Assembly: GCA_016792845.1 (NCBI GenBank)
Contig: JAEUKH010000006.1
Span: 62,899 to 126,898 of the forward strand
Direction of reading: 5' to 3'
From: Myxococcales bacterium
GTDB taxonomy: Bacteria > Myxococcota_A > Polyangia > Polyangiales > Ga0077539
Length of the DNA: 64,000 nucleotides
Shown here: positions 1 to 64,000 of the stretch, piece by piece
How positions within the stretch are numbered: position 1 is the stretch's first letter
Layout: every line of letters starts with the position of its first letter
Program-made: the position numbers and the translations under genes
Notes under the pieces: model-generated
What the model saw: only the letters and a program-made list of their open reading frames with translations
Database searches by the model: none
What the model was told of the DNA's origin: nothing

Positions 1-146
1 GGCGCGGGGGTCGCGGCGGGCGCGGGCCGCGCAGGCGGCGGGCGCACCGGCGGGCGGGGCTGGGCGTGGGCGGTGCCGAGGTGCACACCCCAGGCGAGGC
101 TCAACGACGCGAGCAACGAACGAGGCGCAAGAAAGCGAGCGGTCAT
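1..146 (-). CDS. secreted protein, N-terminal fragment (gene continues past the window start)
   Basis: Hand-translated and not in the ORF track. Minus-strand ATG at 146 is preceded by GGAGA. The product MTARFLAPRSLLASLSLAWGVHLGTAHAQPRPP... looks like a signal peptide followed by Pro-rich sequence. Confidence 0.45.
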   Translation of the reverse strand, partial: MTARFLAPRSLLASLSLAWGVHLGTAHAQPRPPVRPPPARPAPAATPA

Positions 147-194
147 CGTCTGGGAGTCTCCAGCGCCGCAAACTACCGACGTCGCCGCAGAAAT

Positions 195-2009
195 TCAACG
201 CCCCCGCGCGTCACCCTCGATGCGCTGATCGAGGGCCTCGACCGCGGCACGCGCGGCGCGGTCTCTGCCCCCGAGGGCCTCGACCGCTTCGGCCATCTGG
301 GCCAAGACCGCGCGCTGATCTCGCTCGAAATTCTCGTTGATTCGCTCCCACTGGCGCGCGAGCTCTGCGAGCTGAAATTCCAGATCTTCGGCCGAAGCTA
401 CGGCGTCACGGAGCACCTCTTCGCAGGCCGCGAGCTCCCAAACGAGGGCGTCGAGTTTGGGGCCCGCCTCGGTTTGGGCGCGGGCCCGGGTGAGCTCGTC
501 GTGCCGCGACGCGGCGGCGTCTCGGGCGCGGTGCTTCACCGAGAGGTCGGCCGCGAGGGTGTCGCTCGCGTGGCCGATGTTGGTGCGAAACGTGCGGGCC
601 TCGGCCTCCATCGCGAGGAGCCGCTCGCGGCACCCGAGCACCACGTCGCGGCCCGCCTCGATCTGCGCCACGGCGCCGTGAAGGGCCCTCACCGCGGCGG
701 CCACGGGCTCGGGGATCTCAGCCCAGTACCGCGCGTCGAGGGCGCTCTTGAGCCCTCCCACGAAGACGCTCCACCCTTCGGCGAGCACCAAGGGGTCGTC
801 GCTCTCGGGCACCGACACGTCGAGCACCCCGAGCCGCGCCGGGGCCTCATACTCGAGCGCGACGTGGGCGTTGGGCTCGACCGGGGTGAGCTCGGTGTCA
901 ACAGGCTGGCTCGGCTGGAGCGAGCGCCGCACCCGGGTCACCGACTCGTCGTCGCGCCCGATGCCGTCGATGTGAACGGGCGGCCCGAGGGCGAACAGCG
1001 AGCGGTGATCGGGCAGCACCGGCGTGGCGTCGGCGAGGGGGTCGGCGTCGAGCACGCGCAGCACCCGGTCGATCTCTTCGAGGAGGTGAAACGCGTCGAC
1101 GAAGCGGTCTTCAGGCTTCTTTTCGAGGAGCCGCAGGATCAACCGCTCGACCGCCTCGGGCAGCGAGGGCACCCGCACCCGAGGCGCGACCGGCGGCTCG
1201 ACGACGTGCTTCAGCATCAAATCGCCGATGTGGTCGCTGTCAAAGGGCAGGCTCGCGGTGACCGTCTCGTAGAGCACCACCCCGAGCGAGTAGAGGTCAG
1301 AGCGCGGGGTGAGCGGGCCGCCGAGGGCGTACTCCGGGGCGATGTAACCGGGTGTGCCAAACACCTTGTTGGCCTGTGTCAACGCGGGCGCGTCGAGGAG
1401 CTTCGCGATGCCAAAATCGAGGAGCTTCACCAGGTCTGTGCCATCGTCGCGTGACACAAGCAGCACGTTGTCGGGCTTGAGGTCGCGGTGCACCACGTTC
1501 ATGAGGTGGGCGCGACCGAGCCCCATCGCGATTTGACGGGCGATTCTGAGCGCGCGCCGGGGCGCCAGCGGGCCACGGCCGAGCGCCGCGAGGAGGCTCT
1601 CGCCTGGCACATACTCCATCACGAGGAAGACGGTGCCGTCGCCGGTCTCGCCGAAGTCTGTGATATCAATGATGTTTTCGTGCTGGATGCGGTTGACCGC
1701 GCGGGCCTCTCGCAAGAAGCGGTCGCGCTGGATCGGGTCGTGGGCCAGCTCGCTCCGTAGGATCTTCACCGCGGCGATACGGTCGATCACGGCGTGGCGC
1801 GCGAGGTACACGCTCGACATGCCGCCGCGCCCGAGCCGGGCCACGAGGCGGTAGCGCCCCGCCAGGGTCGCGCCCACCCAGGGGTCGGGGCTGTCGCCGA
1901 GCACGGTGCCGTCTCGGGGGCAGCGAAAGACCCCTGCGTCGAGCACGTCACCGCAGGTCTTGCAACGATTTCGCCGGTCATGCTCGCGGCGCACGGCGCT
2001 CATCGACAA
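195..2009 (-). CDS. Hanks-type Ser/Thr protein kinase with an N-terminal zinc-ribbon-like motif and a long helical C-terminal region
   Basis: 604-aa ORF. Kinase motifs are GRGGMSSVY (G-loop), AAVK, HRDLKPDN, DFG and GTPGYIAPE. The N-terminus has CKTCGDV...FRCPRDG. The C-terminal ~300 aa has no recognisable motif. Confidence 0.9.
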   Translation of the reverse strand: MSMSAVRREHDRRNRCKTCGDVLDAGVFRCPRDGTVLGDSPDPWVGATLAGRYRLVARLGRGGMSSVYLARHAVIDRIAAVKILRSELAHDPIQRDRFLREARAVNRIQHENIIDITDFGETGDGTVFLVMEYVPGESLLAALGRGPLAPRRALRIARQIAMGLGRAHLMNVVHRDLKPDNVLLVSRDDGTDLVKLLDFGIAKLLDAPALTQANKVFGTPGYIAPEYALGGPLTPRSDLYSLGVVLYETVTASLPFDSDHIGDLMLKHVVEPPVAPRVRVPSLPEAVERLILRLLEKKPEDRFVDAFHLLEEIDRVLRVLDADPLADATPVLPDHRSLFALGPPVHIDGIGRDDESVTRVRRSLQPSQPVDTELTPVEPNAHVALEYEAPARLGVLDVSVPESDDPLVLAEGWSVFVGGLKSALDARYWAEIPEPVAAAVRALHGAVAQIEAGRDVVLGCRERLLAMEAEARTFRTNIGHASDTLAADLSVKHRARDAAASRHDELTRARAQTEAGPKLDALVWELAACEEVLRDAVASAEDLEFQLAELARQWERINENFERDQRAVLAQMAEAVEALGGRDRAARAAVEALDQRIEGDARGR

Positions 2010-2048
2010 CCCCCCATCGGGGCCGTCAAACCCCGAAAGACCCCGCGG

Positions 2049-2972
2049 TCAGCGTACCACCGGGAGGTTTGGGTCACCGGCCCATTCGGCCATCGACCCA
2101 TCGAAATTGCGCACCCGGGCGACGCCCCGCGCCGCGAGGCTCACCGCGGCCATCGCGCTGCGCACCCCGCAGGTGCAATACACCACCGTCTCGGCGTCGG
2201 GGTCGAAGCCCGCGTCGGCCAGCGCGCGGAGCAGCTTCGACGACGGGATCAGCCGCCCGCTCGTGTCGAGGAGGCTGCGCCAATCGAGGTGCCGCGCGCC
2301 CGGAAGGTGGCCGCCGCGGAGCTCGCCGTAGGGCGTCGCGCCGTTGTACTCGCTGGCCGAGCGCACATCGAGGATCTGCTTGGCCCGCGCCGCCAGGGCC
2401 ACGTCGGCGCGAAACTCTGGCCGCGGTTGGGCCACGAAGCTGCCGGGGCGGGCCCGCGCAGACGAGCTCACCACGGGGCGCCCGGCGTTGCGCCATGCCG
2501 CAAAACCGCCGTCAAGGAGCGCGATGTCGGGGTGACCCAAGAGGGCCAGAAGCCATGCCGCGTGCCCCTCTTCGCCCCACCCGAGCCCCGCCGCGCCGTA
2601 CACGAGCGTGGGGCGGCCGCTGTCGACCCCGAGGCTGCTCAGGGCCTGCGCGATGGCCTGCAAATCAGGCTTTACGCGCCCCCGTAGGGCGCCCTCACCG
2701 GTGAAGGCCTGCCAGGCGTAAAGTTGTGCCCCCGGCATGTGCCCCTGGGCGAACGACGCCGCGTCTCGGGCGTCGAGCACCGCGGCCCCGCGCGAGACCA
2801 GCGAGGTCGCCCCGCGCACGTCAACAACCCGCACAGGCATGCGGAATTGCGGCGGTTCAGACGCGCCCCCCGCGGAGGCAGAGAACAGCGTCAACGCTGC
2901 CAAAGTGAGTGGCGCGAGCAGGCGCAGGAGGATCACAACTGACTGTGTGCCCGTCTGTACGCCCCGCGTCAA
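2049..2972 (-). CDS. tandem-rhodanese sulfurtransferase, probably exported
   Basis: 307-aa ORF with a hydrophobic N-terminus (LLRLLAPLTLAALTLFSASA). It has two rhodanese-like halves, and the second carries the active-site loop VYCTCGVRSA. Confidence 0.8.
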   Translation of the reverse strand: MTRGVQTGTQSVVILLRLLAPLTLAALTLFSASAGGASEPPQFRMPVRVVDVRGATSLVSRGAAVLDARDAASFAQGHMPGAQLYAWQAFTGEGALRGRVKPDLQAIAQALSSLGVDSGRPTLVYGAAGLGWGEEGHAAWLLALLGHPDIALLDGGFAAWRNAGRPVVSSSARARPGSFVAQPRPEFRADVALAARAKQILDVRSASEYNGATPYGELRGGHLPGARHLDWRSLLDTSGRLIPSSKLLRALADAGFDPDAETVVYCTCGVRSAMAAVSLAARGVARVRNFDGSMAEWAGDPNLPVVR

Positions 2973-3065
2973 CGATGTGCCGAAACTCTTTCACGCGCTC
3001 GTGAATACGCCCCCGCGGCGCGACGCCCCGCTCGTCGGAGTGACGCACTCTTGGCACGTCGTGGC

Positions 3066-3740
3066 TCAGGGTTGTGCCGCTGTGCCAGGCTCGCGAGGAG
3101 GCGTCTCAGCTGGGTCGTTCTGTGCCGTGTCGTCTGTGCCATCGAGCGCCCGGAGGAGGGCTTCGAGGAGAGCCTCGCGCCCGCTCCCGACGAGGCCCGA
3201 GACGGGGTAGACGGGTCGACGGAAGTCGCGGCGGAGGGCGGCCTCGGCGCGGCCGCGCTCGGTGGCCGAGAGCTTGTCGATCTTGGTCATCACGATGACG
3301 AAGGGTCGGTTGATGAAGTCGAGCCAGTGGATGAGCTGTCGCTCTTCGTCGCTGGCGCCGCGGCGGCCGTCGATGAGCACCACGACGAGGCGCAGCGAGG
3401 CGCGCCGCGCGATGTAGGCCTCGATGAGGGTCTGCCAGGCCACGCGCTCGTCTTTCGAGCGCTCGGCGAAGCCGTAGCCCGGCAGGTCGGCGATGACAAA
3501 TCGCTTGTCGTTTCGAAGCGTTGTCGTAAAGAGGACGACGCCCCGGGTGCAGCCCGGGGTCTTCGACACCCTGGCCAGCGAGCGGCGCTGCGTGAGCTGA
3601 TTGAGGAGCGTCGACTTGCCGACGTTGCTCTTGCCGGCGAAGGCGATCTCGGGCAGCTCGGGCGAGGGGAGCGAGGAGCCGGGGCGCGCCTCGGCCCAGA
3701 ATTCGGCGGCGAGGCAATCGAGCGGCGAGGCCGCGCTCAG
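3066..3740 (-). CDS. engB: ribosome-biogenesis GTPase YihA/EngB
   Basis: P-loop AFAGKSNVGKSTLLN, DLPGYG (G3) and TKIDK (G4). The track ORF extends to 3917 but overlaps murJ. The true start is probably near the murJ stop; I chose the CTG at 3740, and this start is uncertain. Confidence 0.75.
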   Translation of the reverse strand: MSAASPLDCLAAEFWAEARPGSSLPSPELPEIAFAGKSNVGKSTLLNQLTQRRSLARVSKTPGCTRGVVLFTTTLRNDKRFVIADLPGYGFAERSKDERVAWQTLIEAYIARRASLRLVVVLIDGRRGASDEERQLIHWLDFINRPFVIVMTKIDKLSATERGRAEAALRRDFRRPVYPVSGLVGSGREALLEALLRALDGTDDTAQNDPAETPPREPGTAAQP

Positions 3741-5446
3741 GCCGTGAGACCGAGCCTTTTCGCCAGCGCCGCGACCCTGCGGTTGCGCAGCAGCCGCGCG
3801 CGAAGGGCGTTGAGCTCGGGGATGCGAAGGAGCCATGCGGCGAGGAGATACACCGTTCCGAGCAGGGCGCCACCGGCGAGGCAGACGATTCGTGCGCTCA
3901 GCGTGGCGCGCTGCCACGGTACGACGCCGACCAGGAGCCGCGCGGCGAGCACCGCGGCGGCCGAGGCGACCAGCGATTTTACCAGTGTTTCTGAGACTCT
4001 ACGCCACGGCACGGCGATCTCGCGCTTCAGCGCCACGGCCAGCAGCGCGAGCTGAACGAGGGTCGACCCTGCGATCGCCGCGGCGATGCCGGCGTGCCCG
4101 AGGGGCGCCTTGAGCGTCGCGGCGAGGGCGATGAAGGCCACGAGGTCGAGGGCGCTGATCACCGCGGGGGTTCGCGTGTTCTGCGCGGCCGCGAAGGCCG
4201 CTGTGAGCTGTCGCACCATGGCCAGCAGGGCGACGTTGACGGCCTGCCAGCGCAGCGACGCCACCACCGCGACGATGGCCCCGGGCCCTGCGCTGTGGAA
4301 GCGCCCGTACCCGTAAATGAGCGGCACGACGGCCTCGCCGTAGCTCGCCAGGATCGCCGCCACGGGCACCGCCACGAAGGTCGCGAGGCTCAGCATCGCG
4401 CCCACCATCTCGGCCGCGCTCTGCCGGTCGTCGGCCTTCATGGCGCGCGAGAGCTCGGGCAAAAAGCTGTTTGCGATCGCGAGGATGAACAACCCCTGGG
4501 GGATGTCTGCGATGCGCTGGGCGTACGAGAACCAGCTCGTGGCGCCGCCCGGGAGGCTGGCCAGGAAGCGGTTCGAGAGCACCACGTCGATCTGGTAGAT
4601 GGCCACGGTGAAGAGCTGCGGGCCCATCAACGCGAGCGCCTTGCGCACCGCAGGGTGGCGAAGATCGAGCACCGGCCGCGGCAAGAGGTCGAGGCGGTAG
4701 AGCGAGGGCAGGAGCGCCGCGAGCTGGAGCGCGCCGCCCAGGAGCGCCGCCCACGCGAGGCCGTCGACCGCGGGGCGATGCAGCGAGACGGCCAAAGGCA
4801 CGAACGCGACGGGCGCGACGAGGAACGACACGTTCAACAGCGCGGGCGCGAAGGCCAGAGCCCCGAAGCGACCCAGCGACTGCAAGGTGCCCACGCCGAC
4901 CGCCGCGGAGCCCATAAAAAAGATGTACGGAAAGAGCTGCCGCAGGAGGTGCACCGCGAGGCCGAAGCGCGCCGCGTCGCCCCCAAAATCGCCCACGAGG
5001 AAGCGCATCACCGGCTCTGCGAAGAGCACCCCGAGCGCCGAGAGGGGCACCAGCACCGCGAGGCTGAGCGCCCGGAGCCGTGCCACCACGGTGCGAAGGG
5101 CGAGGTGGTTCGTGATCCGTAACTGCTCGATTTCAGACTGAGAATCAGCGTCCGTAGGGCGGCCCTCGGGGGGCGCCTTCGGGGGCGCCGGGGCGAAGGC
5201 CGCGTCGCCGCGGAGCAGCGTCGACGAGAAGATCGGGACCAAGGCCGCCGAGAGCGCGCCCTCGGCGAGCAAGGCCCGAAGCGCGTTCGGGATGCGCCAG
5301 GCGATGAAGAACGCGTCGGTCTCGAGCACCGAGAAGCTGGCCGCGATGAGGGTCTCGCGAACCATGCCGAGGAGCCGCGAGACCAGCGTGCCCAGCGTCA
5401 AGAGCAGGGTGCGGCGACCGACGGTCTTCGACGACGGGACTGCCAT
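3737..5446 (-). CDS. murJ: lipid II flippase MurJ/MviN
   Basis: 569-aa polytopic membrane ORF. The N-terminus LGTLVSRLLGMVRETLIAASFS..TDAFFIAWRIPNALRALLAEGALSAALVPIFS is characteristic of the MurJ family. Confidence 0.85.
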   Translation of the reverse strand: MAVPSSKTVGRRTLLLTLGTLVSRLLGMVRETLIAASFSVLETDAFFIAWRIPNALRALLAEGALSAALVPIFSSTLLRGDAAFAPAPPKAPPEGRPTDADSQSEIEQLRITNHLALRTVVARLRALSLAVLVPLSALGVLFAEPVMRFLVGDFGGDAARFGLAVHLLRQLFPYIFFMGSAAVGVGTLQSLGRFGALAFAPALLNVSFLVAPVAFVPLAVSLHRPAVDGLAWAALLGGALQLAALLPSLYRLDLLPRPVLDLRHPAVRKALALMGPQLFTVAIYQIDVVLSNRFLASLPGGATSWFSYAQRIADIPQGLFILAIANSFLPELSRAMKADDRQSAAEMVGAMLSLATFVAVPVAAILASYGEAVVPLIYGYGRFHSAGPGAIVAVVASLRWQAVNVALLAMVRQLTAAFAAAQNTRTPAVISALDLVAFIALAATLKAPLGHAGIAAAIAGSTLVQLALLAVALKREIAVPWRRVSETLVKSLVASAAAVLAARLLVGVVPWQRATLSARIVCLAGGALLGTVYLLAAWLLRIPELNALRARLLRNRRVAALAKRLGLTA

Positions 5447-5719
5447 GAGCGACCGCGACGTACACCGCCCCGTGCGCCCGACGCAACAAGCGCGGTGCCT
5501 CCGGCGGCGAGGCCGCGCGGCGCGCAGAAGCGCCCGGTGCGACGGGGGCTCCGTCGGGGGGCGATGCCGTGGGCGCGGCGCCTCCCGAGGGGGCGTCGGA
5601 GCGCGCGAGGCATCGTCGGGGCCGATTCAGGTCGCGGTGAGGTGCGCCCGGGGCCCCGGGCGACGGCGGGCGATGGCGGGCGATGCGGGGCCGCCCATGG
5701 GGTACGATGCGGCGACGCG

Positions 5720-8242
5720 ATGGCACTCTTCGATCGGTTCGAGCGGTTTCTTGACCAGGTGATCCCGCCGCCCGAGGAGGCGGTTCGGGCGGTACGGCAC
5801 GGCGAGAGGCTCCTCGCGGCGGGCGACGCCGACGCGGCGCTCCGGCTGGCCGAGCGGGCGTTGCGTGAGGCGCCGGGGTTCGTGCGCGCGCTGACGCTCC
5901 AGGTCGACGCGCTCTCGGCCCTCAAGCGGCCCTTCGATGCGTTGCAGGTGCTCGAGTCGGCTCACGCGGTGACGGTGATTCCGGTCGAGCTTCTGGCGCG
6001 CGGGGTGGCGCTCGCCGCGGCGCTGGGTCTCGGTGCGCGCGCGGCAGACCTTGACGCCTCGGTGCGCGCTCGGCTGAAATCTCCCGACCGCGAGGTCGCC
6101 AACCGCTTGAGCGCCGCGGCCCAAAGCCTCATCGACCGCGGCGACGACGCGCTCGGGCTGCGGCTCGCGCGCACCGCCACCCTGGCCGACGCCCAGGCCG
6201 TCACGCCGTGGTTGCTCCTCGGGCGCGACGCCGTGCTCCGGGGCGACCGGGAGCGGGCCCGCGACGCCCTCGATCGCGCCCTCGCCAGGGCCGACCTCGT
6301 CGACGCCAGCGGTCACCGTCAAATCGCTGAAATTGCATCATTTCTTGGCGACAAGGGGCTCGCGGTGCGGGGGCTCCGCCGGGCCTGGATCCTGGGTGAC
6401 GAAGACGCCCTCGGGGCCCTCCTCGGCGCGCTGGCCGAGGGCGACGACCGGCAGGCCTTCGAGAAGGTGCTCGCCGACGCGCCCGGCGGCGTGGGCGAGA
6501 TCGTGCGGGCCCTCGACGCGCTCTCGCGCGGTGATGACCCCGCGGCGCGGGTGGTGCTCTCGGCGGTGCGGGGCGGCGGCGTCGCGTCGGGCCTCTGGCC
6601 GTGGGCGTTGCGGGTGCTCCTGCGGGCCGACCTCGACCTCGCGGCGCAATGGTGTCGTAGTGCCCCGGAGCGAGACGGTAGCGCCGCGGTGCTACGGCTT
6701 CATGAGGCCAAGATCCTTATTGAAACGGGCGATCGTCGCGCGGCGCTCGGGGCCCTCGGCGATGCGCTCGACGCGACGGCGACGCGGGCCGAGGCCGAGG
6801 CGCTGTTTCGTCGTACGTACCGAGAGGTCTGGCGCGCCGGACTCGACGAGGCCCTTGAGACCGTCGCGGCTCTGGTGGCGACGGGGCCCGCGGGCGAGGC
6901 CTGCGCGGCGTCGCTGCGCTTGCTCAGGCAGGGCCTCAGCGCGCCGTTGCGGGTGGCGCTCTTGGGGGAGTTCTCGGCGGGCAAGAGCACGTTCTTGAAC
7001 GCCCTGGTCGGTGAGACGGTGTCGCCGATGGGGGTGCTCCCGACCACGGCGGCGGTGCACTGGCTGCGCTCGGGGCCTCGGGCGGCGCGGGTGGTGACCG
7101 ACCGGGGCTGGGTGGTCGAGTCGTCGATCGACGAGGCGCCGCGGGTGGCGGCGCGGCTGCGGCAGGAGGGTCAACAGATCGAGCACGTCGAGGTGTGCCT
7201 TGAGCGGGGATTGCTCGCGCGGCTTGAGCTCCTCGACACGCCGGGCTTCAACGCCGGCGAGCCCGCCCACGAGGCCGCCGTGCGCCGCGCCTTCGCGCTC
7301 GCCGACGTGGCGCTCTGGCTCTTTGACGCGCGGCAGGCCGGGCGCATGAGCGAGCGCGAGCCGCTCGAAGCCGCGCGCGACGCGGGGGTGTCTGTCTTCG
7401 GCGTGCTCAACAAGGTCGACGGTCTCAGCGCGGCCGAGCGCGAGACCCTGGTCGCGTACCTCAACAAAATGCTCGGCGAGCTCGCGCCCTGCGTCCACGC
7501 CGTCAGCGCGCGCGAGGCCCTCGACGCCGAAGGGCGAGGGCGCGCCTGGGAGGCCCTGGTCGGGTGGATCGACGCCCACCTCGTCGGCCAGCGCGAGGCA
7601 TGGAAGCGCGCCCGGGCGGCCTCGAAGGGGGGCGCGGTGCTCGATCAATTCATTGGTGAAATCGATGAGTTAGACCGTCATCGTCGGCGCGCGAGCGACG
7701 CCCTCGACGCCCTCGACGTGGCGCTGCGGGAGCTCGCCGAGGCGTTGCCCGCGGTGGTCGAGGCGACGCGGTACGAGGTCCAGGTCTCGCTCGCGGCGCA
7801 GCTTCAGGCCTTGGGCGCGGGTCGGGTCGAAGACCGCGAGAGCCTCATCGAAGACGCCATCGCCGAGGCCGCCTGGCGCGCGCGAAAGAAGGGCCTCGCC
7901 GCGCTCGGTGAGCCCCTCGCGAGGGTGACCGCGCTGGCCGTCGAAGCGGCGCTCGTGCCGCGTGAGGTGGTGGCGCTCGTGACCGCGCCGGTGGGCGCGC
8001 GACTCGACGCCGCGGCCGCGCTCGGTGCCGCCGATGCGCGTGCTTCGCGCAGCGCGCTCTCGTCGGTGGTGGGGCGCGCGCAGGGCGCGGCGGCGGTGCA
8101 CGCGCGGCTCCCTGGCGACGCCCTCGAAGCGCTCGAGATCGCCATCGATGCGCGGCGTCGCGAGGTGGTCGCGGGGGGCGCGATGCGGCGCCTCGCGGTG
8201 ACGGTGTTGCGCGAGGTGCTGGGTGAGGTCGCGCGCCCGTAG
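5720..8242 (+). CDS. dynamin-family large GTPase with a ~400-aa N-terminal TPR-like helical region
   Basis: In-frame ATG at 5720 (MALFDRFERFLDQV). GTPase motifs are GEFSAGKSTFLNALVG (G1), DTPGFN (G3) and NKVD (G4). The upstream 75 codons of the track ORF are Arg/Gly-rich and unlikely to be coding. Confidence 0.75.
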   Translation: MALFDRFERFLDQVIPPPEEAVRAVRHGERLLAAGDADAALRLAERALREAPGFVRALTLQVDALSALKRPFDALQVLESAHAVTVIPVELLARGVALAAALGLGARAADLDASVRARLKSPDREVANRLSAAAQSLIDRGDDALGLRLARTATLADAQAVTPWLLLGRDAVLRGDRERARDALDRALARADLVDASGHRQIAEIASFLGDKGLAVRGLRRAWILGDEDALGALLGALAEGDDRQAFEKVLADAPGGVGEIVRALDALSRGDDPAARVVLSAVRGGGVASGLWPWALRVLLRADLDLAAQWCRSAPERDGSAAVLRLHEAKILIETGDRRAALGALGDALDATATRAEAEALFRRTYREVWRAGLDEALETVAALVATGPAGEACAASLRLLRQGLSAPLRVALLGEFSAGKSTFLNALVGETVSPMGVLPTTAAVHWLRSGPRAARVVTDRGWVVESSIDEAPRVAARLRQEGQQIEHVEVCLERGLLARLELLDTPGFNAGEPAHEAAVRRAFALADVALWLFDARQAGRMSEREPLEAARDAGVSVFGVLNKVDGLSAAERETLVAYLNKMLGELAPCVHAVSAREALDAEGRGRAWEALVGWIDAHLVGQREAWKRARAASKGGAVLDQFIGEIDELDRHRRRASDALDALDVALRELAEALPAVVEATRYEVQVSLAAQLQALGAGRVEDRESLIEDAIAEAAWRARKKGLAALGEPLARVTALAVEAALVPREVVALVTAPVGARLDAAAALGAADARASRSALSSVVGRAQGAAAVHARLPGDALEALEIAIDARRREVVAGGAMRRLAVTVLREVLGEVARP

Positions 8243-8376
8243 CCTCGCGTGATTCGTGCGGTGATCGCGGGGGGATTTGAGATGCAATCGGGGCGCCAAG
8301 GGTCTACGATGCGGCCTGCTTTTGGACGAGCGCGACGCTGTGCTGACGGCTCGCTTCAGGGGCTTTGAGAGTGTCC

Positions 8377-10065
8377 ATGGAGTTCAAACTCGTACCGCAG
8401 TTGGCGCAGAAGTTCGTGATGACGCCGCAGTTGCAGATGGCGATCAAGCTGCTGCAACTGAATCGGCTCGAACTGATCGATGCGGTGCGCGAAGAGTTGA
8501 TGGGCAACCCGATCCTCGAAGACTCCGCCGACGTGCCCGACCCTGGCGCCGCCGCCGCCGAGGCCGCTGAGACGCCCACCGTCGACCGGGTCGACGCCAT
8601 CGACGCGCGCCGCGCCGACGCGCCGTCGGGGCCCGAGGAGCGGGCGGCCACCGAGGCCACCGCGCAAGAAGATTATTGGGAGAAGTTTCTCGACGCGTAC
8701 GCCAATCAGACGCCGCTCCCTACGCAGCAGCGCCTGTCGAGCGACGACATGCCCTCGCTCGAAGCGACGCTCTCGTCGCGCTCGTCGTTGTCAGATTACC
8801 TTGAGGGTCAGCTCCGTCTCACCTTGCTCACCGACGCCGAGATTCGCTTCGCGACGCTGGTGATTCACAACCTTGATGACAACGGGTACTTGAACCTCCA
8901 AGGGGTCGTGATCGACGTGCCTGACAAGCGCGCCGAGAAGAAGGCCGAGCGTGCGGCCGAGCGCGCCCGCGAGAAGGCCGAGCGGGCCCGCGAAGAGCGC
9001 GAGGCCTCGGGTGAAGACCTCGACGACCTCGACGCGCCGTCTGAGCCCAAAGAAGAAGAGCCCGTGCTCAAAGAGCCCGGGGGCGACCCTGAGGCGGTGG
9101 CCAACAGCCGCAGGGCGTTGACCATCGAAGACCTCGCGGTCTCTGCGGGGCTCGACCCCGAAGACGCCGAAGAGGTGCTGCGCATCATTCAGCACCTCGA
9201 CCCTGTCGGGGTGGCCTCGCGCGACCTGAGAGAGTGCCTCCTCGTGCAAGCCGAGGTGCTCGGATACGACGACGAAGATGTCGTCTGGCAGCTCATCGAT
9301 CGGCACCTGCCGAACCTCGAGCGGCGTAACTTCTCGGCCATCGTGCGCGACCTGCGCTGCGAGCTCGAAGACGTCTATGAGGCGGCGAAGCTCATCTCGA
9401 CCCTTGAGCCGCGGCCCGGCCGTAACTTCGTCAGCGAAGACCCGGCGTACATCACCCCTGACGTGTATGTGCAGAAGTCGGGCTCAGACTACATCGTGAC
9501 CACCAACGACGATGGCATGCCGCGGCTCAAGATCAATGAGCAGCAGGCCAAGGCGCTGATGAAAGACCCGAAGGCGAAGGAGTTCGTCCAAGGGAAGTTG
9601 AACAGCGCGAAGTGGTTTGTGCGCTCGCTCGATCAGCGGCAAAAGACCATCGTGAAGGTCACCCAATGCATCGTCGAGAAGCAGCGCGACTTCTTTGAGA
9701 AGGGCATCGAGTTTCTCAAGCCGATGATCTTGCGCGATGTGGCAGAGACCGTGGGCATGCACGAGAGCACCATCTCGCGCGTCACCACCAGCAAGTATGT
9801 GCACACCCCCCGGGGGATCTTCGAACTCAAGTACTTCTTCAACAGCTCGATCAGGCGCATGGCCGAAGAAGACATCGCCTCTGAGAGCGTGAAGCAGGCC
9901 ATCAAGAAGATCATCGGTGAAGAAGATCCGCGGAGCCCCTTCAGCGATGAGCAGATCGTGAAGAAGCTTGAGACGCAGAAGATCTTGATCGCGCGGCGCA
10001 CGGTGGCCAAGTACCGCGAGATGCTCGGGATCCTGTCGAGCGCCAAGCGCAAGCAGTACTTCTGA
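8377..10065 (+). CDS. rpoN: RNA polymerase sigma-54 factor
   Basis: ATG at 8377. Region I is MEFKLVPQLAQKFVMTPQLQMAIKLLQL. A C-terminal HTH and the RpoN box (ARRTVAKYREMLGI) are present. It contains a highly charged insert, KRAEKKAERAAERAREKAERAREEREASGEDLDD. Confidence 0.95.
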   Translation: MEFKLVPQLAQKFVMTPQLQMAIKLLQLNRLELIDAVREELMGNPILEDSADVPDPGAAAAEAAETPTVDRVDAIDARRADAPSGPEERAATEATAQEDYWEKFLDAYANQTPLPTQQRLSSDDMPSLEATLSSRSSLSDYLEGQLRLTLLTDAEIRFATLVIHNLDDNGYLNLQGVVIDVPDKRAEKKAERAAERAREKAERAREEREASGEDLDDLDAPSEPKEEEPVLKEPGGDPEAVANSRRALTIEDLAVSAGLDPEDAEEVLRIIQHLDPVGVASRDLRECLLVQAEVLGYDDEDVVWQLIDRHLPNLERRNFSAIVRDLRCELEDVYEAAKLISTLEPRPGRNFVSEDPAYITPDVYVQKSGSDYIVTTNDDGMPRLKINEQQAKALMKDPKAKEFVQGKLNSAKWFVRSLDQRQKTIVKVTQCIVEKQRDFFEKGIEFLKPMILRDVAETVGMHESTISRVTTSKYVHTPRGIFELKYFFNSSIRRMAEEDIASESVKQAIKKIIGEEDPRSPFSDEQIVKKLETQKILIARRTVAKYREMLGILSSAKRKQYF

Positions 10066-10318
10066 GCGCGGCCGCCGCGGGGGCGGCTCGGGCGCCGCTG
10101 GGCCCGCCGGGGCGTCGGGGTGGCGTAGAACCTACGCCGAGGTGCGATGATTCCCGCGTGGCGAGGGCTCAGAGAATTTCACAGGTTGGTCACAGAGCCA
10201 CTAGGCAAGGGGTCGAAGTGGCGTTAGGTGTTGAGTGTACCGCGGCGTCGCCGGGCACCGGTTCTGTGGCCTGCCGATGCTGCATCTGACGAACTGTCAA
10301 GCGACAGGGAGGCAAACC

Positions 10319-10678
10319 ATGGGCATTGCGATCACCTTCCGGCACATGCCATCGAGCGACGCGCTGAAGTCCTATGTGCATGAGAAGCTTGAGCGGGTGC
10401 AGAAGTACCTGCGTCAACCTCTTGACGCGCATGTCACGCTCACCACCGAGCGTCATCAGCATCTCGCCGAGGTTCATGTCAGCGCGGGGGGCAAGTCGTA
10501 TCAGGCGAGCCATGAGAGCGAAGACATGTACAAGTCGCTCGACCTCGTGATCGACAAGCTTGAGCATCAGATCGCGCGTCACCACGACGCGCAGGCGCGG
10601 CACAAGAAGGGCGCCGAGGCGGCTCGGGTCTTGGCGGCGCAGCCCGACGAGCTCATCCCAGACGCTGGCGCTGAGTGA
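10319..10678 (+). CDS. hpf: ribosome hibernation promoting factor / sigma-54 modulation protein
   Basis: ATG at 10319 is preceded by AGGGAGG. The product MGIAITFRHMPSSDALKSYVHEKLERVQKYL... matches the YfiA/HPF family pattern, and it sits at the conserved position after rpoN. Confidence 0.9.
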   Translation: MGIAITFRHMPSSDALKSYVHEKLERVQKYLRQPLDAHVTLTTERHQHLAEVHVSAGGKSYQASHESEDMYKSLDLVIDKLEHQIARHHDAQARHKKGAEAARVLAAQPDELIPDAGAE

Positions 10679-10828
10679 GCGTCTGAGCGTGCAAGGGGCT
10701 CGCGGCCACGCGGCGCGCGGGCCCTTTCGCATTTGGGCCCCGACCGACACGCGGCGCGCCATTTCGTGTGACCCGCGCAACACTGGCTGGACACCAGGAA
10801 CGTGAAGGGGTAAGCCCGCGCGCGTCTT

Positions 10829-11299
10829 ATGCGGCTGAGCGAACTTCTCAGCGAAGAGCGGGTCACCGTTCGTCTCGCGGCGCCGACCAAAGAGGTCGCG
10901 CTCGATGCCATGGCGTCGTTGCTGGCGCAGGGGCAAGAGCGGCTCGAAGTGGGCCTGCCCGCGATCGTGAGGGTGCTGCGCGACCGTGAGGCCCTGGCGT
11001 CGACGGGGGTGGGCGACGAGGTGGCCATCCCCCATGGGCGATTGCCGGGCTTGCCTCGCCTCGTGGCGGCCCTTGCGCTCTGCCCTGAGGGGGTCGATTT
11101 TGACTCCATCGACCGGCGCCCGGTGCGGCTCTTTGTGGCCATTCTCGCGCCTGAGCGATGCCCCGGCGATCAGCTGCGGGCCTTGGCCCGAGTGTCGAAG
11201 CTCCTCCGAGACGGGCGCGTGCGCGACCGGCTGCACCATGCGGCCAGCGCGGCCGAGGTGCTCGACATCGTGCGCGAAGAAGAGGCGCTGTTGGGTTAG
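10829..11299 (+). CDS. ptsN: PTS EIIA(Ntr)-type nitrogen regulatory protein
   Basis: 156-aa ORF with the EIIA type-2 pattern and a phosphorylatable His in GDEVAIPHGRLPGL. It is part of the rpoN-hpf-ptsN synteny. Confidence 0.85.
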   Translation: MRLSELLSEERVTVRLAAPTKEVALDAMASLLAQGQERLEVGLPAIVRVLRDREALASTGVGDEVAIPHGRLPGLPRLVAALALCPEGVDFDSIDRRPVRLFVAILAPERCPGDQLRALARVSKLLRDGRVRDRLHHAASAAEVLDIVREEEALLG

Positions 11300-11426
11300 T
11301 GGCGTCTTTGGGGGCACTGGTGATGCGCCGCGGGTGGCTGTAGAAAGGTCAGGCTTCGAGGCCCGCGGGTGACACGCGGGCTACACAGCGACCGACGGGG
11401 CTGTGCGTCGAGGCTGGAGACGGCAC

Positions 11427-12833
11427 ATGGCCATTGCATCGTGGTGGGCGCGCGCGGCGTTGGGGTGGGTGGTGCTCTCGGGGTGTGTGGCCTACCGCGA
11501 GCGGCTGGTCACCGTGGGCACGCGCACCGAGGTCGCGCTGTGCGGGCGGGCGCAGGGCGACAGCGTGGCGTGGCCTGAGACGCCGCGACGCCTGAACTCG
11601 GTGCTCATCGGACGTCTCGCGGGGTACGGTCAGTGGCACGAAGACCGCGCCCTCGGCCCGGTGTGGACGCCCGACGCCGCCGCCGTGGGGGCGGGGTTTA
11701 CGCCCTATGTCTCGCGAGGCCAGTGGGTGCTGAGCGACGCCGGGTGGTTCTGGCAGAGCGACGACCCTTGGGGCGCGGTGACGTTTCACTACGGCCGATG
11801 GGTGGTGCGCGAGGGGCAGTGGCGTTGGGTGCCGGGTACGGCCTTCGCGCCCGCGTGGGTCGATTGGCGCGTGGGCGGCGGGTGGGTCGGGTGGGCTCCG
11901 CTCGGCCCGGTGGGGCTGCGTCAAGGGTCGCGGTTTGTCTTCTGCGGTGTGGGGCGGCTCGGGGGCCCGGGCCTCGCGGGGCGGGTGGTCGGCGGCGATG
12001 CGGGGGTGTCGCTCTTTCCGCGCACCGAGGGGCTCGACCCGGCGCCTGGGCATGGGGGCACGCGCTATGGTTGGGGCCCGGCGCCGCGCGAGGCGGGTGC
12101 GGGCGATGCGCCGGTGACGCCGCTCGGTCAGGCCTGGTCGGTGGCCCTCGCGAGCGGGTCGTCGACGCCCGCCCAGTCGCAGACCCCGCGCGAGGGGCGT
12201 CCTGAGGGGGCCGAACAAGAGGGCGCGCGCGGCGTGCCCGCGGGGTCGCGGGGGGCGCAGATGCCCTCCGTGGCGCTCTTCAACGAAATCCCGTCGGTGC
12301 GCGCGGGCTTCGCGGCCGCTGACGAGGGCGACGCGGGTGACGGAGACGCGGGGGACGGAGAGGCCGACGCGCCGCGGGTCGTCGGGCCCTACCACCGCCC
12401 GAGCATCTCGCTCGGAACAACCTACGAGACCGCCTCGGCGGGCAATGTTCACAGTGTCAACATTGGCGCGGGGGCCGTCGCGACGCGTGAGGCGCGGGCG
12501 CTTCCGCCGCCGGCTGCGATGCCGGGCGGTTATGGCGTGCTTGGGGGCGTACGCTTTGCGCGGGGTCCGGTCGGCGCGGTCGGCGGCACCGGCCCCATCG
12601 GCGGTGCGACCCCCGTGTGGACGCCCGGCGTGCCCACCCAGCGCACCCCCGGCGCCGCGCCCTCGACGGTGCTGGGGACGAGCTTCGGCGGCGTTGCGTC
12701 GACCACGCGCTCGGCTCCTGCTGCGATGGCCGCGCCGACGACGGCCCCTGCGGCGATGATGCCCTCGGTGCCCGCGGTGATGCCACCCGCGGCGTCGATG
12801 CCGGTGATGGGGCCCGATTTCAACGTTCGCTGA
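11427..12833 (+). CDS. lipoprotein with a Trp-rich repeat domain and a Pro/Ala/Gly-rich tail (function unknown)
   Basis: ATG at 11427. Lipobox in MAIASWWARAALGWVVLSGC. Repeated W/G-rich motifs are GWFWQSDDPWG, HYGRWV, WRWVPG and WVGWAPLG. The C-terminal half is low complexity. Confidence 0.6.
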   Translation: MAIASWWARAALGWVVLSGCVAYRERLVTVGTRTEVALCGRAQGDSVAWPETPRRLNSVLIGRLAGYGQWHEDRALGPVWTPDAAAVGAGFTPYVSRGQWVLSDAGWFWQSDDPWGAVTFHYGRWVVREGQWRWVPGTAFAPAWVDWRVGGGWVGWAPLGPVGLRQGSRFVFCGVGRLGGPGLAGRVVGGDAGVSLFPRTEGLDPAPGHGGTRYGWGPAPREAGAGDAPVTPLGQAWSVALASGSSTPAQSQTPREGRPEGAEQEGARGVPAGSRGAQMPSVALFNEIPSVRAGFAAADEGDAGDGDAGDGEADAPRVVGPYHRPSISLGTTYETASAGNVHSVNIGAGAVATREARALPPPAAMPGGYGVLGGVRFARGPVGAVGGTGPIGGATPVWTPGVPTQRTPGAAPSTVLGTSFGGVASTTRSAPAAMAAPTTAPAAMMPSVPAVMPPAASMPVMGPDFNVR

Positions 12834-12874
12834 GTGGCTTGCGGCCCTCTGCGGGGGTGCCGTAGTTTCAGGGC

Positions 12875-14773
12875 GTGACGACCCGAAGCGTTCGGTGGGT
12901 TTGGGTGTTGGGCATTCTCGCCGGGTGTTCGGCGGGTGACTCGAATGTGATCGTCGACGCAGACTCGGGGGTGCCGAGCGATGTGCGGCTCGATCGCCCG
13001 GTTCCGGTTGATCTGGGTGAGATTCCGGGCGGGCCGTGCACCGACACCGACGGCGACGGTTTGGCCGACGGCGTCGAGGGGGCGCCTTCGACCGACACCG
13101 ACGGCGACGGGATGCCCGATTTTCGAGACACCGACAGCGACAACGACGGCTTCAGCGACGCCCAAGAGGCGCGCCGGTCGTACCCGGGCTTCGAGAGCAT
13201 GCAGCGCAACCTCGTCTGCGGCGGCAGCGGCGACAACTGCGACGGCCCGATGGACAGCGTCTCGAACTGGCGCGACACCGACAGCGACAACGACGGCCTC
13301 ACCGACGCCGAAGAGCGCGCGGCAGGCTCGAACCCCTGCGCGGCCGACAGCGACGGCGACGGCGCCACCGACCTCATCGAGCGCACCGCGGGCTCGTCGC
13401 CGACCGACAGGATGAGCCAACCCCCGGCGGGCTCGCTCTACGTGGTGTTGCCGTACTACGCCCCTCCGGCGTCGATGCCGAGAGAGCAGCGCGACTTCTC
13501 ATTTACGACCACCATCCGCGAGGCCGACGTCTTCTTTCTGGTCGACACCTCAGAGTCGATGCAGCCCGTGATCGACAACCTCCGGGCCAACTTTACGCGC
13601 ACCATCGTGCCGGGGGTGCGGCGGGCCATCCCCGATGTGCGGATGGGCGTCGGGGCCTTCGACTCGATGCCGGTCTGCGCGGCGACCACCGACATCAGCA
13701 TCTGTCGGAGCCAAGACGGGCAAGCGGGTCGGCCCGGCGATTACGCGCTCTGGGTGCGCCAGCCCATTACCGACAATGTTGACCTCGTTCAGACTTCATT
13801 CAACAGCATGCGCACCATCGAGCAAGACACGATGGGCGCCGCGACGGGGCAGCGCTTCGGGGCAGACTCACCCGAGAACGCGACCGAGGCCGCGTACGAG
13901 GTCATCGAGGGGAGCGGGGCGCGCGGCTTCGAGGGCGACGCGGCGGCGCTGCGGTCGGTGCGTAACGCGCTCGATCCGACGGGCAACGGGTGGGTGCCGC
14001 GGGTAGACCCGGCGCGCGATTGCGGGTCGCGTCCGGGCGATGTTCGATACGGTTGGGGCTGCTTCGGTGAGGGGCGCGTGCCCATCGTGGTGTTGACCTC
14101 CGACGCGGCCTGGTATGACGGCTGTATCGGCGGGTCGCGCACGAGCACCCAGGGCCACAACTGCAACGAGCTTGTGACGGCGCTCAACAACCACGGCGGG
14201 TTCTTCCTCGGCGTCGACGTGAGCGCCCAAGGCCTCGGGGGGCCGACCTACTCGAACGCCGAGGTGGTGGCCATGCGCACCCGCACCACCGACGAGAACA
14301 ACCGCCCCATCGTCTTCGGCCCAGGCCGCGGCGGCATCGGCGGCGTCTCGCAAGGGCTCACCGACGCCATCAGCCGGCTCGCCAACCTCTCGCGGCAAGA
14401 CATCACCACCCGCAACGTGCCCGACGCGATGGCGACGGGGCTCCCGACGGGCCGCAGCACCGCCGATTTCATTCGCAGCGTGGTGCCCCTCAGGGGCGAC
14501 CCCGAGATGCCCACGGGCTACGAACGCCGCGACATGACAACGTTTTACGGCGTCTTGCCGAGCACCCCGAACCCCGCCATGCCCGGCACCCGGCGGCCCA
14601 CGCAGGTCACCTTCAGGGTCGATTTCTTCAACGATTTTGCCGAAGGTGGCGACCGCGCGCGGCTCTACCAGGCCACCATCGAGGTGCTCGGCCGGGCCCG
14701 CAGTGTGGTCGACCGTCGGCCGGTCTTCATCGTCGTGCCCGCGCGGGGCTCAGGCATCGGCGCGCCAGGCTGA
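12875..14773 (+). CDS. lipoprotein with thrombospondin type-3 (Ca-binding) repeats and a VWA-like domain
   Basis: Lipobox VLGILAGC. Repeats are TDTDGDGLADGVE, TDTDGDGMPDFRDTDSDNDGFSDAQE, DTDSDNDGLTDAEE and DSDGDGATDLIE. A MIDAS-like FFLVDTSESM motif follows. Confidence 0.75.
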   Translation: MTTRSVRWVWVLGILAGCSAGDSNVIVDADSGVPSDVRLDRPVPVDLGEIPGGPCTDTDGDGLADGVEGAPSTDTDGDGMPDFRDTDSDNDGFSDAQEARRSYPGFESMQRNLVCGGSGDNCDGPMDSVSNWRDTDSDNDGLTDAEERAAGSNPCAADSDGDGATDLIERTAGSSPTDRMSQPPAGSLYVVLPYYAPPASMPREQRDFSFTTTIREADVFFLVDTSESMQPVIDNLRANFTRTIVPGVRRAIPDVRMGVGAFDSMPVCAATTDISICRSQDGQAGRPGDYALWVRQPITDNVDLVQTSFNSMRTIEQDTMGAATGQRFGADSPENATEAAYEVIEGSGARGFEGDAAALRSVRNALDPTGNGWVPRVDPARDCGSRPGDVRYGWGCFGEGRVPIVVLTSDAAWYDGCIGGSRTSTQGHNCNELVTALNNHGGFFLGVDVSAQGLGGPTYSNAEVVAMRTRTTDENNRPIVFGPGRGGIGGVSQGLTDAISRLANLSRQDITTRNVPDAMATGLPTGRSTADFIRSVVPLRGDPEMPTGYERRDMTTFYGVLPSTPNPAMPGTRRPTQVTFRVDFFNDFAEGGDRARLYQATIEVLGRARSVVDRRPVFIVVPARGSGIGAPG

Positions 14774-14785
14774 GCCTCGGCCCCA

Positions 14786-15718
14786 TCACCCGCGGACGCA
14801 GTTGCGACCCTCGCGCTTGGCGACGTAGAGCAGCTCGTCGGCGCGCTTCACGATCTCGACGCCCTCGGTGTCGGTGACCGCGCGGGTGGCGACGCCGAGC
14901 GAGATGGTGAGCGGCACGCGATGTTGCTCGAAGACGAAGGGCCGCGCCTCGATCACGCGGCGGAGCTTCTCGGCGGTCACCATCGCGCCCTGTCGGTCGA
15001 TCTCGGGCAAGAGCACGCCGAACTCTTCGCCACCGAGGCGCGCCGCGAGGTCGTCTCGGCGGAGGTTGCTCTTGAGGGTCGCGCCCACCTGGCGCAGCGC
15101 CGCATCGCCCGCGAGGTGCCCGAGGCTGTCGTTGACCCGCTTGAAGTGGTCGACGTCGATCATCAGGAGGCTCAGCGGGCGGGCGTACCGCGCGGCCCGC
15201 GAGAGCTCGCGGTTGAGCGCGTCTTCGAAGGCGCGGCGGTTGGCGAGGCCCGTGAGACCGTCGCTCATCATCAAGCGGTAGATCTCTTCGTGGTAGGCCG
15301 ATTCGATGTGCCCGCTCGCGAGAAACTTGCAGATGTTGCGCCCGATCTGGACCTGATCGCCGTGCTGCAGGTTCACCCGCGCGATGGCCTCATCGTTGAC
15401 GAGGGTGCCGTTGGTCGATTGGAGGTCTTCGATCGACCACGCCTCGGGGGGCATGCCGTCGTGGGCGAAGAGGGGCGTGATCTGGCAGTGGTTGCGCGAC
15501 ACGCTCTCTTCTTCGAAGACGAGGTCGGCGTTGCGGGCGCGCCCCACGCTGACGCGCTGTTGACCGAGGGTGATCCGTCGGCCGATGCCCTCGCCGTGCA
15601 TCACCACGAGGCAGGCTTCGCGCGAGCGCGGCTGGCTCGGGCGCGGAGGCCCCGCGGGCACATGGTACGGATTGGTCTTGTCAGGATCCCCGTCGCTCAC
15701 ACACCGAGCTTTTACCAC
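14786..15718 (-). CDS. FHA domain-containing diguanylate cyclase (GGDEF)
   Basis: The N-terminal FHA pattern is VSVGRARNADLVFEEESVSRNHCQI...STNGTLVN. The C-terminal GGDEF domain has RLGGEEFGVLL and an RxxD-like LRRDD upstream. Confidence 0.85.
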   Translation of the reverse strand: MVKARCVSDGDPDKTNPYHVPAGPPRPSQPRSREACLVVMHGEGIGRRITLGQQRVSVGRARNADLVFEEESVSRNHCQITPLFAHDGMPPEAWSIEDLQSTNGTLVNDEAIARVNLQHGDQVQIGRNICKFLASGHIESAYHEEIYRLMMSDGLTGLANRRAFEDALNRELSRAARYARPLSLLMIDVDHFKRVNDSLGHLAGDAALRQVGATLKSNLRRDDLAARLGGEEFGVLLPEIDRQGAMVTAEKLRRVIEARPFVFEQHRVPLTISLGVATRAVTDTEGVEIVKRADELLYVAKREGRNCVRG

Positions 15719-15831
15719 TGTTTCTGCATGGCTCGGCGGGGGTCGAAGAATTCTCAGCTCTGGCGCGTCGGGGCGGAGGTGTTGTCAGAAAGTGGCGGCG
15801 GTTCGGGCGATTGGCTACTCGCGCGGGTGAG

Positions 15832-17085
15832 ATGAGCTTCGCAACGAGGGTGGTTCTGAGCGTGGGCGTCGCGGCGATGGGCGTACCCTGGGCGTGGACG
15901 CGCTACGCCGCCTCGGCCGCTCGGATGCCCGCTGCGGCGTCGGCCATGATGGTCAATCGCGCCCCCGCGCAAGGGGCGTCGCCGGCCGCCGTGACGGTGC
16001 GCGAGATCCGCGCGGCGGTGCCGGGCTTCGAGCCCCACCGGATGCGCTACGACCCGACCAGCCGACGCTTTGTGAGCACCCTCCGCGACGGCACCCGGGC
16101 GACCTTGACCCTCGAACCGTCGTGGCAGCGCGCCACCCAAAGTCTCATGGCGCGCTATCAGATGCCGCGTGCCAGCGTGGTGGTGCTCGACACCGACACG
16201 GGCCGGGTGCTCGTCTATGCGTCGTACGGGGGGGCGGGCCGCGACCTCGCGCTGAGCCCCGAACCGCCCGCGGCGAGCGTGTTCAAGATCGTGACGAGCT
16301 CGGCGCTCTTGCAGCACGGGTTCAACGAGCGCGACACCACCTGCTGGTCGGGGGGCTTTCACGCGCTCACGGCCCGAGAGCTGGTGAGCGACCCGCGGCG
16401 AGACCGCGAGTGCTCGACCCTCGCAGACGCCTTCGCGCACAGCACGAACACCGTGTTCGCGCGGCGGGCGCTGGAGTTCTTGCGGCCCGACACCGAGCTC
16501 GCGGCGGCGCAGGCGTGGGGCTTCGGGAGCCCCGTCCCGTTCGACGCGCCGGTGCCAGAGAGCGCCGTCACGGTGCCCGCTGAGACCCTCGCATTCGCCC
16601 GCACCGCCGCGGGCTTTTGGAACAGCCATCTCTCTCCGCTCCACGGCGCCCTCCTCGCCCAGGGCATCGCCCGCCGCGGCGAAATGCTGCGCCCGTACCT
16701 CATCGACCACCTCGACACCGCGCGCGGTCAGCGCCTCGCCAACGGCGTCACCCAGGTCTGGCAGCGCGCCGTTCCCGAAGCGGTCGCCGCGGGCCTCGGG
16801 CGCGCCATGCTGCGCACCGTGAGCGACGGCACGGGCCACCACGGCTTTCACGACGACGCGGGGCGCGCGTACCTCCCCGACGTGGTGGTGGGCGGCAAGA
16901 CCGGCACCCTCAACGGCCGCACGCCTGACAGCCAATACACCTGGTTCGTGGGCAACGCCGAGGGGCCCTCGCGACGCCTCTCGTTCGCGGTGATGGTCGC
17001 CAACGGGCCCGTCTGGCGGGTGAAGGCGCCGACCTTGGCGCGGCAGGTCCTCCAGATCGCGTACCGCGGTCGGCCGAGCGACTGA
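15832..17085 (+). CDS. penicillin-binding protein (transpeptidase-domain only)
   Basis: SxxK (ASVFK), SxN (HSTN) and KTG (GKTGT) motifs occur in the correct order. There is an N-terminal membrane anchor. ATG 15832 after GGTGAG was chosen, and a TTG at 15811 is also possible. Confidence 0.8.
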   Translation: MSFATRVVLSVGVAAMGVPWAWTRYAASAARMPAAASAMMVNRAPAQGASPAAVTVREIRAAVPGFEPHRMRYDPTSRRFVSTLRDGTRATLTLEPSWQRATQSLMARYQMPRASVVVLDTDTGRVLVYASYGGAGRDLALSPEPPAASVFKIVTSSALLQHGFNERDTTCWSGGFHALTARELVSDPRRDRECSTLADAFAHSTNTVFARRALEFLRPDTELAAAQAWGFGSPVPFDAPVPESAVTVPAETLAFARTAAGFWNSHLSPLHGALLAQGIARRGEMLRPYLIDHLDTARGQRLANGVTQVWQRAVPEAVAAGLGRAMLRTVSDGTGHHGFHDDAGRAYLPDVVVGGKTGTLNGRTPDSQYTWFVGNAEGPSRRLSFAVMVANGPVWRVKAPTLARQVLQIAYRGRPSD

Positions 17086-17330
17086 GCGCTGCGACCGTTC
17101 GTACCCCTGACGACCTCTAAAACGCTTACAATCCCATGGCTCGATGACCGCGCCGTGCAGGGTCGTTCGGATGCGAACGATCTCGCGGCGGGATGCGCCG
17201 CTGCGCCCAAAAGAGACCGCCTCGGAGGCGCGCCGCCCGTGAGGGAGGGCCCCACCGAGGCGAAGCCAAAGCCAAGCGAGTGAGTCGAAGTCTTGCCGAA
17301 CGCCGTCGCCCTCAGGAGGGCCTCGGGCGC

Positions 17331-18170
17331 TCAGCGCGCGGTGTTGGGCGCGCGAGAGATCAAGAGCGGCACCATGCGCTCGCGGCGCTCGAAGTCGGCC
17401 CTGAAGGCGCCGGCCTCGCGGGCCGAGGTGAAGGGCCCGATGCGCACCCGGTGCCAGAGCACGCCGCCGGGGCCCGTCGAGGGCTGCGCGACGTAGGCCC
17501 GGTACCCGCGGGTGCGGAGCTGCTGCGCGAAGCTCTGGGCGTGGGGCTCGTTCTGGAACGCGCTCACCTGCACCGTGAAGGGGCCGTCGCTGCCCGGAGG
17601 CGCGGGCTGTGAGGGCGTCGCGCCCGCGGTCATGCCCTCGGTGCTCTCTCGCACCCGGAGCAAACCCCCCCCGCCGGGGGCGCCCGCCGAGGGCAAGAGC
17701 ACCGGCCGCGCGTTGGCGTCGCCCAAGGACGGCGCCCCCGGGCGGACTAGGCCCGCCGTCGGCGAGCCCACCACGGCGTTGGCGAGCGAGGGCCCGCCGG
17801 TCACGCCAAGGGCCCCAGGCGCCCCAGGAGCGCCCGGGATGACGGCCGACGGCCCCGTGCCCGTCGCGGCCCCGCCGACGCCCTGCGAGGCCCCGAGGGC
17901 CGCTGTGGCGCTGGGGGCGCTGAGTCGCTCTGCGTAGGTGGTCGCGGGGCGCTCGGAGGTCTGGGCGAGCTGGTCGAGCCGGGCGAGGGGGTCTTCTCGC
18001 GCCACGGGTCGGCTGTCACCCTGCTCGCGGCCGACGACAACGCCGACGCCGAAGAGGACGCACGCCGTCGCCAGCGCCCCCATCGCAATCGACATCATCT
18101 TCGACGAGCGCCCTGCCTCGTCGCGCTCCTGAATCTGGTCGAGGTCGCGCATCGATCCCATCCCGTCCAT
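17331..18170 (-). CDS. SPOR (peptidoglycan-binding) domain protein with a membrane anchor and low-complexity linker
   Basis: The C-terminal SPOR pattern is FTVQVSAFQNEPHAQSFAQQLRTRGYRAYV...WHRVRIGPFTSAREA. The TM helix is IAMGALATACVLFGVGVVVG. ATG at 18170 was chosen. Confidence 0.75.
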   Translation of the reverse strand: MDGMGSMRDLDQIQERDEAGRSSKMMSIAMGALATACVLFGVGVVVGREQGDSRPVAREDPLARLDQLAQTSERPATTYAERLSAPSATAALGASQGVGGAATGTGPSAVIPGAPGAPGALGVTGGPSLANAVVGSPTAGLVRPGAPSLGDANARPVLLPSAGAPGGGGLLRVRESTEGMTAGATPSQPAPPGSDGPFTVQVSAFQNEPHAQSFAQQLRTRGYRAYVAQPSTGPGGVLWHRVRIGPFTSAREAGAFRADFERRERMVPLLISRAPNTAR

Positions 18171-18305
18171 TGCCGTGTGTGCCCTTTCGATCGCCGCCGC
18201 GCCCTCACGGATGGAGCGCAGCGGCGGCCTCGAACGCACGTTGGCGCACACCGCGGGAGGTGTCAGATTTTCGACAAATTCTGCCGCGCCGGGCGGCGCA
18301 GATGT

Positions 18306-20153
18306 TCAGCCCTGAGGGGCCTCGGGGGCGAGCTCGGGGGCCGCTTCGGGGGCCTCGTCGGGGGCGTCGCGGTGCATGCGCTCGGGCGCTGAAATGCCCA
18401 GGAGCGCGAGGGCGTTGGCGTAGACCTGGCGCACCGCCGAGAGCCACAGGAGCCGCGCGCGGGTCTTCTCCCAGTCCCAGGTGGCGACCCAGTCGGGGTG
18501 GGCGTCGCGGTACGATTTCTGCGGCAGAATGGGCTCGTTGTGCACCTTCTGCATGCGGGTAAAATAGCTCGCGAAGGCCTGCGCAAGTTCGAGCACGAAG
18601 AAGGCCACCCGGTGCGGAGCTCTCGAAGCGGCGGCCTCGACCACCAGCCCCGGGAAGCTGTCGCAGAGCGCGAGGATGTCGAGCTCTTCGGGGAGCGTGA
18701 GGCGCGCCGCGAGGGCCGCGTCGAAGCGGGCCGGCACCGAGAGGACGCCCCGCGCGCGGGCCTCGGCCATCTCGGCGCTCTCTTCGACCCGTCGCGCGAT
18801 CGAGCACATGCGGGCGTGGGTCATCTGCGCGTAGAAGACCGGGTTGTCGTTCGACTGCTTCTTGGCCACGTCGATGTCGAGCTCGAGCGACGAGTCGTGC
18901 GAGCGAATGAGCATGAGGAGCCGCAGCGCGTCGCGGCCGGCGCCGGGCACCCCGGTGGCCTCGTCGATCTCTTCGAGCACGTCTTCGATGGTGACGAAGT
19001 TGCCCGCGCGCTTCGAGAACTTCACCTCTTGCCCGTCTTTGATGAGCTTCACGAGCTGCAAGAGCAGCACCTCGAAGGCGCCCTTCGGGTACCCCAGCGA
19101 TTCGAGCGCGCCGCGCACCCGGGGCACGTACCCGTGGTGGTCGGCGCCCCAAACGTCGATGAGGTGCGTGAACCCGCGGGTGTGCTTGTCGACGTGGTAG
19201 GCGATGTCGGTGGCGAAGTACGTCCAATCGCCGCCGTGCTCGGCTGACTTCTTGAGCACGCGGTCTTTGTCGTCGCCCTTGCCCTTGCTCTTGAAGAACA
19301 GCGCCCCGTCGCGCGACTCGATGAGCCCCGCGGCCTCAAGGCGCGCCATCGCGAGCTCGAGCTTGCCCTCTTCTTCGGTGAGCGCTCGTTCGCTCACAAA
19401 ACGATCGAAGGACACCCCGAGCTTGCCGAGGGTCTCGCGGACGCCCTCCATGATCCGTTCGCCCGCCACCCGGGCGAGGGCGAGGTCATCGTCTGAGGCG
19501 AGGCGCTCGGGGTGGTGTTGCTTCATCCACTCGGCCACCTCGGTGACGTAGGCGCCGCCGTAGCCGCCGTCGGGCACCGCGCCGCCGGTGGCCCGGGCCC
19601 GCACGCTCAGCCCGAGCTTGAGCACCTGCGCGCCGCGGTCGTTGATGTAGTACTCGGTCGACACCGCGTGACCCGCCGCGCGGAGCACCCGCACCAGCGC
19701 GTCGCCCACCACCGTGCCGCGGGCGTGCCCGAGGTGCAGCGGGCCCGTGGGGTTGGCGCTCACAAACTCGACCAGCACCCGCGCGTCGGTGTCGCGGGGG
19801 GGGTGCTGCCCGAAGGCCGCGCCCTTGGTGAGCACCTCGTCGATCACCGCGTGAAAGGCGCCGACCCGGAGCTTGAGGTTGATAAACCCGGGGCCCGCGA
19901 GCTCGGCCGCGGCGATGGGCGAGTCGCCCTCGGCGGCGCGACGGTTGAGCGCTGCGACGATCTTCTCGGCGAGGTCGCGGGGCTTCATCGCCGCGGCCTT
20001 CGAGAGCGTCATGGCCACGTTCGTCGCGAGGTCGCCGTGTTCGGCGAGGCGCGGCCGCTCGAGGCCGATCTCAGGGTTTTCAGGGAGCGCGACCCCTTCA
20101 GATCGCAGCGCAGAGAGGGCTTCGCCGAGGGCGGCCCGCACAACCGTTCGCAT
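18306..20153 (-). CDS. argS: arginine--tRNA ligase
   Basis: Class I motifs are SANPTGPLHLGHARG (HIGH) and KFSKR (KMSK-like). The C-terminal anticodon-binding region is present. ATG at 20153 (MRTVVRAAL). Confidence 0.93.
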   Translation of the reverse strand: MRTVVRAALGEALSALRSEGVALPENPEIGLERPRLAEHGDLATNVAMTLSKAAAMKPRDLAEKIVAALNRRAAEGDSPIAAAELAGPGFINLKLRVGAFHAVIDEVLTKGAAFGQHPPRDTDARVLVEFVSANPTGPLHLGHARGTVVGDALVRVLRAAGHAVSTEYYINDRGAQVLKLGLSVRARATGGAVPDGGYGGAYVTEVAEWMKQHHPERLASDDDLALARVAGERIMEGVRETLGKLGVSFDRFVSERALTEEEGKLELAMARLEAAGLIESRDGALFFKSKGKGDDKDRVLKKSAEHGGDWTYFATDIAYHVDKHTRGFTHLIDVWGADHHGYVPRVRGALESLGYPKGAFEVLLLQLVKLIKDGQEVKFSKRAGNFVTIEDVLEEIDEATGVPGAGRDALRLLMLIRSHDSSLELDIDVAKKQSNDNPVFYAQMTHARMCSIARRVEESAEMAEARARGVLSVPARFDAALAARLTLPEELDILALCDSFPGLVVEAAASRAPHRVAFFVLELAQAFASYFTRMQKVHNEPILPQKSYRDAHPDWVATWDWEKTRARLLWLSAVRQVYANALALLGISAPERMHRDAPDEAPEAAPELAPEAPQG

Positions 20154-20321
20154 GGTCGGACCTTTCGTGCATCGCAGCCCGCGCGACAAGCGCAATCAGC
20201 CCTGCGTGCACCGCCGAGGCCATGCCACACCTTGCGCCCCGTGCCAATGCCCCACGGGCGCGCCACCCGGGCGCCCCCGCGCGGCCCTCAAAACCAGAAA
20301 AAACTCTGTAAAGTCAATGAT

Positions 20322-21431
20322 CTACGGTGCAGCCGGGGCCCCCGCGAGGTGGGCCTCGAAGGCGGCGAGGGGCGGGCCGAGGGTGGCCTTCAGGCGTTCG
20401 TCGAGGGTGTCGACCCGCGGGTCATCGAAGGCCGCGGCGCGCAGCTCGCCGAGGAGGCCCACGGCGGCCACGGCGCGGCCTGCGTCGACGTATGCGAGGG
20501 CGAGCTCGGCCTTCCATCCGAGGTGGGTGGGGTCGAGGCTGAGGGCGCGGCGGTAGAGGCCGATCGATTCGGCCCTGCGGCCTTGCGAGACGAGCACCTC
20601 GGCGAGGGCGCTGTAGAGCTCGGCGCCCGCGTCGCCGTCGAGGGCCCACTGCGCGCCGAGGCGCAAGACCTCTTCGGCCTCGTCGTGCCGCGCGAGCCTT
20701 TCGAGGCTCTGCCCGAGCAGTTTGAGGCCCCGCGCGAGGGTGGCCCTGCGCTCGCTTGTGGCGCTCTGCCCCTCGGCGGTGCGGAGCAAGAGCGTGAGCG
20801 GCGCGACCCAAGGCCCGAGCCGCGCCACCACCACATCGAAGCGCCCCTTGGCGAAATCGTCGCGCGCTTGCTCGGCGAGGCTCAGGTCGACGGTGAGGCC
20901 CGCCGAGCGGGGCCGCAGCGCCTCGACCACGCGGCCCTGAAGGAAGCGCCGCAGCTGCCGCAGGGTGACCGTCTCTTCGCCGCGGTCGTGGCTCACGGTG
21001 ACCCGCGGGTCGTGGCCCTCGCTCAGCTCGAGCTGCTTCAACCGAAGGCCGAAGAGCGGCGACAGGAGGAGGGTGCGCAGGCCCACCATGGCGCGCAGCA
21101 CCGCGGGGTCTTCGGGCTTCGCCTCGCCGGTGAAGTCGCCCTCGCTGAGGAGCACCGTGAGCACCGTCGTGCGAAACTGATCGACCGAGCCGTCGTGGGT
21201 CGACTCGCCGCCCTCGGGGCCGGGCTCGTCGCGCGACCACTGGAGGGCGCCGACTTCGCCCGAGTCGCGGGTGACGGTGAGCGAGACCACCCGCAAGCCC
21301 GCCGCGAGGGAGAGCGCGACGAGGGCCTCGCCGAGCACCTCGCACAAGCGCTCGAGCTCGGGCACCGAGCTGACCACGCGCTCAAACCACCCGTCGGTGA
21401 TCACGGGCCCAAGATCGTACTTCTCTGCCAC
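20322..21431 (-). CDS. hypothetical protein with C-terminal TPR-like repeats
   Basis: 369-aa ORF with good GC3 bias. Its C-terminal helical repeats are (AEEVLRLGAQWAL.., AESIGLYRRALSLDP.., AELALAYVDAGR..). No catalytic motif was recognised. Confidence 0.6.
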   Translation of the reverse strand: MAEKYDLGPVITDGWFERVVSSVPELERLCEVLGEALVALSLAAGLRVVSLTVTRDSGEVGALQWSRDEPGPEGGESTHDGSVDQFRTTVLTVLLSEGDFTGEAKPEDPAVLRAMVGLRTLLLSPLFGLRLKQLELSEGHDPRVTVSHDRGEETVTLRQLRRFLQGRVVEALRPRSAGLTVDLSLAEQARDDFAKGRFDVVVARLGPWVAPLTLLLRTAEGQSATSERRATLARGLKLLGQSLERLARHDEAEEVLRLGAQWALDGDAGAELYSALAEVLVSQGRRAESIGLYRRALSLDPTHLGWKAELALAYVDAGRAVAAVGLLGELRAAAFDDPRVDTLDERLKATLGPPLAAFEAHLAGAPAAP

Positions 21432-21468
21432 CCTATGACCTCCGACTTCGCTCAGTGACCGCTGGGCC

Positions 21469-22470
21469 TCACGCCGACGGCGGCTGTGACGGCCGCCCCT
21501 CTCGCTCTAGCTTCTCGCGGTACCACACAATCGTTCGCATGAGACCGTCTTCGAGCTCGACCCGCGGCGCGAACCCGAGCAATTCTTCTGCCTTGCGCGT
21601 GTCAGGGATGCGCAGCTCAACATCGGGGAAATCCCAGTTGACGAAGCGGATCTCGCTGCGGCTGTCGGCGAGGCGCACGATGGTGCGGGCGAGCTGGTAG
21701 ATGGTGACCGTGGCCCGGGGGTTGCCCACGTTGAAGGCGTGCCCGACGGCCTCGTCGCGGCTCAGCGTGAGCAGCACCGCGTCGACGATGTCGTCGATGT
21801 AGCACCACGAGCGGATCTGATCGCCCTTGTTGTGGATGTTGATGGTCTCGCCGCGCAGCGCCCGCAGCACGAAGGCGTGCACGGCCCCTTCGCCCACCTG
21901 GCCGGGGCCGAAGATGTTGAAGGGGCGCACGCTCACCGTCGGCACGCCGTATTGCTTGTGATAGCAGTGGGCGAGGTGCTCGGTGGCGAGCTTCGAGACG
22001 GCGTACGTCCACCGGGCTTCGCCGACGGCGCCGAGGGTCGTGACGTCGCCCTCGCCCACGCGAAAGGCGTAGCGGCCGAAGACCTCGCTGGTCGAGAAGT
22101 CGACGAAGCGCTTGATCGACGGCATCGCGTCGCGGGCGCAGCGCAGGGCGTTGAGGGTGCCTTCGAGGGCGATCTCCATCGTGGGCACGGGGTTCTTGAG
22201 CACCGTGTCGACCCCCGCGATGGAGGCGAGGTGCACGACGTGGGTGCATCCCTCGATGGCCTTCGCGAGGGCCACGGGGTCGCGCACGTCGCCCTCGATG
22301 AGGGTGACATTGGGGTGCTTGTCGAGCCCCGCGGGCCCCAAGGCGTTGCGCCGCAGGAGGTCGAAGACCACACAATGGTTCTGCTCGACCAGGCGCCGCA
22401 CCAAGGCCGTGCCGATAAAGCCCGCGCCGCCCGTGAGGAGCACCCTCTGCCCATGAATCATCGCGCTCAT
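21469..22470 (-). CDS. NAD-dependent epimerase/dehydratase (extended SDR)
   Basis: ATG at 22470 (MSAMIHGQRVLLTGGAGFIGTALV, a Rossmann GxxGxxG) and catalytic YAVSK. The upstream 226 codons of the 559-aa track ORF are antisense to pspA and were discarded. Confidence 0.88.
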   Translation of the reverse strand: MSAMIHGQRVLLTGGAGFIGTALVRRLVEQNHCVVFDLLRRNALGPAGLDKHPNVTLIEGDVRDPVALAKAIEGCTHVVHLASIAGVDTVLKNPVPTMEIALEGTLNALRCARDAMPSIKRFVDFSTSEVFGRYAFRVGEGDVTTLGAVGEARWTYAVSKLATEHLAHCYHKQYGVPTVSVRPFNIFGPGQVGEGAVHAFVLRALRGETINIHNKGDQIRSWCYIDDIVDAVLLTLSRDEAVGHAFNVGNPRATVTIYQLARTIVRLADSRSEIRFVNWDFPDVELRIPDTRKAEELLGFAPRVELEDGLMRTIVWYREKLEREGRPSQPPSA

Positions 22471-22599
22471 TGCCGACGACCCCTTTACTCCATTTCGCGA
22501 TCGCCGCGTTGACTCTCGCGCGGGCCGATACACTTTACATGCCTCGCGCCCGGTGCAACGATCCGCCGGGTCGCTACAGACCTCTGACGGAGACTCACG

Positions 22600-23271
22600 A
22601 TGGGACTCATCGATCGCCTCGGCCGCGCCTTCAAATCGAACGTCAACGCCCTCATCGACAAGGCCGAAGACCCCGGCAAGATCCTCGCGCAGACCATCGA
22701 CGACATGAGCGAAGAGCTCAAAAAAGCCCGTCAAGAGGTGGTGAGCTCGCTCGCGTCGGTGAAGACCCTTGAGAAGAAGCAGCGCGAGGTGCTCGAAGAG
22801 TCGAGCAACTGGGAGAAGCGCGCCATGCTGGCCCTCGAGCAGGGCGACGAAGAGCTCGCCCGCGAGGCTCTCAAGCGCAAGAAGAAGGCCGAGGGCGACG
22901 CCCTCGACATGGACAAGACCCGCGAGACCCAGCAGCAGTACGTCGACGAGTTGCGGGCCACCATCGACCAGCTCGAGAAGAAGCTCGAAGAGCTCAAAGC
23001 GCGGAAGAACACCCTGGCCTCGCAGGTCGGCAAGGCGCGGGCCGCCGCGGGCAACACCGACGTCGGCGGCGCCAACTCGGGGGCCGTCGGGCGCATCCGC
23101 GAGATGCAAGAGCGCATCGCCAACATGGAGGCCGAGGTCGAAGCCCACGAGGTGCTCGACGACCCCAAGAAGGTCGACATCGAAGAGCGCTTCCGTCGGC
23201 TCGAACGGGGCGAGGGCAAGGGCGACCTCGACGACGACCTCGCCGCGCTCAAGGCCCGCTTGAAGAAGTGA
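22600..23271 (+). CDS. pspA: PspA/IM30 family membrane-stress protein
   Basis: N-terminus is MGLIDRLGRAFKSNVNALIDKAEDPGKILAQTIDDM, followed by long coiled-coil heptads. This is the typical PspA/Vipp1 pattern. Confidence 0.88.
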   Translation: MGLIDRLGRAFKSNVNALIDKAEDPGKILAQTIDDMSEELKKARQEVVSSLASVKTLEKKQREVLEESSNWEKRAMLALEQGDEELAREALKRKKKAEGDALDMDKTRETQQQYVDELRATIDQLEKKLEELKARKNTLASQVGKARAAAGNTDVGGANSGAVGRIREMQERIANMEAEVEAHEVLDDPKKVDIEERFRRLERGEGKGDLDDDLAALKARLKK

Positions 23272-23298
23272 CCCGCCGCTGACCGCCCCCGGGGGCGC

Positions 23299-23460
23299 CT
23301 AGAGACGCGACCAAGTCGTCGGACCGAGCACCGCGAAGGGGCGCAAGTGATGCAAGGCGAAGGGCGAAGACGGGCGGTTGGCCCGTCGAGACCCGGCAAC
23401 GCAGCAGCGCGCCGCGGACCTAAAGTGGGGCGACGGGAGACTACTTGGTCGCGTCTCTAG
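23299..23460. repeat. 18-bp perfect inverted-repeat pair flanking 126 bp (MITE-like element or structured RNA)
   Basis: CTAGAGACGCGACCAAGT at 23299-23316 is the exact reverse complement of ACTTGGTCGCGTCTCTAG at 23443-23460. The interior contains a further hairpin, GACGGGC-GGTTG-GCCCGTC. Confidence 0.8.
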
Positions 23461-23993
23461 CCCTTCTGACCCGGGCCCCGGCGCGAGAGCAGCGCCTTCT
23501 CTGCCTCTAGAATCTCTTTCAAGAGCAGCTTGACCTTCGGGTGGGTCGAGCGCCGCGAGACGATCTGCAAGAAGGCCTTGGCGTTCTTGATGTCGCCCTT
23601 GGCGAGGGCGGCCTCGGCCTGGGTGAAGAGCGGCGCGAGGTCGGCAGGCAGGGGCTCGAGCGCGGCGGCCTCGGTGCTGCGCGTCTCGGCGACGGGCTCC
23701 TGGCGCTCGGCCTCGGGGGTGAGGCGCACCTGACCGCGGCCGAGGGCCTCGTCGTAGCGGGCGCGGAGGCCGGGGTTCAAGAGCACCCGGTAGCCCTCAG
23801 AGCCGCGCTTGAAGATGCGGCCCGCGCGGGCCTGCTGCTTCGGGTCTTCGACGTGCTGGTCGGGGTGAAAGCGCAGCGCGAATTTGTGAAAGGCCTCACG
23901 AATGCGCTCCGCGGTGGCGTCGCGGGCCACGCCGAGGAGGGCGTAGTAATCGACCCGGTCGAGGTTCTCGTCGAGGGTGCGGTCAGTGAGCAT
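23457..23993 (-). CDS. J-domain (DnaJ-like) co-chaperone with a helical C-terminal region
   Basis: J-domain pattern DYYALLGVARDATAERIREAFHKFALRFHPDQ, including the HPD tripeptide. It lies directly downstream of the Hsp70-like gene on the same strand. Confidence 0.85.
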   Translation of the reverse strand: MLTDRTLDENLDRVDYYALLGVARDATAERIREAFHKFALRFHPDQHVEDPKQQARAGRIFKRGSEGYRVLLNPGLRARYDEALGRGQVRLTPEAERQEPVAETRSTEAAALEPLPADLAPLFTQAEAALAKGDIKNAKAFLQIVSRRSTHPKVKLLLKEILEAEKALLSRRGPGQKG

Positions 23994-24062
23994 CGGGGTT
24001 CTGCGGGGGCTGAGAGAGGGGGAGCGTGGATTGGGGCGATGCTTCGGTGACCGAACGATCGC

Positions 24063-27000
24063 TCAGCGCGCGGCCATGGCTTGCTGGCGCTGCATCATGG
24101 CCTGCTGCTGCGCCTCGTTCGGCAACGTGTTGAGGCTGAGCCTGATGCCCTGCTCTTGCCCGGTCTCGCTGTTGCGGGCCTTGACCCGCAGCGTGCCGTC
24201 GGCTTCGAGCTCGAAGATCACCTGCACCGAGACGTCGCCCCGGGGGGCGGCCCGAAGACCGAAGAGCTCGAGCTCGCCGAGCGCGGTGTTCTCTGCGAAC
24301 TTGCGAGACTCGCCCTGGGCGATGCGAATCAGCACCGAGGTCTGGCCGTTCTGCGTGGTCGAGAAGGCCCGCGAGTGCTCGACCGGAATGGTCGAATTGC
24401 GCGCGATCACGGGCTCGCACATGCCGCCCGCGGTCTCGACCCCGAGGCTCAGCGGCGTCACGTCGACGAGCAACGGCGCCACCGGCACGGGCAAGCCCAC
24501 CACCTGGGTCGAGGGCAAACCCACCGCCACCGCCGGGAGGGCCGCTTGCATCGGGCCCGGCGTCATCGAGCCCGGGCGGATCTGCATCGGGCCGGGGGTG
24601 AAAGCGCCAGGGCGACCCCCAGGGCCGGTGGGGGGGAGGTTCGGCACGGGCATCGGGCCGGGCGTGAAGGCTCCGGCGCGGGCTTGCGGCACCGCACCGA
24701 TGGGCACCACCGGGGGCGCGAGGGGGAGGCCTCCGGGGCGGGCCGGCGGCAGGCCCGGGGGCGGCGCGGCGAACGACGAGGCCCCGGGCTTCAGCGTGGC
24801 CGTCTCGCTCGCCATCGGCGGCGGCACGGCCGCCATCGCCTGCGTCTTGATGCCCGACGGGATCGGCGGCACAGCGGGCGGCGCGGCCATGGGCGGCGGC
24901 GGCAACGAGGCCAGGTCGACGTCGGCTTCGAGCTTGAACGAATTCGACGCGTCGGAGCCCATCGAGGGCATCACCATCGCGAGTCCGCGGGTGAAGCGGT
25001 CTTCCCCCGAAGAGAGCGGCGCGCCGGTGGTGGCGTCGGTGAGCACGTCGGCCTCGACCCTGAAAGACATCGACGCATCGGAGCCCGCCGAGGGCATCGC
25101 CGCGCTCACCCCTCGGGCGAAACGGTCTTCGTCGGCTGAGGGCACGATGAGGGCCGCCGCGAGCGAGGGCGGGAGCTTCGACGCGAGGGCGGGGCTGAAC
25201 CCAATGGGGCTGCTCATCGGGGGCGCCGAGGGGGCCGCAGGCGCCGCAGGCACCGGGTCTTTGGGTGGCAGCGTGGCCGCCGTGGTCGAGGCCGGGGGCG
25301 GCACGTTGGCGGGCCTCGTAGGCGGCGCACCCAACGGGAGCTTCGGCGGAGCGACGGGCACCGGCGGCGGGAGCTCTGCCGAGAAGTCGCCGAAGGTGGG
25401 GTTCATCGCGATGGTGCTCGGGTCGTCGAGCTGAAAGTTCGGCACCGAACGATCGGCCCCGCTCGACCCCGGGCTGGTGGGCGGCAAGAAGGGGTCGGCC
25501 GAGGGCATCACGCTCGTGGCCTCGCCGACCGACGGGGCCATCACCCCCGGGGGGAGCGGCGGCGGGGGCGAAAAGCTCGGCGCCGCGGCCGCCTTCTGCG
25601 CCGCCTCGCGGGCCGCCAGGAGCGTCGCCGCCGAGGGGTTCTCGCCTGTGGCGGTGTACGCCATGGTAGGCTCGTCGAGGTTGCCGAGGGCCCCCTGCAT
25701 GGCTTGGAGGCTCCGGTACGTGTTGCCGCGCAGGGGGTTGATGCCCCCGCTCGGCGCGGCGCCTGGGCTCGGGGCCACCATCGTGCGCGCGCCGGGGGCC
25801 GCGAAGGGGTCGTCGAGCTCGAAGCCCTTGCCCGCGCCGGGCGGCACCGCGACGCCGAGGGCCGGGGTTCGGTTGCCGAGGCTTGGGTTGCCTGAGGGCA
25901 CGGGCACACCCAGGGCCGGGGTGCGGTGACCGAGGGCGACCGCGGGGGGCGGGGGCGGCGCGGCCTTGGGGGCGCCCCCGGGCAAGGGCGGCGGTCGCGC
26001 GGTGGTGGCGCTCGGCCCGGGGGTCACCAGGGGCGGCGGCTGCCCCGTCGCGCCGGCCTTGCGGAGGGCGGCCTCTTGCTCGGGCGAGACGCCGGTGAGG
26101 GTGCTCCGGCCGGGGCCTTGGCGCTCGCGGTTGGCGCCGGTGACGGCCATGCCCGCGGGCTTGAGGTTCGGCGATGAGAGGTCGCTGTTTGACGCGCCCT
26201 CGGGGCTCTGAATGGCCCGGGTGGCATTGCTGCGGCGCGACCCCGCGGTGAGCGCCTCGGCGAGGATCGACGCGCCGAGCGCGACCACCTCTTCGGGCGG
26301 CAGATGGGTGAGCGGCTCGCGCCCGAAGAAGCCCTGCACCCGTGAGCGCACCGCGGGGATGCGCGTCGAGCCCCCCACGAGGATCACCGCCGTGAGGTCA
26401 GACGCGCGGAGCCCCGCGAGCTTGAGCGCCTCGCCGCACACATCAAAGGTGCGCGACACGAAGGGCGTCGCGATGCGCTCGAGGTCGGGCCGGGTGAGCG
26501 TGTGATCGAAATGGATCTTCTGGCCTTTGTGCTGAAAATCGACCACCACCCGCGCCGAATCGGCGGTCGAGAGCTGACACTTGGCCGTCTCGGTGGCGTC
26601 GCGGAGCACGTCGTAGAGCACCCGCTCGTTGAGCGGGTCGAGCTTGGTGGCGCGCTGAAACTGCGGCACCAGCGCGTCGGCGAGGGCGACGTCGATGTCG
26701 TCGCCGCCGAGGAAGGTGTCGCCCGCGGTGGCCAGCACCTCGAAGACGTTGCCCGCGAGCTCGAGCAGCGTGACGTCAAACGTGCCGCCGCCGAAGTCGA
26801 AGATGCAGATGCGCTCGCGGGTGCCGCGGCCGTAGCCGTACGCGAGGGCCGCCGCGGTGGGCTCGTTCAAGATCCGAACGACCTCGAGCTCGGCGATGCG
26901 CCCCGCGATCTTGGTGCTCGAGCGCTGAAGCTCGTTGAAGTTGGCCGGCACCGTGATGACGCACTTCTCGACCTTGTCGCCGAGGCTCTGCTCGGCCACG

Positions 27001-27377
27001 CGCCGCACCGCGCGGAGCACCATCGCGCTCAGCTCGGGGAGCTCGAGGTCGCCCTGCCGCGTGCCCACCGTGACCGCCCCCGCGTTGCCCTCTTTGATCG
27101 GAAAGGGCATGCGAGAGAGGGCGCGCTTGACCTCTTCGCTCTTGAAGGGCCGCCCGAGCAGTCGCTTCACCGAGTACACGGTGTTGGCCGGGTCGAGCGC
27201 ACGCCGGCGGCGCGCCTCGCGACCCACCAGATACCCCGCCCCCTCGGGGAAGCTCACCACCGACGGGATCAAAGGGTTGCCCTCCGGATCAGGTAGAATC
27301 TGCGGCCGACCTCCGAGCGACACGGCCACAACAGAGTTGGTGGTGCCCAGGTCGATCCCCACTGCAGGCGCTGTCAT
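24063..27377 (-). CDS. atypical Hsp70/DnaK-family protein with a very long low-complexity insert
   Basis: The N-terminal NBD (aa 1 to ~378) has [24 protein letters not shown] and [10 protein letters not shown]. The C-terminal SBD-beta (from aa ~969) reads [17 protein letters not shown]...[15 protein letters not shown]. About 590 aa of Pro/Ala/Gly-rich sequence separates them. Confidence 0.85.
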
Positions 27378-27413
27378 CGCCCGCGATGGTAACAGAAACC
27401 GCCCGCGGGTTTG

Positions 27414-27974
27414 TCACCCTCGCGAAGCCTCTTCGAGCATTCTCAGCTCCGCATCGATCCACCCGGCGACCTGCCGGGGGAAGGGCCACATGTATGCATA
27501 ATCGGGCCCCGTGAACCGCGAGACGATCGACGCCCGGAGCCGCGGACTCTGCGCCGCTGCCAGGCCCTCGACCTCGGCCGTCACGCGCAGGGTCTCGGCG
27601 TAGGCCTCCCACTCAAGCCGGGCCCGCCCCCAGGCGAGGCCCATCGGGAGAAACACCACGCCGTACACCAGCACCATGCCCACCCAGCCGTAACGCTCAA
27701 ACTGCGCCACATGCACGAGCTCGTGGCGCAGGATCTTGTACTGTTCGATGGGGGGCGTTTCGCCCCAACCTTCGGGCACATAGATGGTGCGTCCGAGGGT
27801 GGTGACATACTCGCTGAGGTAGCGATCCTGGCCGCCCAGGGTCACGACCCGCAGCGCCCAATCGATGGCCCGCTGGAGCCGATCGTTCGCCTTCGGAACG
27901 ATCTTGATCGGCCGCGTTTGAGAGGCCATCTGCGCGACGAGGGCTTCAAGCTGTTCGGGTACGAACGATCGCAT
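27414..27974 (-). CDS. hypothetical protein with an HExxH motif (possible zinc metallopeptidase-like)
   Basis: 186-aa ORF containing ILRHELVHVAQFERYGW followed by a hydrophobic segment. It starts 37 bp upstream of the Hsp70-like gene. The functional call rests on the motif only. Confidence 0.55.
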   Translation of the reverse strand: MRSFVPEQLEALVAQMASQTRPIKIVPKANDRLQRAIDWALRVVTLGGQDRYLSEYVTTLGRTIYVPEGWGETPPIEQYKILRHELVHVAQFERYGWVGMVLVYGVVFLPMGLAWGRARLEWEAYAETLRVTAEVEGLAAAQSPRLRASIVSRFTGPDYAYMWPFPRQVAGWIDAELRMLEEASRG

Positions 27975-27983
27975 GGTGTGGGC

Positions 27984-29006
27984 CTAGAAGAGGTGCGAGA
28001 GGCTCACCCAGGGCAAGACCCCGAGGCGCTCGGTGTAGAGCGGCGCGGCGGGCGAGAGCGGGGCGAGGAGACCCAGATCGGCTGAGAAGCGGCGGGTGTA
28101 GAAGCGCACCCCGCCGAGGGCGTAGGGCAGCACCCGGCGGCCGCCGTCACCCAAGAGGGCCTCGGCCCGGGCCCGCGACTCGCGCGAGAGCTCGGCGAGC
28201 GCGAAGCCCTGGGCGAGGAGCTTTACGCCGTTGACGAGGCGCAGGTCGGCGGTGACGTGCCCCATCAGCCACACGCCGCCGAGGCCGGTGCGCTGCGCGA
28301 GGTGGAGGCCGCCCGAGAGGGCGAGGCGGTCGCTCCACCAGGTGACGAGGGGGCCCGAGGCCCAACCGAGGCCCGCGAAATTCCACGTAAACCCGAGGCA
28401 ATCGGTGGCCCGGTCGGCGTCGCCCCGGAAGGGCACCGTGGCCATGCCCCACCACGCCGCGGCGAAGCCCTCGCGCTCGTAGAACAGCACCCTCGCGTCG
28501 ACGCTGAGCCCGTAGAGGTAGTACGGCACCCCGAGGCCCACATCGACCCTGCGGGTGAGCCCGTACCGCGCCCCGAGCCACCCTAAGGCCGAGAGGTAGT
28601 GGGCCATCACGTCGCCGTACCGAACAATCCGCGCCGTCGGGAGCTGAAAGTACGCGCCCACCCCGAGGTCGGGCGTCTCGCGGACCCGCCGTGATGCGCC
28701 GAGGCTCGTGCCGGGCTCCCAGGGGTACTCCGCGGCTTCGCGGGGCCTCGCGGGGCGTCGTGCGGGCCAGCGTCGCGCGACGGGCACCGGCAGCGCCTCG
28801 GAGGCGTCGAGGGCGTTGCCTTCGCCCTCGGGCGAGGGCGCGTCTCGGGGCGCGGGGGGCGTCTCAGCCCAGGGCGCCAAGGTCGGCGCGCGGTCTGGGG
28901 GGGCGGCTGCGGTCGGTGTGGGGGCGGGCTGCGCGCGGGCCTGCGCGGCCGCGAGGCTCAGCGCCGCGAGGGCGCGAGACGCTGCGGCGGCGCGCGTCGG
29001 CGTCAC
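27984..29006 (-). CDS. putative outer-membrane beta-barrel protein
   Basis: Signal-like N-terminus (AAASRALAALSLAAAQARAQ), alternating aromatic/Gly-rich strands and a C-terminal ...WVSLSHLF ending in Phe. GTG 29006, just after the gyrA stop, is preferred over the track start 29066, which overlaps gyrA by 59 nt. Confidence 0.55.
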   Translation of the reverse strand: MTPTRAAAASRALAALSLAAAQARAQPAPTPTAAAPPDRAPTLAPWAETPPAPRDAPSPEGEGNALDASEALPVPVARRWPARRPARPREAAEYPWEPGTSLGASRRVRETPDLGVGAYFQLPTARIVRYGDVMAHYLSALGWLGARYGLTRRVDVGLGVPYYLYGLSVDARVLFYEREGFAAAWWGMATVPFRGDADRATDCLGFTWNFAGLGWASGPLVTWWSDRLALSGGLHLAQRTGLGGVWLMGHVTADLRLVNGVKLLAQGFALAELSRESRARAEALLGDGGRRVLPYALGGVRFYTRRFSADLGLLAPLSPAAPLYTERLGVLPWVSLSHLF

Positions 29007-29007
29007 G

Positions 29008-31725
<2,718 letters not shown>

Positions 31726-31914
31726 CTCGTACCGGCCGACCTTCTACCAAACTCCGCCCCCCAGCGCCCACCGAACGACACGCCCCAATGACATTCTCTG
31801 GACTGCCAACCGTGTTGACACCCGTGACAACCCGGGGCCTCACCCGGGCCTGGGCTGGGCGTTGAGAATTCACTGCTTTGGATGCATGGCCCGGGGTGTG
31901 CTATGGCCCTTTGG

Positions 31915-32337
31915 ATGACCCGTCGTCGCCTGCTGTCAACGTTGGTGACGGTGGCCCTCCTTGGGGGCTGCCTTGGGCGCTCGCTGCCGCTGCCGCCGCC
32001 GAGCGTGACGTCGCAGTCGGTGACCGAGTGCGCGGCCTCGGTGTGCCCATCGGGGGGGGTGACGGTGACGCTTGAGGGCACCGCGCTGCCGAACGCGACG
32101 GTGGTGGTCGAGGACCTGAACCCGGCGCAGATGGGGGCGCGGGGCGAGCTTTTGGCGGTGGTGACCCGGGCCGACGACGAGGGGGCGTGGCGCGCGATCC
32201 TTGGGCCGCGGCGCGACCCCGACTCCGAGCGGGTGCTGGCGCCGCAGCGGGGCGACACCGTGCAGGTGTGGCAGGTGAGCGTCGAGGGCGACGCCTCGGG
32301 GGTGCGGAGGGTGGTGATTCCGCGCGGGGCGATGTAG
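31915..32337 (+). CDS. small lipoprotein (function unknown)
   Basis: Lipoprotein signal MTRRRLLSTLVTVALLGGC. The track ORF starts at 31882, and ATG 31915 gives the canonical signal. The mature part is beta-rich. Confidence 0.6.
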   Translation: MTRRRLLSTLVTVALLGGCLGRSLPLPPPSVTSQSVTECAASVCPSGGVTVTLEGTALPNATVVVEDLNPAQMGARGELLAVVTRADDEGAWRAILGPRRDPDSERVLAPQRGDTVQVWQVSVEGDASGVRRVVIPRGAM

Positions 32338-32340
32338 GGG

Positions 32341-32601
32341 GTGAGGGGTGGAGCGAGGTGTTCGAGGGTGTTAGACCGCGCGGTGATCGTCTGGCTCGTT
32401 GACGCATTTTCGCTCGCCTTGGGGCTCTTCGCGTCGCTGAAGGTGCTCGCCGCGGCGCGCCGCGTGCGGGGCGGTTGGGCGCGGGCCTCGGCGGCGCCGT
32501 GGGCGGCCTGGGGGGCGGGCGCCTCGGGGCGCGTCTGGTGCCTCGTGGCGGCGGCCTCGCTCGGGGTGTATGCGTTTTCGCGGTGGGCCGTGAGAGTGTG
32601 A
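32341..32601 (+). CDS. possible small two-TM membrane protein
   Basis: 86-aa ORF with two hydrophobic stretches (VIVWLVDAFSLALGLFASL and VWCLVAAASLGVYAF). No other support. Confidence 0.3.
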   Translation: MRGGARCSRVLDRAVIVWLVDAFSLALGLFASLKVLAAARRVRGGWARASAAPWAAWGAGASGRVWCLVAAASLGVYAFSRWAVRV

Positions 32602-32632
32602 TACCGTCTCGGGCCTCAGAGCGCGACAAGGC

Positions 32633-33343
32633 ATGGCCAAAGTACAATCGCCGCTTCTCGGATATAACACCAACGTTCGGTACCGCGGGCGCGTGTTTCA
32701 CGTGCAGACCGAAGACAGCGGTGTGACCAAACCGCACGTCATCACGCATCTTTTTGCTGATGGCGGGCGCATCATCAAGTCGCAGAAGACGGCCTACGCC
32801 GAGCTGCTCGAGCACCCCGACCTGCAAGGGCAGGTGAAGAAGCTCATGCAAGACCAGCACAAGGCCATGCTCTTGTCGCTGCGCTCGGGCGAGCACGACG
32901 CGATGATCGGTTTTGAGGCCGAGACCGCGGCCTTCGATGCCGCCGCGACCCAAGAGATCGACGCCGCCGCGGTGCTGGCCGAGGTGGCCACGATGACCCC
33001 GGCCAAGCCCGCCGCGCCGGTGGCGCCGGGCGCGTCGGCGGCCCTCGAAACGCCGACGGTGCCGAACCCGCCCTTCGTGGGCCTGGGCACGCCGACGGCG
33101 CCCGGTGCGCCGGTGCCGACCCCAATGGCGACCTCTGGGGCGACTCCGGGGGCGGGGCTCTCGCGGAGCGGGCCGAAGCGGCGAAACAGCGAGGTGATCC
33201 CCCTCCCGGCGACGACGCCGGCTCAGATCTTTCGAGCCCCTTGGGCCGAGCGGGCGGCGCCCAACTGGGGCGACGGCGTGGTGAGCGAGCGGAGCCTCGA
33301 TGAGGTGATCCTGAGCTTCCTCGCGCGCGAAGTGGAGCCCTGA
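32633..33343 (+). CDS. hypothetical protein (structured N-terminal ~100 aa, disordered Ala/Pro-rich C-terminal part)
   Basis: Clean ATG start. The N-terminus MAKVQSPLLGYNTNVRYRGRVFHVQTEDSGVTKPHVITHLFADGGRIIKS has strong coding bias. No motif was recognised. Confidence 0.65.
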   Translation: MAKVQSPLLGYNTNVRYRGRVFHVQTEDSGVTKPHVITHLFADGGRIIKSQKTAYAELLEHPDLQGQVKKLMQDQHKAMLLSLRSGEHDAMIGFEAETAAFDAAATQEIDAAAVLAEVATMTPAKPAAPVAPGASAALETPTVPNPPFVGLGTPTAPGAPVPTPMATSGATPGAGLSRSGPKRRNSEVIPLPATTPAQIFRAPWAERAAPNWGDGVVSERSLDEVILSFLAREVEP

Positions 33344-33386
33344 CGCGAAGGGCCCGCGGGGGCCCTCAGGCGGGGCACAGGGGCGG

Positions 33387-34184
33387 TTACTTCACCACCC
33401 GGAGGTACGACGGCAGCTCGCGCGCTTTGCGCCCCGACGGCGGCGGCGAGGAGGGGCGCGGCGGGTCGGGCTCGCGCTCGGGTTCGCGCTCAGGCTCAGC
33501 GGTCGCGCGCTCGGGTTCGGGGGCGGGAGGCGGCTGTGACGTGCGGAGCTGGCGCACCTCGGCGAGGCGCGGCTTCGACGCGGGCGCCTCGGCGGCCTCG
33601 GGCGCGGGCGCCTCGGAGGACGCCTCCGCGGAGGGCTTCGCGCCCTTGTCGGCCCGCGCGGCGGCCGCGTCGGGGCTTCGCGGCGTACGCTCTTTACGGC
33701 TCTTGGGAGCCCCTCGGGTGCTGACCTTCTCGTCACCCGCGGGGGTCTCGGCGCGGGGCGCCTCGTCGACGGGCGGCACCGCTGCGATCTTGGGGCGGCT
33801 CGATTTGGTCTTTTCGCCGCGAGAGGCGGGCGGGCTGCGTCGCACCGCCGCGGGCTCGGGCACCATCTCGGGCGGCAGCTCGCGCGGCCACACCGTCACC
33901 TGACCGTCTTCGGCCACCAGCGCATACACGGCGCTCCACGGCAAGACGCAGAGGAAGGGCGAGCGGTTGAACGAGAGGGTGCAGCGTACGCCCTCTTCGT
34001 CGATCACGAGGTCGGGGATCGGGATGGCGAAATTCAGCCCCAATTGCAGCACGAGCTGGTGCCGTGCGGCGAGCCACTCGGGCACCTTGACGCCCTCGCG
34101 TCGCGGGTCGAGGTGCACAAACACGCTGCCGCGGTCGAGCAGTTTGTGGAGCTGTTGTTTCTTCGGAGGGGGTTCTGCCGACAT
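33387..34184 (-). CDS. sspB: ClpXP adaptor SspB-like protein
   Basis: The N-terminal fold pattern resembles SspB (LLDRGSVFVHLDPRREGVKVPEWLAARHQLVLQLGLN...CTLSFNRSPFLCVLPWSAVYALV). A long disordered linker follows. The C-terminus ends LPSYLRVVK, matching the LRVVK ClpX-binding tail of E. coli SspB. Confidence 0.75.
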   Translation of the reverse strand: MSAEPPPKKQQLHKLLDRGSVFVHLDPRREGVKVPEWLAARHQLVLQLGLNFAIPIPDLVIDEEGVRCTLSFNRSPFLCVLPWSAVYALVAEDGQVTVWPRELPPEMVPEPAAVRRSPPASRGEKTKSSRPKIAAVPPVDEAPRAETPAGDEKVSTRGAPKSRKERTPRSPDAAAARADKGAKPSAEASSEAPAPEAAEAPASKPRLAEVRQLRTSQPPPAPEPERATAEPEREPEREPDPPRPSSPPPSGRKARELPSYLRVVK

Positions 34185-34359
34185 CGCGTTGGCCTCTCCC
34201 TACCGCGAGGGGTGCGGTGGAGGCAACCTTCTGACCCGACCCGCGGGGGCGCTGCGGGCGGGGGCGTCGCGGGGCCGACGGGTGAAGTGGCGGTTGACGC
34301 GACGGCGCGGGTGCGTATGCTCGCGGCGCTTTGTTGGTGTCCCTGAGAGGTATCGCTCT

Positions 34360-34724
34360 GGGGGCGAAACGGTTTCGACGTGGGTAGTGACGCGAGAGAT
34401 GGCACGACCGCCGGCCCGTAACGGCGTAAATACTACGGAAACAAGAGCTGCGAACGATAACGCACTCCCCTTCGCTGTCGCGGCCTGAAAAACCGCCAGT
34501 GACGCGCTTCCGGCAGCCTGCCTGTGCTGACGTAAGGGTGTAAACGAACAGGCTGGCCCCTCGCTGCGCCCGCAGGGCGAGGGGTGAGAAAAATCTGTGG
34601 GCTGGTTGCCCCGAGAGCCTGTCGATGCGCTCGAAGGGTGACGAGATTTGAGCATCGACTATGTCGTGTAGAAGTCCTCGCTGAGCGCTTGCGGACCCGG
34701 GTTCGACTCCCGGCGCCTCCACCA
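34360..34724 (+). ncRNA. ssrA: tmRNA (SsrA)
   Basis: The 5' GGGGGCGAAACGGTTTCGACG pairs with the 3' CGCCTCCACCA (7-bp acceptor stem with one G-U). T-arm is CCGGGTTCGACTCCCGG. The tag reading frame 34450-34488 encodes ANDNALPFAVAA plus a stop. Confidence 0.93.
34699..34724 (+). repeat. attL-like direct repeat (3' end of tmRNA)
   Basis: GGGTTCGACTCCCGGCGCCTCCACCA is identical to 37688-37713. Confidence 0.85.
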
Positions 34725-34755
34725 AGATTGGCCTTGATCTAAAGGCTTTTGTGAA

Positions 34756-35116
34756 TCACCCCGCGGCTCGCACTGTGTGTATTGCCGCGGGTTCGCCTTG
34801 AGGCAGCTCGAGCGGCCTGACGGCGCCCCGCCGAGCGTCGAGAGAGGCGTCGCGCAGGGGCATCTCGATGGTGGCGTGGCCGAGAAGCTCCTGAACGCTT
34901 TTCAGCGTGGCGCCCCGCATCACGAGGTGGCCGGCGAAGGTGTGGCGCAAGGGAGATTGCTGCGACAACACCGTCGCCGAGCGCTTCTTCGCGACATGAA
35001 TGGATGAGGTCGCAGTCGACCACGACGCTGCGAGGGCGACTGGTGCCGTCGGTGTCTGCATCGACGGTGACCGCAACACCAGGCGAAGGCACGCGTTCAT
35101 CGACGACAATCTGCAT
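34756..35116 (-). pseudogene. tyrosine recombinase (integrase) C-terminal remnant, frameshifted
   Basis: Two overlapping minus-strand frames together give only the catalytic C-terminus, PLRHTFAGHLVMRGATLKSVQELLGHATIEMPLRDASL. The expected RY (catalytic Tyr) reads RD. No N-terminal or core-binding part is present. Confidence 0.7.
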
Positions 35117-35220
35117 CGAGAGTCCTTCCTACGGGCTCGTGGAGGAAGGGCAGATCGTGTTCGTGAGCCCGATCGTTTTGCGTGTGATCGCTGCGCCGAA
35201 GTAGCGTTCGGCGCGGGAAC

Positions 35221-35934
35221 ATGGCCATCACCGATCGCACACGAAAGATTCTGTGGGCGCGTTCTGCCGGGCGCTGCGCGATGTGCAAGCAGCGCATCAT
35301 CGTGAGCGCGACCGACGCGGACTCCGAGGCCGTTGTCGGCGAGGAGTGCCACATCGTCTCGGGCGTTCCCGGCGGCCCTCGGTACGACCCGTCTCTCCCG
35401 GCCGCCCGTGTGGACGGCTACGACAACCTCATTCTCCTGTGTGGCACCCATCACACGGAGATCGACACGCAGGTCGGCACGTACCCTGTTGCCCGCCTGC
35501 GAGAGATGCGGACGCGACATGAGGAGGCAGTCGCTGCGGCGACCGAACCAACGCGCCCGCGCCCAGGCGATGAAGTGCAACGCGAGGCTGCGATTCCGTC
35601 TCCCGACACCTTCGAGGTAAAGGTGGGGATGATCTGGTCGCAGCGGGCCGACATCGACGCGGGCCACGAGGTCATCCGCTTCAAGGGGAGCTTGCTGGCC
35701 AAGACACGCCGTGAGGATGTGAACGGCCCGACGTGGCGCTGGCTGTACCGGCTACAGAGCGGGATGTACCTCGTGTACATCCGGCGCAACTGGCGGGGCG
35801 ACTACGAAGAGGCGTGGCTCGGGCGCGCTGATCCTGACTCCGAGCGCACGACGCTGACGCTTGACGAGGTACAACAGCAGTTCCGCGAACTCGCTGCGCA
35901 GGCGGGCATTCCGCGCGTTCGCATCGTGGAGTGA
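35221..35934 (+). CDS. HNH endonuclease with an uncharacterised C-terminal domain
   Basis: The N-terminal ~95 aa reads CAMCKQRII...GEECHIVSG...YDNLILLCGTHHTEID (Cys pair plus an H-N-H arrangement). The C-terminal ~130 aa (…FKGSLLAKTRREDVNGPTWRWLYRLQSGMYLVYIRRNWRGDYEEAWLG…) has no recognisable motif. Confidence 0.75.
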   Translation: MAITDRTRKILWARSAGRCAMCKQRIIVSATDADSEAVVGEECHIVSGVPGGPRYDPSLPAARVDGYDNLILLCGTHHTEIDTQVGTYPVARLREMRTRHEEAVAAATEPTRPRPGDEVQREAAIPSPDTFEVKVGMIWSQRADIDAGHEVIRFKGSLLAKTRREDVNGPTWRWLYRLQSGMYLVYIRRNWRGDYEEAWLGRADPDSERTTLTLDEVQQQFRELAAQAGIPRVRIVE

Positions 35935-35968
35935 CGGTGGGCGGTCGGGGCGATCAATGCCGTGCCGA

Positions 35969-36865
35969 TCAGCCCCAGCGCCACGCCGAGGAGTCCCATG
36001 ACTGGGCGCTCCCACGGAGCACAGGGTCGAGGAACGCGCTCGCCGCCGCCGTCACTGCGTCCAGCGTCGGCCACGGGAGGCTGTCAGTCTGTGCGATGCG
36101 CGCGTACGGCGCTGCCCACGCGCTCGGCGGCGCTGGCAACGTCGCGGGGAGCGCGTGCGTGCCACGGAACGCGAAGGTCGCTTCGAGCGCTGCGCGAAGT
36201 CGTTCGCCCTCGAACGATCCCGTGAGCGCGAGCAGCGCCAGGTCCGGCAGGTCCTTCACGCGCGTGTTCTCCCGCGGGCGCGGGAGTGTGTACGCGTGGA
36301 GTTTTTCGGCGACGTGGCTCTCGCGGGGATAGACCCTCAGCCGCGAGGCCGCGATGCCCGCGAACTCCAGGAACGCGCTGCCGGGAAGGATCTCGGGCGC
36401 TTCGACGAGGCGGTCGGCGAACCCTGCATCAACGCCGAAGTGCTGGCCGTAGAGCTTGCCTGCGAGCTGCGCCGACGCGGGGAAGCGCCGCCCCGCGTAG
36501 ACGATGCCTTCGCCCTCGAACGTCGGGTGCTCGGGGTCGGGCCGCACCTCGAAGCGCAGGTGGTCCCCGAGGTCGAGCGCGCACGCCGCGTTGAGCTGCG
36601 CCTCCAGGGCGTCTGGATCGCCGAGCACACGGAGGTCCAAGTCCTTCGTGGTGCGGGCGCGTGCGAGCCGGAGTTCGAGCACCACCCCGCCCTTCACGAC
36701 GACGCGGTCGCCGAGGGCCTCCATCACCCGCGCGAGGAAGCGGTCGAACACCACGAGCTGCCGCTGGCGGTTGATGGGGCGCCCGAGGCGGGTGGCATCG
36801 GCGCGGAGCCGCGCTTCGAGCGCCTGCTTGAACGCGGCCGGGGAGGTGTACGAGCGGGCGGTCAT
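35969..36865 (-). CDS. abiEii: AbiEii/AbiGii-family nucleotidyltransferase toxin (type IV TA / abortive infection)
   Basis: 298 aa. The N-terminus FKQALEARL..., VVKGGVVLELRL..RTTKDLDLRV (KGG and DxD nucleotidyltransferase pattern) is typical of the DUF1814/AbiEii family. Its ATG overlaps the upstream gene's stop (ATGA at 36862-36865). Confidence 0.8.
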   Translation of the reverse strand: MTARSYTSPAAFKQALEARLRADATRLGRPINRQRQLVVFDRFLARVMEALGDRVVVKGGVVLELRLARARTTKDLDLRVLGDPDALEAQLNAACALDLGDHLRFEVRPDPEHPTFEGEGIVYAGRRFPASAQLAGKLYGQHFGVDAGFADRLVEAPEILPGSAFLEFAGIAASRLRVYPRESHVAEKLHAYTLPRPRENTRVKDLPDLALLALTGSFEGERLRAALEATFAFRGTHALPATLPAPPSAWAAPYARIAQTDSLPWPTLDAVTAAASAFLDPVLRGSAQSWDSSAWRWG

Positions 36866-37458
36866 CGGGCGGTTCTTCGGGGCGGTGCGACGCCGGAGGG
36901 AAGGTCGAGGCCGCGGAGATCACCGCGCGTGAAGAGCCCGCGACGCAGACCCCGCTCGATGGCCTGCTGGAGCCACTCGGGCGCGACGTGGGCGGCGACG
37001 CAGTCGCGCAGCGTACAAAGCGCCGAGGTCACCGGCACCGGGCCGCGCAGCACGATGTCGCCCGCTGGGATGTCCGCGTAGGCGACCGCGACGTTCGGCG
37101 GAACGCGCAGCCGCCGTCGCGCGTCGGCGGCCGGGAGGGTCATGTGGACGCGCGCGGGCAGGGCGTCGGCAAGGTCGTGCGCGTGCAGCGCGCTCTCGTG
37201 GCTTACAACACCGCGCCGGTCGGACCAGAGCCACGGCACGACGAGGTCACCCTCCTCGGTCGCGGGGAAGCGCACGAAGCGAAAGATGCCCCGGCCCGCG
37301 CGCTCCAGGCTCCCCCGGTTGAGGTGGTGCTGGAGGAGCTGGAGGGAGTAGCCGGCCTCTCGCGCCTGGGCGGCGGTGAAGTACCCAGCCTGCCCCACGG
37401 CGACGCCGAAGAGCTGGTCGAGGTCGGGCCCGTTGGGGTGGGGGGACGAGAGCAGCAC
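36862..37458 (-). CDS. abiEi: AbiEi-family antitoxin / transcriptional regulator
   Basis: 198 aa. The N-terminal winged-helix-like segment is GYFTAAQAREAGYSLQLLQHHLNRGSLERAGRGIFRF, followed by VVSHESALHAHDLADALPARVHMTLP. This is the typical AbiEi pattern. It is translationally coupled to the toxin gene. Confidence 0.75.
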   Translation of the reverse strand: MLLSSPHPNGPDLDQLFGVAVGQAGYFTAAQAREAGYSLQLLQHHLNRGSLERAGRGIFRFVRFPATEEGDLVVPWLWSDRRGVVSHESALHAHDLADALPARVHMTLPAADARRRLRVPPNVAVAYADIPAGDIVLRGPVPVTSALCTLRDCVAAHVAPEWLQQAIERGLRRGLFTRGDLRGLDLPSGVAPPRRTAR

Positions 37459-37469
37459 GCCACGATCTT

Positions 37470-37486
37470 ATAAAGCGTGGCTTTAT
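37470..37486. promoter_or_regulatory. candidate AbiEi operator palindrome in an AT-rich patch upstream of abiEi
   Basis: ATAAAGC-GTG-GCTTTAT is a perfect 7-3-7 palindrome. It lies 12 nt upstream of the annotated GTG start, within the locally AT-rich CTTATAAAGCGTGGCTTTATGTTGTTGC. Confidence 0.35.
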
Positions 37487-37687
37487 GTTGTTGCAAGCGA
37501 TCGAGACCCTCGTGGTGCGGGAGAGGCGGCTCGTGGCGGTGCCCATCTGGTGCCCAGAACCCGTGGCGACCGCTGGGAAGCGATGGGAAGCGGTGGGTAC
37601 TGGTCGGGGACCGGAAGCGCTGTCCCTGCCGGAGGTTGTGGGAGAAAGTCGTGTGTTGGTACGTAGTTATGCTGCGCAACTCCGGCA

Positions 37688-37713
37688 GGGTTCGACTCCC
37701 GGCGCCTCCACCA
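37688..37713 (+). repeat. attR-like direct repeat (orphan copy of the tmRNA 3' end)
   Basis: Exact 26-bp copy of 34699-34724. The upstream sequence shows only degenerate similarity to the tmRNA 3' domain, and there is no intact T-stem partner or acceptor 5' strand. Confidence 0.85.
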
Positions 37714-38078
37714 GGTTTGTTGCTTGTTTCTCTGTGACGGTGTGCGACGCGCTGGCGGGTGCGGTGACGCAAGGGCGGGCCGACGCGGCGATGCCGCAGC
37801 CGTGTGTGTGGACGCGCGTTGCGGGCGTGCCCGCGCGGCCCCAGTTCGCAGTGACCCGTTCGGCGAGGTCGCGGAGGCGGAGCCGTCCGGGTTGCGCGTC
37901 GACGCGCTCGGCTGCGGGGGGCGGGGGCGTCGGATGCACCGCTCACGAAACCGCGGCGCGGCCAGCAAGCCCATCGGCGAGCGGTCGACGCGGTTCTCAG
38001 GCGCGGAGAGGTCTTCGCGGGTGAAGGGGGCGGCAGGCACGGGCGCACATGCCCGGGTTCACCAACTCGTCGCGAGCG

Positions 38079-39146
38079 CTACGTGCCCCACGCCGCGCGC
38101 CCGAAGATGACCTCGCGGTGGAAGCTGAGATACTCCGCTCCCGGGCGCTCGAAGTCCTTTCGGCGCAGGTCGATCCTTTGATTCATCCCGCCGATGGCCT
38201 TCTCGAACGACGCGTCGTCCTCGAACAGCTCTCGCGCGCGCGGCGCTGTCACCACCGCGAGATCCTCCGCGAGCGTGAACAGGCCCCCTTCGAACGCGCG
38301 ATCATGCACGACGCACAACGAGAGACCGTTGGCCGGGTCGAGTCGCTGGTGGTCGTCGGCGTCGGCCCAAGGCCGGATGTGGCCCGCGCGGAGGAAGAGC
38401 GCGGCTGACCGAGGCGTCGCGGGGCGAAACTCGCAGAGCGCGCACTGGTTGCCGTAGTTCGCGAGGACCCGCTCGCGGAAGGGGCGCTGGCCACGCCGCG
38501 CGACACCCTCGCGACGTACGGAGGTGCCTCCCGCGGGGATCGCGATGCCGCGACTGCGAACCGCGGTGCCGGACGCCACTGCGGCGGCGTCGGCTGCGTC
38601 ACCGCCTGGGTAACCGAGCGCATCCAAGAGTGCCGGGAGCCGCGGGAGGTGCACGGACATCGTCTCGACGGCCGCCCACAGCGCGTCGAGATGACGCGCG
38701 TAGCGATCGACCACCTCGACATCGCGTGCGCTTCGGCCGGGGGCCCCTCGCGCGCCGCCGCTGAGCACGAAGCGCTGGTTCTGGATCTTCCACGAGACGG
38801 CGTCGGTGGACCGCCCGATGATCTCCGACAGGAGGGTCACGGCGGGGTGCTGCGAGCTGCTCCCATCGGCGCGGATCTTCGTGCCGCCGAGCCGCGCGGG
38901 GTCGAGGTACACGAGCAACAGAAACGCGAGGACGCTCTCCGCTTCGTTCCAGACGCGCGAAGGCCGCGTCCGCGCAGCAAGCTCTCGCGCGGCGTCTTCA
39001 AGGGTCGTGGGCCGATCCACGGCGCCAGGCTCTCGCGATCGGCCGCGTCGCGCCAGACCGAAAGAGCGTGTCGAACCTCTGCTCGCTTGATCCGCCGGAG
39101 CGCGCTGCGTTCGCAGACTCGCCCCTCGCGAAGCGCAGCGCACCAC
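38079..39146 (-). CDS. HNH-family nuclease (HNH_2-like C-terminal domain) with a ~230-aa N-terminal region of unknown function
   Basis: The C-terminal pattern is RGQRPFRERVLANYGNQCALCEF...LRAGHIRPW...NGLSLCVVHDRAFEGGLFTL. The start is uncertain. The Arg-rich first ~40 codons are doubtful, and GTG at ~39020 is possible. Confidence 0.7.
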   Translation of the reverse strand: MVRCASRGASLRTQRAPADQASRGSTRSFGLARRGRSREPGAVDRPTTLEDAARELAARTRPSRVWNEAESVLAFLLLVYLDPARLGGTKIRADGSSSQHPAVTLLSEIIGRSTDAVSWKIQNQRFVLSGGARGAPGRSARDVEVVDRYARHLDALWAAVETMSVHLPRLPALLDALGYPGGDAADAAAVASGTAVRSRGIAIPAGGTSVRREGVARRGQRPFRERVLANYGNQCALCEFRPATPRSAALFLRAGHIRPWADADDHQRLDPANGLSLCVVHDRAFEGGLFTLAEDLAVVTAPRARELFEDDASFEKAIGGMNQRIDLRRKDFERPGAEYLSFHREVIFGRAAWGT

Positions 39147-39430
39147 GCCTTCCAGCGCGTGGCCCGTCGCTCCGCGCGCACGAGTCTGCGGCTCACAACC
39201 CGCCAGTTGGGTGTGCGGAACGTGTCAACGCGTGTCGGGGCGGCCGCTGCCCGCAACGCAAACGATCACCTCGCGCACCAACCCCCCGGCACTCCGCGCC
39301 GCCGACCCGCGCCGCGCGGCTGACACCCTCGCGCGCGCCGCCGGGCCCAAAGCCCGAGCCCGAAATTTCGCGCCCTAGGCGCTCGCGAACGCGTGTGTCT
39401 GCCCGCGCCCGTACGCTACGCTGCCCCGCG

Positions 39431-39973
39431 ATGGAACGAGAGAACCTTGAAGCGTGGCTCCGCGGGCTCGAAGACTTCAACGACTTCGAGGCGGGCTTCG
39501 GTGACTTCGCGGGGGCCTTCGAGATGCTCCCGAACGCGGCGGGCCTAGAGGCCTACGTCTACCCGCTCGGCTTTCACGGCTCGGGCTCCTGGATCGCCCT
39601 CTGGCGAAAGGAGCCGACGGACTCCTGGGCCCACGCGGCGATGGTCTGGATCGACTCTGAGGGCGAGCCCTGGGAGCCCTTCGCGGCGACCCCCGCGGAG
39701 GGCCTCGCGATGCTCGCGCTCGACACCGGGGCCGTCTACGACGCCGCCGCGGCCGCGCGGTACAACCCCTCGCGCGAAGACGTCGCGGCCTGGGGCCCTC
39801 GCACCGCCGAGGCGCTCGCGAAGTGTCTCGTGCGCTACCCGGGTCAGGCAGAACACCGCGCGCGGCTCGCCGCGGCCGGCATCGCGCTGCCGTCGAACGC
39901 GCTCGACATCGCACACGCGGCGCTGACTGCCCACGGGAGCTTCGCAACGTGGCTCGCGTCTCGCGCAGCCTGA
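39431..39973 (+). CDS. hypothetical protein (possibly SMI1/KNR4-SUKH-like)
   Basis: ATG at 39431 (MERENLEAWLRGLEDF...). The motif PLGFHGSGSWIALW weakly resembles the SUKH immunity-protein core. This call is low confidence. Confidence 0.5.
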   Translation: MERENLEAWLRGLEDFNDFEAGFGDFAGAFEMLPNAAGLEAYVYPLGFHGSGSWIALWRKEPTDSWAHAAMVWIDSEGEPWEPFAATPAEGLAMLALDTGAVYDAAAAARYNPSREDVAAWGPRTAEALAKCLVRYPGQAEHRARLAAAGIALPSNALDIAHAALTAHGSFATWLASRAA

Positions 39974-39990
39974 GCCCGCGCGGCGGCGGC

Positions 39991-40917
39991 TCATCGGGCG
40001 GCCTCGCGGATCGCGATGAGCCCCTCGTGCAGCGTGGTGACCCGAAAGCCGTCAAAGCGCCGCTTGAACTTGTCAGACACGAAGAGGTTGTCGTGCGCGT
40101 ACCGCGGCAAGAGCTCGGCGGCGTCGCGGAGCTGCCGGTTGAACAGTCCCGCCAGCGCGAGCTGCCAGCGCGGCAAGACCCGGTAGCGGCCCTTCACGCT
40201 GAACACCGTCGCGGCTAGCGCGACCAACGCGCGGTAGGTCAGACGCCCGTCGTCGCAGGGCAGGTGCCAGGTCTGCCCGTAGGCGTCGCGGGTGTTGCCC
40301 AAGAGCGCCATCGCGCGGCTCGCGTCGGGCGTAAAAATCAGGCTCCGCAAGGTGTCGTCGCGCAGAAAGACTCGCGCCGTCTGACCGCGCAGCAAGGGGT
40401 CGATGAGGGCGCTGTTGGTGATGCTCTGGGTCTTCGCGGGGCCGTAAAACTCGGGCGCTCGGCAGATCATCGCCTCGACCCGCCCCGCCGACATCGCGTC
40501 GAGGAGCGCAGTCGCGATGGCCGCGCGCACCCGCCCTTTGGGGCCGAAGGGCGCGAAGGCCGTGTCTTCAGTCTGCGGCGTCTCGGTCTGCGGGTACATG
40601 TACGTGTTGTCGAAGAACACGAGCCGCGCGCCGTGGGCCGCGCAGGCCTCGATGACGTTGCGCATGATGCGAGGCCATTGGGCCTCCCAGAGGGCGGTGT
40701 CCATCGGGAGGCCCGCGGTGAGGTAGGCCACCTCGGCGCCTTTGACGGCCGCGAGGGTCTGGGCCGCGTCGAGGAGGTCGGCGGGGTGAAGGCTGTCGCC
40801 CGGGTTGACCCGCTGCGGGCGTCGACTGACCAGCCGAAGGTCGGTCGTAAACTCCAGAGAGAGGCTCTCCGCGAGGCCGTGCCCGATCTGCCCGCTCGAC
40901 CCGAGGATCACTTGCAT
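39991..40917 (-). CDS. NAD(P)-binding SDR-family epimerase/reductase-like protein
   Basis: ATG at 40917. MQVILGSSGQIGHGLAESL is a Rossmann Gly motif. The remainder is consistent with atypical/extended SDR proteins. Confidence 0.75.
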   Translation of the reverse strand: MQVILGSSGQIGHGLAESLSLEFTTDLRLVSRRPQRVNPGDSLHPADLLDAAQTLAAVKGAEVAYLTAGLPMDTALWEAQWPRIMRNVIEACAAHGARLVFFDNTYMYPQTETPQTEDTAFAPFGPKGRVRAAIATALLDAMSAGRVEAMICRAPEFYGPAKTQSITNSALIDPLLRGQTARVFLRDDTLRSLIFTPDASRAMALLGNTRDAYGQTWHLPCDDGRLTYRALVALAATVFSVKGRYRVLPRWQLALAGLFNRQLRDAAELLPRYAHDNLFVSDKFKRRFDGFRVTTLHEGLIAIREAAR

Positions 40918-41044
40918 CGTAGGGCTCACTTCTAAGCCTCCCGATCGCAATGGCAACCTCCCCCACGGCGTCGCGCCGCGGCGATCGCGCCCCGACGGCG
41001 ACGCGCCCCGGTGTGGGGCGCCGCGTCGGGACTGCGGGTGCGGC

Positions 41045-41986
41045 TCAGTCGTCGAGGGTGCCGAATCGGTCGCTGTTGAAGTCGACGATGGCCTGGCGGA
41101 TCTCGGCCGCGGTGTTCATCACGAAGGGCCCATACTGCACGATCGGCTCGTCGATGGGCGCGCCGTTCAGCACCAGGAGTTGGGCCTCGGCGTCGGCCAC
41201 GAGGGTGATGGCGTCGCCCTCGTTCTTGAACACCACCAGGTCGTTGCCCTTCGCCGTGTGCGTGCCGTTGACGGTGACCGAGCCCGACATCACCAAGACC
41301 GCCGCGGTGTGGGCCGCCTCGAAGCGCAGCGGCAAGGCGCCGCCCGCGTTCAGCCGCACGTCGTAGACGTTGATGGGCGTGAAGGTCTCGGCCGGGCCTC
41401 GCACGCCCTCGTACGCGCCCGCCACCACCCGCACCGTGCCCGCGCCGTCGGCCAGGGTCACCAGGCCCATCTCGGCGGCCCGCAGCGCCTGGTATTTCGG
41501 CGCCGCCATCTTGTGGGCCCGCGGCAGGTTCACCCAGAGCTGGGCCATCTGGAAGGGGCCTCCGGCGCGGCTGAAGGCCTCGTCGTGGTACTCCTTGTGG
41601 AGGATGCCCGACGCGGCGGTCATCCACTGGACGTCGCCGGGGCCGATCACGCCGCCGCCGCCAGCGCTGTCATGGTGGGCGACGCTGCCTTGCCACGCCA
41701 GGGTCACGGTCTCAAACCCGCGGTGCGGGTGCACGCCGACGCCGCGCCGCCGCGTCGTGGCCGCGTAATGCCAGGTGGGGTGATAATCAAGCAGCAGGAA
41801 CGGGCTGAGCCGCCGCGCCGCCTCGGGAATCACCGAGAAGTACCCCGCCACCCGAAACCCATCGCCCACCCAGTGGGTGCCCGGCGGGGTGTACACCGCC
41901 TCGACCGCGCGCACCCTCTCGGTGAGGGGCGCGGTAGGCGCACGGGTCTCGGTCGCAGCGGCGGTCAGGGTCTCAACGTGGGTCAT
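41045..41986 (-). CDS. pirin-family protein
   Basis: The cupin metal site HPHRGFETVTLAWQGSVAHHDS and the second cupin half are present. ATG at 41986 (MTHVETL). Confidence 0.88.
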   Translation of the reverse strand: MTHVETLTAAATETRAPTAPLTERVRAVEAVYTPPGTHWVGDGFRVAGYFSVIPEAARRLSPFLLLDYHPTWHYAATTRRRGVGVHPHRGFETVTLAWQGSVAHHDSAGGGGVIGPGDVQWMTAASGILHKEYHDEAFSRAGGPFQMAQLWVNLPRAHKMAAPKYQALRAAEMGLVTLADGAGTVRVVAGAYEGVRGPAETFTPINVYDVRLNAGGALPLRFEAAHTAAVLVMSGSVTVNGTHTAKGNDLVVFKNEGDAITLVADAEAQLLVLNGAPIDEPIVQYGPFVMNTAAEIRQAIVDFNSDRFGTLDD

Positions 41987-42127
41987 GGCCGCATCGGCCT
42001 CCTCTCTCTGGGCCCGGGCGAGCGCCCCGCTCTGAGGCTCCTCGTCGGGCGAGAGCGAGTGTGCGCATCGCCGAGCGGCTGAACAATCTCTCAAAACAAG
42101 AAGCGCTGTTCTCAGAATTGAGACAAT

Positions 42128-43039
42128 CTACGGCTGCGGCCCCATCCGCGCGCTCAGGCGCTCGGTGAGGAGCTTCATCAGCGCGACGACCTTGGGCGCG
42201 ACGTGGCGGGTGCTCGGGTAGAGGGCCATCACGGGCACGTCGGGGGCCGACCAGGCCCCGAGCACGCGAACGAGGCGGCCCGCGGCGAGGTCGTCGAGGC
42301 ACTGGTACTCGGGCAAGAGCGCGAAGCCGAAGCCCTCGCGCACCACCGCGCGGAGGAGCTCGTAGTCGTTCACCACGAAGCGGGGCCGCACCGTGAGGGC
42401 CCGGCGGCGGGCGCCCGCGGCCAGCGACCAGGTGTCTCCCTCGGGCGCGAAGGCCACGCAGGGGCGGTCTTCGAGGGCCTCGGGTGACTTCGGCGCGCCG
42501 AGCCGTCGCACGAGGGCGGGGGCGGCGTAGAGGCCCCGTCGCACCACGCCGACCTTGCGGGCCACGAGGCTCGAATCAGGCACCGCCCCGGCCCGCAGCC
42601 CGAGGTCGAAGCCCTCGGCGATGAGGTCGACACGGCGGTCGGTGACGACGAGGTCGAGGTCGACCTCAGGGTAGAGCGAGAGGTAGGTCGCCACCAAAGG
42701 CCCGAGCACCGCGAAGCTCGGCGGGATGGTCACCCGCAAGCGGCCCTTGGGCGTGCCCTGCATGCTCGTGAGCGCCCGCTGCGCCTCTTCGAGGGCCCCC
42801 ACCACCCGCACGCAGTGCTCGTAGTACACCCGCCCGAGGTCGGTGAGGCTCACCGCGCGGGTGCTCCGCTGCAAGAGCCGCGCGCCCACCCTCGCTTCGA
42901 GCTCGGCGATCTTGCGGCTCACCGTCGACTTGGGCATCGCGAGCTGCCCGGCCGCGGCGGTGAAGCTCCCGGCCTGCACCACGCGGGTGAACGCGACGAT
43001 CTCGCCGAGGTCGGCGTCGAGGCCCGCGGCGTCGTTCAT
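42128..43039 (-). CDS. LysR-family transcriptional regulator
   Basis: The N-terminal HTH is FTAAAGQLAMPKSTVSRKIAELEARVGARLLQRSTR, and the C-terminal half is a LysR substrate-binding fold. It is adjacent to the pirin gene on the same strand. Confidence 0.88.
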   Translation of the reverse strand: MNDAAGLDADLGEIVAFTRVVQAGSFTAAAGQLAMPKSTVSRKIAELEARVGARLLQRSTRAVSLTDLGRVYYEHCVRVVGALEEAQRALTSMQGTPKGRLRVTIPPSFAVLGPLVATYLSLYPEVDLDLVVTDRRVDLIAEGFDLGLRAGAVPDSSLVARKVGVVRRGLYAAPALVRRLGAPKSPEALEDRPCVAFAPEGDTWSLAAGARRRALTVRPRFVVNDYELLRAVVREGFGFALLPEYQCLDDLAAGRLVRVLGAWSAPDVPVMALYPSTRHVAPKVVALMKLLTERLSARMGPQP

Positions 43040-43087
43040 GCTGCACAATCTGACACAGTCGACGCGATTGTTCGAGCGCGCTGCGGC

Positions 43088-43765
43088 TCAGCGGGCCCGC
43101 CACGCGGCGTCGGCCTCGGGCAGCCGCGCGAGCACCTCGGCCACGTCGGCGCTCTGCGTGAGGAGGGCCACCACCTCGGGCCACGGCGCCGCGTAGATAC
43201 CCGGGAGCTCAGCCTCTTCGGGGTCTCGGAGCCGAAAGGCGAGGCGCTCGTCGGGCGGGCTGAACTGCGCGTCGACGCCGGGCTTGTTGCCGCGGGCGTC
43301 GCAGCGGTACCAGCCGAATCCCTTGAGGTAGACCGCGTTCAGCCCGTGGAGGCAGTACGGGGCCCCCGCGTCGCCCACCGAGAGGCGCTGGTAGCACAGG
43401 CCCGCGGCGATGCCGTTGGCGCGTAGGAGCGCCGCCAGGAGGTGGCTCTTGGCGTAGCAGTACCCGGTGCGATGGGCGAGGGCCTCAGAGGCCGCGCAGG
43501 TGACGGGGTTGGCGCGGTGATCCCAACTGTGACGGACGGCGTCGCGCACGAAGGCGAAGCAGCGCGCGGCCACCTCGACCTCGGCGGCGCAGCCCTCGGC
43601 GAGGGCCAAGGCCTGGCCGATCACCGCGGGGTGTTCGCTGTCGACCCAGTGGTTCGGACGCAGAAAGGGCGCGAGGGTCTCGGCCGAGACCGCGCCGCGG
43701 TGGGGCCCATGGGCGAAGTCGATCTCGAAGTGCGCGGAGTCTGTCAAGGGTCGCTCGTGCCCCAC
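43088..43765 (-). CDS. transglutaminase-like cysteine protease superfamily protein
   Basis: Cys/His/Asp core candidates are RTGYCYAKSHLLAALLRANGI, CLHGLNAVYL and WYRCDARGN. Confidence 0.8.
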   Translation of the reverse strand: MGHERPLTDSAHFEIDFAHGPHRGAVSAETLAPFLRPNHWVDSEHPAVIGQALALAEGCAAEVEVAARCFAFVRDAVRHSWDHRANPVTCAASEALAHRTGYCYAKSHLLAALLRANGIAAGLCYQRLSVGDAGAPYCLHGLNAVYLKGFGWYRCDARGNKPGVDAQFSPPDERLAFRLRDPEEAELPGIYAAPWPEVVALLTQSADVAEVLARLPEADAAWRAR

Positions 43766-43910
43766 GGCGGCCCCTGGGCCCTCGCCGTGAGGGGCGCCGT
43801 CGGCGGCCCGAGGCGCCGCCAGCTATCGCAGAATTCATCTTCTATTCAAGGGTTTTGAGCGAATGCGATTTTCTGTGACAGATCGCTCCGGGCGCGGCCA
43901 CTCCACCGCC

Positions 43911-45494
43911 ATGCACCTCAAGCCTCATGCGCTCACTCTCTCCCTTCTGGCGGTCGCGTGCGGCGCCCCCTTGCCCTCGACCGAGACCGACGCCGCGGCC
44001 CAGAGCGCCGACGCCGCGCAGTCTGACGCCGGCGCGCTCGGGTCATCCGACGCGATCGTGCGGTGTCGGCCCAACGATCAGCCTCCCATCGGGCGCGACG
44101 CGGCGGTCGATGGCGGCGCGGTCGATGGCGGCGCGGTCGATGGCGGCGCGGCTGCGGGCGACGCGACGATCGCGTGCGGCGCGAACTTCACCTGCCCCGA
44201 GGGCTACCGCTGCGTGGGCCTCGCAACGACGCAGTGTGTGCGCACGGCGCCCCTGGGCGGGGCCTGCTCGGACAGCCCCGAGGCGCGGGTGTATTGCGAC
44301 CGATCGGCCTCGTGCGAGTCGGTCAACGGCGCGATGCGCTGCGTCGCCTACGGCGCAAACAACGGTGTCTGCCGCAACACCCAGGGGTGCTCGCCGCGCT
44401 GCGACCCGGGGCTCGGATGCGACGCCACCACGCACTGCCGCCCGGGCCTCTCGGCGGGCGCGTTCTGCGGCGCGCAAGGCGATTTCTGCAACGAGGGCGC
44501 GAGCTGCGAGACCGTCGACGGCACCGCGCGCTGCATCGCCGAGGGCGCCCGCGACGGGCAGTGCACGGCCACCGCGACCTGCGCCGAGGGGCTCGAATGC
44601 ACGGGCGTCAACAGCGGCGCGGCGACGGGCTGCAACCGCGAATACTACCACTGCACGCCGCGCGGCGTGACGCCGGTCGACACCCGCGGGCGCATCGGCG
44701 GGCGCTGCCGCGACGAGGGCCCGCGCTGCGACGAGGGCCTGCGCTGCGACGAGGGCACGCTGGTCTGTGTGCGCCCCCTCGCGCTCGGCGATCGGTGCAA
44801 CGCCGCCGACCGCAGGGCGCCGTGTCCGCTCGGGAGCGGTTGCACCGCCGAGCACCCCGCCGACGAGGGCCGCTGCGTCGCGCCCTACAGCGAAGCGGGC
44901 GCCGACTGCGAGTGGGGGAGCCGGTGCCCCGGGGCGCAACAGTGCACGCTCTTTTCGCGCTACCGCACGACCTGTCAGGCGACCGTCGGCGAGGGGGCGC
45001 GGTGTGACCTCGGGGGCATCGCGTATCAGTGCGAAGCGTCGACGCGCTGCGCGCCCGAGTCGGTGGGCGACGGGGGCGTCGCGAGCGCGCGCTGCCTCGG
45101 CATCAACACGACGATCATTCCCCACGCGAGCCGACAGCTTCTCACCCGCACGACGGTGGTGGCGTCGACCTTTTCGACCCTCGACGGCGTGGCGTGTTAC
45201 TTCGCGCAAGCGCCCGAGGGGGGCGCGCTCTGGCTTGAGAGCAACATCCAGCTGAACGTGACCCTCTCGACCTGGGCGGGGCGCGAACTCGGGCGCTGGG
45301 TGGCGCGCTTCGCGCCCAATCACGGGCCCCTCGGGCAGCGCGCGCGGCTCGAACCGCACAGCATCGCCGCGCTAAGAGACCTGCGCGATCTCGGGGTCTT
45401 GCGGATCTGCGTGAGCCGCTTCCGCGACTACGACGCGAGCGCCCGCCCGGTGCCCTTCGAGCTCGCCATCGGGGTGCTCAACCGGAGCTGGTAA
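43911..45494 (+). CDS. Cys-rich repeat lipoprotein
   Basis: Lipobox LSLLAVACG (ATG 43911). Cys-rich modules repeat, for example CDRSASCESVNGAMRCVAYGANNGVC and CNEGASCETVDGTARCIAEGARDGQC. It also has a tandem AVDGG x3 and a Cys-poor C-terminal ~130 aa. Confidence 0.7.
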   Translation: MHLKPHALTLSLLAVACGAPLPSTETDAAAQSADAAQSDAGALGSSDAIVRCRPNDQPPIGRDAAVDGGAVDGGAVDGGAAAGDATIACGANFTCPEGYRCVGLATTQCVRTAPLGGACSDSPEARVYCDRSASCESVNGAMRCVAYGANNGVCRNTQGCSPRCDPGLGCDATTHCRPGLSAGAFCGAQGDFCNEGASCETVDGTARCIAEGARDGQCTATATCAEGLECTGVNSGAATGCNREYYHCTPRGVTPVDTRGRIGGRCRDEGPRCDEGLRCDEGTLVCVRPLALGDRCNAADRRAPCPLGSGCTAEHPADEGRCVAPYSEAGADCEWGSRCPGAQQCTLFSRYRTTCQATVGEGARCDLGGIAYQCEASTRCAPESVGDGGVASARCLGINTTIIPHASRQLLTRTTVVASTFSTLDGVACYFAQAPEGGALWLESNIQLNVTLSTWAGRELGRWVARFAPNHGPLGQRARLEPHSIAALRDLRDLGVLRICVSRFRDYDASARPVPFELAIGVLNRSW

Positions 45495-45505
45495 CCGCCG
45501 GGGCC

Positions 45506-46879
45506 TCAGCCCGCGAGGGCCTCGCCGAGGAGGGTGCGCGCCAGGGCCAGCAAGCGCCCGTCTTCGCCCGGTCGCGCCACGAGCTGAACAGCACCCGGAA
45601 GGACGCCGACGCGGCCGAAGGGCACCGCGAGGGCGGGGTATCCGCTGAGGTTGGCCGCGGCGGTGAAGGCGCCGAGCGGCGCGATGGCGTGGAAGAGCGC
45701 CTCGGGTTCGAGGGCGGCGAAGCTCCCCACCGCGGGGGCGAGGCACGCCGTGGCCGGGGTCAAGAGCACATCAACGCCGTCGAGGCTCGCCCGGGCGCGG
45801 GCCGCGAGAGACTCAAACTGCTCGGCGATCTTGCGCGCGTCGAGGGCCTTGCCGCGCTGCCTGAACCACCGCGAGACGGGCTGCAATCGCCCCGGGAGGA
45901 GCACCGGCAGCCGCGCGAAGAACGCTTGATACAACGGGATAAACTCTTCGAGGGAGCCGTCGAGCCGCTCGCGGTACGTGACGCTGTGCCCGGCCGCGCG
46001 GAGCGCCTCGGCGGCCTCGCGCACACACCGCACGAGGCCCGGGTCGGTGGCCCCAAAGGGAGGCTCGGTGTAGACCCCCACGTTCAGGGCTTTGGTGGGG
46101 CGCTTCGAGGCGGCGAGGTAGCCTCCGGGGGCGGCCCGGCGCGGGTCGGCCATCACGTCGAGGAGCCCCGCCACGTCGTCGACGCTGCGCCCGAGGGGCC
46201 CGCAGGTGCTCATGCGGTGCACGTCGAGGCGGTCGTTGCCGTCGGGCACGAGCCAGCGCGAGGGCTTGAGGCCGAGCATCCCGTTCAGCGCCGCGGGGAT
46301 GCGGATCGACCCCGCGCCGTCGCTGCCTGGCGCGATGGGCACGAGCCCAGCGGCGAGGGCGGCCCCGGCGCCGCCGCTCGATCCGCCCGCGAGGCGGGTG
46401 AGATCCCAGGGGTTTCGCGTGGGCGGGTGGAGGTCGGTCTCGACGATGGGCAAGAGCCCGAGCTCCGAGGTCGAGGTCTTGCCGAGGAGCACGAAGCCGC
46501 CGCGTCGGAGCGAGCGCACCACCATGTCGTCGAAGGGCGCCCAGGACATCCATGAGAACGCGCGAGACCCGAGGCGCATGGGGGCGCCGCGCATCCAGTG
46601 GAGGTCTTTGACCGCCGTCGGCACGCCGTGAAAGGGCCCCACGCGGTGCCCCTTGGCGCGGAGCGCGTCCATCGCGTCGGCGCTGCGCCGCGCGCCCTCG
46701 GCGTCGACGTGGACGAGGGCCTGCACGGCGGGGTTGTGGGCCTCGATCCGCGCGAGGGCGAGCTCGACCAGCTCTCTTGAGCGCACCGCGCCGTCGGCGA
46801 TTTGTGCGGCCAGTTCGGTCGCGTCGAGCGAGAGGAGCGGGTGGGCGTCGGCGTCGAGGGCGATGGGCAGTACGCGCAT
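45506..46879 (-). CDS. amidase (amidase-signature family)
   Basis: The AS signature is GGSSGGAGAALAAGLVPIAPGSDGAGSIRIPAALNG, with the upstream Lys in TAVKD. The start was taken at the internal Met (MRVLPIALD), codon 37 of the track ORF, and its coordinate may be off by 1 nt. Confidence 0.88.
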   Translation of the reverse strand: MRVLPIALDADAHPLLSLDATELAAQIADGAVRSRELVELALARIEAHNPAVQALVHVDAEGARRSADAMDALRAKGHRVGPFHGVPTAVKDLHWMRGAPMRLGSRAFSWMSWAPFDDMVVRSLRRGGFVLLGKTSTSELGLLPIVETDLHPPTRNPWDLTRLAGGSSGGAGAALAAGLVPIAPGSDGAGSIRIPAALNGMLGLKPSRWLVPDGNDRLDVHRMSTCGPLGRSVDDVAGLLDVMADPRRAAPGGYLAASKRPTKALNVGVYTEPPFGATDPGLVRCVREAAEALRAAGHSVTYRERLDGSLEEFIPLYQAFFARLPVLLPGRLQPVSRWFRQRGKALDARKIAEQFESLAARARASLDGVDVLLTPATACLAPAVGSFAALEPEALFHAIAPLGAFTAAANLSGYPALAVPFGRVGVLPGAVQLVARPGEDGRLLALARTLLGEALAG

Positions 46880-47008
46880 GGGGCGGGCACTGCACGCCCT
46901 CTCACCGGGTGAAGCAAGCCGAATTGTTTCGGTCGGCAGTGTCGCCGTGTCGGCGCGGCGGCGGGCTCCGACGGTCGAAGCCCGCACCGCCCTCGCGCGC
47001 TCAAGCGA

Positions 47009-47173
47009 TCACGACTTGGGCGGGTTGTTGCCCCTCCCGCCCCCAGAAGGGTTGCCCGTCGTGCTCGGCCAGTTGCCGCCGTTGTTGCCGCCGCCCTTGC
47101 CGCCGTTGTTGCCGCCGCCCTTGCCGCCGTTGTTGCCGCCGCCCTTACCGCCGTTGTTGCCCGAAGCTGCCAT
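47009..47173 (-). CDS. small Gly/Asn/Lys tandem-repeat peptide (hypothetical)
   Basis: Product is MAASGNNGGKGGGNNGGKGGGNNGGKGGGNNGGNWPSTTGNPSGGGRGNNPPKS. The codons are the GC3-preferred GGC/AAC/AAG, whereas the opposite-strand reading (LPPLLPPP) relies on rare TTG codons. No homologue is known to me. Confidence 0.4.
   Translation of the reverse strand: MAASGNNGGKGGGNNGGKGGGNNGGKGGGNNGGNWPSTTGNPSGGGRGNNPPKS
47075..47162. repeat. 24-bp tandem repeat, about 3.6 copies
   Basis: GCCGCCGTTGTTGCCGCCGCCCTT occurs at 47075, 47099 and 47123, and a partial fourth unit has one substitution. Confidence 0.9.
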
Positions 47174-47306
47174 GGTGTGTCTCTCGCGCTGCATGTGTGA
47201 AGACGCATCGCCGCGCCAGGCCGTCGCATGACGGCTTCAACGCTTGAGACGGCGAAGGGCACCAATTCTGACCGCCGGTGGCGCGACCATCGACGCGCGT
47301 TCGGTC

Positions 47307-48317
47307 TCAGGTGTCGCCGCCAGGTCGCCAGGGCGTGACGCGATGAAACGCGGGCCCTGGGGCCTCGTGGCCTCCGGCGACCACGGTGCCATGGCCGTCT
47401 GACCAGTAGCGGTCGAAGCCCGCTGGCGCGCCTCGGAGTACACCGCCGCCCTGCGGGTCGACCAGATCGACCTCGTCGCGAATCTGAAGCACCCGATCGC
47501 GTTGGGCGTCGTCGCTGCGGGCGCTCTCGGCGGCCCAGGCGGCGCGGCTGGCATCATGCATGGCTTGCATGTTCTGGTGCGAGGCCGATGCACGGGCTGC
47601 ATGGGCGGCGATGGCGTCGCGCCCCATCTGGGCATAGACGTTGGCGATGCGGCCTTGGGTCTCGATGTTCTCGCGCTGCATGGCGTGCTGAATCTGTTGG
47701 GTCTGCTGCACCATGGCCTGCCAGCGCGGGTTGGGCGTCGCGCCGCGCTCGATGGCCACGAGGCTCGCGCGAATGTGCGCCCACGCCGCCGAGCGCCCCC
47801 GACGACCCGTGACAAAGGGCGACCACTGGGTGCCCATCACGCCGGTCACGGCGACGACAAAGACGTCGACCTCGAAGCACCACCCGAGGGCGTCGTCGAG
47901 GGCCACCACGCCGCCCGCGAGGCACCCCATCGCGAGCATCTGGTCGAAGCGGCCCTGGGCTGCGGCGTCGGGGCGCTCGGCCCTCAACAGCGCCGCGTCG
48001 CGGGTCGAGACCACCCGGAGGTTGGCCGAGAAGCGCGCGCCCCACCCCCGCGCGTAGTGCTCGGCGAAGGCCATCGGATGCGCGACCGGCGCGAGCACCA
48101 CCCCCGGCATCGGAAACATCATCGGCCCCGACGGCGCAAAGAAGCTCGGCACAAGGGTCGGGTCGCCGCTCCGTAGCTCCGCGCCGCCGCCCTCGCTCTC
48201 GACGCGGTACCACGGCCGCGGCTCGTGGGCGCCGCGCAACACGCCCCCCTCGGCGCGGTACCCGTCGGGCAACCAGAGCTGAAAGGCGCCTTCGCTGGGC
48301 TCTACAAATCGCTGCAT
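47307..48317 (-). CDS. hypothetical protein
   Basis: ATG at 48317 is preceded by GAGAGG (MQRFVEPSEGAFQLWLPDGYRAEGG...). The product is 336 aa with a central Gln/Ala-rich helical segment. The upstream part of the 460-aa track ORF overlaps the LysR gene's 3' end and was discarded. Confidence 0.65.
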   Translation of the reverse strand: MQRFVEPSEGAFQLWLPDGYRAEGGVLRGAHEPRPWYRVESEGGGAELRSGDPTLVPSFFAPSGPMMFPMPGVVLAPVAHPMAFAEHYARGWGARFSANLRVVSTRDAALLRAERPDAAAQGRFDQMLAMGCLAGGVVALDDALGWCFEVDVFVVAVTGVMGTQWSPFVTGRRGRSAAWAHIRASLVAIERGATPNPRWQAMVQQTQQIQHAMQRENIETQGRIANVYAQMGRDAIAAHAARASASHQNMQAMHDASRAAWAAESARSDDAQRDRVLQIRDEVDLVDPQGGGVLRGAPAGFDRYWSDGHGTVVAGGHEAPGPAFHRVTPWRPGGDT

Positions 48318-48442
48318 CGTGACCTCTCGGGGATGCTTAAGCGCGCCTACGCAAGACGCAAGGCGTCGGTCGCCCGAACGGCATCTTCGGGGGCGACGCG
48401 GCTGCGAGGCGGTGAGGTCGGGCGCGAGGGCCGGGGCGCGGG

Positions 48443-49345
48443 TTACGCGGTCGCGGGGTCGAGCAGCGCGGCGTCGCGGGTCATCGCGGTCGCGAGGAAG
48501 TCGAGCACCGTGCGCACCAGGGCCATGTCGCGCATGTCTTTGTGCACCGTGAGCCAGACCGGTTCGGCGGGCGCGTCGGGCGCGGCGAGGCGCTCTAGGC
48601 TCGGGTCGGCGTCGCCGAGGTAGCGCGGCAGCACCGCCACCCCCGCGCTCGCCTTGCACGCCGCGAGGAGCGCCAGCGACACGTCGCACACGAGCACCGG
48701 CCGCGCGTCGGGGCAGAGCTTCGCGAGCCAGCGCGCGTCGAGCGCCGAGGGCCTCTTGCTCCGGGTGAAGGCTTCGCTCGAAAGCAAAGGGTGATCGCGC
48801 AGCTCGGAGACGCCGCGGAGGGGGCGCCGCGAGAGGTACTCTCGGCTCGCATAGAGCCCGTAACGGACCGCGCCCATGCGGCGCACCGCGAGGTCCTCTT
48901 GCGGCGTACGGAACATCCGTACGGCGACCTCGGCCTCGCGGCGACCGAGGTCGAGCACCGCGCCGGTGACGTTGAGCGAGACCCCGAGCCGCGGGTGCTC
49001 ATGGTGGAGCTGCGCCAGACGCGGCGCGAGGTAGGCGCTGCCGAAGGTCTCGGGCGCCGTCACGCGCACGACGCCGTCGAGGGTGCTTTTGCGGGCGTGG
49101 GCCGCGCGCTCCAGGGCGATCACCGCGTCTTCGACGGCCCGCATCTCGCCGAGGAGCCGCTCGGCGTCGGCGGTGGCGACGTAGCCGCTCCGGGTGCGCG
49201 CGAAGAGCTTAAGGCCCAGGGCTTGTTCGGCCGCTTCGACGCGACGCCCGACGGTGGTGTGGTCGACCGCGAGGGCCCGCGCGGCGCGGGTCAGCGAGCC
49301 CGATTGGGCGACCGCGAGGATGTACCGAAGATCGTCCCAGTTCAT
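48443..49345 (-). CDS. LysR-family transcriptional regulator
   Basis: ATG at 49345. MNWDDLRYILAVAQSGSLTRAARALAVDHTTVGRRVEAAEQALGLKLFART is the HTH. The upstream 252 codons of the track ORF were discarded. Confidence 0.88.
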   Translation of the reverse strand: MNWDDLRYILAVAQSGSLTRAARALAVDHTTVGRRVEAAEQALGLKLFARTRSGYVATADAERLLGEMRAVEDAVIALERAAHARKSTLDGVVRVTAPETFGSAYLAPRLAQLHHEHPRLGVSLNVTGAVLDLGRREAEVAVRMFRTPQEDLAVRRMGAVRYGLYASREYLSRRPLRGVSELRDHPLLSSEAFTRSKRPSALDARWLAKLCPDARPVLVCDVSLALLAACKASAGVAVLPRYLGDADPSLERLAAPDAPAEPVWLTVHKDMRDMALVRTVLDFLATAMTRDAALLDPATA

Positions 49346-49527
49346 GCGGTGTTGCGGGGGGCGGGCGGCGGTCTGCGAGGCCGTCGCGGGCCTGTGGATT
49401 CTTGCACAACGGTCGTGCGCCGTCGTGCGTTTACACCCATCGTGCTGCGCGCTAGGGTCTCTCTCGAACGACGCCGTGGGGTACGGCGCGACGGGGCGGC
49501 GGTCCCGTGGTAGGTGAGGTGTTCTGT

Positions 49528-49935
49528 ATGAAGCACAAGCTCTTTCACACTCTGGTCTTGTCGGGCGCGGCGCTGGTCGAAGGCTGCGCCTCGACGCCGC
49601 ACCAGACGGCGGTGGCCTCGTCGGCGCCTGGCAGCCGCGAGACCCACGACCACGCCCAGCGCCCCGCGGGGACGCCCGCGGCCGAGGCGCCTGCGGGCAC
49701 GGCGACGCCGACGGCCGCCACGGCGCCTCCGGTCGAGAGCCCCGAGGCGGTGCGCGCGATGGTGGCCGACGCCCGCTCGTGCAATGAGGTCGGTTGGGCC
49801 ACCACCAAGAGCGCGGGGCTCTTGCCCAAGACCCGGGTCGTCCACGAGGGGCAGGCGTACTGGTGCCTCGCGGCCTCCCTCCAGCGGACGCCGCGGTGCT
49901 GCGCCGAGGTCCCGGGGCAGCAGGGTTCTCCGTGA
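49528..49935 (+). CDS. small Cys-containing lipoprotein (function unknown)
   Basis: Lipoprotein signal MKHKLFHTLVLSGAALVEGC. The mature part contains SCNEVGW...YWCLAAS...PRCCAE. Confidence 0.6.
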   Translation: MKHKLFHTLVLSGAALVEGCASTPHQTAVASSAPGSRETHDHAQRPAGTPAAEAPAGTATPTAATAPPVESPEAVRAMVADARSCNEVGWATTKSAGLLPKTRVVHEGQAYWCLAASLQRTPRCCAEVPGQQGSP

Positions 49936-50720
49936 GCGCGCTCTCGCCCGACGGGCGCTGGGGCGGCAAGGTGACCTCGCGGCCGCTCCCAGACGCCCGC
50001 GACGAGCTCGCCGCCCTCGACCCCTCGTTGCGCGAGACGTTGGCCGAAATCTGGTGGGCCCAGTCGGCCACCGAGCTGCGCGTGGCGGGGTCCTTCGGCA
50101 TCGTCCACGAGGCCCTCGCGGCCCTCGACGCCGACGCGCCGCTCGTGACCCTGTCGGCCCGCGCCGTCGATGATGAGCACCGTCACGCCGCGCTCTGTCT
50201 CGACATGGCCTCGCGCCTCGCGGGCCGCGCGCTCGCGCCTCCGCCGCCGCTGCCGCCGCACCACCCGCACCACCGCGCCGCCCTCGACGAAGCCGAGCGA
50301 CGGAGCCTCTACGTGATCGGCCAGTGCGCGCTCAACGAGACCTTCGCCAACGCGTACCTCACCACGGCGTTTCGCGACACCACGAGCCCCTTGGCGCGGG
50401 CTGCGATTCAAGAGCTCTTGCGCGACGAGATCGACCACAGCCGCCTCGGTTGGGCCTACCTCTCGCGCCTGCCCGAGGCGCGTCGGGCGCGCATCTCAGA
50501 CTGGCTCGTGCCCTTGACGCTCACCAATTTGCGCGAGTGGCACGAGAGCGCCACGACCCACAGCCACGCGTACGCGGCCCACGGGGTGCCCGCGGCTGAC
50601 GACGTCCGCGAGGCGCTGGCAGAGACGGTGCGCGAGGTGCTCGTCCCGGGGTTTGAGCATGTGGGGCTCGATGTGCGGGCGCTCTCGCAGTGGGTCCGCG
50701 CGGGCATGCCGACCCGCTGA
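49932..50720 (+). CDS. ferritin-like di-iron-carboxylate superfamily protein (putative)
   Basis: The GTG start overlaps the preceding stop (GTGA at 49932-49935). Two E...ExxH-like pairs are present: TELRVAGSF...DDEHRHA and LNETF...RDEIDHSRLGW. Confidence 0.6.
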   Translation: MSALSPDGRWGGKVTSRPLPDARDELAALDPSLRETLAEIWWAQSATELRVAGSFGIVHEALAALDADAPLVTLSARAVDDEHRHAALCLDMASRLAGRALAPPPPLPPHHPHHRAALDEAERRSLYVIGQCALNETFANAYLTTAFRDTTSPLARAAIQELLRDEIDHSRLGWAYLSRLPEARRARISDWLVPLTLTNLREWHESATTHSHAYAAHGVPAADDVREALAETVREVLVPGFEHVGLDVRALSQWVRAGMPTR

Positions 50721-50725
50721 GGGTC

Positions 50726-51250
50726 TCAGGGTCGCGGGGTCATCACCGCGCGGGCGGCCCGCCAGGCGCGCAACCGTCGCACCAGCGCCAGGAGGCTCAC
50801 CGCGAGGCCCGCTCGCTCGATCCGCCGGAGCACGCGGTCGAAGGCCATGTTGCCGTCGTCGACGTAGATCGAGTCTCGGCGGTAGCACGCGCCCTCGTCG
50901 TCGAGGCAGCGCACCACCAGCGTGTCGCCCTCGCGGAGCGACGACGCCTGAGAGGCCGTCAGCTGGATCACCCACTGACGTCGCGGGGGCCCCGCCTCGT
51001 CGAGCCTGTACTCGGCCTGATGCGACGAGAAGCGATGCCGTACGGCGCCCAAGACCATCGCGCGCGGGGCGATGCCGGGGGCGTCTCCGCGGAGCCGCGC
51101 CATGGTGCCGAGCTTCGCCTCGGTGAAGGCCCAAAGCGCCCCGCACCCCAGCGCCGCGAGCCCTAGCACCGCCACCGCCCCGCGCGGAAACGGCGGCCTC
51201 GGCAGCGCCTGCGGCGCGCGGTAGGGGCGAGACAGATCGCGTGGCGCCAT
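50726..51250 (-). CDS. hypothetical membrane protein (TM - soluble beta-rich core - TM)
   Basis: ATG at 51250 (MAPRDLSRPYRAP...). The hydrophobic helices are AVAVLGLAALGCGALWAF and AGLAVSLLALV. The longer track ORF was discarded. Confidence 0.55.
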   Translation of the reverse strand: MAPRDLSRPYRAPQALPRPPFPRGAVAVLGLAALGCGALWAFTEAKLGTMARLRGDAPGIAPRAMVLGAVRHRFSSHQAEYRLDEAGPPRRQWVIQLTASQASSLREGDTLVVRCLDDEGACYRRDSIYVDDGNMAFDRVLRRIERAGLAVSLLALVRRLRAWRAARAVMTPRP

Positions 51251-51410
51251 CGTGCCGACGATCACAGCACGGGCGACCTCAGGGTGTCGACCCCCCAGCA
51301 CCCGCCGTGGGCCGCGCGGGGTGACGTGGGGCGCGACAGACGTATCGCGCGACGTACGTCGATCGACGCACGTAGTCAGACGCCGCGCGACGGTGTTAGG
51401 CTCTCGCGCC

Positions 51411-52049
51411 ATGAAGACCCTCGCCGAGCGGGTAAAATGGCTGATCGAAGACCGGGGCGTCGACCAGCGCTCCTTCGGGGCCGAGGCGGGCCTCGCAGAC
51501 TCGTTCGTGAGCGCGCTCTTCCGTCGCGCACGGCGCGACCCGAAGGCGTCGGTGGGGGCCGAGGCCCTCGCGGCCATCGCCAACACCTGGGAGGTCGCGC
51601 CGGAGTGGCTTCTCTCGGGCGAGGGCGAGGCGCCGGTCGCGCGACGCGGCGAGCGCGGGGCGCGCCCTGAGGGCGGGGGCGAGGGGGCCGACGGCGTGAC
51701 CGCGCGGTGGGTCGCGACCCTGTGGGAGGTGGGGCGGGGGCTGCCCGACGTGAGCGGCGCCGACTACGACCTCGCGCGGCGGGTGGGACTCGACGCGGTG
51801 CGCGCCCTCGGCGCCGACGACGAGGGGGTGCTCAGGGCCTTCGCGGCGGGGCTCCTCAAGGCCGCGACGGCGGTGCGCCGCGAGGGCGCGGTCGGCGGCT
51901 CGGTGGCGGTGCTCACCCGGGCCTGGCGGGCGGCCTTCGAGGCAGGCGCGGCGACCCCGACGGCGAAGGGCGTCGCGCGCGGGCAGGGCGGCTCCGAGCG
52001 GTCGAAGAAGGCGCGCGGGCGGGCGCGATCTCACGGCCGCGGGGTGTGA
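51411..52049 (+). CDS. XRE-family helix-turn-helix protein with a C-terminal unknown domain
   Basis: ATG at 51411. MKTLAERVKWLIEDRGVDQRSFGAEAGLADSFVSALFRR...LAAIANTWEVAPEWLLSGEG is the Cro/C1-type HTH pattern. Confidence 0.65.
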   Translation: MKTLAERVKWLIEDRGVDQRSFGAEAGLADSFVSALFRRARRDPKASVGAEALAAIANTWEVAPEWLLSGEGEAPVARRGERGARPEGGGEGADGVTARWVATLWEVGRGLPDVSGADYDLARRVGLDAVRALGADDEGVLRAFAAGLLKAATAVRREGAVGGSVAVLTRAWRAAFEAGAATPTAKGVARGQGGSERSKKARGRARSHGRGV

Positions 52050-52093
52050 ATTTGTCGCGCTCTGCGCCGCGGCCGGGCGCTAGAGTGCGGGCG

Positions 52094-52996
52094 ATGCTTC
52101 GACCGGCGACACACGCGGTGCTCGGCCTCGCCATGGTGTTGGCCTTCGGGGCCGCGGCGGTGGCGCAGCCGCGGGGGCCGAGCGCCGAGCAAGGGCGGCT
52201 CCTCGGGCGGGCGCGGGCCGCCCAAGACGTGGGGCGCTTCGACGAGGCGGCGCGTCTCTTGCGTGAGGCGCGCGCCCTCGCGCCCTCGCTCAGGCTTAGT
52301 TCGGCCCTGGCCTTTGCGTTGTTTCGTGCGGGCGAGCTCAGGGCCGCGCGGCAAGAGGCGAGCGCGTGCCTCGACGACGCCGCCGACGCGACCACGCCCG
52401 AGGCCGCCGACCTGCGGAGGGTCTGCGCCGACATCATCGTCCGCATCGCCCAAGCGAGCGCCGACGACCCGCCCGCGGCCGCCCCGCACACGCCCGACCC
52501 AGGGGCGACGGCGACGGCCGAGCCTCGGCCCGTGGCACCGCCCCAAGCGCCCCAAGCGATCGAAGCGCCCGAGGCGCCTGGGGGCGGGGCCGAACGCGCG
52601 CCGCCGCGCTCGCTTGAGGGCGTCGACGCGGCGGTGCGTTCGCCCGCCCGCGAGGGGCCAGAAGCGGTGCCGCCCTCGGCGGGGGTGCCCGTGGGGGCCG
52701 TGACGACCCTCGGCGTGGGGGTCTTGAGCCTCGGCCTCGGCGGTCTCATGGTGGGATTGCGTGCCTCGGTGTTGGCGCCCTGCGCGCTCTCGGGCGAGGT
52801 CGCAGTGTGCCCCGACGAGGCGACCCGCGAAGCGGCCGCGCGGGCGCCCGACTACGCCATGGCGGCCAACGTGTCGCTCGTCGCGGGCGCGGCCCTGAGC
52901 CTCGGGGGAGCCCTCTGGTGGGCCCTCGCGTCGCGGTCTTCGGGGTCGGCGAGGCGGGTCGCGGTGACGCCCGGCGGGTTCGCCCTGCGCTTCTGA
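52094..52996 (+). CDS. exported TPR-like protein with C-terminal membrane helices
   Basis: ATG at 52094 and signal MLRPATHAVLGLAMVLAFGAAAVAQP. TPR-like helices and a Pro/Ala linker follow, then two C-terminal hydrophobic segments. Confidence 0.55.
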   Translation: MLRPATHAVLGLAMVLAFGAAAVAQPRGPSAEQGRLLGRARAAQDVGRFDEAARLLREARALAPSLRLSSALAFALFRAGELRAARQEASACLDDAADATTPEAADLRRVCADIIVRIAQASADDPPAAAPHTPDPGATATAEPRPVAPPQAPQAIEAPEAPGGGAERAPPRSLEGVDAAVRSPAREGPEAVPPSAGVPVGAVTTLGVGVLSLGLGGLMVGLRASVLAPCALSGEVAVCPDEATREAAARAPDYAMAANVSLVAGAALSLGGALWWALASRSSGSARRVAVTPGGFALRF

Positions 52997-53134
52997 GCCG
53001 CCCCGTATGGGGGGCATGATGTGCCATCTTGCGCAATGATGAGACGCTGACGGCGGGGTCGAGGCATTGAAAACGCGCGGGGTGCGACGCGCGGGGTGGT
53101 CGGGGGTGGCGGGCGGGTGCACACTCGCGCGGCG

Positions 53135-53872
53135 ATGGCCGTGTTGCTGCTGTTTGTGCTTCTCTTGCCGCTGGTGGTGCCGACGGCGATGTGGTTCTCG
53201 CACGCGCGGCGGGCGGCGCCGTTGTGGCCGCGGGTTCAGGTCGGCACCCAGCGGATCGACGAGGGGTCGTACCGCGCGGCCGAGGTGCCGGTGTACGGGC
53301 ACGAGGGCATCCCGCTCGACGTTCGTGCGGCGGCGGTGGGCTCCTGGGTGTTGGGGACGATGTTCGTACCGGGGCTCCTGGCGGGCCTCGTGGGGCTCTT
53401 CATGGCGGGGCTCGGGCTGGTGTCGATCCCGGGGCTCATCCTCGCGTGGCGGCTCTTCTTCTTGGGGCGCGAGCTCCTCGAAGGCGCGCCCGGGTCGAGC
53501 GAGAAGGCTCGCAACGCGGCGCGCTTCGCGCAGGTGTTGAACGCCATCGTGCTCGGACTCTGCGCCATCGGCGTCGCGGTCGAGCTCGCCCAATCGGGGA
53601 TGCAAGGCCTCAACGCCCTGAACGTGGCCATCCCGGTGAGCGCGTACGCGCTGCTCTCGCTCGGCCACGCGCGGCTCCTTCAGCTCGCCGCCAAGCACAT
53701 CGACGCCCGCGATCAGGGCCTCGCGATGGAGGGCATGGCGGCCCCGAGCGCGCAGGTTCGCATCGACGCCGCGGCGGCGCCCGACGAGGTGTCATCGCTC
53801 TCGGCGGTCGAAGAGGCCGAGCGCATGGCCGAGCGGGCCCTCGCCGACGAGCGCGCGCGCGGCGAAGGCTGA
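53135..53872 (+). CDS. hypothetical polytopic membrane protein
   Basis: ATG at 53135 (MAVLLLFVLLLPLVVPTAMW). There are four or more hydrophobic helices and an acidic C-terminal tail. Confidence 0.55.
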   Translation: MAVLLLFVLLLPLVVPTAMWFSHARRAAPLWPRVQVGTQRIDEGSYRAAEVPVYGHEGIPLDVRAAAVGSWVLGTMFVPGLLAGLVGLFMAGLGLVSIPGLILAWRLFFLGRELLEGAPGSSEKARNAARFAQVLNAIVLGLCAIGVAVELAQSGMQGLNALNVAIPVSAYALLSLGHARLLQLAAKHIDARDQGLAMEGMAAPSAQVRIDAAAAPDEVSSLSAVEEAERMAERALADERARGEG

Positions 53873-53879
53873 GCGCTGC

Positions 53880-54377
53880 TCAGCGGCCTTCGAGGTGCAG
53901 CGCGAGCTCTTGCATGAGGTAGCGCCCCGGGCCCGCCGAGCCGCAGGCGCCGCAGCCCGCGATCGACGATTGCGTTTCGAGGTACATCGCCCGCGCGCGC
54001 TCGGGGTCGCCCGCGCAGGCCTCGGCGAGCACCGAGAGGGCCGCGGTCTCGCCGCACCCCCCGTCAAGCCCCGCGGCGCGGTCGGCGAGGGCCGGGAGGA
54101 GGGCGAAGCGCTCGGCCCGCGCGGCCATGATGGCCAGGGCGATCACCGACGATTTCTGCGCGAGGGTCGCCGGGTCGAGGCCGTCGAGGAGGGTGTCGAG
54201 GCGGGCCCCGAGCTCGGCCGGGTCGTCGTCGGCGCCGTGCTCGGCCCAGACGGTCTCGACGCGCTCGTCGGGGCTGAGGCCCTCGGCGGCCTTCTTGGCG
54301 TCGTGGCGTCGATTGACAAAGGTAATCAGGCCCGCGGCGAGGGCCAGCGCACCGAGGAGGGCGGCGGTAGGGTCCAT
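53880..54377 (-). CDS. hypothetical membrane-anchored protein with a C-terminal Cys cluster
   Basis: ATG at 54377 (MDPTAALLGALALAAGLITFV). The C-terminal part contains GGCGETA...CAGD...AGCGACGSAG. Confidence 0.5.
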   Translation of the reverse strand: MDPTAALLGALALAAGLITFVNRRHDAKKAAEGLSPDERVETVWAEHGADDDPAELGARLDTLLDGLDPATLAQKSSVIALAIMAARAERFALLPALADRAAGLDGGCGETAALSVLAEACAGDPERARAMYLETQSSIAGCGACGSAGPGRYLMQELALHLEGR

Positions 54378-54482
54378 AGGTCGGCGCTGCGAGTGTGCGG
54401 GGCCTGAGACGATGGGTGCAAGGGGCTGTTGTTTCGAGGCCCCGATGGGTGTTAGTGCCCGTCGCCTCGAAGGAGTCTCACG

Positions 54483-55181
54483 ATGGGCGCTCAGTGGAAG
54501 CAAAAGGGACGTGAAGCGGCGGCCAACGCCAAAGGCCGTGTGATGACGAAGCTCTCGAAAGAGCTGATGATCGCCGCACGAAACGGGGCCGACCCGGTGC
54601 TCAACCCGCGGCTGCGGATGGCCGTCGAGGCGGCCCGCAAGGCGTCGATGACCCGCGACACGATGGAGCGCGCGATCAAGAAGGGCGCGGGGCTTCTCAG
54701 CGAGGGCATCGTCTACGAGACGGTGACCTACGAGGGCTTCGCGCCGCACCAGGTGCCGGTGATTGTTGAGTGTTTGACCGAGAACAGAAACCGCACCGCG
54801 GCGAACATCAAGGTGCTCTTTCGCAAGGGGCAGATGGGCAACTCGGGCTCAGTCTCGTGGGATTTTGCGCGGCTCGGGGCCATCGAGGCGACGCCGCCTC
54901 CGGGGGGCGCTGACGCAGACGAGGCCGCGATCGAGAGCGGCGCCCAAGACCTCGCGCCGGGCGACGACGGTGTGACCGAGTTCTACACCGAGCCGACCGA
55001 ACTCGACACCGTGGCCAAGGCCTTGGCCGAGCGCAAATGGACGGTCATCTCGGCGAAGCTGATTTGGAAGGCGAAGAACCCCGTCACCGTCGACGACGCG
55101 GCGCGCGCCGAGGTCGAAGCGTTTCTCGAAGCGATCGATGGCGACGACGACGTCCAGACGCTGTTCGTGGGCCTCGCCTGA
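54483..55181 (+). CDS. yebC: YebC/PmpR-family transcriptional regulator
   Basis: [65 protein letters not shown] is the typical YebC/TACO1 N-terminus. Confidence 0.92.
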
Positions 55182-55214
55182 TTGCGGTGGGTGTGATCCT
55201 GGCGCGGTCGGGCG

Positions 55215-55730
55215 GGTGTGCCGCGTTGCCGTTCCGTCGCTGTGGGTTGCGTGTTAGGGCAGGCACAAGGCCTGCCCTACGTGCGGTCGCCCGTCGTCGG
55301 CCGTCGGTCGCGTGTTCGGGCAGGCACAAGGCCTGCCCCTACGCGTGGTCGTCCGTCGTCGGCCGTCGGTCGCGGATTGGTCGCGTGATGGGGCAGGCAC
55401 GGGGGGCCGCGGCGCCGTGGGGGCGACCCTTGTGGTCGCCCGTCGCCGCCCGTCGTCGCCCGTTGGTCGCGTGTTCGGGCAGGCACAAGGCCTGCCCCTA
55501 CGCGTGGTCGCCCGTCGTCGGCCATTGGTCGCGTGTTGGGGCAGGCACGGGCCGCATTGCCGTTCCGGCGCCGTAGGGGCGACCCTTGTGGTCGCCCGTG
55601 GTCGCCCGTGGTCGCCCGTCGTCGGCCATTGGTCGCGTGTTAGGGCAGGCACAAGGCCTGCCCGTACGTGTGGTCGCCCGTTGTCGCCCGTCGTCGCCCA
55701 TCGCTGCGCCGTCATCGCCCGACGGTCGCG
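55215..55730. repeat. cluster of nested hairpin (REP/BIME-like) intergenic repeats
   Basis: Hairpin GGGCAGGC-ACAAG-GCCTGCCC occurs at 55257, 55318, 55477 and 55643. Hairpin GGGCGACC-CTTGT-GGTCGCCC occurs at 55421 and 55577. The shared flanks are GGTCGCCCGTCGTCGGCC..GGTCGCGTGTT, and GGTCGCCCGT is triplicated at ~55590-55620. Confidence 0.85.
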
Positions 55731-55733
55731 CGT

Positions 55734-56546
55734 TCAACCCCCGGTGTCGCGCGGGCGGTGCGCGAGGGTGAGGCTCGGCAGCGACGCAAGCGGACGGCCT
55801 TCGATCACCTCGATGTGAAGGCTCGGCCACTCGGCCCACTCGGTGCCGAGCGCGCGGTCGAGCACCGTCGTGCCGAGGCCGTAGTGGCCCTTCGAGCGGG
55901 CGTGGTGAAGCGTGTGAAAGAGGTAGGGGTGCACAAACCACGACTTCGCGCGAAGTCCCGCGTCGCGCGGCATCGCCTCGGCGTTGCTGTGGCCCACAAT
56001 GTTGGCCCACGCGTTGAATGTGAAATACGTCAGAAAGCCCGCGGCGCTCAGCGCGCCGACGCGGCTCAGCGCCATCGGCACGAGCAGCGAGCCGACCAGC
56101 CAGCCGAGCGCCTCGACGGTGCTCAATGACTGGCCGCTGAGCGGAGAGGTCACCACCGAGTGATGATGCCAGCGGTGAAAGCGCCAGAGCGCCCGCGTGT
56201 GCAGCGCCCGGTGGAAGCCATAGAAATACAGCTCGAAGCCCACAAAACACAGCAGAAAGGTCACCACCCCGGGCCACAGACCCGCGCGCGTCGGGTGCAC
56301 CCAGCCGCGGGCCACCGCGAGGCTAAAGACCCCCGCGCCGAGCGCGATGAAGCGGGCGTTGCCGAGGGCCTCGTGCCCGAGCTGGCCGGCCTTGCGAGGC
56401 AGTGCGAAAATCTGCCGCGCGCGGCCGAAGGGGCTCCGCTCGAAGGCGAAGCCGAAGGCCACGAAGAGCGCCGTGGTGACGAGAAAATAGAGCGCCCAGG
56501 AGAGCGCGAGGGTGGCCGCCGACCCTGAGAAGAGCCCCAACATCAC
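55734..56546 (-). CDS. fatty acid hydroxylase / sterol desaturase-family membrane protein
   Basis: His boxes are HRALHTRALWRFHRWHHHS, GHSNAE and HTLHHARSKGHYG, with several TM helices. Confidence 0.85.
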   Translation of the reverse strand: MMLGLFSGSAATLALSWALYFLVTTALFVAFGFAFERSPFGRARQIFALPRKAGQLGHEALGNARFIALGAGVFSLAVARGWVHPTRAGLWPGVVTFLLCFVGFELYFYGFHRALHTRALWRFHRWHHHSVVTSPLSGQSLSTVEALGWLVGSLLVPMALSRVGALSAAGFLTYFTFNAWANIVGHSNAEAMPRDAGLRAKSWFVHPYLFHTLHHARSKGHYGLGTTVLDRALGTEWAEWPSLHIEVIEGRPLASLPSLTLAHRPRDTGG

Positions 56547-56587
56547 AGGGTGAATCGTAGGGGCCCTCGGAGGGGCGGGGCAATGGG

Positions 56588-58117
56588 TCAGCGGGCGACG
56601 TTCATGAGCATGAGGGCGCAGTCGTCCTGGCCCATCCCGGCGACGACGGCGCGCACGCCGACGACGGCGACGGTGCGGGCGTCGGGCGAGGTGGCGGCGC
56701 CCCAGAAGAAGTCGTTGGCGCCGCCGAGGTCGAAGAGCTGCGTTCCGTTGGTGCCGAAGGTGGCGTCGCGCGCGCCCGAGGGGGTGAGCACCGCCACCAT
56801 GGCGTCAGAGTTGGTCTCGGTGGGGCGGCCGCCGCCCACCATGATGATGCGGTTGTCGGGCAGCGCGACGAGGGTGCGCGCGTTGTCGTTGAAGTTGTTG
56901 TGGTCGATGCGCACGATGCCCGCGGTGCCGTAGGTGGTGTCGAGGGCGCCCGCGCCGGTCACGCGGAGCGAGAGCCAGTCGATGCTCTCGGTGTTCATGT
57001 TGCGGCCGTAGCCCGCGGTGACGAAGTTCGAGCCCTGCTGCACGGCCGCGTAGGCCTCGGCGACGACGCCCCAGATCGTCTGGGTCCACACGCCGTTGGT
57101 GCCGAAGGTGGCGTCGCGCTGGCCCGCGGGGGTGAGCTTGAAGAGCATGGGCTTCACCACGCCGCCGTCGTTGTAGTAGCCCGCCATGACGATGCTGCCG
57201 TCGGCGAGCACGAGGGCGTTGCGCGGGCTCGCGTCGCGGTTGGCGATGTCGACGGTGACCACGCCGTTGGTGCCGAAGGCCGTGTCGCGGGCGCCATCGA
57301 CCGAGAGCCGCACGACGGCGTAGTCGGTGTCTTGGGCGCCCATGCGCTTGGCCGCGCCGGTGACCACGAGGCGCCCGTCGGAGTACTGCGAGAGGCCCCA
57401 GTTCGAGTCGGCCACGTAGGCCGAGCCGTTGACCTCACCGTCGCTGAGGTCGAGCACCGTGACGCCGTTGGTGCCGAAGGTCGTGTCGAGGGTGCCGTTG
57501 GCGTTGAAGCGAACCACCGCGAGGTCGCGGTCGCGCGCGTCGGCCGCGCCCGCGTGCTCGATGGTGGCCGACACCACGATCTTTCCGCTCGGCTGCACCA
57601 CGATGCCGCGGGCGACCTCGCCGCTCGTGCCCACCACGATGTTGTGGCTCGCGATGCCATTGGTGCCGAAGGTCATGTCGCGGGTGCCGTCGGCGCGGAA
57701 GCGCAGCACGATGGTGCGCGCGTCAGCCGTGGTCTCGGCCGTGTCGGTCATCACGCCGGTCGCGTAGATGTTGCCGTCGGCGCCCCAGGTGACGCCGAAG
57801 AGACGATCATGGCCCGTGCTCGAGAGCGAAATCGCGATCGGCGCGTTGGCCGTGATGCGCCCCATGGCCACGCCGCCGTCAGCGCCGCCCGCGTCGGCGG
57901 TGCCGCCCGCGTCGGTGGTGCCGCCCGCGTCAGCGGTGCCGCCCGCGTCAGCGGTGCCGCCCGCGTCTGTCGATTGACCCGCGTCTGTCGATTGACCCGC
58001 GTCGGTGGTGCCGCCCGCGTCGGCGGCGGGAGTCGGGTCGTCGCTGCAACCGGCCACGAGGGCCAGGGTCGCGAGGGTGCCGAGGAAGGTGCGAAAGATT
58101 GTGCGATTCATTCTCAA
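56588..58117 (-). CDS. delta-60-repeat lipoprotein
   Basis: Lipobox LALVAGCSDD. A tandem TDAG(Q/G)(S/T) low-complexity run follows. D(T/A)(T/A)FGTNG then recurs about six times at ~55-60-aa spacing, which is the delta-60 repeat pattern. Confidence 0.8.
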   Translation of the reverse strand: MRMNRTIFRTFLGTLATLALVAGCSDDPTPAADAGGTTDAGQSTDAGQSTDAGGTADAGGTADAGGTTDAGGTADAGGADGGVAMGRITANAPIAISLSSTGHDRLFGVTWGADGNIYATGVMTDTAETTADARTIVLRFRADGTRDMTFGTNGIASHNIVVGTSGEVARGIVVQPSGKIVVSATIEHAGAADARDRDLAVVRFNANGTLDTTFGTNGVTVLDLSDGEVNGSAYVADSNWGLSQYSDGRLVVTGAAKRMGAQDTDYAVVRLSVDGARDTAFGTNGVVTVDIANRDASPRNALVLADGSIVMAGYYNDGGVVKPMLFKLTPAGQRDATFGTNGVWTQTIWGVVAEAYAAVQQGSNFVTAGYGRNMNTESIDWLSLRVTGAGALDTTYGTAGIVRIDHNNFNDNARTLVALPDNRIIMVGGGRPTETNSDAMVAVLTPSGARDATFGTNGTQLFDLGGANDFFWGAATSPDARTVAVVGVRAVVAGMGQDDCALMLMNVAR

Positions 58118-58186
58118 ATTACCTGTGTCTGCGGTTGATTTTGCGGCTGAAGGGTCGCTCCGCCGCGGGGTGTGACGGGGTTCAGG

Positions 58187-60643
58187 TCAGCGTGCGGGCC
58201 ACTGCCATTCGAGGCTGGCGAACACCTGACGAAAGCCTGCCGGTTGGATGCCCTGGGGGGCCCGGTTGGCGATGTACGCTTGGTTGGTGAGGTTGCGGCC
58301 GTTGAGGGCGACGGTGATGCCCGAGCGGCGCAGGGTGTAGGCGAGGCGGGCGTCGAGGGTGAGCGAGGCGGGGAGGGCGCCGATGAGGCCGTCGGGCGAG
58401 GGAGCCTGGGTGTTCTCGCGGTCGGCGAACTGCGACGAGAGGTAGTTGACGCCCACCTGGGCGGCGACGCCCGCGCGGTGCACGAAGCGGAGCTGCACGT
58501 TCAAGAGGTGCTCGGGCGCGTACGGGAGGCGGTTGCGGTTGAAGAGTCCCGCGGTGAAATCGGCCACCGGCACCCAGGTGTAGCTGACCATCAAGGGCAT
58601 GGCGAAGCTCGACCCGCGGCCGCGGCTGAAGGGGTCGATGACGAGGCTCGCCTCGGTGCCGATGTGGCGGCTCTTGCCGCTGTTGAAGTTGCCGCCCGAG
58701 ACCGTCGCGCCCGACTCGCTTGGGGGGATGATCTGGTTCGAGAATTCGAGCAAGAAGCCCGCGACGTCGAGGTTGAACCAGCGGCCCGCGCGGAGGCGCA
58801 TGCCGAGCTCAGCGTTCCACGAGAGTTCGGCGTCGAGGTTGAGGTTGGCGCCCGCGGCGGAGACGGCGTCGCGGCTCCGGGGCGGGGCGTATCCGCGGTG
58901 AACGCCGGTGTAGACCGTGGTCGCGCGGCTCAGGTCGACGGCCACCCCGAGCCCGGGGATCACCGCGCTCGAGAAGGCGCTTCCGCGCACGAGGGTGTCG
59001 GCGCCGCGGGTGACGCCCATCGCGTCGGTCTGCGGCACGCGCAAGATCGTGCGGTCGCTCAGGTAGTTCTCGACGCGCAGGCCCGGGGTCACGTGCACCC
59101 GGCGCGAGAAGCTGAAGCGGTGCTGCACGGCGGCCGAGAAGGCGTACCCGTTGCGCCGCTCCTCGTCGCGCACGTCGCCCGACTCCTGGTTCGGCCGCGA
59201 GGTCATGTAGATCTGGTCGTGGGCCTGCTCGTAGAGCGCGCGCCCAACGGCGATCAATTCGCCTTCGACGCTGCCGCGCTGCCACGTCCAGGTGAGCCGC
59301 GGCTCGAAGCCCGCGACCTCGAAGCGTCGGTGACGGATGGCCGCGCTCTGGCGAAAGTACAGCAGCGTGCCGCGGCCCGCGTTGACGATGCCTGGGTCGC
59401 CCGGCGCGCGGCACACCCCGAGGCCGTCACAGACCCGCTCGTACTCGACCCCGGCCGCGGTCGAGGGCTCGCGGTCGAACTCCTGGCGCCGCCAGGCGCG
59501 GTCGGTCTCGTAGCCGTAGAGTGACGTTTGTAAGCGGAGGTTCGCGCTCAGCCGGTACTGGTGCACCACCGCGAGGGCGTGGCGGCGCACCTGGAAGAGG
59601 TCATGGTCGCCGAGCGAGGTCGCGGGGTCGTGGCCGAATTGCGCCGTGGTGAGCCCGAGGTAGGTCGCCTGCGACGACTCGTCGTAGAAGCTGAACTTGA
59701 GCCGCAGCGTGGCCCGCGACGAGAGATTGAGCCGCATCCGGGCGGTGACGTCGGTGAGCGCGAGGTTCAGGTCGCGCACGCCGTCAAAGCGGCGGTGAAT
59801 GACGTCGAGCTGCCACCCCACGGGCCCGTGCGTCGCCCCCGCGTACCCGTGGAGCATGAAGTAGCCCTGGTCGCCGAGGCGCAGGGCCACGCCGCCGGTG
59901 GGCGTCTGCGGCGGCTCGCGGGTGATGTAGTTGATCACCCCGCCGATGGTCTGAGGGCCCCACAAGATCTGCCCGCTGCCGCGCACGACCTCGATGCGGT
60001 CCATGCGCTCGATGGGCGGGGTGTAGTAGAGCTCGGGCGCGCCGTACGGGTTCAGCGACAGCGGGATGCCGTCTTCGAGGATGAGCACCTTGCGCGAGCG
60101 GTTGGGGTCGAGGCCCCGGATGCCGATGTTGAGCCGGAGCCCCATCGGGTCTTCGCCCGCCACGTTGACCCCGGGCACCGTGCGCAGCGCGTCGCCGCCG
60201 TGCTGCGGCGCGAGGTTTCGCAGGTCTTCGCGGCGCACGAGGGAGGCCGACCCGGGCAGCCGGTCGAGGCCCCCGCGGTGCGAGCCCACCACCGTGGCCG
60301 CGCCCTCGTCTCCGTCGACCGGCGCGGCCGGGGTGACAGGCGTCGATCGACGTGTGTCGTTCGGTTGACGTGCATCGGTCGATTGACGCGTGTCGTTCGA
60401 CGCATCGACGTCGGTCGCCGCGGGGGCCTCGGGGGGCGCCTCGGCCGCGGGGGTCGGGCGTCGCGTCGCGGGGGCAGGGGCGCCCGATGCGGGCTCCGTC
60501 GGGGGCGCGTCGGGGGCCGCCGCGACGGGCGGAGACGCGGCCTCAGCGGGCGCGACCCTGTCGTCGGCGCGGGCGCGCGCGGGCCAGAGCGAGAGGCCAC
60601 AGAGCGCCGCGGCGGTCGCGACGCGACGGTCAGTCATGGTCAC
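58187..60643 (-). CDS. TonB-dependent outer-membrane receptor
   Basis: A signal peptide and a Pro/Ala-rich extension are followed by a plug domain (ALRTVPGVNVAGEDPMGLRLNIGIRGLDPNRSRKVLILEDGIPL). A long beta-barrel follows, with a conserved C-terminal region (NGRNLTNQAYI...). Confidence 0.9.
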   Translation of the reverse strand: MTMTDRRVATAAALCGLSLWPARARADDRVAPAEAASPPVAAAPDAPPTEPASGAPAPATRRPTPAAEAPPEAPAATDVDASNDTRQSTDARQPNDTRRSTPVTPAAPVDGDEGAATVVGSHRGGLDRLPGSASLVRREDLRNLAPQHGGDALRTVPGVNVAGEDPMGLRLNIGIRGLDPNRSRKVLILEDGIPLSLNPYGAPELYYTPPIERMDRIEVVRGSGQILWGPQTIGGVINYITREPPQTPTGGVALRLGDQGYFMLHGYAGATHGPVGWQLDVIHRRFDGVRDLNLALTDVTARMRLNLSSRATLRLKFSFYDESSQATYLGLTTAQFGHDPATSLGDHDLFQVRRHALAVVHQYRLSANLRLQTSLYGYETDRAWRRQEFDREPSTAAGVEYERVCDGLGVCRAPGDPGIVNAGRGTLLYFRQSAAIRHRRFEVAGFEPRLTWTWQRGSVEGELIAVGRALYEQAHDQIYMTSRPNQESGDVRDEERRNGYAFSAAVQHRFSFSRRVHVTPGLRVENYLSDRTILRVPQTDAMGVTRGADTLVRGSAFSSAVIPGLGVAVDLSRATTVYTGVHRGYAPPRSRDAVSAAGANLNLDAELSWNAELGMRLRAGRWFNLDVAGFLLEFSNQIIPPSESGATVSGGNFNSGKSRHIGTEASLVIDPFSRGRGSSFAMPLMVSYTWVPVADFTAGLFNRNRLPYAPEHLLNVQLRFVHRAGVAAQVGVNYLSSQFADRENTQAPSPDGLIGALPASLTLDARLAYTLRRSGITVALNGRNLTNQAYIANRAPQGIQPAGFRQVFASLEWQWPAR

Positions 60644-62753
60644 CCTCGACGCGGCGGCTGCGAATCTGGAGCGTGGTGGTGAACTCCATCTTCAGAAAGC
60701 TCGTGAGCTCGCGCACCGCCGCGTGGAGGCGCACGACCGCCTCGCGGTCGGCCTCGATGCTCGCGCGGAGGTCGTTGCTGTTGAGGGCCGCGGCGGCCTG
60801 GTCGGCGGCGTTGAGGTCGGCCGCCATGGTCGTCGCGAGGGCGCCCGCACCGGCCGAGCGCAAGAGGTCGTCGAAGCCGAGGTTGTTGCCCGCGGGGCAG
60901 CCCTCAAGGAGCGTGCGGAGGCCGACGATGTTCTGCCGGATGTTGCGCACGCCGCGCCGCGCGAAGGGCGACTCGACGCGGTCGATGCAGCTCGCGCCGG
61001 TGCAGGTGATGCCGAGGGGCGCGCCGAGCCTGAGGTCTTTGGTCTCGGTGTCGGCGTAGCTCGTGGCCTCGGCTACCGCCGAGAGGGCCTCTTGGAGCGT
61101 GGTGTACACGGTGCTCCCGGTGCCTGCGCGGAGGAACTCGTTCGGGTAGTTCGCGGGCTCCCAGGCGGTGCGCACGGCGCGGGCGCGGGTGGCGAGGTCG
61201 CTCGCGAGGGCGCGGGCGGCGCGGGCCCTCAGGCCGAGGCGATCGGCGGGGCTCAGGGCGGCCCAGGTGCCCATGGCGTTGAGCGGCTCGCTGGCCGCGC
61301 AGGCGTTCTCGGCGCCCTCGTAGAAGAGCACGTATTCGAGCGCCGCGAGGCCGCGGGTGCTGACCGACAGCTCGGCCACCGAGGGGGCCTCGTAGGCCCG
61401 GGCGACGAGCTGTTGTTCGACGAGGCAGCGGTTGAAATCGGGCCACGCGTAGAGCTGCGGCCTGAGCCCCTGGCCGCCGAGGGCCTTGAGGTCGCCGAGC
61501 GGGCCGTAGCGCAGCATTTCGGCCTCTTGCCAGTGATCCGAGGCGGCCTCCCAGGCGGCGCGGGCGGGGGCGAGGGTGGCCTCCGAGGGCGCGGCCGCGA
61601 GGGCCTCGGCGGCGGTCGCGAGGGCCGTCGCGCGGTCGACAAAGGTAGTCATGACGCCGGTGGTGCAGGTGGCCATCGCGCGCAGCACCTCGGCGCGGTC
61701 GACCACGGGCGTGTCGTCGCTGCACCCTCCCGCCCCGAGCACGAGGCTGGCGACGGCGAGGGAGGCCACGGGGCGCCACCGGCGGGGGGCCTTGGGTGCG
61801 CCGCCCATGAGCGCCGAGAGGCTCTCCCAGAAGGGGATGGCGAGGGAGCCGAGCACCCCGGCGTTGTGGAGCCGGTCGCCCTCTCCGAGCCCGAAGGTGA
61901 GGGCCTCGGGGGTCTCGCGGGTGGTGTAGAGGCTGCCGCCCCAGCGATCCCACACGCTCAAGATGGTGCCGAAGTTCTTGTCGCGGTGCGCGGCCGAGAT
62001 CGAGTGGTGAACCTGGTGCTGCGCGGGGCTCAAGAGCCACCGTTCGAGGCGCCCGAAGGAGACCCACACCATCGAGTGACGGAGGCTCGCGCCGGTCAAG
62101 TTCCACCCGAAGCCGAGGGCGTCGACGCCGAGGATCTGCCAGGCTTCAAAGTGCGGGCCCGCGAGCCAGGCCCAGAGGCCCGTGACGAGCCCCAGGGTGA
62201 CGGCGCTGCGCAGGGTGTTGAGCCCGGTCTCGACCGGGTGGGTGCGATACAGCGTGAGCGGCGTGAGCACCTCGGCGGCGTGGTGGACCTTGTGAAAAGC
62301 CCACAGCCACGACACCCGGTGCATCAGCTTGTGCACGGCGTAACGGCTCCAGTCTTCGATCGCGAAGGCGAGGAGCGTAAACCCGAGCCCCGCCCACACG
62401 GTCGAGAGGCTCACCGGGCTGTCACCGAGGTGGCGCCGCAGAAAGGCCGCCGTGAGCCCCGCGAGGGCCAGCCGCGACACGAGCGCGGTGCCCTGCGACA
62501 AGAGCCCCAAGGCCGACTTCGCCGCGATGAGCCCGAGGTCGGTGCGCGACGAGCGGTGAAGCCACATCTTCGGCGAGAGCAAGAGCCCCAAGGCCTCGCG
62601 GGCCGAGCCCCCGCGGCGCAACACCACCGCCACCGTGATCGCCAAGGCGCTCAAGAGGTACGGCCCGAACACCCGACGCGAGGGGTCGAGGAACATCGCC
62701 GCAGGTTCGCGAAACGCCGCCAGAATCGGGGCCACCACACCAGTGAATTGCAT
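60630..62753 (-). CDS. single ORF fusing a fatty acid hydroxylase-family membrane domain to an imelysin-like periplasmic domain
   Basis: The N-terminal His boxes are HKLMHRVSWLWAFHKVHHAAE and HQVHHS. At codon 316 (ATG 61808) an in-frame lipoprotein-type signal, MGGAPKAPRRWRPVASLAVASLVLGAGGCSDD, precedes a helical domain with an imelysin-like pattern (ARAAWEAASDHWQEAEMLRYGPLGD). The ORF overlaps the receptor gene by 14 nt. Confidence 0.8.
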   Translation of the reverse strand: MQFTGVVAPILAAFREPAAMFLDPSRRVFGPYLLSALAITVAVVLRRGGSAREALGLLLSPKMWLHRSSRTDLGLIAAKSALGLLSQGTALVSRLALAGLTAAFLRRHLGDSPVSLSTVWAGLGFTLLAFAIEDWSRYAVHKLMHRVSWLWAFHKVHHAAEVLTPLTLYRTHPVETGLNTLRSAVTLGLVTGLWAWLAGPHFEAWQILGVDALGFGWNLTGASLRHSMVWVSFGRLERWLLSPAQHQVHHSISAAHRDKNFGTILSVWDRWGGSLYTTRETPEALTFGLGEGDRLHNAGVLGSLAIPFWESLSALMGGAPKAPRRWRPVASLAVASLVLGAGGCSDDTPVVDRAEVLRAMATCTTGVMTTFVDRATALATAAEALAAAPSEATLAPARAAWEAASDHWQEAEMLRYGPLGDLKALGGQGLRPQLYAWPDFNRCLVEQQLVARAYEAPSVAELSVSTRGLAALEYVLFYEGAENACAASEPLNAMGTWAALSPADRLGLRARAARALASDLATRARAVRTAWEPANYPNEFLRAGTGSTVYTTLQEALSAVAEATSYADTETKDLRLGAPLGITCTGASCIDRVESPFARRGVRNIRQNIVGLRTLLEGCPAGNNLGFDDLLRSAGAGALATTMAADLNAADQAAAALNSNDLRASIEADREAVVRLHAAVRELTSFLKMEFTTTLQIRSRRVEGDHD

Positions 62754-62775
62754 CGCTCGACCTCAAGTATAATCC

Positions 62776-62790
62776 TGAGACTCAGTCTCA
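62776..62790. promoter_or_regulatory. 7-1-7 perfect palindrome, candidate operator in the divergent promoter region
   Basis: TGAGACT-C-AGTCTCA. It extends imperfectly to AATCCTGAGACTCAGTCTCAGAATG. It is preceded by TATAAT (62767-62772) and lies 23 nt upstream of the 62753 start codon. Confidence 0.4.
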
Positions 62791-62957
62791 GAATGTTGTC
62801 GCCGCGTACCAGTTTGTCGCGTCGGCTGTCAACGGCGATGCGCGCCTTCGCGGGGCGAAATGCGACGTGTCGGCTCTGTTTTTCGGGCCTCACTGCGACC
62901 CGGGGGCCGCGCAGAGCGGGTGACGGCGGTCACGAACTGTGCAAGAGCTGGGGCATT

Positions 62958-64000
62958 GTGGTCGAGCCTGCTGGCACAAAATTCAGCCGTTGGCTGCTCG
63001 GGCGCCTCGGTCTCTCGCCCGACGGCGACCCGCGGGTGTTTCGCGTGGCGCTCTTGGCGGTGCTCTACGTCGCGGTGGGGGTGTGTTCGCTGCCGCCGCG
63101 GCTGCTGCGCGGGGCGATGACCGCGGGCGAGGTGATGAGCTTCACGGCGGTGCTGCTCGGCGCGGTGTTCGTGCTTGGCGCGCTTCGACGCGGTCGCGAC
63201 CCGCGGTGGCTCGCGTGGGTCGAACTGCTGCTCGGCGCCGGGAGCGTGCTCTTCGAGACGACGCAGACCGGCGGCTTGTTCTCGCCCTCGATGACGTGGC
63301 TTGTGTTCTTGCCGACCGGCGTGGTGGTGCTCGTGGGGGTCGAGTCGCTGGTGTGGGGCGGCCTGCTCGCGCTGGTGATTTTTGTCGTCTACGCGGTCGC
63401 GCACGGGTTCGGGTTGCTCGGCCCGGCGCGCCTCGCGGCGGTCTACCAGATGGCGACGCTGCTCTCGATGCTGACCCTGGTGTCGACGCTGCTCTTGTGG
63501 CTGTTTGTCGACTCCGAGCAGCGCGCGCGGCGGGCGCAAGGTGAGAGCACGGCGCTCTTTCTTGAGCTCTCGCAGCGCCTCTTGGCGGGCGCGGTGTTTC
63601 TCGACGGGCACACGATCGTGTTCGCGACGCCGGTGGCCGCGGAGCTCTTGGGGGTGCCGCTCGACGGGCTCATCGGGCGCGACTTCTTTCATCTTACGGC
63701 GGTCTCTCCGTCGGCCGTCGAGAGCGTCGCGCGGCGCAGCCTTGAGGGGCAGCTTCGCGAGCCCGCGGTTGAGTTCTCGCACGGCGAGGGCGCGCGCCGT
63801 CGGCGCCTCGGGGCGCGCTTCGGCACGGCCCAATCGCGCGGCAGAGAGGTCACTCTGGTGACCCTCGTCGACGTGACGGTGCGCTCGCGCGAAGATGCCG
63901 AGCGCCTCGCGCTGCAGAGCCGTCTCATGGAGGCCGAGCGGCTCGAGAGCATGGGGCGCATCGCGGGCGGGGTGGCCCACGATTTCAACAACCTCCTCGT
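62958..64000 (+). CDS. membrane-bound PAS sensor histidine kinase (3' end beyond window)
   Basis: The frame is open at the window end and so is absent from the track; I hand-translated it. It has five hydrophobic helices (for example VALLAVLYVAVGV and MATLLSMLTLVSTLLLWLF), a PAS-like segment and the H-box MGRIAGGVAHDFNNLL. The start is uncertain: GTG 62958 was chosen where GC3 rises, and ATG 62793 and 62838 are also in frame. Confidence 0.8.
   Translation, partial: MVEPAGTKFSRWLLGRLGLSPDGDPRVFRVALLAVLYVAVGVCSLPPRLLRGAMTAGEVMSFTAVLLGAVFVLGALRRGRDPRWLAWVELLLGAGSVLFETTQTGGLFSPSMTWLVFLPTGVVVLVGVESLVWGGLLALVIFVVYAVAHGFGLLGPARLAAVYQMATLLSMLTLVSTLLLWLFVDSEQRARRAQGESTALFLELSQRLLAGAVFLDGHTIVFATPVAAELLGVPLDGLIGRDFFHLTAVSPSAVESVARRSLEGQLREPAVEFSHGEGARRRRLGARFGTAQSRGREVTLVTLVDVTVRSREDAERLALQSRLMEAERLESMGRIAGGVAHDFNNLL

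What the first reader, a model, noticed from the sequence alone, without database searches (positions are those of the whole stretch)
37714..39973. Second HNH-family nuclease and a SUKH-like small protein just outside the distal repeat: possible older island layer or defence hotspot at ssrA
Seen: about 360 bp without a convincing gene follows attR. Then a minus-strand ORF (38079-39146) ends in an HNH_2-type motif block (NYGNQCALCEF...AGHIRPW...NGLSLCVVHDRAFEGGLF). Its ~230-aa N-terminal region is unassigned. A divergent 180-aa ORF follows, with weak SMI1/KNR4-like features. After these, ordinary metabolic genes resume (SDR, pirin, LysR). Inference: tandem accretion at the same att site commonly leaves older, repeat-less cargo distal to the newest insertion. 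These two genes may be such a remnant and may form a nuclease and immunity-like pair.
Basis: partly seen in the sequence, partly recalled or inferred. Interest (0 to 1): 0.55.

Follow-up and report, generated by a model that had tools for sequence, protein, structure and literature searches.

The report
Solitary restriction-type HNH nuclease beside ssrA
Just past a small tmRNA-gene island in a Myxococcales genome sit an intact restriction-enzyme-like HNH nuclease and an unrelated orphan gene; they are not a toxin–immunity pair, and nothing marks them as an older island layer, so the finding is largely ordinary.

Summary
The sequence observations hold. There is a 359-bp non-coding gap after attR, a minus-strand HNH_2 gene, a divergent 180-aa gene, and then SDR, pirin and LysR genes.

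Corrections and additions:
- **Gene start.** The HNH gene most likely starts at GTG 39020, giving 313 aa rather than 355.
- **N-terminal region.** It is an ArsR/SmtB-like winged-helix domain. It is followed by a linker and an HNH module most like the modification-dependent restriction enzymes VcaM4I and TagI. The catalytic residues are intact and the gene is under purifying selection.
- **Database status.** A PADLOC defence model already covers almost the whole protein.
- **Context of relatives.** DNA homology to the closest relatives (71–84%) stops at the CDS plus 46 bp. Those relatives lie in unrelated places, many next to Mrr, McrBC-like, C5-methylase or Vsr genes.
- **The 180-aa gene.** It is real but belongs to a ten-cluster orphan family. 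SUKH similarity gets no HMM support, and the fold evidence is uninformative because the model is poor. It never co-occurs with the HNH outside this species.
- **Island layer.** No third att copy exists, and no informative relative was found.

Verdict: this is an accessory, stand-alone restriction-type endonuclease, probably modification-dependent, at an ssrA integration hotspot. The pairing and "older layer" ideas are unsupported.

The parts
34360..34724 (+). tmRNA gene (ssrA), tag ANDNALPFAVAA; context only; its 3' end is attL
   Evidence: ARAGORN; Rfam RF00023, 148.8 bits
37688..37719 (+). attR: direct repeat of the tmRNA 3' end (26 nt exact, 30/32 overall); distal end of the 3-kb AbiE/HNH islet
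   Evidence: 0 matches expected by chance
37720..38078 (.). 359-bp non-coding spacer between attR and the HNH stop codon; no degenerate att copy; 42-nt indel polymorphism at about 37895-37907 among strains
   Evidence: flat codon-position GC; fold z -0.53; att scans; strain comparison
38079..39020 (-). wH-HNH restriction-type endonuclease gene, 313 aa from GTG 39020 (stop codon at 38079-38081)
   Evidence: GC3 0.85; homologues of 304-317 aa (a few gene calls are 345-358 aa through differing ends) aligned from residue ~5; gene call identical in L001 and L089-L096; dN/dS 0.21-0.29
38646..39020 (-). N-terminal domain (about residues 1-125): ArsR/SmtB-like winged helix-turn-helix, the presumed DNA-recognition or reader module
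   Evidence: profile vs PDB: SmtB 1r22, E 1e-4 across the whole wHTH; AF2 pLDDT 80-95, helical; weak MarR fold hits; conserved W24, G69-R70, K78, N81, G92
38499..38645 (-). low-complexity, poorly conserved linker (about residues 126-174); its C-terminal part aligns to the VcaM4I linker helix
   Evidence: AF2 pLDDT <50 for residues 139-190; profile alignment to VcaM4I residues 152-308
38082..38498 (-). HNH_2 nuclease domain plus C-terminal helices (residues 175-313); catalytic H214, N231, D240, E244
   Evidence: Pfam PF13391; VcaM4I 6yex, E 5.6e-22, and TagI 6ghs; residue equivalence to VcaM4I H224/N241/D250/D254 (and PMC7897488)
39021..39066 (-). 46-nt leader upstream of the GTG start, nearly invariant across the closest relatives; DNA homology to those relatives ends here
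39067..39430 (.). 364-bp non-coding spacer with no homology to any relative and no remnant of the partner gene found in relatives
   Evidence: flat GC by codon position over 39068-39430; tblastn negative; fold z -0.58
39431..39973 (+). ORF180: acidic (pI 4.7) 180-aa protein of a small orphan family, function unknown; not linked to the HNH gene elsewhere
   Evidence: GC3 0.88; only 10 clusters in 5.8 billion proteins, none with Pfam; no Pfam/PADLOC/NCBIfam/PHROG hit; contexts L003, L099, L100

Best explanation
The gene at 38079-39020 encodes a stand-alone, two-domain restriction-type DNA endonuclease. It has an N-terminal ArsR/SmtB-like winged-helix DNA-recognition domain, a flexible linker, and a C-terminal HNH_2 nuclease module of the kind that dimerises in VcaM4I and TagI.

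I propose that it acts like an NTP-independent Type IV (modification-dependent) restriction enzyme. The winged-helix domains of a dimer would bind incoming DNA that carries a mark or site the host lacks. The linker's auto-inhibition would be relieved, and the paired HNH domains would cut nearby.

It is a single-gene accessory defence cassette that happens to lie 359 bp beyond attR of the ssrA islet. ORF180 (39431-39973) is an unrelated lineage-specific orphan gene, not its immunity partner.

- **Shown:** domain architecture, intact catalytic residues, purifying selection, homology limited to the single gene, defence-type neighbourhoods of relatives, and absence of a methylase in the 64-kb window.
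- **Inferred:** dimerisation, modification dependence, and an anti-phage role.
For: - **Family matches.** Pfam HNH_2 is above threshold. PADLOC PDLC04132 'HNH' matches at 4.3e-31 over residues 60-351 of the 355-aa ORF, and PDLC03546 at 4e-10.
- **Nuclease module.** The family profile matches VcaM4I (linker plus HNH, residues 152-308) at 5.6e-22, and also TagI. Foldseek's top hit is VcaM4I with probability 0.90.
- **Catalytic residues.** H214, N231, D240 and E244 align to the residues experimentally validated in VcaM4I, and the first three are invariant in 25 homologues (E244 is always acidic, E or D).
- **N-terminal domain.** Its profile matches the SmtB winged helix at 1e-4 over the whole domain.
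- **Selection.** dN/dS is 0.21-0.29.
- **Cassette limits.** Homology to the closest loci is confined to 38085-39066.
- **Neighbourhoods of relatives.** These include Mrr_cat, a C5 methylase, McrBC-like genes plus Dcm plus Vsr, Nmad2/Nmad3 plus a methylase-HNH_4 fusion, and a helicase island.
- **Solitary state.** Within the closest subfamily (67% identity or more), four of five contexts have no methylase in the DNA available. That is 64 kb for the window and 17 kb for L002, but only 3-5 kb for L004 and L098.
- **Precedent.** Solitary wH-nuclease fusions are established Type IV enzymes (PMC11037411).
Against: - No member of this N-domain family has been characterised.
- Four of 12 contexts of the wider family place the gene beside C5 methylase and/or Vsr genes. 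That fits a Type II enzyme blocked by methylation rather than one dependent on it.
- The N-domain profile does not match the DpnI winged helix at E up to 10.
- The AF2 model of the HNH half is poor (pLDDT 44-80), and the Foldseek E-value for VcaM4I is only 0.53.
- The system to which PADLOC model PDLC04132 belongs is not known to me.
- Only 64 kb of the genome was searched for methylases.
Confidence: 0.45

Rival explanations
1. It is an orphaned Type II-like restriction endonuclease. The winged-helix domain would read a specific unmethylated sequence, and a C5-cytosine methylase encoded elsewhere in the genome would protect host DNA.
For: - The wider family recurs next to C5 methylase/Vsr modules: the P0016 locus (HNH, a 67-aa ORF, DNA_methylase, Vsr), L097, L188 (HNH then Vsr), and the gonococcal NgoAXIII locus between pheS and pheT (Vsr, truncated methylase, HNH).
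- PADLOC's 'Type II restriction enzyme HNH' model matches at 4e-10 and includes the N-domain.
Against: - No methylase motif occurs in any real gene of the 64-kb window.
- Four of five closest relatives have no methylase in the DNA available.
- In L097 the methylase is separated from the HNH gene by an opposite-strand ORF.
- In gonococci the HNH gene stays intact although the adjacent methylase is inactive (PMC6789123).
- The nuclease module is closest to modification-dependent enzymes.
Confidence: 0.25
2. One reading: the HNH gene and ORF180 are the decayed cargo of an older element that integrated at ssrA before the present 3-kb islet and has lost its distal repeat.
For: - The segment lies directly distal to attR.
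- ssrA is an active integration site here and in the syntenic relative L103.
- The HNH gene is clearly accessory, and its GC3 (0.85) is at the low end for the window.
- Large non-coding spacers (359 and 410 bp) flank the HNH gene.
Against: - There is no third att copy even at 9 of 26 mismatches above the shuffle level.
- Only 17 bp separate ORF180 from the SDR gene.
- The segment has no integrase or mobility gene.
- Overall GC is not distinctive.
- No presence/absence polymorphism appears in nine contigs.
- HNH relatives elsewhere are not near tRNA or tmRNA genes, apart from a tRNA-Gly 7 kb from the gene in L005.
Confidence: 0.2
3. One reading: the HNH protein is a toxin and ORF180 is its SUKH-like immunity protein.
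For: - The two genes are adjacent and divergent.
- ORF180 is small and acidic (pI 4.7).
- Its predicted alpha-beta(4)-alpha order is compatible with a SUKH-like fold.
- YobK (2prv) appears in the Foldseek list, but only at E of about 8.
Against: - No homologue of ORF180 lies beside any HNH homologue outside this species.
- No homologue of this HNH lies beside any ORF180 homologue.
- A 410-bp spacer separates the genes.
- No SUKH Pfam hit appears for any of seven family members scanned at E up to 10.
- The AF2 model is low-confidence (pLDDT 56).
- The HNH protein lacks any delivery or toxin-presentation domain, and its closest relatives pair with a different gene.
Confidence: 0.05

Closest known systems
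VcaM4I (EVE-HNH) and TagI (SRA-HNH), NTP-independent modification-dependent restriction endonucleases (PDB 6yex, 6ghs)
   Same: - Both have a two-domain layout: an N-terminal DNA-recognition domain, a linker helix and a C-terminal HNH_2 module.
- The profile match covers VcaM4I residues 152-308 (E 5.6e-22).
- The catalytic H/N/D/acidic residues are equivalent.
- Both are solitary genes without an adjacent methylase.
   Different: - The N-terminal domain is helical and winged-helix-like, not a PUA/EVE/SRA beta-barrel.
- The target modification is unknown.
- No biochemical data exist.
[quoted passage not shown] 2024, PMC11037411)
   Different: - Those are mostly haloarchaeal proteins of 224-283 aa with a DpnI-type winged helix and a G6mATC motif.
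- This N-domain matches ArsR/SmtB and not DpnI.
- Direct sequence comparison with those enzymes was not possible.
Gonococcal HNH 'restriction endonuclease' Q5F9T7 in the NgoAXIII (Vsr plus truncated C5 methylase) locus between pheS and pheT
   Same: - It shares the two-domain architecture: hhalign on the N-domain gives probability 98.9% and E 2e-17, and it also carries HNH_2.
- tblastn covers 91% of the query at 26% identity.
   Different: - It is shorter (249 aa) and lacks the Gly/Ala-rich linker.
- It sits in an R-M remnant with Vsr.
- It is uncharacterised in the literature I found (PMC6789123 does not mention it).
SBD-HNH phosphorothioate-dependent endonucleases (ScoMcrA/SprMcrA; NCBIfam NF045808)
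   Same: The HNH half is homologous (E 1.6e-14 over model positions 159-283).
   Different: - The score of 53.7 bits is far below the 180-bit cutoff.
- The sulfur-binding domain half does not align.
- No SBD structure appears among the fold hits.
SUKH / SMI1-KNR4 immunity proteins (for example B. subtilis YobK, 2prv), compared with ORF180
   Same: Both are small and acidic, and the predicted secondary-structure order is compatible.
   Different: - There is no HMM hit.
- The fold match is at noise level (E about 8, TM 0.15-0.26).
- There is no polymorphic-toxin neighbour.
- ORF180 is not linked to a nuclease in any other genome.

Membership tests
Pfam HNH_2 (PF13391) nucleases | Domain HMM match above the gathering score | tested here: met
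   28.7-28.9 bits against a cutoff of 21; all 25 aligned homologues match
Pfam HNH_2 (PF13391) nucleases | Intact beta-beta-alpha-Me catalytic residues (His general base, structural Asn, acidic or His metal ligands) | tested here: met
   H214, N231, D240 and E244 align to VcaM4I H224/N241/D250/D254. H214, N231 and D240 are invariant in alignment A1
Two-domain NTP-independent Type IV (modification-dependent) endonucleases | Separate N-terminal reader domain joined by a linker helix to a dimerising HNH domain | tested here: met
   N-domain residues 1-~125 are modelled confidently. The profile aligns to the VcaM4I linker plus HNH, residues 152-308. Dimerisation itself was not tested
Two-domain NTP-independent Type IV (modification-dependent) endonucleases | No cognate methyltransferase next to the gene | tested here: met
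   No C5 or N6 methylase motif in any real gene of the 64-kb window; neighbours are ORF180 and the SDR gene
Two-domain NTP-independent Type IV (modification-dependent) endonucleases | Cleavage requires modified DNA | not testable with these tools
   Needs biochemistry or genetics
wH-nuclease fusion 6mA readers (DpnI/HhiV4I type) | DpnI-like winged helix carrying the 6mA/GATC recognition motif | tested here: not met
   The N-domain profile finds SmtB and NolR (ArsR family) but not DpnI in the PDB at E up to 10. Sequences of SruGXI and related enzymes were not available, so this is a partial test
Type II restriction-modification system | Adjacent cognate DNA methyltransferase | tested here: not met
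   None in the window. The feature is present beside some distant family members
Phosphorothioate-dependent SBD-HNH (NCBIfam NF045808) | Full-length match above the curated cutoff, including the sulfur-binding domain | tested here: not met
   53.7 bits against a cutoff of 180; only model positions 159-283 match
PADLOC defence protein model PDLC04132 'HNH' | Near full-length HMM match | tested here: met
   E 4.3e-31, protein residues 60-351 of 355, profile positions 23-275 of 286. The system this model belongs to is unknown to me
SUKH / SMI1-KNR4 immunity proteins (ORF180) | Match to a SUKH-clan HMM | tested here: not met
   No Pfam hit for ORF180 or six relatives at E up to 10
SUKH / SMI1-KNR4 immunity proteins (ORF180) | SUKH alpha/beta fold | tested here: inconclusive
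   The AF2 model has pLDDT 56. Foldseek gives nothing below E 1.5, and YobK appears only at E about 8
SUKH / SMI1-KNR4 immunity proteins (ORF180) | Conserved adjacency to a cognate toxin gene | tested here: not met
   The ORF180 homologues in L003, L099, L100 and L101 have no homologue of this HNH nearby, and no toxin domain was found among those neighbours that were scanned. Their neighbours all differ
tRNA/tmRNA-integrated genomic island (older layer) | Flanking direct repeat of the tmRNA 3' end distal to the cargo | tested here: not met
   Only two copies at up to 3 mismatches. Hits at up to 9 mismatches number 26, against 9-24 in shuffles
tRNA/tmRNA-integrated genomic island (older layer) | Presence/absence polymorphism of the segment among relatives | tested here: inconclusive
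   Nine contigs at 97.6-100% identity all have the same order. The only syntenic relative (L103) has a different, larger element after ssrA whose far end lies beyond the fetched DNA

The most novel reading that the evidence does not exclude
The ArsR-like winged-helix plus HNH_2 proteins may be an uncharacterised class of restriction enzyme. Its members include this rare Myxococcota subfamily, its 219-247-aa unknown partner in the closest relatives, and the gonococcal NgoAXIII-locus protein. The winged helix could read a DNA mark or sequence state not yet assigned to any reader domain. The family would switch between methylase-linked (Type II-like) and solitary (Type IV-like) lifestyles.
Probability: 0.25. 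Interest if true: 0.45.

Novelty: new member of a known kind. Interest (0 to 1): 0.25.

Why it matters
If the mechanism is right, the window shows three defence-type modules packed into 5 kb downstream of ssrA:
- a CBASS-effector-like HNH;
- AbiEi/AbiEii;
- a solitary wH-HNH restriction enzyme.

That adds one more example of a tmRNA gene acting as a defence hotspot in Myxococcota. The wider wH-HNH_2 family has no characterised member and includes a conserved gonococcal gene. Determining its specificity would add a reader domain to the restriction-enzyme toolbox. Otherwise the finding is routine annotation: a hypothetical protein can be renamed, and a proposed toxin-immunity pair can be dropped.

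Tried and rejected
- **Degenerate att copies.** I scanned the whole window with up to 9 of 26 mismatches and ran blastn-short with the tmRNA 3' 160 nt. Only chance-level hits appeared.
- **Synteny through the SDR gene.** The genome-contig scan showed that the SDR family is spread across Proteobacteria. The three Myxococcota loci share no other gene with the window and have no tmRNA.
- **Synteny through the ssrA-upstream gene.** In the metagenome scan, only L103 and L104 keep the ORF236-SspB-tmRNA order, and a different integrative element follows ssrA there.
- **Strain-level polymorphism.** There is none.
- **Reach of the N-domain alone.** A search against 1.84 billion representatives gave 7 hits, all of the same family.
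- **Fold search of the full model.** Only VcaM4I and weak MarR hits appeared. There was no SBD, SRA, EVE or DpnI match.
- **ORF180.** Searches of Pfam, PADLOC, NCBIfam, PHROGs, PDB sequences, a profile search, AF2 and Foldseek were all negative or at noise level.
- **Remnant of the relatives' partner gene in 39021-39430.** None was found at E up to 10.
- **RNA families, promoters, terminators and structure in the two spacers.** Nothing was found beyond the attR tmRNA fragment.
- **Are the two HNH proteins of the window paralogues?** No; BLASTP gives E 0.31.
- **Is the gonococcal homologue R.NmeDI?** Probably not. R.NmeDI is 351 aa and lies in a different system at the same pheS-pheT site (PMC2095814, PMC6789123).
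Full report
**Setting.** The window is about 70% GC. ORF180 is 100% identical to NCBI protein JNK72_02540 of a Myxococcales MAG. In that record the HNH protein is a 279-aa 'hypothetical protein', JNK72_02535. A tmRNA gene lies at 34360-34724. Its 3' 26-mer recurs exactly at 37688-37713, and the repeat extends to 32 nt at 30/32 identity. The repeats bracket a 3-kb islet. The islet carries a CBASS-effector-like HNH protein, AbiEii and AbiEi, and a tyrosine-recombinase remnant next to attL.

**Check of the observation.**
- The 359 bp after attR (37720-38078) have flat codon-position GC and no significant fold.
- The ORF 38079-39146 carries Pfam HNH_2 above threshold at the quoted motifs.
- ORF 39431-39973 is a real gene, with GC3 0.88 and conserved homologues.
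- An NAD-dependent epimerase/SDR gene, a pirin gene and a LysR gene follow.

Two corrections apply.
- The first 42 codons of the 355-aa ORF lack coding signal (GC3 0.62). Homologues are mostly 304-317 aa and align from residue 5 of a protein starting at GTG 39020. Every gene call on nine near-identical contigs uses that start. The protein is therefore 313 aa.
- The SUKH resemblance of ORF180 could not be reproduced by any method.

**What the HNH protein is.**
- PADLOC model PDLC04132 ('HNH') matches almost the whole protein at 4.3e-31. A 'Type II restriction enzyme HNH' model matches at 4e-10.
- NCBIfam's phosphorothioate-dependent endonuclease model matches only the HNH half and scores far below its cutoff.
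- A profile of 25 homologues matches VcaM4I (6yex) at 5.6e-22 over residues 152-308, which are its auto-inhibitory linker helix plus the HNH domain. It also matches TagI. VcaM4I is also the top Foldseek hit, with probability 0.90 but E 0.53 because that half of the model is poor.
- The four residues shown by mutagenesis to matter in VcaM4I are H224, N241, D250 and D254 (PMC7897488). They correspond to H214, N231, D240 and E244 here, and these positions are conserved across the family.
- dN/dS against four relatives is 0.21-0.29. The enzyme therefore looks active and maintained.

**The unassigned N-terminal region.**
- Residues 1-~135 are modelled with pLDDT 80-95 as a helical domain.
- A profile of this region alone matches the cyanobacterial ArsR-family repressor SmtB at E 1e-4. 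The match runs from helix 2 through the recognition helix and wing to the last helix. NolR matches more weakly.
- The only fold hits are weak MarR-type winged helices.
- The domain is not a PUA, SRA or EVE barrel, and it does not match a sulfur-binding domain or DpnI.
- As a sequence family it is rare. A single-sequence search of 1.84 billion representatives returned seven proteins. The full protein found 34 clusters at E up to 0.001 among the word-sharing candidates scored from 5.8 billion proteins.
- A shorter, more distant branch shares both domains. It includes a 249-aa gonococcal protein, Q5F9T7. tblastn covers 91% of the query at 26% identity, and hhalign on the N-domain gives probability 98.9%.

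**Context of relatives.**
- DNA similarity between the window and the closest loci (L097 84%, L098 83%, L004 79%, L002 71%) is confined to 38085-39066. That is the CDS plus 46 bp upstream. The flanks are unrelated in every case.
- The neighbours of relatives are as follows:

| Locus | Neighbouring genes |
|---|---|
| L098 | Mrr_cat nuclease |
| L097 | 489-aa C5 methylase |
| P0016 locus | McrBC-like pair, C5 methylase and Vsr |
| L005 | Nmad2/Nmad3 and a methylase-HNH_4 fusion |
| L006 | large helicase island |
| L183 | GHKL ATPase operon on a viral contig |
| L188 | Vsr |
| L182 (gonococcus) | Vsr and a truncated C5 methylase between pheS and pheT |
| L002 | plain housekeeping genes |

- The gene thus behaves as a mobile single-gene defence cassette.
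- Four of 12 contexts include C5 methylase and/or Vsr. Some family members are therefore probably Type II enzymes.
- Within the closest subfamily (67% identity or more), four of five copies have no methylase in the DNA available, although for L004 and L098 that is only 3-5 kb. No methylase motif occurs in any real gene of the 64-kb window.

**Mechanism.** I favour a solitary, modification-dependent (Type IV-like) enzyme built on the VcaM4I/TagI plan with a winged-helix reader, as in the wH-nuclease fusions of Helbrecht et al. (PMC11037411). An orphaned Type II enzyme protected by a distant methylase is the main rival. Sequence alone cannot decide between them.

**ORF180 and the pairing hypothesis.**
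- ORF180 belongs to a ten-cluster orphan family without any Pfam domain, found only in high-GC metagenomes.
- Pfam (seven members scanned at E up to 10), PADLOC, NCBIfam, PHROGs and PDB sequence searches are all negative.
- The AF2 model is weak (pLDDT 56). Foldseek gives nothing below E 1.5. The SUKH protein YobK appears only at E of about 8.
- Its homologues sit beside an acyltransferase and an FGE-sulfatase-like gene (L003), beside unknown genes (L099), and near mutL-miaA (L100). None lies beside a homologue of this HNH.
- Conversely, no ORF180 homologue is detectable beside any HNH homologue outside this species.
- The three closest HNH loci share a different, divergently transcribed partner of 219-247 aa. 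It has no database match and is absent from the window, even as a remnant.
- The toxin-immunity reading is therefore not supported.

**The 'older island layer'.**
- No third att copy exists. Hits to the 26-mer at up to 9 mismatches number 26, against 9-24 in shuffles.
- ORF180 and the SDR gene are 17 bp apart, which leaves no room for a relic repeat.
- The segment has no mobility gene, and its overall GC is ordinary.
- All nine contigs of this population have the same arrangement.
- The SDR-based scan gave no syntenic Myxococcota locus.
- The only relative that keeps the genes upstream of ssrA (L103 and L104, tag ANDNDVPFAVAA) has an intact integrase, a Replic_Relax protein and a HerA/FtsK-like ATPase directly after ssrA. 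This shows that ssrA is a live integration site in the lineage. It says nothing about the origin of the HNH gene and ORF180.
- The origin question stays open. 'Defence hotspot' is a fair description, but 'older layer' is unproven.

**Verdict.** The feature is real and was correctly described. It is best read as a new member of a known kind: a stand-alone restriction-type wH-HNH endonuclease next to an unrelated orphan gene. Interest is low to moderate. The residual novelty lies in the uncharacterised winged-helix reader family and its unknown partner gene in relatives.

Noticed in passing
window 34756-35060 (-): A tyrosine-recombinase C-terminal remnant ('[33 protein letters not shown]') lies next to attL. 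In strain contig L093 the corresponding call (63-368) has a weak Pfam Phage_integrase hit. The 3-kb islet has therefore lost most of its integrase.
   Followed up: partly
window 39021-39066 (-): The 46-nt leader before the HNH start is nearly invariant in L097, L098 and L004, while the CDS is about 80% identical. Eight of 12 substitutions fall on third positions of the in-frame extension 'SFGLARRGRSREPGA'. It also holds a CGCGA..TCGCG palindrome around CGATCG. It may be translated from a non-canonical start, or it may be an operator.
   Followed up: partly
L097 9-752 (-), L004 736-1395 (-), L098 105-374 (-): The closest HNH relatives share a divergently transcribed 219-247-aa protein (70-83% identical to each other). 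It carries a 'DHDLVL...WFEVSDV...NRKEEKDL' motif and has no Pfam, PADLOC, PHROG or PDB match. It is possibly the true partner of this HNH subfamily and is absent from the window.
   Followed up: partly
L103 11417-17271: In the only syntenic relative, ssrA (tag ANDNDVPFAVAA) is followed at once by an intact 417-aa integrase, a Replic_Relax protein and a HerA/FtsK-like ATPase. This looks like an integrative mobilisable element at the same site.
   Followed up: partly
L182 3956-5747 (N. gonorrhoeae, pheS-pheT 'NgoAXIII' locus): The locus holds Vsr, a 133-aa truncated C5 methylase, a 113-aa ORF and an intact 249-aa wH-HNH protein (Q5F9T7, 372 cluster members). Published descriptions of NgoAXIII mention only Vsr and the dead methylase, not this nuclease.
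   Followed up: partly
window 37895-37907: Strain contigs L089, L092 and L093 carry an insertion or duplication of about 42 nt here relative to the window. It lies inside an imperfect 41-nt inverted repeat (37794-37834 / 37877-37917).
   Followed up: no
window 31562 and 44132: Independent Logan assemblies of this population repeatedly break at these two coordinates, which suggests repeated sequence at both ends of the 12.6-kb block.
   Followed up: no
window 39991-43048: The best homologues of the SDR gene are proteobacterial (74%) rather than Myxococcota (63-71%). SDR-pirin adjacency recurs in Solimonas (L015), Aquirhabdus (L026) and Fontimonas (L049). The 'ordinary' SDR-pirin-LysR module may itself have been acquired horizontally.
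   Followed up: partly
window 35221-35934 (+): The islet's own HNH protein matches the N-terminal nuclease part of CBASS/SAVED-HNH effectors and PDC-M68A (E down to 6e-30) but lacks their sensor half. It is unrelated to the second HNH (BLASTP E 0.31).
   Followed up: partly

Follow-up and report, generated by a model that had tools for sequence, protein, structure and literature searches.

In the TbpA/TbpB-FbpABC systems of Neisseria and Haemophilus, an outer-membrane TonB-dependent receptor and one or more accessory lipoproteins feed an FbpA-type ferric-binding protein and the FbpBC importer. A second type of system relevant to this locus is FbcH, where a polytopic inner-membrane protein at the N-terminal end, an internal signal peptide and a periplasm-facing partner come from a single gene, and signal peptidase yields the two subunits of one pathway. 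FbcH is the cytochrome b/c1 precursor of Bradyrhizobium japonicum that was reportedly described by Thöny-Meyer et al. in 1991. Imelysin-fold proteins are also found in iron-regulated operons. The motif state GxxxxE is that of the IPPA family, IPPA/PA4372-VC1266-type imelysin-like proteins occur in Fur-regulated imelysin/di-haem-peroxidase operons, and EfeO-family imelysin domains have been found with an EfeU permease fused to their N-terminus (Xu et al. 2011, PMC3143127).

The gene discussed here lies in a 64,000-nucleotide stretch of DNA from a Myxococcales bacterium, which is referred to as the window. It joins an FA_hydroxylase module (HYD, also used for the subfamily) to an imelysin domain (IME) through an internal lipoprotein signal, and it is followed by the gene of a TonB-dependent receptor (TBDR). 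The original prediction offered two interpretations, a membrane-tethered fusion or a full-length fusion accompanied by an internally initiated lipoprotein. A third option, splitting at the lipobox, appears to fit best. With a probability of about 0.6, the open reading frame encodes a precursor ("polyprotein") of two proteins of an iron-regulated, TonB-dependent uptake system that would be split post-translationally at the lipobox.

Organization of the locus

The features of the locus are listed in Table 1. The claim that the receptor gene overlaps the precursor gene by 14 nt is correct if the receptor starts at the GTG at 60643; the overlap is 8 nt with the ATG start of the public gene calls, which give an 816-aa product. 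The best NCBIfam match of the receptor is FecA-like and far below the cut-off. As originally described, a delta-60-repeat lipoprotein gene and a second hydroxylase gene (HYD2) follow closely on the same strand, after gaps of 69 and 41 nt. In the Polyangiales version of the cluster, the delta-60 gene is conserved in third place, and the order [HYD+IME]-TBDR-delta60 recurs in nine related loci (L008-L012, L014, L016-L018). The window contains no FbpABC, ExbBD or TonB gene.

Table 1. Features of the precursor locus (positions counted from the first letter of the window)
Feature	Position	Strand	Remarks
Precursor gene: HYD module, internal lipoprotein signal and imelysin	60630..62753	-	707 codons plus stop, ATG start
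HYD, polytopic inner-membrane FA_hydroxylase-family module (predicted)	61809..62753	-	codons 1-315; three His boxes; Pfam
Internal signal peptide (predicted)	61725..61808	-	codons 316-343; n-region KAPRRWR, h-region helix 324-343, lipobox A-G-G
Predicted mature imelysin-like lipoprotein	60633..61724	-	codons 344-707; first residue invariant Cys344; GxxxxE type; six conserved Cys
TonB-dependent receptor, Plug and barrel	58187..60643	-	own signal-peptidase-I signal ...ARARA, followed by DD
Delta-60-repeat (DUF5122 beta-propeller) lipoprotein	56588..58117	-	TIGR02608, 214.7 bits
HYD2, second FA_hydroxylase-family gene	55734..56546	-	FA_hydroxylase 73 bits
Fur-like operator (candidate), 23-bp palindrome	62772..62794	.	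core TGAGACT-N-AGTCTCA (7-1-7), 11-nt arms, 91% complementary
Weak second Fur-like site TGAGAATGAATCGCA	58102..58116	sequence read on - strand	start of delta-60 gene; three mismatches to window operator

A candidate operator is located between a TTGACA hexamer (62827-62832) and the start codon of the precursor gene. Its exact 15-mer is unique in the window, and it agrees with the Fur 7-1-7 core at no more than about 10 of the 14 positions. Near-canonical Fur boxes occur at the same position in homologous Polyangiales loci, for example TTGATAATCGTTATCAA in L008. The second Fur-like site is only a lead because about 0.9 matches of this weakness would be expected by chance. No sigma-70 promoter was found in the window by a strict scan.

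The hydroxylase and imelysin domains

Codons 1-315 had been assigned to a His-box membrane hydroxylase, and this assignment is borne out. Pfam FA_hydroxylase (PF04116) matches residues 127-273 with 76.6 bits against a cut-off of 31, and HYD homologues score 72-88 bits. The three His boxes are H141-x3-H145, H154-x2-HH158 and H246-x2-HH250. Both alignments (30 and 56 sequences) show all eight His-box histidines as well as H172 and H226 without variation, and HYD is predicted to be a functional metalloprotein because the di-iron ligands are invariant. The AF2 model of HYD has a pLDDT of 92. Model and hydropathy together suggest six helices in addition to the signal helix; by analogy, the His boxes are placed in the cytoplasm. 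HYD ends in an amphipathic helix (residues 300-318). Further invariant residues, H66, S68 and D72, are predicted to face the periplasm. No significant PDB match was obtained for the HYD fold, either with Foldseek (best E=3) or in a profile search of PDB sequences (nothing at E<=1); this may reflect the sensitivity of the methods on helical membrane proteins.

The original prediction of an imelysin-like helical domain in the second half also holds. Pfam Peptidase_M75/imelysin (PF09375) covers residues 371-684 (131 bits, cut-off 23.5), and the domain has the two four-helix-bundle fold. It was matched by Foldseek to 4ecg (E=5e-7, TMt 0.72), 3pf0 (TMt 0.79) and 7xrx (ICMP), more weakly (E 0.03-0.04) to EfeO (7wgu) and EfeM (7q1g), and by sequence to 3n8u. 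The imelysin motif is GxxxxE (R467-G468-L-A-A-L-E473, aligned to RGFHTLE of PIBO) and not GxHxxE, and contains no His; G468 is conserved at 90% or more and E473 is invariant. Six Cys residues are conserved in the imelysin half, compared with about one in HYD. These six Cys and the similarity of the fold to IrpA-like, ICMP, EfeO and EfeM structures suggest that the imelysin half is periplasmic.

Relatives of HYD in iron-uptake clusters

HYD was found in at least 592 genome stretches, among them stretches from cultured marine Colwellia, Pseudoalteromonas, Marinomonas and Zhongshania. When it is not fused, HYD sits in DUF4856-imelysin-TBDR-HYD(-FbpABC) clusters. An imelysin, DUF4856, TBDR or FbpA-type substrate-binding protein (SBP) is encoded beside HYD in 74 of the 80 related loci, and this synteny spans Gamma- and Alphaproteobacteria, Myxococcota and Bdellovibrionota. 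At L042, the neighbours of HYD include an imelysin of the ICMP type and a DHOR di-haem protein. The Colwellia SBP matches the FbpA structure 1q35 with E=9e-105; a weak NCBIfam match, far below the cut-off, to a 2-aminoethylphosphonate binding protein was rejected because the PDB comparison shows that the protein is FbpA-like. No dedicated reductase, ferredoxin, electron donor or second permease recurs near HYD in more than 12 of the 80 loci. By inspection, recurrent neighbours include kinase-like, LysR-type regulator-like and housekeeping genes.

The density of Fur-box matches is 1.92 per kb before the first cluster gene in gamma- and alphaproteobacterial loci and 0.065 per kb elsewhere, an enrichment of about 29-fold (p=2.7e-26). 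The link of imelysin and TonB receptor to iron, which the original prediction had taken from established knowledge, is backed by predicted Fur-type operators, namely by the enrichment before clusters, the Polyangiales boxes and the window palindrome. On genomic evidence, HYD emerges as an apparently iron-regulated protein that had not been described before and that accompanies iron-uptake genes in hundreds of bacterial species, and no paper linking this HYD family to iron uptake was found in the literature.

It had been considered unusual that two lipid oxygenase-like proteins are paired with a receptor. HYD is a member of the cluster in 74 of the 80 loci and this part of the pairing stands. 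HYD2 is 28% identical to HYD, in the His-box region only, and no HYD2-type neighbour is present in any of the 80 related loci; it was therefore rejected as a member of the system and is regarded as a distant paralogue. The 425-aa hydroxylases of the P0116 type were likewise set aside as distant paralogues, with an unrelated context (caspase, RDD, HSP70).

Imelysin is not the only fusion partner. Other members of the HYD subfamily are fused to TonB-dependent outer-membrane barrels, FbpA-type ferric-binding proteins or di-haem peroxidases (CCP), and HYD is always N-terminal in these fusions to other exported partners and is joined to them through a predicted internal signal peptide. In 55 of the 59 non-imelysin HYD fusions, the n-region is basic and is followed by a hydrophobic core and a small-x-small site. 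In the barrel fusions, HYD is followed by a signal-peptidase-I-type signal and then by the outer-membrane barrel. Cleavage is the only workable reading for HYD-barrel fusions because a barrel that is tethered to an inner-membrane domain cannot assemble. A Fitch count on an NJ tree gave 28 gains or losses of fusion, the tree being too rough for more than "several independent events". One of the HYD-TBDR fusions (P0066) comes from the genome record of Paraliomyxa miuraensis.

The internal lipoprotein signal

Codon 316 is an ATG (61806-61808) and the stretch MGGAPKAPRRWRPVASLAVASLVLGAGGC, followed by SDD, puts Cys344 at 61722-61724. The signal of the window protein consists of KAPRRWR, a 17-residue uncharged run and A-G-G-C344, and begins at residue 316 and not at the N-terminus of the translated polypeptide. 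To call it a "textbook" lipoprotein signal was slightly generous: the basic n-region, the uncharged run and Cys344 are all present, but the canonical Leu at -3 is missing. The lipobox Cys is found in 57 of 57 homologues. Position -1 is Gly in 31 of these, Ser in 11, Thr in 8 and Ala in 7, Thr being outside the classical consensus. The uncharged run ahead of the Cys is 11-19 residues long, the net charge of the n-region is +1 to +5, and position +2 is mostly Thr or Ser, with Asp in 5 of the 57. About 41 of 43 standalone imelysin orthologues have an N-terminal lipoprotein signal when judged by eye (29 by a strict regex). The internal signal is homologous to the true N-terminal signal of these orthologues, and conservation at the junction is that expected of a lipoprotein signal, beyond what an anchor would need. 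In the full-chain model (pLDDT 88, pTM 0.83) the lipobox is the sole internal segment with a pLDDT below 50. To our knowledge, signal peptidase II has not been documented to act on a signal located behind a membrane domain of six helices.

Could the signal-like helix simply remain in place? In an uncleaved, tethered fusion it would be a seventh transmembrane helix that holds imelysin at the periplasmic face of the inner membrane. The whole-chain pTM, which suggests a defined mutual arrangement of the two halves, is in keeping with tethering, and so is the Asp at +2 in five homologues, as Asp at this position is an inner-membrane retention signal in E. coli. The fusion of EfeO-family imelysin to an N-terminal EfeU permease provides a precedent for such an arrangement (Xu et al. 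2011, PMC3143127). However, a pure anchor needs neither an invariant Cys nor the small residues in front of it, and the segment is homologous to signals that are cleaved in the standalone orthologues. The predicted disorder of the lipobox and the requirement for cleavage in the sister fusions to outer-membrane barrels also speak against tethering, and a permanent tether is considered rather unlikely.

The original prediction also raised initiation at codon 316. An extra start at the ATG at 61808 would give an ordinary prolipoprotein alongside the full-length fusion. This ATG directly precedes a complete n-h-c signal, and in-frame ATG, GTG or TTG codons are present in the n-region of most homologous loci. 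Met316, however, is kept in only 3 of 57 homologues and Arg is the commonest residue in that column. No conserved internal ribosome-binding site was found in 12 loci: a Shine-Dalgarno-like motif precedes an in-frame internal start in two of them and not in the window. Myxobacterial genes often have no Shine-Dalgarno sequence, so some additional internal initiation may still occur. Because the Cys is invariant and Met316 is not, internal initiation is disfavoured and export followed by cleavage at the lipobox is favoured, and a conserved internal start was rejected as the main mechanism. Dual products would also leave the fate of the full-length chain unsolved; this chain must be made, as no stop codon ends the hydroxylase. 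Initiation at codon 316 is therefore improbable.

A further possibility is that HYD is an ordinary lipid hydroxylase of the OlsE, sphingolipid or sterol type that is co-expressed with iron genes, and that its fusions are neutral accidents. The best NCBIfam match is indeed the ornithine-lipid hydroxylase OlsE, with 36.6 bits for the window protein and 62.2 bits for the Colwellia homologue. Unfused HYD and partner genes overlap or abut (8-nt overlap to 7-nt gap in L030, L040 and L068), so a stop codon could easily be lost. The OlsE scores, however, are far below the cut-off of 475 bits, the synteny is kept across all the lineages named above, and at least four different exported iron-pathway partners have been fused. 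Moreover, the HYD-IME fusion is retained down to 39% identity, and induction under Fur control of an enzyme that itself needs iron points to a role in acquisition. A lipid-remodelling role with accidental fusions is very improbable.

Authenticity of the fusion

The claim of a single uninterrupted open reading frame was reproduced: the 707 aa are read in one frame. GC3 is 0.90-1.00 per 30-codon block from codon 31 on, linker included (0.73 in the first block), and this continuity through the linker argues against a hidden frameshift. The identical 707-aa product was called in three independent read-set assemblies (SRR12425364, SRR10555725, SRR12425353) in addition to the NCBI MAG. The architecture is common to 56 further protein clusters with 39-52% identity to the window protein. 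The fusion is genuine and conserved. The window apparently comes from a metagenome-assembled genome, but the proposal that sequencing or assembly merged two ordinary genes is already effectively refuted by the three identical products, the diverged homologues and the continuous GC3.

A search for homologues with a stop codon between the halves had been suggested. The fusion is intact in the 56 other clusters; an unfused HYD-then-IME order is known from L038, and the reversed IME-then-HYD order from L019, L024, L033 and L041. Of the matches P0061, P0062 and P0086, the look-up covered P0062. This imelysin-only match was rejected as a "split" homologue, as its locus (L004) has no hydroxylase. P0060 was rejected too; it looks like a fusion whose imelysin homology is lost soon after the lipobox. 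It had been proposed that the idea would fail if the architecture were widespread and already characterised. Widespread it is; no characterisation of it was found in the literature.

Proposed mechanism and significance

In the precursor model, the first 315 residues would form a polytopic di-iron (His-box) protein of the inner membrane. Both the catalytic face and the C-terminus of this protein are predicted to be cytoplasmic from the known topology of the superfamily, hydropathy and the AF2 helices. Export of the imelysin domain would follow, with residues 316-343 serving as an N-in/C-out signal helix; Lgt would acylate Cys344, and signal peptidase II would cut before it. The released lipoprotein would probably go to the outer membrane, next to the receptor, since position +2 is mostly Thr or Ser, and the signal helix would remain on the hydroxylase as an extra transmembrane segment. 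The receptor gene may be translationally coupled to the precursor gene, and the operon would lie behind the predicted Fur-type operator.

HYD would thus be a conserved inner-membrane component of the pathway. The best guess as to its role, which is speculation, is a redox or oxygenase step tied to the release or assimilation of iron at the inner membrane. A broader and rather doubtful proposal is that the HYD subfamily is an unrecognised inner-membrane iron-handling component built on the di-iron fold of the fatty acid hydroxylases, either a counterpart of EfeU/FTR1 or a membrane ferric reductase/oxidase. It might be fed by imelysin, DUF4856 or FbpA-type proteins downstream of the TBDR, and might repeatedly be encoded as a self-splitting precursor with an exported partner, outer-membrane barrels included, for 1:1 output at the same translocon.

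With HYD, iron-uptake loci of the TonB-receptor/imelysin/FbpABC kind gain a fourth component that is conserved and apparently unstudied. Imelysin-type systems still have no clear mechanism, and in several cluster types HYD is the only encoded inner-membrane protein. Genetics should be feasible in Colwellia, Pseudoalteromonas, Marinomonas and Zhongshania. The fusions form a natural series of precursors: the polypeptide begins as an inner-membrane protein and continues as a lipoprotein, a periplasmic binding protein, a peroxidase or even an outer-membrane beta-barrel. They could serve as a test bed for the handling of internal signals by Sec, Lgt/Lsp, signal peptidase I, Lol and BAM. Annotation would benefit as well, as "sterol desaturase family protein" or "TonB-dependent receptor" is at present the only name that hundreds of these genes carry.

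Comparison with known systems

Like the TbpA/TbpB-FbpABC systems, the Colwellia-type clusters have a TBDR, lipoproteins and FbpABC. The accessory proteins are different (DUF4856, imelysin and delta-60), and the additional membrane hydroxylase has no counterpart among the Tbp and Fbp proteins. HYD shares its Pfam membership and the HX3H/HX2HH/HX2HH di-iron ligand set beside transmembrane hairpins with OlsE, Scs7p/FA2H, ERG3/ERG25, CrtZ and AGMO. Unlike these characterised enzymes, the HYD subfamily has two additional N-terminal helices, matches no solved structure in sequence or fold, and has iron-uptake proteins as genomic partners, with no lipid-pathway genes nearby.

The GxxxxE variant, the predicted lipoprotein or periplasmic location and the apparent iron regulation are shared with the imelysins of the IPPA/PA4372-VC1266 type. 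No hydroxylase has been described in those operons, whereas the imelysin of the window is made as the C-terminal part of a membrane protein. The resemblance to EfeUOB and to EfeU-EfeO fusions (Xu et al. 2011, PMC3143127) is that an inner-membrane protein is coupled, and sometimes N-terminally fused, to an imelysin-fold periplasmic protein. There is also a link to peroxidases in both, here through HYD fusions to di-haem CCP, and both appear to be Fur-regulated iron uptake systems, here from predicted operators. The membrane partner, however, has a His-box di-iron fold in place of a REXXE permease, the imelysin is of the GxxxxE type, and a TonB-dependent receptor is included. Among the neighbours of HYD in the 80 loci there is no recurrent FTR1/EfeU, cupredoxin or DyP domain, and of the EfeUOB domains the window has only the M75-like one.

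The layout resembles that of FbcH, with a polytopic membrane protein, an internal signal and an exported partner of one pathway, although here the layout is predicted. The same layout is expected, from inferred topology, for 55 of the 59 other HYD fusions. FbcH uses signal peptidase I, whereas the window signal is a lipobox for signal peptidase II. Both products of FbcH stay in one complex, whereas the window lipoprotein would likely leave the inner membrane, and the sister HYD fusions may even release outer-membrane barrels.

Organization of the proposed precursor gene and its neighbors

Residues 127-273 of the precursor match the Pfam family FA_hydroxylase (76.6 bits, cut-off 31) and residues 371-684 match Peptidase_M75/imelysin (131 bits). 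The N-terminal module (HYD) contains three His boxes, H141xxxH145, H154xxHH158 and H246xxHH250. GC3 per 30-codon block is 0.90-1.00 from codon 31 onward, linker included, and 0.73 in the first block; because it is high in all blocks, one coding frame runs throughout the ORF. The TonB-dependent receptor (TBDR) gene starts ahead of the precursor stop: with its GTG as start codon the two genes share 14 nt, and with the ATG used in public gene calls they share 8 nt.

Features of the precursor cluster and its surroundings in the window
Feature	Position	Strand	Remarks
Hybrid histidine kinase/response regulator, 753 aa	62829-64000 (cut by window end; L088:6244-8505)		Divergent upstream neighbor; HisKA, HATPase_c, Response_reg
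Fur-like palindrome, 23 bp	62772-62794		Core TGAGACT-N-AGTCTCA; arms 91% complementary; same position as in Polyangiales loci
HYD-imelysin precursor	60630-62753	-	Single reading frame, ATG start, 707 codons
H66, S68, D72 of HYD	~62538-62558		H66 conserved at >=90%; S68 and D72 invariant
Cys344	61722-61724		Lipobox Cys
TBDR	58187-60643	-	Plug + barrel (Pfam); downstream of precursor
Weak Fur-like 7-1-7 site	58102-58116	-	TGAGAATGAATCGCA as read on this strand; overlaps start of delta60 gene
Delta-60-repeat lipoprotein (delta60)	56588-58117	-	TIGR02608, 214.7 bits; same strand as precursor
HYD2	55734-56546	-	FA_hydroxylase family, 270 aa; same strand as precursor
Tandem-repeat array	55245-55733		Directly downstream of HYD2; periods 62 and 159 nt, 81-91% matches
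232-aa ORF	54483-55181	+	Resembles YebC/PmpR-family transcriptional regulators by eye; converges on cluster end

Gene calls in three independent read-set assemblies, in addition to the NCBI MAG ('Myxococcales bacterium'), give the identical 707-aa protein, and 56 further full-length clusters with both domains (683-731 aa), 39-52% identical to the precursor, were found among 5.8 billion clustered proteins. These assemblies and diverged clusters show that the fusion is old and maintained; it is apparently found in Polyangiales and other Myxococcota. A merging of two genes during sequencing or assembly is effectively ruled out by the identical ORF in three assemblies, the diverged homologues and the continuity of GC3. 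The original prediction was accurate in describing a single hydroxylase-imelysin ORF with an internal lipoprotein signal, an overlapping TBDR gene and downstream genes on the same strand, and in offering a genuine fusion as one of its two readings. It had also paired two hydroxylase-family proteins with the receptor. HYD2 is 28% identical to the fused HYD, in the His-box region only, and has no counterpart in any of the 80 related loci classified; its presence in the operon-like array is specific to the window genome.

Several other features of the region were noted. The kinase/regulator gene adjoins the precursor gene in the organism's three independent assemblies. The TBDR has a ~90-residue Pro/Ala/Thr-rich, low-complexity linker from signal peptide to Plug, and mature delta60, after its lipobox LVAGC followed by SDD, has a long low-complexity start and T(T/A)DAGG-type repeats. 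The array downstream of HYD2 holds GGCAGGC...GCCTGCC hairpins and long spurious ORFs in all six frames, and looks like REP-like or terminator-rich intergenic DNA.

The junction as an internal lipoprotein signal

Codon 316 is an ATG that opens the segment MGGAPKAPRRWRPVASLAVASLVLGAGGC followed by SDD. In an alignment of 57 full-length fusions the Cys344 column is Cys in all 57, preceded at -1 by G (31), S (11), T (8) or A (7), by an uncharged run of 11-19 residues and, in the 12 residues ahead of that run, by a net charge of +1 to +5. The signal had been called textbook; its n-region, core and Cys are in place, but the lipobox reads A-G-G-C where L-x-G-C would be expected. An AlphaFold2 model built on the 56-sequence alignment (pLDDT 88.3, pTM 0.83) has a helix at 324-343, and 342-347, the lipobox, is the sole internal segment with pLDDT <50. 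The ORF joins a conserved internal lipoprotein signal to an exported-type C-terminal domain. Six conserved cysteines in the imelysin half, versus about one in the hydroxylase half, fit an oxidizing compartment.

Internal initiation at codon 316, which would yield the lipoprotein as a separate product, had been suggested as well, and in-frame start codons are present in the n-region at the DNA level. However, Met316 occurs in only 3 of the 57 fusions, Arg being commonest in that column, and a Shine-Dalgarno-like motif precedes one of the in-frame starts in only 2 of 12 loci, the window not among them. The earlier interpretation is partly supported: the fusion is genuine, internal initiation lacks support, and HYD2 does not belong to the system. 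Standalone imelysin orthologues of related clusters have an N-terminal lipoprotein signal in ~41 of 43 cases by eye (29 by strict regex), so the internal segment is the signal, kept in the fusion, of a downstream gene that was once separate.

The HYD subfamily is also fused to TBDRs, FbpA-type solute-binding proteins (SBPs) and di-haem cytochrome c peroxidases, and is always N-terminal. HYD-TBDR fusions form ~45 clusters of 1000-1200 aa, one from a Paraliomyxa miuraensis genome record. At the non-imelysin junctions a basic n-region, hydrophobic core and small-x-small site are found in 55 of 59 proteins (e.g. ...LALPVVSRA before DE, ...SGAAQA before ED, ...LLAA before DM). Since an outer-membrane barrel covalently tethered to an inner-membrane protein cannot reach the BAM assembly machinery, the only reading of HYD-TBDR fusions that works is one in which they are cut at the internal signal, and by parsimony the lipobox-type HYD-imelysin fusion is probably cleaved likewise. 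Acidic or Pro-rich linkers after the internal signals of HYD-TBDR fusions resemble those of delta60 and the window TBDR. Di-haem CCP_MauG peroxidases are fused or adjacent to HYD in proteins P0244 and P0252 and at L066:7962-10074 and L003:14519-15748, and protein P0230 has an Exo_endo_phos domain instead; both are partner types beyond imelysin, TBDR and FbpA.

Genomic context of HYD

An exhaustive profile search with HYD alone gave 632 representative clusters at E<=1e-30, the best 150 of which are mostly standalone proteins of ~300-350 aa. At least 592 genome stretches encode a HYD relative (one genome per species), and neighboring ORFs were classified in the best 80. Imelysin, DUF4856, TBDR or FbpA-type SBP genes lie beside HYD in 74 of these 80 loci, with assignments above Pfam threshold; a 75th (L042) has an ICMP-type imelysin and a DHOR di-haem protein on the opposite strand. 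No other protein recurs near HYD in the related loci, including a reductase, ferredoxin or FTR1-type permease.

The precursor is coupled to a TBDR in the Polyangiales layout, window included, which is [HYD+imelysin]-TBDR-delta60; the window has no FbpABC, ExbBD or TonB genes. Marine Gammaproteobacteria (Colwellia, Pseudoalteromonas, Paraglaciecola, Porticoccaceae, Zhongshania and others) have DUF4856-imelysin-TBDR-HYD, followed in some by SBP-FbpB-FbpC; the Colwellia SBP matches FbpA structures (1q35, E=9e-105). A layout found mainly in Alphaproteobacteria is DUF4856-HYD-SBP-FbpB(-FbpC); in five loci HYD is fused to the SBP. A Bdellovibrionales MAG (L039) has DUF4856-imelysin-[HYD+TBDR]-ExbB-ExbD-TonB and shares its imelysin-[HYD+TBDR] core with L077, where no ExbBD/TonB matches were found, and L002 (Paraliomyxa), which lacks DUF4856. 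The most complete fully unfused version seen is the DUF4856-imelysin-HYD-TBDR-ExbB-ExbD-TonB operon of L021, divergent from an FbpA-B-C operon; two Fur-like 15-mer pattern matches lie in the promoter region between them (L021:4568-4641).

Regulation

Sequences matching the Fur box at >=14 of 19 positions lie between -300 and +30 of the first cluster gene in 24 of 41 gamma- and alphaproteobacterial loci, at a density of 1.92/kb versus 0.065/kb elsewhere (binomial p=2.7e-26). The fused loci of Polyangiales have a TTGACA hexamer and, after it, a Fur-type 7-1-7 palindrome, e.g. TTGATAATCGTTATCAA (L008) and TTGATAACGGTTATCAG (L010). The candidate Fur-type operator of the window is a GC-shifted version matching ~10 of 14 Fur core positions. 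Together with the Fur boxes of related loci, this palindrome makes iron-responsive control of the window operon by a Fur-family repressor likely. About one match like the weak site at the start of delta60 is expected per window by chance.

Proposed mechanism

HYD would insert in the inner membrane so that its His boxes and C-terminus face the cytoplasm, and helix 324-343 would export the imelysin domain. Lgt and Lsp would then acylate and cut the precursor at Cys344, and the released lipoprotein may move to the outer membrane, a destination proposed because 36 of the 57 fusions have Thr or Ser at +2. The di-iron ligands of HYD are invariant. More speculatively, HYD would carry out a redox or oxygenase reaction, or accept iron, at the inner membrane. 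The helix map suggests that H66, S68 and D72 cluster where the second helix ends on the periplasmic side, well away from the cytoplasmic His boxes; periplasmic partners could use them for docking or as a relay site.

Comparison with known systems

Foldseek places the imelysin half in the imelysin fold, with strong matches to 4ecg, 7xrx and 3pf0 and weak ones to EfeO and EfeM. Its motif is GxxxxE, without the His of GxHxxE, as in the IPPA family (Xu et al. 2011, PMC3143127). HYD is a Pfam FA_hydroxylase member with intact His boxes; no relative among solved structures was detected by sequence or fold search, and OlsE, the curated equivalog that fits it best, falls far short of the cut-off score. 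In its speculative role HYD would occupy a position analogous to that of EfeU in EfeUOB. The EfeU-EfeO fusions described by Xu et al. (2011, PMC3143127) and the HYD-peroxidase fusions speak for this analogy, but loci that already have an FbpBC importer weaken it. In the literature covered, which included few subscription journals, no paper was found that connects the HYD family to imelysin, to DUF4856 or to iron uptake through TonB-dependent receptors.

Cleavage of a precursor at an internal signal has precedents, FbcH being one. The HYD fusions would resemble FbcH in this respect and would differ in lipobox use and in release of an outer-membrane barrel; we know of no other internally split precursor that does either. 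The finding probably combines a Fur-regulated TonB/imelysin uptake system with a signal-peptidase-processed precursor, both of known kinds, and the unexpected element is HYD, a widespread and apparently uncharacterized membrane component.
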